Assembly: GCF_000253055.1 (NCBI RefSeq)
Contig: NC_016070.1
Coordinates: 480,001 to 512,000, forward strand
Length of the DNA: 32,000 bases
Direction: 5' to 3'
Origin: Thermoproteus tenax Kra 1
GTDB taxonomy: Archaea > Thermoproteota > Thermoprotei > Thermoproteales > Thermoproteaceae
Shown here: positions 1-32,000 of the stretch, one piece after another
How positions within the stretch are numbered: position 1 is the first letter of the stretch
Layout of the letters: each line of letters opens with the position of its first letter
Program-made: the position numbers and the translations under genes
The notes under the pieces: model-generated
The model's database searches: none
Seen by the model: only the letters and a program-made list of their open reading frames with translations
Told to the model about the DNA's origin: nothing

Positions 1-1
1 G

Positions 2-103
2 CGCACGCCACGGCTCTACGCCGACTGCCCGCAAGATCAAGGCGAGGGTCCCTGCTGTGAACACCGCGTGTGTCGCCAGCTTCACAACGCGGAATTGACA
101 TGA
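2..103 (+). CDS. 3' end of an unidentified CDS entering from upstream (...LYADCPQDQGEGPCCEHRVCRQLHNAELT*)
   Basis: The frame is open from the window edge to TGA 101-103. Third codon positions are G/C-biased, more so than in the competing minus-strand ATG-101 frame. The stop lies directly before the TTAAATA box of the next gene. No family recognised. Confidence 0.25.
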   Translation, partial: RTPRLYADCPQDQGEGPCCEHRVCRQLHNAELT

Positions 104-104
104 C

Positions 105-111
105 TTAAATA
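105..111 (+). promoter_or_regulatory. TATA-like box (TTAAATA) for pelota
   Basis: It is the only AT-rich heptamer between the two genes. It lies about 25 nt upstream of the in-frame GTG at 133, suggesting a leaderless start at 133 rather than 121. Confidence 0.4.
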
Positions 112-120
112 CTGTGCGGC

Positions 121-1143
121 GTGCATAACGGCGTGCAGATAGCTGTGAATAGGAGGAGGCGGACTATAGTAGTAGTCCCCGAGAGGGGGGACGACCTCTA
201 CTTTGTCTACCTCTTGGTGGATAGGGGGGATGTAGTGAGGGGCTGGACAGTCCGGGAGTACAAGCCTGAGGGAGCCAAGGAGGGCCAGAGGATAAAGGTC
301 TATCTAGCCGTCAGAGTGGAGGCGCTGGAGTATCATAAATTTAGAGGCAGCCTCAGAATACGCGGCGTAGTAGTGGAGGCCCAACAAGACCTCGAGGGAG
401 TGAAAGGGAGGAGACATACGTTCGACGTATTGCCGGGAAGAGAGATAGAGATTGAGAAGCCCGAGGGCTACCCAATGGAGCTCGTCGACGAGGTGGCGCG
501 GCTCGCGGCGGCCTCGATGCCCCGCGCACTGTTGGTCTCTGTGGACGACGAGGAGGCGGCTATCGCCTACGTCACGGCCCTCGGCGTGGAGATCTTGGCG
601 GTGTTGGAGAACAGGCGCGGCAGAGGGGATGCGGCCGAATCTAAACAAGAGGCCCTGGGCCCCTTCCTTAAAGATGTAGCTAAGGTCGCAGAACAGTACA
701 GAGTCAGGCTCAAGCCGGACAGAGTGGTTCTTGCGGGACCTCACCTCTACATCGATATGTTGTCCTCCTTCCTCAAGGGAGTTCTGTCTCCGCAGTCCTC
801 CGGCGGCGTAGCGGGAGTCTACGAGTTCCAGAGGAGCGGAAAATTTGAGGAGCTCAGAAGGGCGTTGGGATCGGAGGCCATGGACGAACTGATGAGGACG
901 GCCTCGGACAGACCGGAGCTAATCGCCGTGGGGATAGAGGCGGTGGCCGAGGCGGCCAGAGAGGGGAGGGTCCGGCTCCTCTTGGTGGTCGACCAAGAAC
1001 TGAAGGAGATGGCGGAACAGCTCAGCGAGATCCTGAGGTTGGTCTTTGCTGCCAAGGGGGAGATCAAGATAGTGCCCGCCGAGGGCGAGGCCGGCGAGAG
1101 GCTAAAGGCCATGGGGGGCGTAGCGGCGGTCCTTCGATATTAA
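121..1143 (+). CDS. pelA: Pelota/Dom34-type mRNA surveillance (no-go decay) protein
   Basis: 340-aa ORF. The N-terminal ...RRRRTIVVVPERGDDLYFVYLLVDRGDVVRG... resembles the archaeal pelota N-domain. The central and C-terminal eRF1-like regions end in GGVAAVLRY. The real start is probably GTG 133, given TATA spacing. Confidence 0.85.
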   Translation: MHNGVQIAVNRRRRTIVVVPERGDDLYFVYLLVDRGDVVRGWTVREYKPEGAKEGQRIKVYLAVRVEALEYHKFRGSLRIRGVVVEAQQDLEGVKGRRHTFDVLPGREIEIEKPEGYPMELVDEVARLAAASMPRALLVSVDDEEAAIAYVTALGVEILAVLENRRGRGDAAESKQEALGPFLKDVAKVAEQYRVRLKPDRVVLAGPHLYIDMLSSFLKGVLSPQSSGGVAGVYEFQRSGKFEELRRALGSEAMDELMRTASDRPELIAVGIEAVAEAAREGRVRLLLVVDQELKEMAEQLSEILRLVFAAKGEIKIVPAEGEAGERLKAMGGVAAVLRY

Positions 1144-1171
1144 AAATTTAAATTTAGATCCAAACTGAGTT

Positions 1172-1339
1172 ATGGTGAAATGGGCTCTGCCCGCGCTACT
1201 CTACGTCCTCAGCGCCGTGGCGGTGGCGATGGGCATCCTCATCCTCTACTACGATAGAAAGGCGGCCGAGCTCGCCGTGGGCGGGATAGCTGTGGGCCTC
1301 GCGGCGCCGGCGGTCTACGCCGTATTGAGGAAGAGATAA
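1172..1339 (+). CDS. small membrane protein, 55 aa, two predicted TM helices (below the ORF-track size cut-off)
   Basis: ATG 1172 to TAA 1337-1339 gives MVKWALPALLYVLSAVAVAMGILILYYDRKAAELAVGGIAVGLAAPAVYAVLRKR. It has two hydrophobic stretches separated by DRKAAE, and strong G/C third-position bias like neighbouring genes. AT-rich AAATTTAAATTTA lies upstream. Confidence 0.55.
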   Translation: MVKWALPALLYVLSAVAVAMGILILYYDRKAAELAVGGIAVGLAAPAVYAVLRKR

Positions 1340-1362
1340 ATTGTTGTACATAACATCCTTAT

Positions 1363-2271
1363 ATGAGGCTCGAGGGGGTCATTGCTGCCACCGTAACGCC
1401 GTTTACTAAGGACGGCGTAAACTACGAGGCCCTCAAGCTTCTCTTGGAGCGCCTTGCGTCGCAGGGCTACGGCCTGTTTCCCTCCTCCTCCACGGGCGAG
1501 GTGACGAAGCTCAAGCCCGAGGAGAGAATAAGGGTGGCCGAGCTCGCCGTAGATGTCGCCAGAGGCAGAGTGCCCGTCATAGCGGGGACTGGGACCGGCG
1601 ACCACCTCAGCACGATCGAGATGGCGAGGAAGTATAAAGACGTCGGAGTAGACGCAGTCCTGGTCACTCCGCCCTACTATATCCAAGGCGATTGGGCGGG
1701 CATATACGCGTTCTATAAAAAGGTCTTGGACGCAGTAGACGTCCCAGTGGTTCTCTACACAATACCTCTGGCCGTCGGCTACAATATACCCGCCGAGGTC
1801 TTCGACTTAGTTACGACGGAATACAGCAACGTAGTTGCCGTTAAAGACAGCTCGGGGGACTTCAGATACCACATGGAGTTGATCTACTTAATAGGCAATA
1901 GGACTTCGGTCCTACAGGGAGTCGATATGTTCTTCGTCCCCAGCTTGATTGTCGGCGCTAGGGGCGGCATACTGGGCGGGCCAAACTTCTTGGGCCAGCT
2001 CCCGCTGAGGCTGTACCACATGGTGAAAGAGGGCAGAATAGCCGAGGCTGTGGAGATACATCAGAAGCTCATGGAGCTCTGGAGGTTCATGGGCGGGTGC
2101 GGCCTGACTGGGAAGCTCGGCGGAAAGTGGCCCACGCTATACAAAGTGGCGACGCAGCTGGTCACTGGGATAGACATGGGTCCGCCGAGGGAGCCCCTCC
2201 CGCCGGTCGACGACAAAGACAAGGCCGAGCTCAAGAGGATCTTGGACAAGCTGGCGCCCCTCTATAGATAG
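1363..2271 (+). CDS. DapA/DHDPS-family class I (Schiff-base) aldolase, KD(P)G-aldolase/dihydrodipicolinate synthase-like
   Basis: 302 aa with the family motifs SSSTGE, TPPYY and the Schiff-base lysine context VVAVKDSSGD. Substrate specificity cannot be assigned by eye. Confidence 0.85.
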   Translation: MRLEGVIAATVTPFTKDGVNYEALKLLLERLASQGYGLFPSSSTGEVTKLKPEERIRVAELAVDVARGRVPVIAGTGTGDHLSTIEMARKYKDVGVDAVLVTPPYYIQGDWAGIYAFYKKVLDAVDVPVVLYTIPLAVGYNIPAEVFDLVTTEYSNVVAVKDSSGDFRYHMELIYLIGNRTSVLQGVDMFFVPSLIVGARGGILGGPNFLGQLPLRLYHMVKEGRIAEAVEIHQKLMELWRFMGGCGLTGKLGGKWPTLYKVATQLVTGIDMGPPREPLPPVDDKDKAELKRILDKLAPLYR

Positions 2272-2297
2272 TCTTTATATACACTATAGAGTTTTTC

Positions 2298-2570
2298 GTG
2301 GACCTAGTTGTGGTTTCCGTCCTGGGCGCGGACCGCGTCGGAATAGTGGCGGGAATAGCCAACGTCTTGGCTAGACACAATGCGAATATAGTCGATATAG
2401 CCCAGACAGTCATCAGAGACATCTTTTCAATGATAATGTTGGTGGACATCTCCAAGGCAGACGTAGATATAGCGCGGCTCAGGCAGGAGCTTGAGGAGGC
2501 CGCCAAAGGGCTCGGGGTAATAGTCGCAGTGCACCATATAGACGTCTTCAGATATATGCAAAGGATATGA
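2298..2570 (+). CDS. ACT-domain protein, UPF0237 family
   Basis: 90 aa with a GTG start. VLGADRVGIVAGIANVLARHNANIVDIAQTVIRDIFSMIMLVD is the typical UPF0237 ACT fold signature. Its stop overlaps the next start (ATGA). Confidence 0.85.
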   Translation: MDLVVVSVLGADRVGIVAGIANVLARHNANIVDIAQTVIRDIFSMIMLVDISKADVDIARLRQELEEAAKGLGVIVAVHHIDVFRYMQRI

Positions 2571-3916
2571 GGCTGTTCGCGCCCGAGGAGATAGGGGAGG
2601 TCCTAGAGATGATAATGTTCAGAGAGCTCGACATAAGGGCCGTCACTCTGAGCGTGAACACATTGCCGGCCATGCGGGGCGATGTGGAGTCCACCATATC
2701 TGCCCTGAGGGAGCTCCTTAAGCCCTACCTAGAGCGTTTCAGACCCGCCGTAGATAAAATAGCAGACAAACTTGGAGTCAGGATTGTGACGGCGCGCCTC
2801 GCCGTGAGCCCCGTCAGCATTATGTTGGAGCCATTGGGGAAGTCCGACGACGGCGTCGAGATAGCTAGGGCTCTGGACGAACTGGCCGAGGCCTACGGAG
2901 TGGACATGGTAGGCGGCTTCTCGGCCTTCGTCCACGGAGGATCCTCCCGCGGAGATCGGGCGCTCATCGGCGCGCTCCCGGCCGCCTTGAACTCGACCAA
3001 AAGGCTCAGCGGCTTCGTGAACGCAGCCTCCACCTCGACTGGGATAAATATGGACGCCGTAGTGGAGGCGGCGCGCGCTATACTCCAGATGAGGCCCGAG
3101 GCCGCGGCGCGCTTCGCCGTGACCGCCAATGTGCCCGAGGACGTCCCCTTCATGCCCGCCGCCCACCACGGCCTCGGCCTGCCCGACGCCGTAGTTAACG
3201 TGGCCGTGAGCGGGCCCGGCGTCATCGAGACCGTAGTGAGGAGCTTGGGCAACGCAGACTTGAGGTCGTTGCACGACGCCATAAAGAGGGCGGCTTTCAA
3301 GATAACGAGGCTGGGCGAGCTCGTGGGCAGAGAGGTGGCGCGGGAGATAGGCGTCAAGTTCGGCGCAGTGGATCTCTCCGTGGCTCCGTCGCCTAAGGTG
3401 GGAGACAGTGTAGCCGGAATCCTCGAGGCCATCGGTCTCCCGAGGGCCGGCGCTCCCGGCTCTGTCTTTGCCCTCTCGTTGTTCGTCGACGCAGTCAAGA
3501 AGGGGGGAGCCATGGCCGCTTCAACTATCGGAGGATTGAGCGGCGCCTTTATACCTGTGAGCGAGGACGCCTTGATGGCCAAGGCGGCTGAGGAGGGGTC
3601 CTTGAGCTTCGACGCTCTCAAGGCCATGTCCGCCGTGTGTAATACGGGCATAGATATGGCGGGAATCCCTGGCGATACTCCGCCCGAGGTCGTTGCCGCC
3701 CTGGTGGCCGACATAATGGCGTTGGCGACCGCGTTGGACAAGCCCTTGGGGGTTAGGCTCGTCCCAGTGCCAGGCGGCAGGCCTGGAGACAGCTACGACT
3801 TGGGCGGACTCTATGGGAGGGTGGTCGTGATGGACGTTGGACGATACAAGGAGATACCGGTGGTCAGACGGGGCGGCGTGGCGCCTCCCGGCGTATGGAG
3901 GCTGAGAGCTGGCTGA
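2567..3916 (+). CDS. UPF0210/DUF711 family protein (function unknown)
   Basis: 449 aa. The N-terminus ...FRELDIRAVTLSVNTL... and the overall Gly/Ala-rich pattern match my memory of UPF0210. It has the conserved pairing with the upstream ACT protein. Confidence 0.8.
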   Translation: MRLFAPEEIGEVLEMIMFRELDIRAVTLSVNTLPAMRGDVESTISALRELLKPYLERFRPAVDKIADKLGVRIVTARLAVSPVSIMLEPLGKSDDGVEIARALDELAEAYGVDMVGGFSAFVHGGSSRGDRALIGALPAALNSTKRLSGFVNAASTSTGINMDAVVEAARAILQMRPEAAARFAVTANVPEDVPFMPAAHHGLGLPDAVVNVAVSGPGVIETVVRSLGNADLRSLHDAIKRAAFKITRLGELVGREVAREIGVKFGAVDLSVAPSPKVGDSVAGILEAIGLPRAGAPGSVFALSLFVDAVKKGGAMAASTIGGLSGAFIPVSEDALMAKAAEEGSLSFDALKAMSAVCNTGIDMAGIPGDTPPEVVAALVADIMALATALDKPLGVRLVPVPGGRPGDSYDLGGLYGRVVVMDVGRYKEIPVVRRGGVAPPGVWRLRAG

Positions 3917-3958
3917 CTTGTCCATTTAAAAAATGCCCGGAAGACCGGCGTTTGCGTT

Positions 3959-3973
3959 GAAATTTATTTAAAA
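3959..3973 (+). promoter_or_regulatory. TATA-like box (AAATTTATTTAAAAT) for purP
   Basis: AT-rich box centred about 27 nt upstream of ATG 3993. Confidence 0.45.
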
Positions 3974-3992
3974 TGGGAACTTAAAAAGGGCT

Positions 3993-5036
3993 ATGTCCGG
4001 AGTCTCCATATCGGTCCTCGCCTCTCACAGCGCGTTGGACGTGCTGGACGGCGCCAAGGACGAGGGCTTCAAGACGATCGCGGTGGCCAAAAGAGGGAGG
4101 GAGAGGGCATATAGAGAGTTCCCAGTGGTGGACGAGCTCATAGTCCTGGATGACTATAGAGACATAGTGAAGGTGATAGACAAGCTCAAGGGCTCTGTGT
4201 TTGTCCCCAACAGGTCCTTCGCAGTGTATGTGGGCTACGACGCCATAGAGAGGGATTTCCCGGTGCCCATATTTGGGAACAGATATCTGCTCCGCTGGGA
4301 GGAGAGGGCGGGACCCTACAACTACTACAGGCTGTTGGACGAGGCCGGCATAAGGAGGCCCAAGACGTTTGCGTCGCCCGACGAAGTCGACCGTCCAGTG
4401 ATGGTCAAGTTGCCCGAGGCCGAGAGGAGGGTGGAGAGGGGGTTCTTTATAGCCAGAGACAGAGACGATCTCTGGCGCAAGGCGAGGCGTTTGGCAGAGA
4501 GGGGCATTATAAGGCTCGACGACCTCTCTAGGGCCTCTATAGAGGAGCTCGTGTTAGGCGCCCACTTTAACGCCAACTACTTCTACTCGCCCTTGTTCAA
4601 GCGGCTGGAGCTCCACAGTTTCGACAGAAGGATACAGAGCAACCTCGACGGAGTCTACCGACTGCCGGCGAGAGATCAAGTCGAGCTGGACGTGGACGTG
4701 AGATACGTCGAGGTCGGCCACGAGCCGGCCACGATAAGAGAGAGCCTCTTGGAGAAGGTATTCGACATAGGCTATCGCTTCACAGAGGCGGCCGCCAGAC
4801 TCGTGAAGCCTGGGGTGATCGGGCCGTTCACGCTCCAGTTCCTGGTGACACCAGAGCTGGACTTAGTGGTCTACGATGTGGCCCCGAGGATCGGCGGAGG
4901 CACTAACGCCTACGTCGGCATTGGAGGCCAGTACTCCAAACTCTACTGGGGCAGGCCCATCTCTGTGGGCAGACGTATAGCGATAGAGATCAAGGAGGCC
5001 ATTAGGCAAAACAAACTGGAGGAGGTGACCACATGA
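3993..5036 (+). CDS. purP: 5-formaminoimidazole-4-carboxamide ribonucleotide (FAICAR) synthetase PurP, ATP-grasp
   Basis: 347 aa. The N-terminal [23 protein letters not shown] is the PurP signature, followed by an ATP-grasp-like C-half. Confidence 0.85.
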
Positions 5037-6040
5037 TCGAGCGTTTGATCAAGGGCTACGACCTCGACAAGTTGGCCGTGGCAACCATTGCCTCGCATAC
5101 AGCCCTCCACATACTTAGAGGCGCCAAGTTGTACGGCTTTAGAACTATTGCGGTCGCCAGACCCAACACGGCGTGGTTCTACAGACAGTTCCAGTTCATC
5201 GACGAGGTGTGGGAGGCCGACTTCTCCAACTTTAGGCCGGTAGCTGAGAGACTATCGAGACAGAACGCAGTCTTGGTCCCCCACGGCTCATACGTCGAGT
5301 ACGTCGGCTGGAGACAAGCGCTCGAGGCGCCCGTGCCGACTCTCGGCGTCAGGAGGCTTATAGAGATAGAGGCGGACCAGTTCAAAAAGATGGGCTTGTT
5401 GGAGAGGGCAGGTATCCCGACCCCGCGGGTGTATAACAGCGCCGACGAAGTCACAGGCCCTGTCATTGTGAAGCTCTTTGGCGCCAAGGGGGGCAGAGGC
5501 TACTTTTTCGCTAGAGACAAGAGGGAGCTCGCCGAGAGGCTGGCCAACCTGGCAGAGCCGCACATAATCCAGGAGTACGTCTTCGGCGTTCCGGCTTACT
5601 ACCACTACTTCGCCTCTCCGATGTACTCCCGCGTTGAGATCTTCGGCATGGACATACGCTATGAGACAAACGTAGACGGCAGGACCTTCGGCCTCGTCGA
5701 ACCGTCCTTCGTCGTCGTGGGCAACTTGCCCTTGGTTCTGAGGGAGTCCCTCTTGCCGACAGTGCAGAGATATGGCGAGGCATTCGCCAAGGCTGTGCGG
5801 GAGACCTTGGGCGAGGATATGAAGGGACCCTACTCCCTCGAGTCCATAATAAAGGACGATATGTCCATAGTGGTGTTTGAGTTCTCTGGGCGCATCGTGG
5901 CCGGCACCAATGTGTACATGGGCGTCGGATCGCCCTACTCAGTCCTCTATTTCGATAAGCCCATGGATATGGGGACGCGTATAGCTCACGAGTTGGACGA
6001 AGCACGCAAGAGGGGCGCGCTTGAGAGAATAGTCAGTTAG
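5033..6040 (+). CDS. PurP-family paralogue (ATP-grasp)
   Basis: 335 aa. [23 protein letters not shown] plus collinear similarity to the upstream PurP. The start overlaps the upstream stop (ATGA). Confidence 0.8.
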
Positions 6041-6060
6041 GCGTCAGATGTATGACCGCT

Positions 6061-6112
6061 CCCCGACCTGAAGGGCGAGGCTTTCGGTTGTAACAAGGGC
6101 TCCCCCTTGTTA
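6061..6112 (+). repeat. copy A of a recurring 3'-flank element (CCTG-AAGGGCG-N-TCGGTTGTAA plus 9-bp hairpin)
   Basis: CCTGAAGGGCGAGGCTTTCGGTTGTAAC, followed by or overlapping a perfect hairpin TAACAAGGG(6091-6099)/CCCTTGTTA(6104-6112). It starts about 25 nt after the purP-paralogue stop, in sense orientation. Related copies lie at 13564-13603(-), 15305-15322(+) and 16105-16140(-). Confidence 0.5.
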
Positions 6113-6250
6113 TACTGGCCCTCCTCCGGGGAGCTCGGAGCGTCCGCTTGAGCCGCGCTGGGCAACCCAGGCGGGCAGGGGCCCGGCAACGGATGCGTCG
6201 TTCGGCCGAATCCCCAAGCTAGAATAGAGGGGAGAACTCTAGGAGTGGAA
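6113..6250. ncRNA. G+C-rich, helix-dense non-coding block (candidate structured RNA, class unknown)
   Basis: No ORF on either strand, and G+C-rich whereas other spacers here are AT-rich. Helices visible by eye: CTCCG(6124-28)/CGGAG(6136-40); GCGTCCG(6140-46)/CGGATGC(6190-96) with one G-U that only works on the + strand; CCGC-g-CTGGG caa CCCAG-GCGG (6153-6174); TCCCC(6211-15)/GGGGA(6229-33). There is also a 10-nt palindrome TTCGGCCGAA (6201-6210). Confidence 0.35.
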
Positions 6251-6303
6251 CGTCAGCCAGCCGCCACAGTCTCACCGATCGTCTGTGGTCAGTCTCATCA
6301 CCT
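6251..6303 (-). ncRNA. C/D box sRNA candidate (2'-O-methylation guide)
   Basis: The minus strand reads GTGATGA(C, 6301-6295)-GACTGACCACAG(12 nt)-ACGA(D', degenerate)-TCG-GTGAGAC(C', degenerate)-TGTGGCGGCTGG(12 nt)-CTGA(D, 6256-6253). This is the canonical archaeal 7-12-4-3-7-12-4 geometry. TTAAAAGG on the minus strand lies about 24 nt upstream as a possible TATA. The D guide is complementary to CCAGCCGCCGCG (10 Watson-Crick + 2 G-U pairs). Confidence 0.6.
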
Positions 6304-6310
6304 TTTATAT
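6303..6310 (+). promoter_or_regulatory. TATA-like box (TTTTATAT) for the MBL hydrolase gene
   Basis: Centred 24 nt upstream of ATG 6330. Confidence 0.5.
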
Positions 6311-6329
6311 CAACAACAACCACCTTTTA

Positions 6330-7154
6330 ATGGAGCTGAGGAAGGGGGTCCTTCTGATCAAGGGATCGCCCAACACGTTGATCGTAGAGGGCAAGTACGT
6401 CATTGACCCGGGCAATCCAGCCGAGAGGGCCTCCGAGATCGCGAGGGCGCTCGGCGGGTCTCAGCCTATTGTGCTGTTGACTCACTATCACGCAGACCAT
6501 CTGGCCGCCACGCCGGACGGCGCCTTGGTCTACGCGCCCTGGGGGGAGGAGCTCTTGGTGGAGAACACGAGGGCCCGTCTCTTTTACACCCACGGCGTCT
6601 TTGTGCCTAACGCCGTCTATATCGGCAGAGACCTTAAGACGGCCGGCGTAGTGAGGCCGGGCGATAGAATCAGCAGTATAGAGGCCGTGGATCTGAGGGG
6701 ACACACTCTGGGGCACTTGGGCTATTATGTTGACGGAGTGTTGTACGCAGGCGACGCCATCTTCGGAGACGCCGTCTTAAAGCGGTACGGAGCCCCCTAT
6801 ATAAACGATGTTGACTTGTTTTTGAGTTCACTGGATAAGATAGCCTCTCTGGAGCCGGAGGTCCTCGTGATGGGCCACGGCCCCGTCGCGGGGAGCAAGA
6901 AGAGAATCCGGGAGCTCGTGGAGGCCAACAAAGGCGCTGTAGAGAGGGCTCTCTCGCTCCTTGAATCTCTGCTGCCGGGCGACCCCACCTCGCTCGCCGT
7001 GAGGATCTTGAGAGAGTTAAACGCAGAGAGGAGTTGGGAGAATGTGCTCTTGACCACCACTATTGTGAGGGCTCTCCTCAGCAAGCTTGCGGCCGAGGGG
7101 AGGGCATACCCTGACGACGAGGGGACGTGGCATAGCCAACCTCATTTACGATAA
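6330..7154 (+). CDS. metallo-beta-lactamase-fold hydrolase
   Basis: It has the HxHxDH motif (LTHYHADH), plus a later GHTLGH and MGHGP. I prefer ATG 6330 (MELRKG...) over the track's GTG 6285, because of TATA spacing and the non-protein-like 15-aa extension. Confidence 0.8.
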   Translation: MELRKGVLLIKGSPNTLIVEGKYVIDPGNPAERASEIARALGGSQPIVLLTHYHADHLAATPDGALVYAPWGEELLVENTRARLFYTHGVFVPNAVYIGRDLKTAGVVRPGDRISSIEAVDLRGHTLGHLGYYVDGVLYAGDAIFGDAVLKRYGAPYINDVDLFLSSLDKIASLEPEVLVMGHGPVAGSKKRIRELVEANKGAVERALSLLESLLPGDPTSLAVRILRELNAERSWENVLLTTTIVRALLSKLAAEGRAYPDDEGTWHSQPHLR

Positions 7155-7184
7155 TTGACGATAATGTATTAAGCCATAAGACGA

Positions 7185-7196
7185 AATATTTAAATA
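7185..7196 (+). promoter_or_regulatory. TATA-like box (AATATTTAAATA) for the 51-aa ORF
   Basis: Centred about 26 nt upstream of ATG 7216. Confidence 0.45.
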
Positions 7197-7215
7197 GAGG
7201 AGCCCAACGCGCTCC

Positions 7216-7371
7216 ATGCAGCCGAATCCTAAACTGGTCGACGAGATCACTAGGCTCACCAACGAGTTGTACGAGAGCGGCTATATCGAGGCCGCCCGCT
7301 TGTTGGAGGAGGCGAGGAAAGTGATCCTGGAGATGGAGCGAGAGAGATTCCTACAGCCGGCCACCGATTAA
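7216..7371 (+). CDS. small helical protein, 51 aa (below the ORF-track cut-off)
   Basis: MQPNPKLVDEITRLTNELYESGYIEAARLLEEARKVILEMERERFLQPATD. Strong G/C third-position bias, and its own TATA box at the leaderless distance. The TAA 7369-7371 overlaps the stop of the convergent DPCK gene. Confidence 0.55.
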   Translation: MQPNPKLVDEITRLTNELYESGYIEAARLLEEARKVILEMERERFLQPATD

Positions 7372-7877
7372 CACTCCTTCAAGAACTTCAACAGAGATTT
7401 TATCTCTCTATAGGCTCCAACTGGTATTATCACCAAGGCGCCTTTATAGTGGCCGTAAACGACCGCCGAGTCGTCTGAAGCCAGCGCTATGAATGCGAGG
7501 GAGAGCATATCCTCCTCGCCTTCGACCAACAGAAGAGTGCCGTCGTTGTTCACAGCAGTCTGCACAGCTCTCCACGCCTCCTCCGTTATATATCCAGGGC
7601 TGTTCCTGACCTTAAGCACGTGGGGAAAACGCGTCGTTATCTCCACATACTCCCTCCTCCGCGTCTTGAGATCGATGGCGGCGGCGTTGGGCACTACTCC
7701 GGCCGCCAGAAAGTTCGCAGTAACTACATCGCCTACAGTGTAAATCTTCTTCACTCCGAAGTCGCCGGCCACTGCCAGAGCCAGCTCCACGGAGCGCGGA
7801 GGGTCTCTCCAGATAGTTATAGGGTAGGGGAAGGCGAACAGCTCCCGCCTTTCCTCGGGCAACTTGAGGCACCTCAC
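7368..7877 (-). CDS. DUF359/UPF0218 family, archaeal GTP-dependent dephospho-CoA kinase
   Basis: 169 aa with IYTVGDVVTANF...AAIDLKTRR...LLLVEGEEDMLSL...VVYGHYKGALVIIPV, which matches my memory of the DUF359 pattern (GDxV, D-x-K-T-x-R, GEEDL, YGQP-like). Confidence 0.75.
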   Translation of the reverse strand: MRCLKLPEERRELFAFPYPITIWRDPPRSVELALAVAGDFGVKKIYTVGDVVTANFLAAGVVPNAAAIDLKTRRREYVEITTRFPHVLKVRNSPGYITEEAWRAVQTAVNNDGTLLLVEGEEDMLSLAFIALASDDSAVVYGHYKGALVIIPVGAYREIKSLLKFLKEC

Positions 7878-8587
7878 AGCTCTATTGAGGCGCAGGTATA
7901 GGGCACATAGACGTCGATGCCGGGCGGGATAGACGGCGGAAATAAATAGAAGTGTATCGGCAGAAGCGCCTTGACGCCGGCCCTCTTGGCTAACTCGACT
8001 GCGTCCCTCGTAGTGCTGTGGCCCACGGCGTTGGCGACAGCCTCCTGGCCTGGATTAGCCGAGACTTCGTGGGCCAGGACATCGCAGCCTCGGGCCAGCT
8101 CCTCAAGCTCAGCGTTGGGCGCTGTATCTCCACTATAGGCGAGACACCTCCCTCCGTGCTCGATCCTGATGTGTACGGCCTCAACGGAGTGGCGCGCCGG
8201 CGCGAACTTCAGCAATGTGGAGCCAAGGCGGAGCTCCCCTCTGGCCTCGATCGGCACGGGCTCCATATGTTGCCTAAGGTGAGACATAGAGACTGCGTCG
8301 AGGATCTTCTCAATAGAGGATAACGCCGAGGCCAGCCCTATCACTTTAAGCTTGATCCCCCTCTGGCGCGCCATGAGGAGCAACGTCGGCACGCCCAGAA
8401 TGTGGTCTCCGTGCACGTGCGAGACGAACACTGCGTCTGGAAGGGGGAGCCCGCATTGGGCCATACGGGCGTAGGTCCCCTCGCCTGCATCTAAAACCAT
8501 CTTCACATCAGTTTCAACATACAACGATGTATAGCCGAGCCAGGGACTTGAGATCCAGCCGCCGTAGCCGAGTACGGTTATCTTCAT
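7874..8587 (-). CDS. metallo-beta-lactamase-fold protein, RNase Z/ElaC-like
   Basis: 237 aa with HVHGDH, plus later H and D ligand positions (ARHSVE, YSGDT, GHST). It overlaps the downstream DPCK gene by 4 nt. Confidence 0.7.
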   Translation of the reverse strand: MKITVLGYGGWISSPWLGYTSLYVETDVKMVLDAGEGTYARMAQCGLPLPDAVFVSHVHGDHILGVPTLLLMARQRGIKLKVIGLASALSSIEKILDAVSMSHLRQHMEPVPIEARGELRLGSTLLKFAPARHSVEAVHIRIEHGGRCLAYSGDTAPNAELEELARGCDVLAHEVSANPGQEAVANAVGHSTTRDAVELAKRAGVKALLPIHFYLFPPSIPPGIDVYVPYTCASIEL

Positions 8588-8611
8588 AATGGGGAGGAAC
8601 AGGCCTCTTAT

Positions 8612-9849
8612 TCAATTTATCCAGCCTTCCACTTTCCCGACCCACTCGGCAGGATTCGTCGTGAGCCACGGCGGCCTTAGTAGATGTCTCCATTCGCCGG
8701 GCCTCGGCAGATAGACCCCCCTCTCCTCGGCGGAGAGGAGGTACCGAACCTCCGCCGATTTGAACACTGTGCCGCACCTTCTGCATCTCCTGCCCTTACC
8801 TCTGCCGAGGCTCTCCAGGGCGCCTCCACAGTAGGGACATCTCGGCTTAGTTTGGACGAGCTTGTAGAACACCTCCATCCTCTCGACGTATAGGTAGAGC
8901 CTCTCGCCCCTGGGCTTTAATCCTCCCCTCAGCTCTACGTAGCAACCGACGCACTTCTCCAACGTCGTGCTCAATTTGCCCAGATGTCTGTAGGCCACGG
9001 CGATGAGGCCGTTGGAGAGCCCCGCGAATACGTGCCTCTTCACCCTCTTGGTCCAGAGCACCAGGGCCCTCGTTTTGTAGACGGAGTAGGGCAGAGGCCT
9101 CTCGGGCAGAATCCCGAGCTCGAAGTGGGCGTCGGTGGCTTGGTTTGTTCTAAAGATCGCCCAACCCTTCGCCTTTATCCCGTTCTCTTGGAGGAAACGC
9201 GCAGCATATATCAGATGGGGCGGCGAGGTGCCCCTTATGCCGTACAAGACTGGGTCGGGCCCCCTCGGCTCTATCAAGACCCTTCTGCCGTCCAAATTGT
9301 GGAAAGTGAACGGGTACGTCAGCCTCTCCATGGCCTCCACCAGACGCGGGGGGATCGCCGGCCTCTCGCCCTCTCTGTAGGCCAAAAGCTCGAAGGTGGA
9401 GGTGGGGAGCTCTGCGCCGATCGCGGCCACTGCCCCTATTACGCCTCTGCCTCCCCAAGTCCTCACTCCATCTACCCTCTCGACGACGCTCCTCGGGACT
9501 ATCTGGGCCAGGGCCAGTCTGTAGACGCGCTTGGCCCTCTCGGGCACGCCGCCGATGGCCATGGCCACGCCGGGGCTGGTCTTGCCCGCCCTATCTGCGC
9601 TCTCCGCAGTTATCTTAATAGCCAGCTCCCAAACGTCTTGGGCCGCAGCCTCGGGCAAGTCCAACACGAGCGCCACTGCGGCGTTCCCTCTGGTCTTAAA
9701 CGGGACGTAGGGTTCAGCCTAATTAGACGGGGATAATCGGCGAACACATCGCCGTATGTTCTAATTATCTCTTTTGCCAAGAGGTAGGCCACGTGGGTCG
9801 TGCACCCCCCTCTATGGGAGTCTGTGTCGTCTATACCTAAATATATCAT
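8612..9849 (-). pseudogene. tiaS: tRNA(Ile2) 2-agmatinylcytidine synthetase TiaS, reading frame interrupted (needs a -1 shift near 9709-9718)
   Basis: The N-terminal piece (from ATG 9849) reads MIYLGIDDTDSHRGGCTTHVAYLL...YPRLIRLNP. The second frame continues YVPFKTRGNAAVALVLD... through to a C-terminal Zn ribbon CPYCGG...CRRCG. Together these reconstitute the conserved PRLIRLNP-x4-KTRGN motif. The two frames overlap by only 9 nt. Confidence 0.8.
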
Positions 9850-11525
9850 CCCTTGAGCCCCCCTATGTTGAAGCCCTCCAACATTCTGCCCAGTATCAGA
9901 TAGCTCAAGACCAACACGGGGAGCGCGACTACGAGGGCCGAGGCCGCCAAAGTGCTCCAGTCAACGGACGTGCTCATGATAGATTCTATTGCAAATATAG
10001 TGACGGTCTGGGCTCCCGTCGGAGGGAAGTTGAACTGATAGGGAGTCTGAGTGAGCACAATGGGGTAGAACAGCAAATGCCAGTTCACAATAAAGGAAAG
10101 AGTGAACAGAGTGAACCAAGCGCTCCTCGTTATAGGGGCGATGATTCTGAACAGTATACGCGTCGAACCGGCCCCCTCGACCTCCGCCATCTCGTGGTAC
10201 TCGTTGGGCAGATCTCTGAAGACGTTAAAGAAGACCCAGGCGGACAGCGTGGCGGTAAATATCGGCGTCGACAAAATCAAGATCCACCACGTGTTCAATA
10301 AGTTGGACCACACGGCGAAGAGGTAGATAGGGAATATAAAGCTCGTGGGCGGCAGGGCGTATAGATATATTGTGAGGAGGAGCGGGCCGAGGCGGTTCCT
10401 CTTGGCCATGAGATATGCGGCAGGCCCCGCCAGAAGCACCGATAGAGCCGCCGCGGCCGCTCCGACGACCACGTTGGTGACGACGTACGGCGTCGATCTG
10501 GCCAAGGCATCTAGGAAGTATTTGGCCGTGAAGACGGTCGGATAGATTATGGGGGGCGTGATGAAGTCGTACTGATCGGGCCTGAACGCTATCAAGAACA
10601 TCCAGTAGACTGGGAACAACAGGAAGGCCAAGATGGCGGCGAAGAATATCCAGAGGGCGGCGTTGAAGACTTTGTCTGGTATCTTGAGAGCGGGCATCCT
10701 CACGTAGAGACCTCCCGCCCTCATTACGTAGAGCAGGGCCAGAGCCGGCGCCGTGGCTATCGCCGCCAACAGTGCCGCCACGGTCTCCCCCGCCTTGAGG
10801 TCCCCCATGAAGTACAACAGATCGTAGACCATGAGCGGCAACGTCGTTGAGGAATAGCCGGGCCCTCCCTGGGTGAGAATGAAGGGTATGTCGAAGTCGC
10901 CTAACTGGAGGATAAAAGTGATGAGGAAGGCCGTGACGACGACTTTGAACACATAGGGTAGCACGACTCCGAAGTAGTACTGCGACATAGAGGCGCCGTC
11001 GATCTGCGCGACCTCCCTCAGTTCTTTGTTCACAGTCTTAAGACCTCCTATGATCACAAGATATGCAAACGACACGCTGCCCCAGATGCCCACTATTGTG
11101 ACGGCCCATATAGAGAGCCCCGGGACAGTCGTCAAGTTCAACATGGGCAGCCTCAGGAGCTTTATCAGATAATAGGCGGGGCCATACAGCGGATCGAAGA
11201 TGGTGTACCACACCATTGTCGAGGCGGTGAACGGTATAGTGTAGGGGACGAGTATGAGGAGGGAGAGGGGTATCTGCCACCTACGCGGCAGACTGTCCAC
11301 TCTGATGGCCAAGATGAGCGCAAGCAGAGTGGATATTAACGCCGTAGCCGACGCAAAGAGAAGCGTGTTATAGAGCGCCAGCTGGAACGTGCCGGGCGGA
11401 AAGTCCAAGAAGAGGGACTCAACGGCGGATGGATTGAAGCCCACTAGATAGAAGGTGAGCAGAAGCGGCAGTAGGCCGAACGCGACTATGTAGGCGATGT
11501 AGGGCCCTATCCAGAACTGGCGCAT
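9846..11525 (-). CDS. ABC transporter permease, fused double (MalF/MalG-like) membrane domain
   Basis: 559 aa and very hydrophobic. It has two EAA-type loops (EVAQIDGASMSQYYFGVVLP and EMAEVEGAGSTRILFRIIAP), about twice the size of a single permease. Confidence 0.85.
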   Translation of the reverse strand: MRQFWIGPYIAYIVAFGLLPLLLTFYLVGFNPSAVESLFLDFPPGTFQLALYNTLLFASATALISTLLALILAIRVDSLPRRWQIPLSLLILVPYTIPFTASTMVWYTIFDPLYGPAYYLIKLLRLPMLNLTTVPGLSIWAVTIVGIWGSVSFAYLVIIGGLKTVNKELREVAQIDGASMSQYYFGVVLPYVFKVVVTAFLITFILQLGDFDIPFILTQGGPGYSSTTLPLMVYDLLYFMGDLKAGETVAALLAAIATAPALALLYVMRAGGLYVRMPALKIPDKVFNAALWIFFAAILAFLLFPVYWMFLIAFRPDQYDFITPPIIYPTVFTAKYFLDALARSTPYVVTNVVVGAAAAALSVLLAGPAAYLMAKRNRLGPLLLTIYLYALPPTSFIFPIYLFAVWSNLLNTWWILILSTPIFTATLSAWVFFNVFRDLPNEYHEMAEVEGAGSTRILFRIIAPITRSAWFTLFTLSFIVNWHLLFYPIVLTQTPYQFNFPPTGAQTVTIFAIESIMSTSVDWSTLAASALVVALPVLVLSYLILGRMLEGFNIGGLKG

Positions 11526-11548
11526 GGAAAAGGGGGATTATTTCAGAG

Positions 11549-12994
11549 CTAGTGGCACGGGCCGTAGGTCTGCACCAACGCGTTGATCCACGAACGAGCT
11601 GCCGAGTTCATTGCGGTCTGTGCGTCCATCTGACCCAAGAGGTACATATAGACCTCTTGGTTGAAGGTGGGTATCAGCACTTGGGCTGTCGGCGGTATGT
11701 TGGGCGGGTTGGCCCAAGCGTTCTGGGCAGCTTGGTAGACCTCCTTCAGTATCTCGCGCTCGTGCGAGCTCAGAGTGCTGTTCGACAACAACATCTGGAA
11801 GGCCTCCTTGGATATCGGGAAGTGGTGGAAGTATAGATATTCGTAGATCTGCACTTTCGGCGACACGAGGAACGCCAAGAAGTCCAATGCCTGTTGGATG
11901 TGCGCTGAGTATTTGCTCACCGCCAAGAAGCTGGTGCCCGTCTCGGCGTAGCCGCCCGGCAGAGGCGCCACATATGTGTCGTTGTAGACAGAGGGCGGCA
12001 AATAGGCGAGTTGGCTCACGAACAATATTGCGGCGGGAGCGTACTGGGCGTAGAGCTGCGGATCGTTGTTGTAAGACACTGCGGTCACATTGGGCGGAGG
12101 CTCGTAGGAGACGAGCTCTCTGTAGACCTCAAGCGCTTGAATTCCGTCGGTCGTATTGAAGTCGGGCAACGGATAGGGGCAGCCTGGAGCGGGAGAACCA
12201 TAGAACATTATGTTGAAGGTCGGTATACCGCCCGACGTCCCCTTGTTCAAGGAGGGGTCGTGGAGATACCACCAACCGAAGACTGCCGGATAGGCGTCAA
12301 TAATATCGTGTGATGGATCGTCGGCAATTATTATTCCGTACTTGGTGATGCCGTGGCCGACGAAGAACTTGTCGGCGTCTAGCGCTGCCGTCCAGTTCTC
12401 CCAAGTGAGCGGATCCAACTGTAGGCCATATTCTCTATAGAACTGTTGAGCCAACGTGTTGTTGTCGAACAGAGATTTCTTATAGACTAGCGTGTAGATG
12501 TCGGTCTCGTAGGCCACTCCTATGTAGACGTTCTGGCCGCTCGTTGCGTTGTAGTAAACGCCGCCGAAGTCCTCTTGCGGCTCTATTAAGTCGCTCATAT
12601 TGAAGAGGGTGCCTACGTAGGGATTGAGGGGGACAACGTAGGGCACAAACCTAAGCGAGGATGTAGAAGTGAACTCCACTATATCGTACTGCGATGAGTG
12701 GGCTTGGAGCACTGTAAGCTCGTTAGTCAAATACTGGCTGAAGGGGTACGTGATAACCTTGACATACACGTTCGGATGCAGTTGGTGATATAGCTGGCCC
12801 GCAAACTGTATGAAGTCCGCCGTTTTGCCTTTATACGCGACAACATACAATGTTATATTCTGTTGAGGAGACGGCGCAGTCGGCGTAGCGCTGGATGTGG
12901 GGGGAGGGGTCTTAGACATAAAATAGGCTGCTGCTCCGATCAGTATTAACACCACAACGATCCCTACGGCGAGTCCCAACTTTGATGCGCGCAT
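11549..12994 (-). CDS. ABC transporter extracellular solute-binding protein (sugar/family-1 like) with N-terminal membrane anchor and Ser/Thr/Pro linker
   Basis: Anchor KLGLAVGIVVVLILIGAAAYF, then PPPTSSATPTAPSP, then a large Tyr/Trp/Asn-rich domain. I prefer ATG 12994 (MRASKLG) over the track's TTG 13009, because the TATA box is centred 25 nt upstream of 12994. Confidence 0.8.
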   Translation of the reverse strand: MRASKLGLAVGIVVVLILIGAAAYFMSKTPPPTSSATPTAPSPQQNITLYVVAYKGKTADFIQFAGQLYHQLHPNVYVKVITYPFSQYLTNELTVLQAHSSQYDIVEFTSTSSLRFVPYVVPLNPYVGTLFNMSDLIEPQEDFGGVYYNATSGQNVYIGVAYETDIYTLVYKKSLFDNNTLAQQFYREYGLQLDPLTWENWTAALDADKFFVGHGITKYGIIIADDPSHDIIDAYPAVFGWWYLHDPSLNKGTSGGIPTFNIMFYGSPAPGCPYPLPDFNTTDGIQALEVYRELVSYEPPPNVTAVSYNNDPQLYAQYAPAAILFVSQLAYLPPSVYNDTYVAPLPGGYAETGTSFLAVSKYSAHIQQALDFLAFLVSPKVQIYEYLYFHHFPISKEAFQMLLSNSTLSSHEREILKEVYQAAQNAWANPPNIPPTAQVLIPTFNQEVYMYLLGQMDAQTAMNSAARSWINALVQTYGPCH

Positions 12995-13010
12995 ATGGTT
13001 GTGTAACAAC

Positions 13011-13027
13011 GATTTTTTAATTTATCG
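13011..13027 (-). promoter_or_regulatory. TATA box (minus strand CGATAAATTAAAAAATC) of the ABC-transporter operon
   Basis: AT-rich box 25 nt upstream of ATG 12994. Confidence 0.5.
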
Positions 13028-13028
13028 T

Positions 13029-13098
13029 GGCGTCTTTCCCGCATTTCTCAAGCGGTCATAAGGTCAGAGACGCCATGGCGTCTGGTTGGGAAAGGCGC
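13029..13098 (-). promoter_or_regulatory. nested dyad-symmetry element, candidate operator
   Basis: A perfect 16-nt palindrome AGACGCCATGGCGTCT (13068-13083) is nested inside an 11-nt inverted repeat GCGTCTTTCCC (13030-13040)/GGGAAAGGCGC (13088-13098), which matches 10/11 (11 pairs if G-U is allowed). The proximal arm abuts the TATA box. The half-site GGCGTCT occurs three times. Confidence 0.5.
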
Positions 13099-13563
13099 TC
13101 GTCCTCGGCCCCACGACGGCGGCGCGTCTAACTCCCAGCGAGTACGTCGAGAGGCTGTCGAAAGACTAGGGGGCCCACCGCCGAGGAGCTGGGCCTCCAA
13201 TCGAGAGCAGAAAACGAAAGAGGTATGAGCTGAGGCGCGGAGCTATGGAGGCTCGGCATAGCGCTGTTCACGGCGCGTTGAATAATGTCGATAGGCTTAG
13301 GGCCGCGACAACGGTTGCGCTGGTAGTCGTGGGGGTTGAGGGCCTTGTCTGTCCAAGATGCCGAGATGCCTCGCCTCCTCATGCGAGAGCCCCAATCTTG
13401 GTTGTAGGGACGGCCGCGGATTCTAGCCGCCTCCTCTCCTCGCCTTCCCCCTTTAGTCTATCCAGCTCTAGCCCCATGAACCGCAATGTTCTCTCCGTCT
13501 GTGGGCTAAGGAGGAGGCCTCTCCAAAAGCTCGTCGTACACAGTATAAAATAGACCGCTTTTG

Positions 13564-13603
13564 AAAGGGCTTACAACCGAGGGCCCCCGCCCTTTAGGGC
13601 AGG
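13564..13603 (-). repeat. copy C of the recurring 3'-flank element
   Basis: The minus strand reads CCTGCCCTAAAGGGCGGGGGCCCTCGGTTGTAAGCCCTTT. It shares CCTG, AAGGGCG and an exact TCGGTTGTAA with copy A. The stem AAAGGGC/GCCCTTT encloses the conserved decamer. It begins 9 nt after the HAD gene stop, in sense orientation. Confidence 0.5.
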
Positions 13604-13611
13604 AAGCGCGG

Positions 13612-14325
13612 TTATACTGCGCCCTGCTGCTTCATTGACTTAATCACCGACCGGATATACCTGGGGAGCTCTTCGAATCGTATCGGCACAACGCCCTCTA
13701 TCTTCAGATCGGCGTTATATTGGTTCCTCACAAGGATCCTTACGTCGGCCATCCTCCATGCGGGTATATCGTTGTCGCTGTCGCCCATATAGACGACGTA
13801 ACTGACGCCCAACATGGCCTTGAGCAGTTTGACTGCGTCGCCCTTGTTCTTTTTGGACGCGAATATGTCGGCCATGGGGTGTCTACGGTATCGGAGCACC
13901 GTCATCCCCAACCCCTCGGCGTAGGCCAAGAGCTCCTCGAGGCCTTTCGGCTGGGCGCCCGTCTCCCTCCAGTCTATGGTCAGCCCAGCCCATCTTCCGT
14001 CGCTAGTCCTCTTGGCGTCGATGTAGGCGTCCAACGATCTGGCTCTGCGCACTAGCTGCTCCATCTCGATAGCCCTCAGGTCGTCCGCTATCGCCGTATA
14101 GCCGCCCGCCTTTATCTCTATGCCGTTGATACACGCAAAGGCTTTGGCGTAGGGCACTTTCTCGTACGCAGTTCTACAGTCCTTGGTCGTCACTATGGCT
14201 ATCGGCACTAGGTGCGAGAGCTCCCTCAGAGCCAAGTCTAGCTCCTCGGGCACTTCTCCGTCCCTCCTCACCAACTCGGGAGGTATCAATGTGCCGTCAA
14301 GATCGGCAAAAAGCGCGATGCTCAT
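13612..14325 (-). CDS. HAD-superfamily (subfamily IIB-like) sugar-phosphate phosphatase
   Basis: 237 aa with motif I FADLDGTL, motif II IVTTKD, and motif III/IV K...GDSDNDIPAW. Confidence 0.8.
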   Translation of the reverse strand: MSIALFADLDGTLIPPELVRRDGEVPEELDLALRELSHLVPIAIVTTKDCRTAYEKVPYAKAFACINGIEIKAGGYTAIADDLRAIEMEQLVRRARSLDAYIDAKRTSDGRWAGLTIDWRETGAQPKGLEELLAYAEGLGMTVLRYRRHPMADIFASKKNKGDAVKLLKAMLGVSYVVYMGDSDNDIPAWRMADVRILVRNQYNADLKIEGVVPIRFEELPRYIRSVIKSMKQQGAV

Positions 14326-14376
14326 CTGCAGCCTCTACCTAGTTAGTTTAATGGTTTACGCCTTTCTCTTCAAGAG

Positions 14377-14383
14377 TTAAATA
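14377..14383 (+). promoter_or_regulatory. TATA-like box (TTAAATA) for the FAH-family gene
   Basis: Centred 24 nt upstream of ATG 14404. Confidence 0.45.
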
Positions 14384-14403
14384 GAGGGGGCGAACGGAGA
14401 CAT

Positions 14404-15300
14404 ATGAAGCTGTTGACCTACAGCCACCGCGGCGTAAGAAAAGTTGGCGCGTATGTTGAGGGCGCCGTGGTCGACCTCGCCGAAGCCTACAAGGCGGTCT
14501 ACGGCGCCGAGAAGGCCCCCGACTTCCTCTACGACATGAAAGACTTGATCTCCGCGGGCGAGCCGGCGTTGCGCATAGCCAGAGAGGTGGCCGAGAAGGC
14601 CAGCGGAGAGCACTATTTAGATCCGCGCTCCATAGTGTGGGAGCCTCCCGTTGTGAGCCCCGAGAAGATACTGGCTGTCGCCGTCAACTATAAGTCTCAC
14701 GGAAGGGAAATGGGCCACGCCCCGCCGCCGCGCCCCTACTTCTTCCCCAAGTTCCCCAACGCGCTGGTGGGCCACGAGAGACCCATAATCAAACACAGAA
14801 TAGTCCAGAAGATGGACTGGGAGGTAGAGCTCGTGGTAATAATAGGCAGGTCCGGCAAATATATACCTAAGGAGAGTGCCCTCGACTACGTGTTCGGCTA
14901 CACCGTGGGGAACGACATAAGTATGCGCGACTGGCAATATCCTCCCACCGAGCTGGGCCTTGGGTGGATCTGGGGGAAGAGCATGGACACAGCGGCGCCC
15001 GTAGGCCCGTACATCGTAACCGCCGATGAGATCGGCGACCCCAACAAGTTGGGCCTAAGACTGTATGTGAATGGCGTTTTAGAGCAGGAGGGCAACACTG
15101 CCGATCTGATCTTCAATATACAAGATTTAATCCACTGGGCCTCGCAGGGCATAACTCTGAAGCCCGGCGATATGATATTCACGGGCACTCCGCCCGGCGT
15201 GGGCCACGCCAAAGGGAAGTACCTCAAAGACGGCGATGTGGTGGAGGCGGAGGTCGAGGGAATCGGCGTGTTGAGGAACTACGTGATCGAGGAGAAGTAA
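14404..15300 (+). CDS. fumarylacetoacetate hydrolase (FAH) family protein (2-keto-4-pentenoate hydratase/decarboxylase-like)
   Basis: 298 aa with WEVELVVIIG, GYTVGNDISMRDWQ and IFTGTPPGVG, typical of the FAH C-terminal domain. Confidence 0.9.
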   Translation: MKLLTYSHRGVRKVGAYVEGAVVDLAEAYKAVYGAEKAPDFLYDMKDLISAGEPALRIAREVAEKASGEHYLDPRSIVWEPPVVSPEKILAVAVNYKSHGREMGHAPPPRPYFFPKFPNALVGHERPIIKHRIVQKMDWEVELVVIIGRSGKYIPKESALDYVFGYTVGNDISMRDWQYPPTELGLGWIWGKSMDTAAPVGPYIVTADEIGDPNKLGLRLYVNGVLEQEGNTADLIFNIQDLIHWASQGITLKPGDMIFTGTPPGVGHAKGKYLKDGDVVEAEVEGIGVLRNYVIEEK

Positions 15301-15304
15301 CCAA

Positions 15305-15322
15305 CGAGGCTTTCGGTCGTAG
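15305..15322 (+). repeat. copy B (partial) of the recurring 3'-flank element
   Basis: CGAGGCTTTCGGTCGTAG matches copy A (CGAGGCTTTCGGTTGTAA) at 16 of 18 positions. It starts 5 nt after the FAH stop, in sense orientation. Confidence 0.35.
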
Positions 15323-15376
15323 GTCGCTAGCGCACTCCTCAGTCGGAACTCTAGACAGGAAAATCCCAGTTGCAAC

Positions 15377-15386
15377 TTTTATATAT
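15377..15386 (+). promoter_or_regulatory. TATA box (TTTTATATAT) for tRNA-Ser
   Basis: Centred 24 nt upstream of tRNA position 1. Confidence 0.55.
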
Positions 15387-15404
15387 CCTCTCCTAAGTAG
15401 AGTC

Positions 15405-15489
15405 GCCGGGGTGGCCGAGCTGGTCCAAGGCGCGGGCCTGCTAAGTCCGTCCCCGCAAGGGGGCGTGGGTTCAAATCCCACCCCCGGCG
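15405..15489 (+). tRNA. tRNA-Ser, anticodon GCU, no intron, CCA not encoded
   Basis: Acceptor GCCGGGG/CCCCGGC plus discriminator G. D arm GCC-GAGCTGGTCCAA-GGC. Anticodon stem CGGGC/GTCCG with loop CTGCTAA. Long variable arm TCCCCGCAAGGGGGC. T arm GTGGG-TTCAAAT-CCCAC. Confidence 0.95.
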
Positions 15490-15611
15490 CGTCCTCCTCC
15501 TAGCGGCGGTCGGGCTCGGTAGGCGTCCTCTGACTACCCCCTCAGTCTGCTGAAGCTTATCAACCGCCCCTCCGTAGATGATTGCGCGAGGTCGTGTAGC
15601 GATGCCTAGGG

Positions 15612-15908
15612 TCACGCCAAAGCGTAGTAGTCATATTTTTCTACCACGGGCCTGCCCCTTTTCAGAGACTCTCTAACGCACATCAGAATCTCCTCGGCGA
15701 TTGGCTCAGGCGGCGGCAGCTTCTTAGAGACTCCCTTGCGTCCCCTTATGACTTGGACTTTGTCCATCTCATCGCCGAGGACTCCCAACGTACATAGGTA
15801 TGTATAGAAGAGTATGTCCTCGACCTTGGCCCCATCTAGGCCTCTGGCCACTTGGGCTGCCAGAGCTCTCGCAAACTCGACTAGGTGATCCGGCAACACG
15901 ACGCCCAT
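15612..15908 (-). CDS. hypothetical protein, 98 aa, no family recognised
   Basis: The ATG is preceded on the minus strand by AT-rich AAATTTAATTTG. The composition is protein-like. No motif recognised. Confidence 0.5.
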   Translation of the reverse strand: MGVVLPDHLVEFARALAAQVARGLDGAKVEDILFYTYLCTLGVLGDEMDKVQVIRGRKGVSKKLPPPEPIAEEILMCVRESLKRGRPVVEKYDYYALA

Positions 15909-16060
15909 TTTTAGACAAATTAAATTTCTTTCTATCCTACAATAAGAATTTTTTACTTAAATAATAGGTCAAAATATAAGTTAATAAACAAAAATAGTCA
16001 ATTAAATATATATAGATAAAATCTAAACTTTATCGCCGTCCTAATTTTTAGAATTAATAG
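15909..16060. other. extremely AT-rich island 1
   Basis: By hand count, roughly 15-20% G+C against about 55-60% around it. It contains AATAGGTC at 15963-15970 and 16056-16063, AATAGTC at 15993-15999, and TATAGATAAAAT, which also occurs in island 3. Confidence 0.6.
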
Positions 16061-16104
16061 GTCGCTCCTTGGGAGCGCTCCATCTCTTCACAGCGCCGGG
16101 CCTC

Positions 16105-16140
16105 TCTCAAACGATACGTCTCCGCCCTAAAGGGCTGAGC
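16105..16140 (-). repeat. copy D (diverged) of the recurring 3'-flank element
   Basis: The minus strand reads GCTCAGCCCTTTAGGGCGGAGACGTATCGTTTGAGA. It shares GCCCT-loop-AGGGCGG and a TCGTTTGAGA tail with copy C. It lies about 36 nt after the stop of the 88-aa gene, in sense orientation. Confidence 0.3.
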
Positions 16141-16175
16141 TTCTACTGAGGCTATGTCGGCCGAGGTGGCTAAGT

Positions 16176-16442
16176 TCACGTCAGCTCATCCGCCTTCAAT
16201 TTTACCAAATGGTGGAGGTCGCCGAACTTCATCCTCAGAATATCAAGGCCTCTCCTCGTAATCAGTATAGTATTCTTCTCTATTTTCACAGCGCCTAAGT
16301 TCTCGGCCGTGTTCAATACATGATACAGTTCATCCAGGGTGAGGTGCCAAGTCCTGGCCAACTCGCCGATGTTCGCTCTGCCCCCATAATTGACAAGTAT
16401 CTTTAGCAAGCCCAGGACGCTATCTGCGTCTACCTCTTCCAC
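16176..16442 (-). CDS. stand-alone winged-helix protein resembling the C-terminal AAA-associated domain of NitT/TauT-type ABC ATPases
   Basis: 88 aa with a GTG start. GLLKILVNYGGRANIGELARTWHLTLDELYHVLNTAENLGAVKIEKNTILITRRG matches my memory of the PF09821-type pattern. Its G+C content is lower than that of its neighbours. Confidence 0.65.
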   Translation of the reverse strand: MEEVDADSVLGLLKILVNYGGRANIGELARTWHLTLDELYHVLNTAENLGAVKIEKNTILITRRGLDILRMKFGDLHHLVKLKADELT

Positions 16443-16639
16443 AATAAAATTGTCTTATTACCTTAAAAGCTTATGTTGGGAAAAATTCCTAACAACTAGG
16501 TTTTAAAAACTTGAAAGATTATTTTTTATAATTATTTAAAAATATTTATTTATTTTGAAAAATTCTAAATTTGAATATTAAAATTGCTCGCTCAAAGAGC
16601 TGAATTAAATCTATATTTATATAGAGGTTACAATGTGGC
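16443..16639. promoter_or_regulatory. AT-rich island 2, a divergent promoter region between the wHTH gene and nuoD
   Basis: About 200 nt, very AT-rich. On the plus strand, TATATTTATATA (16612-16623) lies 23 nt before ATG 16640. On the minus strand, CTTTTAAGGTAATAAG lies about 25 nt before GTG 16442. Repeated TTGAA(A/T) and ATTATTT motifs, and the dyad GGAAAAATTCC. Confidence 0.55.
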
Positions 16640-17854
16640 ATGGGTCTGAAGATGGAACAGTACGGCCTCGTTTTACGAGAACAAGAGGCCGGTCCCGGCG
16701 GAAGGCGGACTCTCGAGCTGCTCTTCGGTCCACAACATCCGACCTCAGGACATATTCGGTTTTTTGTTGAAGTTGACGGCGATATAATAGTGGACATACG
16801 TCCAGACCCCGGGTTCGTACACAGAACTATGGAGAAGTTGGGCGAGACCCGCCACTTCATCATGGGCGTCCCCCTCTTCGAGCGCTTGTCTCTGCCGGAT
16901 GCAATAAACGTCACGTGGGCCTACTCCATGGCCTTGGAGAGAATGTTGGGCTACGACGTCTCCGAACGCGCCGAATATCTTAGGGTTATTTTCGGCGAGA
17001 TGAGCAGGATATCGGTCCATCTGTACGATCTGGCGCTCCACTCCATAATGCTCGGCTCCTCTACCGGCTTCATGTACGGCTTCGGCCTCCGCGATCTCTT
17101 GGTCAATTTGTGGGCTATCGCTACAGGCTCTAGGACCACGCCGACTTGGGTTATACCCGGAGGCGTGAGGAGGGCTCCCCCGAAGGCGTTCTACGAGAGG
17201 CTGCCCGGCTTCCTTGACTTTCTCGAGAGGAAGATCGACGAGCTCTACCGCCTAGTCGTTAGAAACCCTGTGGGTTATGCGAGGATGAAGGACGTCGGAT
17301 ATCTCAGCAAACAGGAGGCTGCCGCATACTCGGCGACAGGTCCCGGCGTGAGGGGATCTGGAGTAGACTGGGACGCTCGGCGCGACCTAGGCTATGGAGT
17401 CTACAGACAGTTGGAGTGGGAGGTCAAAGTGCAGGACGGGGGAGATTCTCTGGCAAGGACCCTCGTGAGAATCGAGGAGGTCAAGGAGAGCGCCAAAATA
17501 ATCCGAGAGGCCCTAAAGAGGCTACCGCCCGATGGGCCCCTCGTGGGCCACGCGGCGGCGCATAAAATCCCGCCCAAGGAGAGGGAGATGCTCAACGAGA
17601 TGGTCAGGATCAGCGGGTATTACGTCACCACTACGACCCTCTCCGAGGGGACCGGCATAACAGAGGGAGGCAGAGGGCGGTACTTCTTCCAGGTCTTCGG
17701 CTCCGGCACTGAGCGGCCGTTCAGAGTAAGGATATCGACTCCCTCTTGGCAGAATCTGCGCGCCTTCATGAAGGCGTGTGTAGGGGCGAGGCTCATGGAT
17801 CTCCCTGCCATCTACGGAAGCTTCGGGTTCTTCCCGCCAGAAGCCGATAGATAA
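16640..17854 (+). CDS. nuoD: NADH:quinone oxidoreductase (complex I) subunit D / 49-kDa homologue
   Basis: 404 aa with GPQHPTSGHIRF, GFVHRTMEKLGE, AYSMALERMLG, and the C-terminal RVRISTPSWQNL...GSFGFFPPEADR. No NiFe-ligand cysteine motifs. Confidence 0.9.
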   Translation: MGLKMEQYGLVLREQEAGPGGRRTLELLFGPQHPTSGHIRFFVEVDGDIIVDIRPDPGFVHRTMEKLGETRHFIMGVPLFERLSLPDAINVTWAYSMALERMLGYDVSERAEYLRVIFGEMSRISVHLYDLALHSIMLGSSTGFMYGFGLRDLLVNLWAIATGSRTTPTWVIPGGVRRAPPKAFYERLPGFLDFLERKIDELYRLVVRNPVGYARMKDVGYLSKQEAAAYSATGPGVRGSGVDWDARRDLGYGVYRQLEWEVKVQDGGDSLARTLVRIEEVKESAKIIREALKRLPPDGPLVGHAAAHKIPPKEREMLNEMVRISGYYVTTTTLSEGTGITEGGRGRYFFQVFGSGTERPFRVRISTPSWQNLRAFMKACVGARLMDLPAIYGSFGFFPPEADR

Positions 17855-17882
17855 ATTTAATAGCAAGTCCGGGCTGACGGCT

Positions 17883-18896
17883 ATGGACATATCCTCCCTG
17901 CTTCTCTCGCCCCGGCTCTGGGACTTTTTGGTGGTCAGCGTTGTGTCCACTTTGATCCTCTTGACAGTGGTCTGGGCCGAGAGGAAGATAGCCGCGCGCG
18001 TACAGATGAGAGTCGGCCCGTTCCATATATCGCCCAAGCTCGGCGGCTATCTCCAGCTGGTGGCAGACGGCATTAGGTTTGTAATGCAGGAGGTCATAAT
18101 ACCGGTCGACGCCAACAAGATACTGTTTGTAACCTTGCCCCCCCTCTTTGTGACGCTGGCTCTGATACCCGACTTATTAGTGCCCCTCTCGCCGTACCTC
18201 GCCGTGCTCTCGCGCCCGGCCCTCCACTACGGCATAGTGATGGCTCTGGCGGTGTTGTTCTATCTGTTCGTGATAGTGGTCGGCCTCGGTTGGGCCGTGA
18301 ACAATAGATTTGCATATATAGGCGCGGCCAGAGAGGCCCTCATAATAACGGCGTACGAAATACCCTTGCTCGATGCGTTCGGAAGTATGTTCTTAACCTA
18401 TAAAACTATTGATCCTATAGAGATTGTGAGTAAACAAACTTATATTGTGGGCGCAATATATAATCCGTTGGCTTTTATAGTTTATATAATAGGCGTTGCC
18501 ATGGCCACAAGCAGGTTCCCCTTCGAGATAGCCGACTATGAGGGCGATGTGGCCACGGGGCCCTACAGCGACTTCTCATCGATATTTCTGGCGCTCACCT
18601 ATGCCGGCGGGATCTATATTGCGTTGTTCTCCTACGCCCTCTTGGGCGCTCTAGTCTTCTTGGGAGGGTGGGCGCCCATAGTGCCCGGGCCTTGGCCAGG
18701 CGACATCTTGGGCAATTTAGCCGCAGCAGGCTGGGTCTTGCTCAAGACCTTGGCGCTTATGATCTTCTTTGTCTTCCTCAGATCCGTCATGCCTGTCGCC
18801 AGGCTTGACCACACTCTATCATTCAGCTGGAAGTGGGTCCTACTAATCGCTCTGGCCGCCACTGCGCTTTCTGCCGCTGAGTACTTCTTGTTGTGA
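17883..18896 (+). CDS. nuoH: complex I subunit H (ND1 homologue)
   Basis: 337-aa polytopic membrane protein. The N-terminal ...ERKIAARVQMRVGP... is the NuoH signature. Confidence 0.9.
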   Translation: MDISSLLLSPRLWDFLVVSVVSTLILLTVVWAERKIAARVQMRVGPFHISPKLGGYLQLVADGIRFVMQEVIIPVDANKILFVTLPPLFVTLALIPDLLVPLSPYLAVLSRPALHYGIVMALAVLFYLFVIVVGLGWAVNNRFAYIGAAREALIITAYEIPLLDAFGSMFLTYKTIDPIEIVSKQTYIVGAIYNPLAFIVYIIGVAMATSRFPFEIADYEGDVATGPYSDFSSIFLALTYAGGIYIALFSYALLGALVFLGGWAPIVPGPWPGDILGNLAAAGWVLLKTLALMIFFVFLRSVMPVARLDHTLSFSWKWVLLIALAATALSAAEYFLL

Positions 18897-19387
18897 ATAT
18901 GCCGGGCCAGAAGATAGGCGAGGCCATCAAGGCCGTCCTCGACGTGATAGGCATTGGGCTTAAGTACACTATCAAGCCCGAAAGATTGACCGTCTACTAC
19001 CCGTACGAAGTGCCTGACTATATGGGCAGAATCAGGGGATGGATAGGCCTTTTGACCGAGAAGTGTACCTCCTGTATGATATGCGCCAGAGTTTGTCCGA
19101 CGAACGCCATAAAGATGTATATGGAGAAGAACGGCAGACGGTACCCGGGCATTGACTACGGCCGTTGCATCATGTGTCACTACTGCATCGATGCATGTCC
19201 CACATTTGCACTCTATCCTACTGATATACGAGACCTCGCATTCTACCGCCACGAGGACATGATGTATACGCCAGATATGATGAGGGAGCCCCCCAAGGTG
19301 CCCAAGCTTGTGGACAAGGTTGTGAAGGTAGTCCACGAATACTCCAAGGGCACAGTGGTCAAGGTGAAGACGGGCGAGGTGAAATAA
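18893..19387 (+). CDS. nuoI: complex I subunit I, 2x[4Fe-4S] ferredoxin-type
   Basis: CTSCMICARVCP and CIMCHYCIDACP motifs. ATGA overlap with nuoH. Confidence 0.9.
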   Translation: MNMPGQKIGEAIKAVLDVIGIGLKYTIKPERLTVYYPYEVPDYMGRIRGWIGLLTEKCTSCMICARVCPTNAIKMYMEKNGRRYPGIDYGRCIMCHYCIDACPTFALYPTDIRDLAFYRHEDMMYTPDMMREPPKVPKLVDKVVKVVHEYSKGTVVKVKTGEVK

Positions 19388-19444
19388 CTTCTTTCAACCA
19401 AAAAACTTAGTCATTATTTATAAAGGCCGTCTCTCTCAGCCAAC

Positions 19445-19873
19445 ATGTTGTTTGAATACGTCCTTCTGGCGGCGGCCCTCATCTTCGGCGTCCTTGCTGT
19501 TTTAGTCAAGGACAATGCTTACGCCGCATTGAGCCTCTCTTTCTCGGCCGCAATAGCGGCAGGCTATTATGCGTTGATGGGCTACGTCGTGGCCTCGTTC
19601 TTGATCTTCATAGTCTATATCGGCTCCGTGATATTGATGGTCGTAACAACTGCGTCTATGTACGGCGGATTTTTTGACTACCCTAGGCGATACAAGATAG
19701 CTGTGGCGTCGCTAGCTGTGGCTGTCGCCCTGCTTCTGTGGCTCTATATACCTCAGAGCCAACCGGTTCGAGTCTCTCAGTATCTTGAGCCCAATTTCGA
19801 TCTACTCGCGTTACTGGCCGCATTGTTGGTCTCATCGCTAGTCGTAGCGCTTGAAACGGCTAAGAGGACATGA
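19445..19873 (+). CDS. nuoJ: complex I subunit J-like membrane protein
   Basis: 142-aa hydrophobic protein, positioned between nuoI and nuoK. An internal TATA-like ATTATTTATAAAGG lies upstream. Confidence 0.75.
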   Translation: MLFEYVLLAAALIFGVLAVLVKDNAYAALSLSFSAAIAAGYYALMGYVVASFLIFIVYIGSVILMVVTTASMYGGFFDYPRRYKIAVASLAVAVALLLWLYIPQSQPVRVSQYLEPNFDLLALLAALLVSSLVVALETAKRT

Positions 19874-20163
19874 TAGCCTCGATTGCTGTCGGGATAGTCC
19901 TAGCGGCTGTTGGTATGTACGGCCTCGCCGCCAGCCGCAACTTGGTGAGGCTGCTCATATCTGTCGAGGTGGTGGTAGTCGGCACCATAATAGCGCTGGC
20001 GCCCGCCTTCCAGGCAGCGCCCTCTGTGGGCCTCTGGGCCTTGGTCCTGCTAATATCTATGGCGGCAGGCGAGGTGGCCATCATAGGCGCTTTGATCTAT
20101 AGAGCATACTATCTAACTAAGACCACAGACCTAGACCAACTGAGGGCAGGGAGGGAGAAATGA
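19870..20163 (+). CDS. nuoK: complex I subunit K (ND4L homologue)
   Basis: 97 aa with 3 TM helices and a conserved membrane Glu (SVEVVVV, AAGEVAI). Confidence 0.85.
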   Translation: MIASIAVGIVLAAVGMYGLAASRNLVRLLISVEVVVVGTIIALAPAFQAAPSVGLWALVLLISMAAGEVAIIGALIYRAYYLTKTTDLDQLRAGREK

Positions 20164-21620
20164 CGGGCCTAGCGCTCTATATCTCAATATTATTGCCGAT
20201 GTTGCTTGCGCTGACCGCCTACGCCGCAGCCAGGCGCTCAACAGCAGCCGCTGCGTACCTCAGCGCCGTGGCGCTGATACCTCTGTTGATGATATCATCG
20301 TTCTCGTTGTTTGGAGGAGGCCATTACCTTGGCTCAGTAGGAGGCGGGCTCTGGTCGATTTTCTCGCTCTACCTTACGCCGTACAACGCCGCGTATGTCT
20401 TCACCGTGTCTGTCGTGGGCATCCTAGTTGCGGTCTTCTCGGCGCCCTACATGGAGCACCGGGCTGAGGAACTGGGCGTCAAAAACACGACGTTCTATCT
20501 AACCTACGGCTTCTTCCTCGGCGGCCTAGCAGGCGCCTTCATGGCTCAGAACCTATTCGGAATATACATCTTCATTGAGGTCGCCCTGATAGCCTCTCTG
20601 TTCCAAGTCTTGTACTACGGCTATGGAGATAGAGTGAGGATAACCGTGATGTATCTGGTGTGGTCCCACGTCGCCGCCTTGCTTATGTTGGCCGGCTTCA
20701 TTGTGTTGTATCTCTACGGCGTCACCTCAGTGCCGCTCACAGCTGCGGCAGCCCGCGCCCTGTCGGCGCCTGTGCTATACACCGCGTTGCTCCTGGTGCT
20801 CCTCGGCTCGTTCATAAAGATGGCGGCCCTCGGCGTCCACATGTGGTTGCCCTACGTCCACGCCGAGGCGCCGACTCCTCTGTCGGCCCTCTTGTCGCCC
20901 GTGTTGGTTGGATTCGGCGGCTACGTCATATCGGTCGTCGCCCTGCCTCTGATGCCGGCCAAGTGGCTCTACGCACTGACGTGGTACGGCATAGCCACGG
21001 CGATATACGGAGGTATGATGGCTTACACACAGAGGGACATAAAGAGGTTGTTTGCCTACTCGACCGTAAGCCAGATGGGCTACATGATCCTGGCCCTCTC
21101 CCTCCACAACATATACGGGCTTACTGCGGCGGCCCTCATCTATCTGAGCCACGGGCTCGGTAAGGCCGTGTTGTTCATGACCGCCGGGTATTTCATAATG
21201 CACTTAGGCACCAGAGACATCGACAGAATGGGCGGCCTCTACGGCTACAACTCGGCCCTCGCCGGGGCCGCCATCATCGGCTTCTTGAACCTCGCCGGCA
21301 TCTTGACCATCGGCATGATATCCGAGATAACTCTGGCCGTGGCCTTGACCAAGGCGTACTTGGGCATAGAATATATAGAGATATATATAGCCTTCGCGGC
21401 GATGCTCGTGGTCACGGGGATCTACGCCTTCTCCACTATAAGGTCTGTGTTCTTCGGTCCCCAGAGGATAGCTGGCGCCGGGCCCTTTGACGGCGCGTTA
21501 GCCGCCATAGTGGCCGCCGCCTTTTTATCCGTCTTGCTCCTCCTGCCGCCAATGTCGTCGAGCATATGGGGCAACATCAGCATATACGTACAAAACCATC
21601 TTCTTGCCGTTAGGCTATGA
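20160..21620 (+). CDS. nuoM: complex I antiporter-like subunit (NuoM/ND4-type)
   Basis: 486 aa with the Mrp-antiporter motif WLPYVHAEAPTPLSALLS. Confidence 0.8.
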   Translation: MTGLALYISILLPMLLALTAYAAARRSTAAAAYLSAVALIPLLMISSFSLFGGGHYLGSVGGGLWSIFSLYLTPYNAAYVFTVSVVGILVAVFSAPYMEHRAEELGVKNTTFYLTYGFFLGGLAGAFMAQNLFGIYIFIEVALIASLFQVLYYGYGDRVRITVMYLVWSHVAALLMLAGFIVLYLYGVTSVPLTAAAARALSAPVLYTALLLVLLGSFIKMAALGVHMWLPYVHAEAPTPLSALLSPVLVGFGGYVISVVALPLMPAKWLYALTWYGIATAIYGGMMAYTQRDIKRLFAYSTVSQMGYMILALSLHNIYGLTAAALIYLSHGLGKAVLFMTAGYFIMHLGTRDIDRMGGLYGYNSALAGAAIIGFLNLAGILTIGMISEITLAVALTKAYLGIEYIEIYIAFAAMLVVTGIYAFSTIRSVFFGPQRIAGAGPFDGALAAIVAAAFLSVLLLLPPMSSSIWGNISIYVQNHLLAVRL

Positions 21621-23512
21621 ACGTCGAGTATATCTCGATAACTATTTTCTCGCCATTGATAGCCTCCATCTTGAGCATCTTTCTGCCGGGCGAGAGAGCC
21701 AAGTCTTGGCTTGTGGTGTTTGGCGCCTTCATCTCTGCTGTCTTCTCGGTGGCTTCCTACAGCCCTGCGCTCGGCGGGCTCTACTCGGAGGTCTACACAG
21801 CGCCTTGGATACCACAGCTGGGCCTCTATATCTCCTACCATCTGGACCAGTTCAGCGGAATTATGGGCATGTTGGTGGCGTGGCTTGTCTTCTTCATCGT
21901 GCTTTACAGCGTGAAGTATATGGAGGGCGACTACAGGCCTGGCTGGTACTGGTTCTTTATGGGCTTCTTCGCCACGTCTATGTTGTTGATAACATACGCA
22001 GACAACCTATGGTTCTTGCTCATGGGATGGGAAGGCGTCGGCTTGGCCTCTTGGGCGCTGATAGGGCACTGGTACAAGGACGATGAGCCGGACGTCAAAT
22101 GGGTGGGCCATCCGGGCGATAGGGTGGCGTTGGTGGACTACTTCTGGCCACCCTCCAAGGCGGGCCTCAGAGCCATTTTGACGATCAGAACGGGCGATTC
22201 AGCGTTTATACTCTCGCTGGCGTACATCCTGGCTGCCGCAGGCACGGTGCAGCTCTCTAAGCTCTACAGTCTCGGGCCGTCCGTCTCGGTCCTAGGCCTC
22301 CTGCCGCTCTTCCTCTTCCTCATGGGACCTCTGACGAAATCGGCCCAGTTCCCGTTCACAGAGTGGTTGCTCACAGCGATGACGGGCCCCACCAGCGTCT
22401 CGGCGCTCATACACGCGGCCACGATGGTGAACGCCGGCGTGTACCTCCTCATAATCACTGCGCCGATCTTCGCGCAAGTGCCTGGCTCCTCTTTATATTT
22501 CCTTGCCGTATTAACGATAGGGGCTCTGACCGCCGTTCTATCCTCTCTTATCGCCCTCGCTGTGGACGAGTTCAAACTGGTGTTGGCTGGATCAACTGCA
22601 ACGAACTTGGGCATAATAGCCGCGGCCGCTGGAGGCGCCGGGCTCGTGGGCTTGAACGACGCAGGCGCCCTGCTGCCTCTGTTGTGGATAGCCTTCATGC
22701 AGATAGTCGGCCACGCCATATCGAAGGCGCCTCTGTTCATGGGCTATGGAGCAGTCATACATGAGGCTAACACTAAGTATTTGGGCGCAGTCGGCAGACT
22801 GTCGAAATATATGCGCGTCACGTCCGTTGCACTGTTCTTGGCCATGCTGTCGTTGGTGGGAACTCCGCCGCTCGCCGGATTTTTCACCAAGGAGATGGCC
22901 GTCGACAATATAGTCGAGGGCTTCAACTCGGTGGGAATTGCGGGCATCGTTGTGGGCGGCCTAATAGCTTTCCTCGCTCCGTTATACGGCTTGAGGCTGA
23001 TAGGCCTCTCCTTAATACACGGACCTGAGCCCAAGGAGCATATACATGAGGCGCACCCGATAATGTGGGTGCCGTACACAGTCCTGGCCCTCTCAACGAT
23101 AGGTGTCGGCGCCTATCTGGCGCTCGAGTACTCCAGCGAGGTTGCGCGATTGATAGCCTCGCCAGGTTTCCTGGCGTTCTTGGCCGGGTTCCTCATAGCG
23201 CTTGTGCTCTACGTATTCAAGCCGGGCGTGAAGTCGAGGGCCCTCGAGCCCCTATGGAGGATCGCCTATAGGAGGTTCTATCTCCCGTGGCTGTACGATG
23301 GGCCCATCGCGTGGATATATCATCATCTAGCCCACGTAGTCTATTGGGCCATAGATAGGGGCGTATTCGACAACTTGTACCACGTCGCTTTGCCGGCAGC
23401 CTTCGGCAGAATGTCCGCCGCATTCAGAAGGTTGCAGACGGGCAGCTTGAGCTGGTATCTCTTGTACGCCATGGTTGGCGTTTTAATACTCGTGTTGTTG
23501 GCGCTGGTATGA
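21617..23512 (+). CDS. nuoL: complex I antiporter-like subunit L (ND5 homologue)
   Basis: 631 aa with FPFTEWLLTAMTGPTSVSALIHAATMVNAGVYLL, typical of NuoL, and a long C-terminal extension. Confidence 0.85.
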   Translation: MNVEYISITIFSPLIASILSIFLPGERAKSWLVVFGAFISAVFSVASYSPALGGLYSEVYTAPWIPQLGLYISYHLDQFSGIMGMLVAWLVFFIVLYSVKYMEGDYRPGWYWFFMGFFATSMLLITYADNLWFLLMGWEGVGLASWALIGHWYKDDEPDVKWVGHPGDRVALVDYFWPPSKAGLRAILTIRTGDSAFILSLAYILAAAGTVQLSKLYSLGPSVSVLGLLPLFLFLMGPLTKSAQFPFTEWLLTAMTGPTSVSALIHAATMVNAGVYLLIITAPIFAQVPGSSLYFLAVLTIGALTAVLSSLIALAVDEFKLVLAGSTATNLGIIAAAAGGAGLVGLNDAGALLPLLWIAFMQIVGHAISKAPLFMGYGAVIHEANTKYLGAVGRLSKYMRVTSVALFLAMLSLVGTPPLAGFFTKEMAVDNIVEGFNSVGIAGIVVGGLIAFLAPLYGLRLIGLSLIHGPEPKEHIHEAHPIMWVPYTVLALSTIGVGAYLALEYSSEVARLIASPGFLAFLAGFLIALVLYVFKPGVKSRALEPLWRIAYRRFYLPWLYDGPIAWIYHHLAHVVYWAIDRGVFDNLYHVALPAAFGRMSAAFRRLQTGSLSWYLLYAMVGVLILVLLALV

Positions 23513-24768
23513 TAGACCCCGTCTTCTTCATAGTACTGGCTCTTGCAATGTCGGCGCCTCTAGCTCTGAAGGTCGAGGGAAGATATATAGCGATGGCGAT
23601 GGGCTTCATTATATTCGCCTTCTCGTTCTTTGTTCCCTACGCCGCATTCTTCTTTGTTCTATTCGGAGTTATGCTCATAGCGATGGCGCTCGACCACAGA
23701 TACGGCGCCTTAGGGTACGCCTTGGGCCTCTCGGCCGTCTCCACCGCTCTGGCCGCATACGCCTATTTTATGTCCATAATAACGCCGGAATATGCGCTTA
23801 ACTATGCGTTCGCCGGCCTTGCCGCCTTGGCCATAGCCACAACGGGGATATACGGCTTGTTGGCCTCTGGAAAGGAGAGGGAAAACGTCGAGGGAGCGCT
23901 GAAGTACCTCATCTTCTCGGCCGTGGGGAAGACATTGATGGTGATGGGGTTTGCGCTGGCGCTCTACGCGGCTCCGACCCTCGGCTGGCTCCTTCTGTCC
24001 TTTGGATTTATCTTCGAGCTCGGCCTAGTGCCTGCCCACTTGTGGATGGTCGATGCGTTTTCTCTTTCAACTCCTAAGGGCGTCGCCGCTCTGGTTCTAT
24101 TCGGCGAGCTGACGCCGTTGTTAGTGCTTCTGACCTTCTTCCGCGTAGTTGGAATGACGAAGCCTGCCGGCTTCGCCTTGTTGCTTGTCGCACTGGCCTC
24201 AATGACCTACGCGAACATAGCGGCGCTCACTGCTAGGACGTTCGGGCGGATGCTTGCGTATTCCTCGATAGCGCATATGTCGTATGCTGTGTCCGCGGTG
24301 GCGCTGGTGGCCTACTTTGGGAATAGAGCGGTGGATATGCCGCTATTCGGCATCTACCCGGCGTTCACCATCGCCGCAACTGTGGCCATACTAGAGGGCT
24401 TGACCTCAGGCCTCGCGAAGGCGGGCATTTTCAATGCCCTGACTGTTAAACACGCCGACATTGTGCCAGACAGGCGCGTGTTGTCCGGCGCTCTGAATGT
24501 CCTCTCGCTCCTGGGGCTTCCGCCGTTGCTCGGCTTCTGGCCCAAGCTGCTCCTGGTCTTGTTGGCCTTGGCCTACGGCCAGCTCGGCATCGCCTTGATA
24601 GTTATACTCAACAGCGCAATAGCGACGCCGTATTATCTGCGCGTGTTCAGAATGTTGGCCGAGGCCAAGGGACCCAGCGCGGACAACGCCACGTCGGTCC
24701 TCACAGCGGCCCTTTCAACAGTACTAGGCGTTGCGGTTCCGCTGCTCCTCTCCGTCATAATTCCTTAA
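23509..24768 (+). CDS. nuoN: complex I antiporter-like subunit (NuoN/ND2-type, divergent)
   Basis: 419-aa polytopic protein. PAHLWMVDAFSLSTPKGVAALV aligns with the NuoN PFHFW-PDVYEGAPT region but is divergent. Confidence 0.75.
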   Translation: MIDPVFFIVLALAMSAPLALKVEGRYIAMAMGFIIFAFSFFVPYAAFFFVLFGVMLIAMALDHRYGALGYALGLSAVSTALAAYAYFMSIITPEYALNYAFAGLAALAIATTGIYGLLASGKERENVEGALKYLIFSAVGKTLMVMGFALALYAAPTLGWLLLSFGFIFELGLVPAHLWMVDAFSLSTPKGVAALVLFGELTPLLVLLTFFRVVGMTKPAGFALLLVALASMTYANIAALTARTFGRMLAYSSIAHMSYAVSAVALVAYFGNRAVDMPLFGIYPAFTIAATVAILEGLTSGLAKAGIFNALTVKHADIVPDRRVLSGALNVLSLLGLPPLLGFWPKLLLVLLALAYGQLGIALIVILNSAIATPYYLRVFRMLAEAKGPSADNATSVLTAALSTVLGVAVPLLLSVIIP

Positions 24769-24790
24769 TAGTGCTTTTTCCTCAGCCGTC

Positions 24791-25342
24791 ATGATCGAGC
24801 GGACGTTGGTCATCGTGAAGCCGGACGGCGTTAAGAGGGGGCTTGTTGGGGAAATAATATCGCGGATAGAGCGGGCGGGACTCAAGATCGTCGCGATGAA
24901 GATGGTGAAAGCTACGCGCGAACAGATAGAGGGCTTTTATCCGAGCGACGAGGGCTGGCTTAGGAGCGTGGGCAATAAAACTCTCACAAGCTACAAGGAG
25001 ATGGGGATAGACCCAAGGGCCGAGCTCGGCACAGACGATCCAGTGGAGATCGGGAGGATCGTCAAAGGATGGCTTGTAGACTACATGACGGAGGCCCCCA
25101 TAGTCCTAATGGTGGTAGAGGGCAACCACGCAGTCAGCGTCATGAGGAAGCTCGTGGGCCACACTCTGCCGTACAAGGCGGAGCCCGGCACAATTAGGGG
25201 CGATTTCTCGGCCGACAGCCCCGATCTGGCGAACAGAGAGAGGCGGTCTATTAGGAACCTCGTGCACGCGAGCGATAGCCCTGAGGAGGCCAGAAGGGAA
25301 ATATCCTATTGGTTTAGAGATGACGAAATACTTGAATATTAA
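24791..25342 (+). CDS. ndk: nucleoside-diphosphate kinase with lineage-specific insertions
   Basis: ERTLVIVKPDGV, TIRGDF and the NLVHASDS active-site His context. At 183 aa it is longer than a canonical NDK (about 140-150 aa), because of two insertions. Confidence 0.95.
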   Translation: MIERTLVIVKPDGVKRGLVGEIISRIERAGLKIVAMKMVKATREQIEGFYPSDEGWLRSVGNKTLTSYKEMGIDPRAELGTDDPVEIGRIVKGWLVDYMTEAPIVLMVVEGNHAVSVMRKLVGHTLPYKAEPGTIRGDFSADSPDLANRERRSIRNLVHASDSPEEARREISYWFRDDEILEY

Positions 25343-25468
25343 TAGTGATTTAAATTTAAAGAGTTATTTTTACAATAAAATATTAGATTTAAATTATTTA
25401 AGTTGATATAAATTAGTTTTTACATAAATTTATAGATAAAATTTAATTTAATTGAGATACTCCCTCCT
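25343..25468. other. extremely AT-rich island 3 (contains the acs promoter)
   Basis: About 125 nt, almost devoid of G/C. AAATTTAATTTAATT is centred about 23 nt before ATG 25469. It shares TATAGATAAAAT with island 1 and ACAATAAAAT with island 2. Confidence 0.55.
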
Positions 25469-27358
25469 ATGGAAATATGGAGACCTGAGAAAGAACACCT
25501 CTCTGAATCTAATATTGCTAGATATATATCTGATCGCGGGCTAGGCACTCTCGACGCGTTCATATCTTTTACCTACGAGAGGCCCGAGGCCTTCTGGAGC
25601 TCCTTCGTGGACGAGGTATTGAGGGTGAAGTGGTACGAAAAATACACTAAAGTGTTGGATCTAAGTAGCGGCGTCCAGTGGCCTAGGTGGTTTATCGGGG
25701 GCAAGATCAATATAGCTGACCAACTTGAGGACTCGGCAAGACCGTTAGTTAAATGGGAGGGGGAAGATGGGAGCAAGGCCGTGTGGAGCTACTCAGAGGT
25801 GCTCTATAAGGCCAGAGCGGTGGCGAGCTGGCTCAAGAGAAATGGGCTAAACAAGGGCGATAGAGTCGGCATCTTTATGCCCATGGTGCCCGAGATAGTC
25901 CCAGTCATGCTCGGCGCAATTAGAGCCGGCGGAATCATAGTGCCGCTCTTCAGCGGGTTCGGCAAAGAGGCCATCAGAGTGAGGCTTGAGGACAGCGAGG
26001 CTAAGTTCGTCTTCGCCTCAGATATATCGTACAGAAGGGGCAGGCCCATCGATATGTTGTCTGAGCTGAGGGCAGGGTTGGCCCCGTCGGTCCGCAACGT
26101 GGTGGTCCACGAGCGGGGCGGTCTCAGGGGCGACTACGTCTCCCTCGCTGAAGTCTTTAAGACCGGAGGCGACTACGTCGAGGCGGCCAGCTCCGAGGAT
26201 CCCATTATGATAATCTACACCTCCGGCACCACTGGGAAGCCCAAGGGCACAGTCCATACCCACGACGGCTTCCCTATCAAGGCCGCCGCTGACGTCTACT
26301 TCCACTTCGATTTAAGGGAGGGAGAAACGTTGAGCTGGATCACCGACATGGGCTGGATGATGGGCCCTTGGATGGTCTTCGCCGCCTACCTCCTGCGCGG
26401 CTCCATGGCCTTCTTCGAGGGCGCTCCGGACTACCCCAAGGACAGAGTCTGGCGGTTCGTCGAAGAGCACAGAGTCTCTGCGCTGGGCCTTGCAGCCACG
26501 TTGACAAGATATCTGAGGAGCATTGAGGCGGCCGCCGCGCCGGGCCAACTGGATAGCCTAAAGGCGTTTGGCAACACGGGCGAGCCCATCGACGTGGAGA
26601 GCTGGCTATGGCTCTACAGGATGGGGAGGGGGAGGATCCCCATAATAAATTATTCAGGCGGCACCGAGATCTCCGGAGGCATCCTGGGATGTTACGTCGT
26701 GAGGGAAATGAAGCCGAGTTCCTTCAACGGCATGAGCCCTGGCATAAAAGCCGCCGTGTTCACCGAAGATGGAAAGCCGGCCCCGCCTGGCACAGAGGGC
26801 GAGCTCGTAGTCCTATCTGTGTGGCCGGGCATGACGAGGGGCTTCTGGCGCGACCCCCAGAGGTACCTTGAGACCTACTGGAGCAAGTGGCCCGGCGTAT
26901 GGGCGCACGGCGATGCCGCCATGGTGGACCAAGAGGGCTTCTACTATATCCTGGGGCGCGCCGATGACACCATCAAAGTCGCCGGCAAGAGGCTGGGGCC
27001 TGCCGAGATAGAGACTGTGCTAAACGCGCATCCCGCTGTGGCAGAGTCGGCGTGTATTGGAGTGCCCCACGACATCAAGGGGGAGGTGCCGATATGCTTC
27101 GTGGTGCTCAAGCCAGGCTATGAGCCTAGCGAGGAGCTCAAGAGGGAGCTCATCAAAAGGACCGAGGAGGCGCTCGGCAAAGCCTTCGGCGCTGTGGAAG
27201 ATATTAAGTTCGTCAAATTGCTTCCGAAGACGCGCAACGCCAAGATTATGAGGAGAGTGATAAGGGCGGTGTATTTGGGGCGCAACCCCGGCGACCTTTC
27301 CGCGTTGGAGAGCCCAGAGGCTATAGAGGAGATAAAGAGAGTAGCAATAAAGAGTTGA
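25469..27358 (+). CDS. AMP-forming acyl-CoA synthetase (acetyl-/short-chain acyl-CoA synthetase family)
   Basis: 629 aa with the AMP-binding motif YTSGTTGKPKG, plus later YGxTE-like NYSGGTE and GDAAMVDQEGFYYILGRADD. Confidence 0.9.
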   Translation: MEIWRPEKEHLSESNIARYISDRGLGTLDAFISFTYERPEAFWSSFVDEVLRVKWYEKYTKVLDLSSGVQWPRWFIGGKINIADQLEDSARPLVKWEGEDGSKAVWSYSEVLYKARAVASWLKRNGLNKGDRVGIFMPMVPEIVPVMLGAIRAGGIIVPLFSGFGKEAIRVRLEDSEAKFVFASDISYRRGRPIDMLSELRAGLAPSVRNVVVHERGGLRGDYVSLAEVFKTGGDYVEAASSEDPIMIIYTSGTTGKPKGTVHTHDGFPIKAAADVYFHFDLREGETLSWITDMGWMMGPWMVFAAYLLRGSMAFFEGAPDYPKDRVWRFVEEHRVSALGLAATLTRYLRSIEAAAAPGQLDSLKAFGNTGEPIDVESWLWLYRMGRGRIPIINYSGGTEISGGILGCYVVREMKPSSFNGMSPGIKAAVFTEDGKPAPPGTEGELVVLSVWPGMTRGFWRDPQRYLETYWSKWPGVWAHGDAAMVDQEGFYYILGRADDTIKVAGKRLGPAEIETVLNAHPAVAESACIGVPHDIKGEVPICFVVLKPGYEPSEELKRELIKRTEEALGKAFGAVEDIKFVKLLPKTRNAKIMRRVIRAVYLGRNPGDLSALESPEAIEEIKRVAIKS

Positions 27359-27419
27359 GTTTTTCAAACGACACAGAGCCAACATAACTGTTAAATAATT
27401 ATAAAATTTTGACTAATTA

Positions 27420-28562
27420 ATGAGGGTAGGCATTGCAGGCGTGGGCTGGTTCGGCTTCCAGCCCGAGGTCGCCGATTATTCCTTCCGCGAAATGATGTTC
27501 AAGGCGGCGCAGAGGGCCTATCAAGACGCCGGAAACATAGATCCTAGGAGCGAGGTCGATGCGTTTATCTCATGTCAAGAGGACTTCTGGGAGGGGATCT
27601 CCATAGCAGACGAGTTCGCGCCAGATCCAGTCGGCGGCGCCATGAAGTCCGTCTATACTGTGGCCGGGGATGGGCTACAGTGCGTGGGACAAGCCTACAT
27701 GATGATCAAAACGGGGATGTTCGACGTAGTAGTAGTGGAGTCGCACGGCAAGCCGAGCGACATAGTGACAATGAACGAGGTTATGTTTATGGCCACAGAT
27801 CCTATCTCGATCAGACCGCTCATGATACCGAACGTCCATGCTCTGGCGGCCCTAGAGGCGAGGGCCTATATGTCGAAATACGGAGTAGAAGAGAGACATC
27901 TAGACGCCGTAGTGGGGAAGGCTCACAAGGCGGGCGCGAGGAACTCCAGAGCCGTCTTCGCCTCCCCCGGGAAGCTGAGGTCGGCCACTCCGACTGTCGT
28001 CGACCCGCTGAGGGAGGCCGACATAGCTGGCTTCGTGGACGCGGTCGTCGTGGTGGTCCTCGCCTCCGACAAAGTGATCAGAGACTACACGGACACGCCA
28101 GTATGGGTCGATGGAGTCTGGTGGTCGACTGAGGGCTCGACGCTGGAGCTACACGACTGGTCCTTCCCTGCGCACGCAAGAGAGGCCGCGGAGGGGGCCT
28201 ACAAACAAGCGAAAATAACGGATCCAGCCAAAGAGGTCGGCTTCGCCGAGGTGGACAATCGGTACAGCTTCAAAGAGCTTCAACACATCGAGGCGTTGAA
28301 GTTGGCGCCTGTCGGCTCCGCAAAGGACCTTCTGCTTGACGGGGCCTTCGACCCTGGGGGAAGGCTGCCAGTGAATTTAAGCGGCGGCGCTCTCGCCGAG
28401 GGGGTCCCCTTGGAGGTACACGGGCTGGCCAGGCTGAGCTACGCCGTGGGTGTAATGAGGGGGGACATAAAGGCCGAGGTGGACAAACGCGATGTCGCCG
28501 TAGTGCACAGCTGGAGGGGCGTGCCCACGACCACGAGCGTTGTCGCCGTGTTGCGGATATGA
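27420..28562 (+). CDS. thiolase-fold (SCP-x/DUF35-associated type) protein, paralogue 1, canonical catalytic residues apparently absent
   Basis: 380 aa, collinear with archaeal thiolases (DTPVWV, PVNLSGG). However, it has VAGDG where C-x-S-G is expected, DNRY where HDCF is expected, and GVPLEVHG where GHPxGATG is expected. Confidence 0.8.
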   Translation: MRVGIAGVGWFGFQPEVADYSFREMMFKAAQRAYQDAGNIDPRSEVDAFISCQEDFWEGISIADEFAPDPVGGAMKSVYTVAGDGLQCVGQAYMMIKTGMFDVVVVESHGKPSDIVTMNEVMFMATDPISIRPLMIPNVHALAALEARAYMSKYGVEERHLDAVVGKAHKAGARNSRAVFASPGKLRSATPTVVDPLREADIAGFVDAVVVVVLASDKVIRDYTDTPVWVDGVWWSTEGSTLELHDWSFPAHAREAAEGAYKQAKITDPAKEVGFAEVDNRYSFKELQHIEALKLAPVGSAKDLLLDGAFDPGGRLPVNLSGGALAEGVPLEVHGLARLSYAVGVMRGDIKAEVDKRDVAVVHSWRGVPTTTSVVAVLRI

Positions 28563-29746
28563 CCGGCCGCAACCTCAACTTCAAACACCGCGTCGCAGTC
28601 GTCGGCGCAGGTCTGACACTGTTTAGAAGGAGGCTTCAGGAGACGCCGCAAGAGATGGCGTGGCTCGCCGCAAAGCAGGCCCTCGACGAGGCAGGATTGA
28701 CTCTCAAGGACATAGACTGCGTGGTGATAGGCAGCGCTCCCGACGCTTTCGACGGCGTCCACATGAAAGGCGAGTACCTCGCCGAGGGGGCCGGGGGCAT
28801 CCACAAGCCTGTCGTGAGGGTGTATGTGGGCGGAGCCACCGGAGTGTTCGTCCCCATAGCGGCTTGGTGGCACGTGGCCTCCGGACTATGTAAAAGGGTT
28901 TTAGCCGTGGCCGAGGAAAAGATGAGCCACTCAGCGAAGCCGCATCCCCAGTATGTGTTCCGCTACATCTGGGACCCGATAGTAGAGAAGCCCCTTAACC
29001 CCAACTTGTTGTGGATATTCGCCATGGAGATGCACCGCTATATGTACAAATGCAACGTGAAAAAGGAGGACATAGCTCTAGTGTCGGTTAAAAATAAACG
29101 GAATGCGTGCGGCCATCCGTCGGCGCAACTGTGCGATCCCAACATCAAAGTGGAGGACGTGTTGAACAGCGAGGTCTTAGTCTGGCCCGTCAACAGATTA
29201 GATGTATCGCCCGTATCCGACGGGGCCGCCGCGTTGGTCCTGGCCGCTGAGGAGGAGGCCAGAAAGATCACCGATACGCCCGTCTGGGTCAAGGGAATAG
29301 GCTGGACGTTAGACACTACGCACTGGACAAATAGAGACCTCGCCTATCCGGAGTACGTCAGAAGAGCTGCCGAGATGGCATACCGCATGGCCGGCATAGA
29401 CAACCCGAGGAAACAGATAGACGTGGCTGAGCCCTACGACCCCTTCGATTACAAGGAGCTCCACCACATGGAGGGTCTGGGCCTCGCAAAGAAGTGCGAA
29501 GCGCCTCTGTTGACCAAAGAGGGCGTGACCCAGAGGGACGGCGATCTCCCAATAAATCCATCTGGCGGCCTCCTCGGAGTTGGCAACCCCATCGCGGCAG
29601 CCGGCTTGATGAAGGTGGCCGAGATATTCTGGCAAGTGAGGGGGGAGGCCGGCGCAAGGCAAGTCAAGAAGCCGGTGTACACAGGCCTCGCTCAAGCTTG
29701 GGGCGACCTAATGCAGGCAGGCACGGTGATCGTGTTGGGGGTATGA
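28559..29746 (+). CDS. thiolase-fold (SCP-x/DUF35-associated type) protein, paralogue 2, canonical catalytic residues apparently absent
   Basis: 395 aa with VKNKRNA, RLDVSPVSDGAAALVLA, DTPVWVKG and INPSGGL. However, it has VGGATG at the nucleophile site, YDPF for HDCF, and GNPIAAAG for GHPxGATG. ATGA overlaps on both sides. Confidence 0.8.
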   Translation: MTGRNLNFKHRVAVVGAGLTLFRRRLQETPQEMAWLAAKQALDEAGLTLKDIDCVVIGSAPDAFDGVHMKGEYLAEGAGGIHKPVVRVYVGGATGVFVPIAAWWHVASGLCKRVLAVAEEKMSHSAKPHPQYVFRYIWDPIVEKPLNPNLLWIFAMEMHRYMYKCNVKKEDIALVSVKNKRNACGHPSAQLCDPNIKVEDVLNSEVLVWPVNRLDVSPVSDGAAALVLAAEEEARKITDTPVWVKGIGWTLDTTHWTNRDLAYPEYVRRAAEMAYRMAGIDNPRKQIDVAEPYDPFDYKELHHMEGLGLAKKCEAPLLTKEGVTQRDGDLPINPSGGLLGVGNPIAAAGLMKVAEIFWQVRGEAGARQVKKPVYTGLAQAWGDLMQAGTVIVLGV

Positions 29747-30273
29747 GCAAGCCCAAGAACCCTAGGGGAACCGCCTACGAGGAGCTAGACTTCCCAGCGT
29801 TTGAGTTCCCTGTTGTGGGCAAGGCGCGCTACAACTACACAGCGGGGTGGGCGCTCGGCAGATTCTTGGCCGGCCTCAAGGAGGGCAAGATCTTGGGGAC
29901 TGTGTGCAAGAAGTGCGGAAGAGTCTTTGTGCCGCCGCGTATGTACTGTTCCTACTGTTTCAGAGAGGTCGACGACTGGGTCGAGGCCTCGCCCGAGGGC
30001 ACCATTGTGACTGTGGTAGCAAGCTATGTGGAGGCCACCAGAGCCAGAGCTGTGGAGCCGAAGATAGTCGGCGTGATAAAGCTCGACGTCCCCGGCTATA
30101 AGTTCGACGACCACTTCTTCCCAGGTCTGCTACACTACATCTGCGGAGCTACCGATGAGGACGTGAAAAGCATGAGGCTGTTCGGCGCCAGAGTGAGGGC
30201 TAGGTTCAAGCCTGAGCAACAAAGGACCGGCTCTATCACAGATATAGAGTGCTTCGAGGTGGTGAGGACATGA
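29743..30273 (+). CDS. DUF35 Zn-ribbon/OB-fold protein 1
   Basis: The start is ATG 29743 (MSKPKNPRG...), overlapping the thiolase stop. The track's 29494 start is an out-of-context extension. Rubredoxin-like CKKCGRVFVPPRMYCSYC is followed by an OB-fold-like region. Confidence 0.85.
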   Translation: MSKPKNPRGTAYEELDFPAFEFPVVGKARYNYTAGWALGRFLAGLKEGKILGTVCKKCGRVFVPPRMYCSYCFREVDDWVEASPEGTIVTVVASYVEATRARAVEPKIVGVIKLDVPGYKFDDHFFPGLLHYICGATDEDVKSMRLFGARVRARFKPEQQRTGSITDIECFEVVRT

Positions 30274-30701
30274 GGCGCGTAAAGACCTTCCCAGAGGTGA
30301 TGGAGATAGAGGCCTATATATACACTGCAGGCCCCGTGGGCACCAAATGGTTGGAGAACCTTAAGGCCGGCAAATTGACCGCCGCGTATTGTCCCAAGTG
30401 CGGGCGCCTCTTCTTGCCGCCCAAGATGTTCTGCCCCTACGACTTCGAGGAGGTCAGAGAGCTCAGAGAGATCGGCCAGACGGGTGTCGTCGAGAGCTAC
30501 ACAGTTATAGAGAGGGATCTCTCAGGGGAGAGGTTGCCCGAGAGGAAGATCTTGGCGTTCATAAGGTTTCCGGGCGTCGAGGGAGGAATTATACACTACG
30601 TGAAGGCAGAGGGGCTCGCCATCGGAATGAAGGTGAAGCCTAAGTGGAGGTCTGAGAGGAGGGGCTCGGTGACCGACATAGAATATTTTGAGCCCGTATG
30701 A
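30270..30701 (+). CDS. DUF35 Zn-ribbon/OB-fold protein 2
   Basis: The start is ATG 30270 (MRRVKTF...), overlapping the upstream stop. In CPKCGRLFLPPKMFCPYD the fourth ligand position is Asp, not Cys. OB-fold-like C-half. Confidence 0.85.
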   Translation: MRRVKTFPEVMEIEAYIYTAGPVGTKWLENLKAGKLTAAYCPKCGRLFLPPKMFCPYDFEEVRELREIGQTGVVESYTVIERDLSGERLPERKILAFIRFPGVEGGIIHYVKAEGLAIGMKVKPKWRSERRGSVTDIEYFEPV

Positions 30702-31840
30702 GCCTCTTGACCCAAGAGCACGAGCTCGTCAGAAAGACTGCGCGCGATTTTGCCGAGAAGTACGTTGGGCCTATAGCGAGGAGGATGGACAGAGAGAACT
30801 ACTATCCCCGGGATATATTACGGGACGCCGGAAAGCTCGGCATATTGACCCCGACGGTTCCCCCAGAGTATGGCGGAGGAGGCGGCGATCTGAGGTCCGT
30901 CGTTGTTATACTTGAGGAGTTAGGCAGAGTGAGCGGCGGCTTCAGCCTCCTAGTGGAGGCCTACGGCGTGCTTTTCGCGGACGCTCTGAAGAACTTCGGA
31001 AGCGCTGGGCAGAAGGAGGAGGTGCTGCCCAAGGTCGCCGCCGGCGAGAAGATCGGCGCCTTCGCTCTCTCCGAGCCGTGTTGCGGCAGCGATGCGGCGG
31101 CTATACAGACGAGGGCCGAGAGGAGGGGCGGAGAGTGGGTCATTAACGGCGCAAAGATGTGGATAACCAACGGGCTCTACGCCGACTACTACCTTGTGGC
31201 CGCTAGGACTGGCCCAAGGGAGGCGCGGCACAAGGCCATAACGGTCTTCCTCTTGAGGAGGAGCTCTTGTGTGGAGGCCTCGCCTATTGAGGTCATGGGC
31301 GTCAGAGGCACGGGGACTGCGGAGCTCAAGTTCAACGACTGCTCTGTGGGCGAGGACGAGATAGTGGGCGAGTTGAATGGAGGGTGGAGGGTCCTCATGC
31401 ACACGCTCGATGTGGGCAGAGTTGCCATATCGGGAGTTGCGCTGGGGATAGCGAGGGGGGCCTTCGAGGAGGCGCTGGCCTGGGCGAGGAGCAGAGAGCT
31501 CTTCGGCAAGAGGCTCGTTGAGTTCCAAAACGCCCAGTTCGAGTTGGCGGAGATGTTGGCCTCCATAGAGACGGCGCGCGCTCTCACGTACTATGCGGCT
31601 TATCTCTACGATGTAGGCTCGCCCGAGTTCCTTCTGATGTCCCACGTGGCCAAACTACAGGCCGCCAGGCTCGCTGTAGATGTAACGCGCAGAGCGGTGC
31701 AGATGGAGGGAGGATACGGATACAGCAAGGAGAGCAAGGCTGAGATGTTCTATAGAGATGCCAAGATCTTGGAGATAGGGGAGGGTACTAATGAGGTCAT
31801 GAAGTACGTCATCTATAAACTGCTCGAGAAGAGCTCTTAG
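30698..31840 (+). CDS. acyl-CoA dehydrogenase (FAD)
   Basis: 380 aa with GAFALSEPCCGSDA, WITNG and the catalytic-base context ILEIGEGTNEV. Confidence 0.95.
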   Translation: MSLLTQEHELVRKTARDFAEKYVGPIARRMDRENYYPRDILRDAGKLGILTPTVPPEYGGGGGDLRSVVVILEELGRVSGGFSLLVEAYGVLFADALKNFGSAGQKEEVLPKVAAGEKIGAFALSEPCCGSDAAAIQTRAERRGGEWVINGAKMWITNGLYADYYLVAARTGPREARHKAITVFLLRRSSCVEASPIEVMGVRGTGTAELKFNDCSVGEDEIVGELNGGWRVLMHTLDVGRVAISGVALGIARGAFEEALAWARSRELFGKRLVEFQNAQFELAEMLASIETARALTYYAAYLYDVGSPEFLLMSHVAKLQAARLAVDVTRRAVQMEGGYGYSKESKAEMFYRDAKILEIGEGTNEVMKYVIYKLLEKSS

Positions 31841-32000
31841 TCGGCCGTCTGAGCCACTATATCAACGAGCTCCTTAGGACACATCTGGGCCATCATGGCC
31901 TCGGCCCTCCTTCCCACCGTCTCCGTCACGAGGCCCACTTTGTACAACTTCACTATCTGGTAGAGGGTTCTGCACGCCATCGTCCTCTCCAAGCCGTACT
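31837..32000 (-). CDS. 3' end of an unidentified convergent CDS running off the window (...MACRTLYQIVKLYKVGLVTETVGRRAEAMMAQMCPKELVDIVAQTAD*)
   Basis: The frame is open from the window edge to TAA (31839-31837), with very strong G/C third-position bias. The stop overlaps the ACAD stop. Family not recognised. Confidence 0.5.
   Translation of the reverse strand, partial: YGLERTMACRTLYQIVKLYKVGLVTETVGRRAEAMMAQMCPKELVDIVAQTAD

Follow-up and report, generated by a model that had tools for sequence, protein, structure and literature searches.

Organization and Conservation of the Operon

What reaction, if any, is catalyzed by two thiolase-fold paralogues that both lack thiolase catalytic residues and are encoded together with two DUF35 proteins? 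The question is raised by a locus of Thermoproteus tenax Kra 1, within a 32,000-nucleotide stretch of DNA (the window), where plus-strand ORFs encode the thiolase-fold proteins T1 (27420–28562, 380 residues) and T2 (28559–29746, 395 residues) and the DUF35 proteins D1 (29743–30273, 176 residues) and D2 (30270–30701, 143 residues), the latter two with ATG starts. These are four real genes, chained by ATGA at 28559, 29743, and 30270, and all three junctions described in an earlier sequence-only reading were reproduced in the window. That reading counted a four-gene module, but an extra ATGA at 30698 links a fifth gene to the unit, encoding a short-chain-type acyl-CoA dehydrogenase (ACAD; 30698–31840, plus strand, 380 residues; Pfam Acyl-CoA_dh_N/M/1) whose top NCBIfam match, the acryloyl-CoA reductase AcrC, scores 324 bits, below the cut-off of 640. 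The overlaps had also been taken to argue for stoichiometric co-translation. Five other gene pairs in the window have four-base overlaps and, because such overlaps are common in the genome, those of the module indicate operon membership and no special stoichiometric device. An AT-rich, TATA-like box, ttaaataattataaaa (27392–27406, plus strand), seen by sequence inspection 14–28 bases 5′ of the T1 ATG, is a putative promoter which, from the usual archaeal promoter layout, may give rise to a leaderless or near-leaderless operon transcript. The preceding gene (25469–27358, plus strand) encodes a 629-residue AMP-forming acyl-CoA synthetase (Pfam ACAS_N, AMP-binding, and AMP-binding_C) of the acetate/propionate/acetoacetate-CoA ligase type (NCBIfam acetate-CoA ligase, 469 bits, under the cut-off of 657), and is probably transcribed separately from the operon here.

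The T1-T2-D1-D2 order is syntenic in 58 of the 64 Thermoproteota loci that were informative, which come from four orders, and the genes adjoin closely or overlap. Far from being rare or confined to the Thermoproteales, in which a survey of the pair had been suggested, the module is an operon conserved in Thermoproteota; related Cys-less pairs with DUF35 also occur in bacteria. The dehydrogenase gene keeps its position after the module in Pyrobaculum and Thermoproteus loci, and in 31 of 80 loci an ACS-like gene is found no more than 6 kb from the module, arranged in one of three ways. Curated NCBIfam equivalog models already cover both paralogues, with T1 assigned to NF004722/PRK06066 (568 bits, cut-off 516) and T2 to NF004721/PRK06065 (779 bits, cut-off 455). 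In S. solfataricus the module corresponds to SSO2061–2064, of which SSO2061 (AAK42245) is in a T1-like cluster and SSO2064 is AAK42248 (PMC2954200). A natural fusion in bacteria, T2-DUF35-DUF35 (731 residues with 56% identity to T2), is encoded directly downstream of a T1-like gene, which argues for a single physical complex.

Loss of Thiolase Catalytic Residues

Both large proteins match Pfam Thiolase_C_1 (2e-19 for T1, 4e-33 for T2), in agreement with their earlier assignment to the thiolase fold. The AlphaFold2 model of T1 (pLDDT 87) gives Foldseek TM scores of 0.8–0.9 to DUF35-associated/SCP2 thiolases; the T2 model has a pLDDT of 72 overall and is of poor quality in the active-site loops, falling below 50 at 61–81, 123–149, 205–219, and 336–343. 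Sequence and profile alignments alone served to locate the catalytic positions, for T1 by phmmer against solved thiolases and by hhalign comparison of its profile with that of T2, and for T2 by phmmer, a T2-family profile against the PDB, hhalign, and alignment of the T2-family HMM with Ltp2 for residue equivalence. These pairwise, profile, and profile-profile alignments reproduce the earlier by-eye alignment, the residue numbering of which was correct, and place noncatalytic residues at every thiolase catalytic position. T1 has Ala82, Asp279, and Val329 (motifs V81-A82-G83-D84-G85, D279-N-R-Y, and G328-V-P-L-E-V-H-G), and T2 has Gly92, Tyr293, Pro295, and Asn343 (G91-G92-A-T-G; Y293-D-P-F, replacing HDCF; and G342-N343-P-I-A-A-A-G), Asn343 replacing the GHP histidine. 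Alignment of 70–80 orthologues confirms that the replacements are family-wide. In T1, position 82 is Ala, Thr, Ser, or Pro (Cys in 0 of 80 archaeal orthologues), position 279 is Asp or Glu, and position 329 is variable; in T2, Gly92 (71/71), Pro295 (71/71), and Asn343 (68/68) are invariant, and position 293 is Tyr in 67 orthologues and His in 4. Since neither protein has any thiolase catalytic residue, the sequences rule out ordinary thiolysis.

T2 as the Likely Catalytic Subunit

The median identity of T2 across Thermoproteota orders is 76%, compared with 49% for T1, 53% for D1, and 41% for D2. Its conservation peaks in the former active-site loops, which are near invariant across orders; little or no variation is seen in the segments EPYDPFDYKELHH and LLGVGNPIA or in the W381-G-D-L-M-Q386 loop. 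The sequence-only reading had offered a choice between an aldolase-like enzyme and a noncatalytic scaffold pair, and the latter, in its pure form, fits poorly because of the 76% median identity of T2. We likewise regard as improbable the broader proposal of a pseudo-enzyme pair whose sole role is to bind, carry, or sequester acyl-CoAs, or to act as scaffold or regulator for other enzymes such as the neighboring dehydrogenase or synthetase. The disappearance of all canonical catalytic residues from both proteins would suit such a role, as would the “lipid-transfer protein” label given by NCBI to related families; DUF35 proteins are, moreover, established scaffolds, and one of them, Trf, even has a function related to RNA (PMC6996347). 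T2, however, is more conserved than every neighboring enzyme, with that conservation focused on the former active-site loops, and its Tyr/Gly signature is common to proven aldolases. Pseudo-enzymes usually lose constraint in active-site loops.

The aldolases in question, Ltp2-ChsH2 from Thermomonospora curvata (PDB 6OK1) and Sal-Shy from Comamonas testosteroni (PDB 9MYR), are thiolase-fold steroid side-chain retro-aldolases with DUF35, in which a Tyr is the catalytic base and a Gly at the nucleophile position touches the hydroxyl (PMC12329534). Like T2, they have Gly instead of the nucleophilic Cys, and Gly91-Gly92 of T2 aligns with Gly-Gly of Ltp2. The YDxF tyrosine occupies the first thiolase His position in all three (Tyr293 in T2, Tyr294 in Ltp2, Tyr302 in Sal; PMC12329534), and these matches favor the aldolase option for T2.

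The module is most likely a carbon-carbon-cleaving, aldolase-type complex, conserved across Crenarchaeota and with look-alikes in bacteria, and T2 is likely its catalytic subunit. Our specific proposal, which we hold at about even probability, is that the T1-T2-D1-D2-ACAD operon encodes a hetero-oligomeric thiolase-fold/DUF35 retro-aldolase for a short acyl-CoA, in which T2 is the catalytic subunit and which is incapable of thiolysis. We infer complex formation, aldolase chemistry, residue roles, and substrate class as follows, the heteromer of T1, T2, D1, and D2 from the genes only. The core would be a T1:T2 heterodimer flanked on each side by one DUF35 protein, like the α-β-β-α arrangement of Ltp2-DUF35 and Sal-DUF35. 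T2 would take up a short 3-hydroxyacyl-CoA, the 3-hydroxyl of which would be held by the Gly91-Gly92 backbone and deprotonated by residue 293 (Tyr, rarely His) as general base, and Asn343 together with the 381-WGD-383 loop may stabilize or protonate the acyl-CoA enolate. Because four orthologues have His at position 293, a Tyr-specific mechanism is not universal for T2. Retro-aldol cleavage of C2-C3 would yield an aldehyde or ketone and acetyl- or propionyl-CoA, and the reverse reaction would also be possible. T1, no longer capable of thiolase chemistry, would be an indispensable partner, and the neighboring acyl-CoA synthetase and dehydrogenase may supply a short-chain acid to the T2 step.

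This retro-aldolase proposal is supported by the P. aerophilum locus, where aldehyde dehydrogenase, crotonase, and molybdenum hydroxylase genes lie directly upstream of the synthetase, and by related Cys-less pairs, which adjoin hydratases and acyl-CoA dehydrogenases. A metagenomic locus (L091) encodes MaoC hydratase, T1-like, T2-like, and DUF35 proteins plus an ACAD, and a Streptomyces locus (L087) encodes a crotonase, a double DUF35 protein, a PRK07937 protein, and a PRK08313 protein, with an adjoining acyl-CoA synthetase. Very few archaeal loci have an adjoining hydratase or aldehyde dehydrogenase, which counts against the proposal; a hydratase, if required, would be encoded away from the operon.

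T2 lacks the acid residues of the two characterized aldolases, with Tyr344 of Ltp2 replaced by Asn343 and Cys304 of Sal by Pro295, which also counts against aldolase chemistry. The same complex might instead catalyze decarboxylation of a malonyl- or 3-ketoacid-type CoA ester, an isomerization, or a non-Cys acyl transfer, an alternative that we consider unlikely; its decarboxylation variant would resemble chain-length factors and, a weakly shown case, T. brucei SLP. TbSLP, which resembles SCP2-thiolases but is Cys-less and has YDCF, slowly decarboxylates malonyl-CoA, although the Sal authors argue that it is really an aldolase (PMC12329534). The Asn at the second histidine position of T2 recalls the Cys-His-Asn condensing enzymes and is consistent with a different chemistry; against it, none of the annotated module neighborhoods showed a carboxylase gene. 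Decarboxylating chain-length factors have Gln rather than Gly at the nucleophile position, which argues against assigning this activity to T2.

Invariant Residues of T1

The sequence-only reading treated both paralogues alike, but they are strongly different, and T1 has invariant charged residues of its own. Its invariant set comprises Q53-E-D-x-W-E-G59, E65, F66, D84, E107, H109, K111, S113, R281, E332, and R366, and many invariant charged residues lie within the would-be active-site cavity, unlike what a passive partner would show; this counts against the preferred retro-aldolase reading. They could instead belong to a second active site, re-invented in T1 from D84, E107, H109, K111, R281, E332, and R366 (as a hydratase, decarboxylase, or second lyase), so that T1 and T2 would carry out successive reactions on a single CoA-bound intermediate, in the manner of the archaeal thiolase/HMG-CoA synthase/DUF35 complex. 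We judge this possibility to be rather unlikely. The residues fall in the thiolase active-site loops (nucleophile, VEKMS, HDCF, GHP, and C-terminal), most persist in distant T1-like proteins (33%–38% identity), and the absence of a hydratase gene from most archaeal operons leaves one step without an enzyme. In the M. thermolithotrophicus complex, sharing of a CoA site through DUF35 is established, according to passages citing it in PMC12329534 and bioRxiv 10.1101/2024.07.05.601840. T1 has, however, evolved much faster than T2, H109, R281, and E332 are not all present in its bacterial relatives, Ltp4-like proteins miss several of the residues, and the charged residues could instead contact T2, D1, or D2 at interfaces. 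The most conserved T1 motif (53–73) is in a loop for which the monomer model shows disorder. To our knowledge, no thiolase-fold hydratase exists.

The DUF35 Proteins

D1 and D2 both match Pfam zf-ChsH2 and OB_ChsH2_C (DUF35), the zinc ribbon and OB fold of D1 with E values of 4e-13 and 6e-10. As described earlier, D1 has a full Cys4 ribbon (CxxC...CxxC; C55, C58, C69, C72), and that of D2 is degenerate (CxxC...CxxD; C41, C44, C55, D58), its ligands having decayed in many lineages. D2 is, by sequence, the orthologue of S. solfataricus SSO2064: its match to the crystal structure PDB 3IRB is 6e-24 (8e-17 for D1), and the 3IRB sequence is 88% identical to the protein at the D2 position in a Saccharolobus locus. 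The OB domain of D1 has four residues, H131, C134, D167, and C170, that are invariant in 62 of 62 archaeal orthologues and all absent from D2. They might supply a nucleophile in trans to a split-site thiolase, and the DUF35 domain does shape the substrate cleft of Sal (PMC12329534), but the closest non-crenarchaeal modules, with T2 at 56%–60% identity, replace the two Cys residues by Gly or Leu and by Tyr in their D1-like domain. A stabilizing disulfide or second metal site would be a simpler reading in a hyperthermophile protein, and we consider a split site very improbable.

Comparison with Known Systems

SSO2064 provided the first DUF35 structure, in a study that did not examine its thiolase-like partners or remark on the absence of their catalytic residues (PMC2954200). 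In contrast to D2, 3IRB has a full Cys4 ribbon, and it was solved alone as a homodimer. The top structural matches of the T1 model, 6ET9/6ESQ (TM 0.87–0.90), represent archaeal, operon-encoded complexes in which DUF35 likewise staples two thiolase-fold subunits, and seven ketothiolase/DUF35 pairs are reported in S. acidocaldarius (bioRxiv 10.1101/2024.07.05.601840). Unlike T1 and T2, their thiolases are active, with Cys/His/His, and are partnered by HMG-CoA synthase, or by a reductase and dehydratase, rather than by a second Cys-less paralogue; they also have a single DUF35 protein instead of two. The PhlABC/MucABC acyltransferases and the benzoylsuccinyl-CoA thiolase BbsAB are also hetero-oligomers of DUF35 and SCP2-type thiolase-fold proteins (Foldseek TM ∼0.8), but PhlC and BbsB rely on a catalytic Cys, PhlA is FabH/HMGCS-like rather than an SCP2-type paralogue, and the archaeal paralogues score 43 and 119 bits in the BbsB equivalog model (cut-off 750).

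The Ltp2 and Sal systems share with the archaeal module the SCP2/DUF35-associated thiolase fold (Foldseek TM 0.75–0.83) and an obligate DUF35 partner, at phmmer E values of 5e-20 for T2 and 7e-15 for T1 and a sequence identity of only 21%–24%. They differ in being homodimers with DUF35 fused to a MaoC hydratase, instead of two diverged paralogues with two free-standing DUF35 proteins, and in acting on steroids, whereas the archaeal module has no steroid context and neighbors that point to short-chain substrates.

A literature search turned up no paper and no experiments on the archaeal module, in keeping with the earlier claim that the pair is uncharacterized in archaea, but a “heteromeric aldol-lyase,” Ltp3-Ltp4, has already been proposed in actinobacterial degradation of C24-branched sterol side chains, on genetic evidence only (PMC6678751); no Ltp3-Ltp4 biochemistry or structure was found in the literature. 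T2 and T1 do not reach the cut-offs set for the Ltp3/Ltp4-type families PRK08313 and PRK07937 (289 versus 514 and 108 versus 419 bits). Judging by names and sizes, these families probably correspond to M. tuberculosis Ltp3 and Ltp4. The Ltp3-Ltp4-like Streptomyces locus differs from the archaeal module in that its DUF35 modules form one fused 313-residue protein, encoded ahead of the thiolase-like genes, and its T1-like partner is ∼30 residues shorter than T1 and lacks several T1-specific invariant residues. It is alike in encoding two adjoining thiolase-like paralogues with DUF35; the second-best NCBIfam match of T2 is PRK08313, and that of the Streptomyces PRK08313 protein is PRK06065, the T2 family. 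One of the two Streptomyces paralogues has the Gly/Tyr/Asn signature of T2, and the other is degenerate, with x-D-G and G-K-x-S motifs like those of T1.

Gene Organization of the Module

The module lies on the plus strand and comprises two thiolase-fold paralogues, T1 (27420-28562, 380 aa; Pfam Thiolase_C_1, 2e-19) and T2 (28559-29746, 395 aa; Thiolase_C_1, 4e-33), followed by two DUF35 proteins, D1 (29743-30273, 176 aa) and D2 (30270-30701, 143 aa), both of which match Pfam zf-ChsH2 and OB_ChsH2_C. An AMP-forming acyl-CoA synthetase gene (ACS, 25469-27358, plus strand) precedes T1 across an AT-rich spacer of 61 bases with a TATA-like box on the same strand, and a short-chain-type acyl-CoA dehydrogenase gene (ACAD, 30698-31840, plus strand, 380 aa) follows D2. 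The sequence-only reading had described an ATGA-chained unit of four genes; its three overlaps are present, but the chain is longer than claimed, since a fourth ATGA at 30698 adds ACAD and gives a five-gene chain, T1-T2-D1-D2-ACAD, with ATGA at all four junctions. Through this overlap ACAD is assigned to the translationally coupled unit, and the D2-ACAD arrangement is also kept in Pyrobaculum and Thermoproteus loci. The accompanying view that the overlaps signify stoichiometric co-translation did not hold: many gene pairs of this genome overlap by four bases, among them five other co-directional pairs within the window, so the overlaps of the module denote operon membership and nothing unusual. 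T1 and T2 share 29% identity and D1 and D2 36%; the module therefore looks like the product of an ancient duplication in which a thiolase/DUF35 pair was copied.

Genes near the module in the window (complex I genes, an NDK gene, ACS, and ACAD) present no steroid-catabolic context. The complex I subunits, NDK, an ABC transporter, and a PurP-like pair, all upstream in the window, were considered and set aside as unrelated to the module. The PurP-like pair (3993-6040) consists of two tandem DUF1246 + DUF1297 paralogues of the ATP-grasp type, with a four-base overlap between them. The NDK gene (24791-25342, 183 aa) aligns with the Pfam NDK model as two separate segments, suggesting that the usual fold contains an insertion; an NDK gene is likewise found near the module in Aeropyrum camini.

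Thiolase Catalytic Residues Are Replaced in T1 and T2

Both paralogues have the thiolase fold, as indicated by Pfam Thiolase_C_1 and by superposition of AlphaFold2 models (pLDDT 87 for T1 and 72 for T2) on solved DUF35-associated and SCP2 thiolases using Foldseek (TM 0.8-0.9). The models were used for fold-level conclusions only; that of T2 is of low confidence at the active-site loops because its input alignment was shallow (74% identity or more). Catalytic positions were placed by sequence alone, using phmmer alignment to solved thiolases (Pyrococcus furiosus 7YVY, M. thermolithotrophicus 6ESQ, zebrafish SCP2-thiolase 6HSJ, and the steroid retro-aldolase Ltp2, 6OK1), alignment of a T2-family profile to the PDB, hhalign comparison of the two family profiles, T1 against T2 (probability 100%, 379 columns), and alignment of the T2-family HMM to T. 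curvata Ltp2. The mapping was identical in these four independent alignments. The nucleophilic Cys (C-x-S-G, at the end of N-beta-3) corresponds to Ala82 in T1 and Gly92 in T2, the His of HDCF to Asp279 (D279-N-R-Y) and Tyr293 (Y293-D-P295-F), the acid/base Cys of HDCF to Arg281 and Pro295, and the His of GHP (G-H-P-x-G-A-T-G) to Val329 and Asn343.

Residue conservation was counted in 70-80 orthologues from genome loci. In T2 orthologues Gly92 (71/71), Pro295 (71/71), and Asn343 (68/68) are invariant, and position 293 is Tyr in 67 of 71 and His in the other four. The latter (motif EPHDPFDY; loci L027, L044, and L051 from Acidilobaceae and L068 from Stygiolobus) retain Gly92, Pro295, and Asn343. 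In 80 T1 orthologues, Ala, Thr, Ser, or Pro occupies position 82 and an acidic residue (Asp or Glu) position 279, whereas position 329 is variable. The proposal that both paralogues lack the thiolase catalytic residues is thus borne out at the level of alignment, with the four mappings in agreement and the replacements family-wide.

Both proteins belong to catalogued equivalog families: T1 scores 568 bits against NCBIfam NF004722 (PRK06066; cut-off 516) and T2 779 bits against NF004721 (PRK06065; cut-off 455). Both families are titled "thiolase domain-containing protein" and bear no functional name. Against the acetyl-CoA acetyltransferase equivalog NF053570, T1 and T2 reach 93 and 200 bits, below its cut-off of 600. 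A different non-canonical archaeal thiolase-fold protein, distinct from T1 and T2, is the "thiolase-like protein" ST0096 of S. tokodaii (PDB 4YZO), in which Ser takes the place of the nucleophile and Met that of the HDCF Cys, with both His residues kept.

Conserved Residues of T2 and T1

In the alignment of the T2-family HMM with Ltp2, T2 G91-G92 coincides with the Ltp2 G-G, and Tyr293, within a Y-D-x-F/Y motif, corresponds to Ltp2 Tyr294 and to Tyr302 of Sal, the other characterised steroid retro-aldolase of this fold. In Ltp2 and Sal this tyrosine is the catalytic base of retro-aldol cleavage, and the glycine backbone contacts the substrate hydroxyl (PMC12329534). Their catalytic acid is missing from T2, in which Ltp2 Tyr344 is replaced by Asn343 and Sal Cys304 (of YDCY) by Pro295 (PMC12329534). 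The invariant or near-invariant segments of T2 are 291-EPYDPFDYKELHH-303, 338-LLGVGNPIA-346, and the W381-G-D-L-M-Q386 loop, in which Tyr298, His302, Asn343, and Asp383 might take over the acid or oxyanion roles that are otherwise missing. Conservation this high, concentrated at the former active-site loops, argues against T2 being a pseudo-enzyme.

T1 evolves faster than T2, and has a different invariant set: Q53-E-D-x-W-E-G59, E65-F66, D84, E107, H109, K111, S113, R281, E332, and R366. D84 lies two residues past the former nucleophile position, and E107, H109, K111, and S113 replace the thiolase VEKMS segment. Many of these residues are predicted to line the would-be active-site cavity, and the set may represent a second, re-invented active site. 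Alternatively, the invariant residues may form interfaces with T2, D1, or D2. The most conserved T1 motif, QEDFWEG...DEFAP (residues 53-73, window 27576-27638), is contained in the single long loop, holding Q53-G59 and E65-F66, that AlphaFold2 models as disordered in the monomer (pLDDT below 50 at 57-74). A paralogous invariant loop of T2, D62-x-F-D-G ... E72-Y73, is likewise of low confidence in its model, and both loops are probably ordered only within the complex.

DUF35 Subunits D1 and D2

D1 and D2 each consist of a rubredoxin-like zinc ribbon followed by an OB fold, with both domains above Pfam cut-offs, and both match the DUF35 structure 3IRB (8e-17 for D1, 6e-24 for D2). The ribbon of D1 has four Cys in all 62 orthologues and never varies. 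Its OB domain contains four further residues, H131, C134, D167, and C170, that are invariant in the 62 archaeal orthologues and absent both from D2 and from D1-like domains in the closest modules outside the Crenarchaeota. Either Cys134 or Cys170 was considered as a catalytic nucleophile, which is unlikely because both are absent from those modules; for the same reason the pair may instead be a lineage-specific disulfide or metal site. Compared with the four zinc ligands of a DUF35 ribbon (Cys4 or Cys3His), D2 has Cys3-Asp in Thermoproteaceae, including the window; some Sulfolobales and Desulfurococcales have Cys4, and many Acidilobales just two Cys. With ligands that differ by lineage, putative zinc binding by D2 seems dispensable.

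In S. solfataricus the module corresponds to SSO2061-2064, with AAK42245 (SSO2061) falling in a T1-like cluster. SSO2064 is AAK42248 (PMC2954200). The 3IRB sequence is 88% identical to the protein in the D2 slot of a Saccharolobus locus, and by this mapping the first DUF35 crystal structure is assigned to the D2 subunit of the module.

Distribution and Gene Neighborhood in Archaea

Scanning one genome per species from a motif seed yielded 98 T1 relatives, of which 80 loci were retained. All are labelled Thermoproteota (Thermoproteales, Sulfolobales, Desulfurococcales, and Acidilobales) save one from a MAG labelled Methanobacteriota. The T1-T2-D1-D2 order is present in 58 of the 64 loci whose downstream sequence is long enough to show it; most of those that deviate are Vulcanisaeta, in which the DUF35 genes are located elsewhere. 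Relative to the window proteins, median identity is 76% for T2 (range 67-95), 53% for D1, 49% for T1, and 41% for D2. T1 shares 85% identity with a Thermoproteus MAG and T2 92% with Pyrobaculum, which fits Thermoproteaceae. In Pyrobaculum oguniense an ordinary-looking thiolase (35% identity to T2), a DUF35 protein, and an ACAD (L005:2171-4719) are encoded directly upstream of the Cys-less module; ordinary and Cys-less thiolase/DUF35 systems therefore coexist side by side.

An ACS-like gene occurs within 6 kb of the module at 31 loci, in three different arrangements, and an ACAD within the same distance at 18. Methylcitrate-cycle and ETF genes are near the module in Sulfurisphaera alone, and a short-chain fatty-acid transporter adjoins it in Aeropyrum-like loci alone. 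In Pyrobaculum aerophilum (L084:1-5221) the opposite strand upstream of ACS encodes a molybdenum hydroxylase and its FAD/Fe-S subunit together with a crotonase and an aldehyde dehydrogenase, a set that would fit an aldehyde-producing pathway and was not found at the other loci. Assignment of a substrate from neighboring genes was dropped, as no set is general across loci. Nonetheless, the acetate/propionate/acetoacetate type of ACS, the short-chain type of ACAD, and the neighbors in Aeropyrum, Sulfurisphaera, and P. aerophilum hint at a short substrate class.

Relatives outside Crenarchaeota

With T2 as query, an exhaustive HMMER search of 1.8 billion cluster representatives found 465 matches at E <= 1e-30. 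The best 150 of these include 110 full-length proteins, of which 27 carry the T2 signature (Gly/Tyr/Asn) and 33 a T1-like signature (x-D-G and G-K-x-S); canonical Cys/His/His thiolases number 17. Since Cys-less forms outnumber canonical thiolases among these nearest relatives, many archaeal and bacterial genes annotated as acetyl-CoA acetyltransferases are probably misnamed. The component families of the module are already catalogued, yet they are functionally unnamed and widely mis-annotated under that name. This affects metabolic reconstructions, including the counts of thiolase/DUF35 pairs behind inferred archaeal fatty-acid synthesis.

Several relatives retain the gene set. Locus L089 encodes a T1-like protein, a T2-like protein (60% identity), and two DUF35 proteins, with a crotonase nearby. 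A metagenomic contig (L091:3075-10507) carries two divergent copies of the thiolase-like pair with DUF35: the first consists of a MaoC hydratase gene followed by T1-like, T2-like, and DUF35 genes, and the second, on the opposite strand, of a pair with its own DUF35 followed by an ACAD; genes for a PaaK-like ligase and a BKACE-family protein also lie close by. In L088 (1479-4780), a bacterial contig as indicated by a penicillin-binding protein gene, a T1-like gene is followed by a natural 731-aa T2-DUF35-DUF35 fusion with 56% identity to T2, whose cluster has 27 members. The T1-like protein of this contig has Cys at the former nucleophile position, whereas none of the 80 archaeal T1 orthologues does. 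On a Streptomyces plasmid (L087), genes for an acyl-CoA synthetase and a crotonase accompany those for a double-DUF35 protein (313 aa), a PRK07937 "lipid-transfer protein" (350 aa), and a PRK08313 protein (388 aa) that carries the T2 signature; PRK08313 and the T2 family, PRK06065, are mutual nearest families. At the gene level, the conserved synteny and the natural T2-DUF35-DUF35 fusion speak for a putative physical complex with DUF35.

Proposed Function

We consider it highly probable that the module forms a real four-subunit, non-thiolytic complex. In a more specific proposal, to which we give about even chances, the complex would be a heteromeric, cysteine-independent thiolase-fold/DUF35 lyase in which T2 acts on a short 3-hydroxyacyl-CoA by retro-aldol (or aldol) chemistry, ACS and ACAD deliver the substrate from a free short-chain acid, and T1 serves as obligate partner. 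A further reading, which we regard as rather unlikely, has a Cys-free C-C cleavage machine with two different re-invented sites: T2 would be an aldolase relying on Tyr and Asn, T1 another catalyst, formed by Asp84, Glu107, His109, Lys111, Arg281, Glu332, and Arg366, and free D1 and D2 would staple T1 to T2 while a CoA-bound short-chain intermediate moves between the sites. Were the two-site reading true, the module would constitute a core, so far unrecognised crenarchaeal route for short-chain acid or amino-acid carbon, and bacterial Ltp3/Ltp4-like relatives would operate likewise. The module is amenable to testing, with thermostable proteins, genetically tractable Sulfolobales, and the existing D2 structure 3IRB. 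We did not find a study of the archaeal module in the literature searched.

Comparison with Known Systems

The archaeal thiolase/HMG-CoA synthase/DUF35 complex contains a true thiolase with its Cys; in contrast, the module lacks the Cys, and no HMG_CoA_synt domain was found at it using Pfam. Identity with Saci_1121/1120 was ruled out, that pair being an active thiolase with a single DUF35 protein.

To our knowledge, the only known thiolase-fold aldolases are two bacterial steroid enzymes, Ltp2 and Sal, with Ltp3-Ltp4 as a third supported by genetics only. T2 shares with Ltp2 and Sal the Gly at the nucleophile position and the catalytic-base Tyr, but not their catalytic acid residues. T1 shares neither feature, having Ala, Thr, Ser, or Pro at the Gly position and Asp or Glu at that of the Tyr. 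PRK08313 and PRK07937 presumably correspond to M. tuberculosis Ltp3 and Ltp4, and the Streptomyces locus, by gene order, sizes, and names, resembles M. tuberculosis Rv3521-ltp4-ltp3. Adjacent Cys-less paralogues with DUF35 module(s) are common to that locus and the archaeal module. In reviews, Ltp3-Ltp4 is presented on genetic grounds as a heteromeric aldol-lyase acting on C24-branched sterol side chains, with release of acetyl- or propionyl-CoA (PMC6678751, PMC10832528). The hosts of the module, however, are archaea, the steroid-catabolic gene context is lacking around it, and the family scores fall short: T2 reaches 289 bits against PRK08313 (cut-off 514) and T1 108 bits against PRK07937 (cut-off 419). 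Because of these scores and the missing acid residues, the module is placed outside both the Ltp2/Sal and the Ltp3-Ltp4 families. By analogy its action would resemble that of Ltp2 and Sal, and probably also that of Ltp3-Ltp4. Here, loss of the Cys together with gain of a putative Tyr base is found in archaeal hyperthermophiles that are not steroid degraders, within a system of four subunits under strong conservation; this points to a general form of thiolase-fold aldolase chemistry that acts on short chains.
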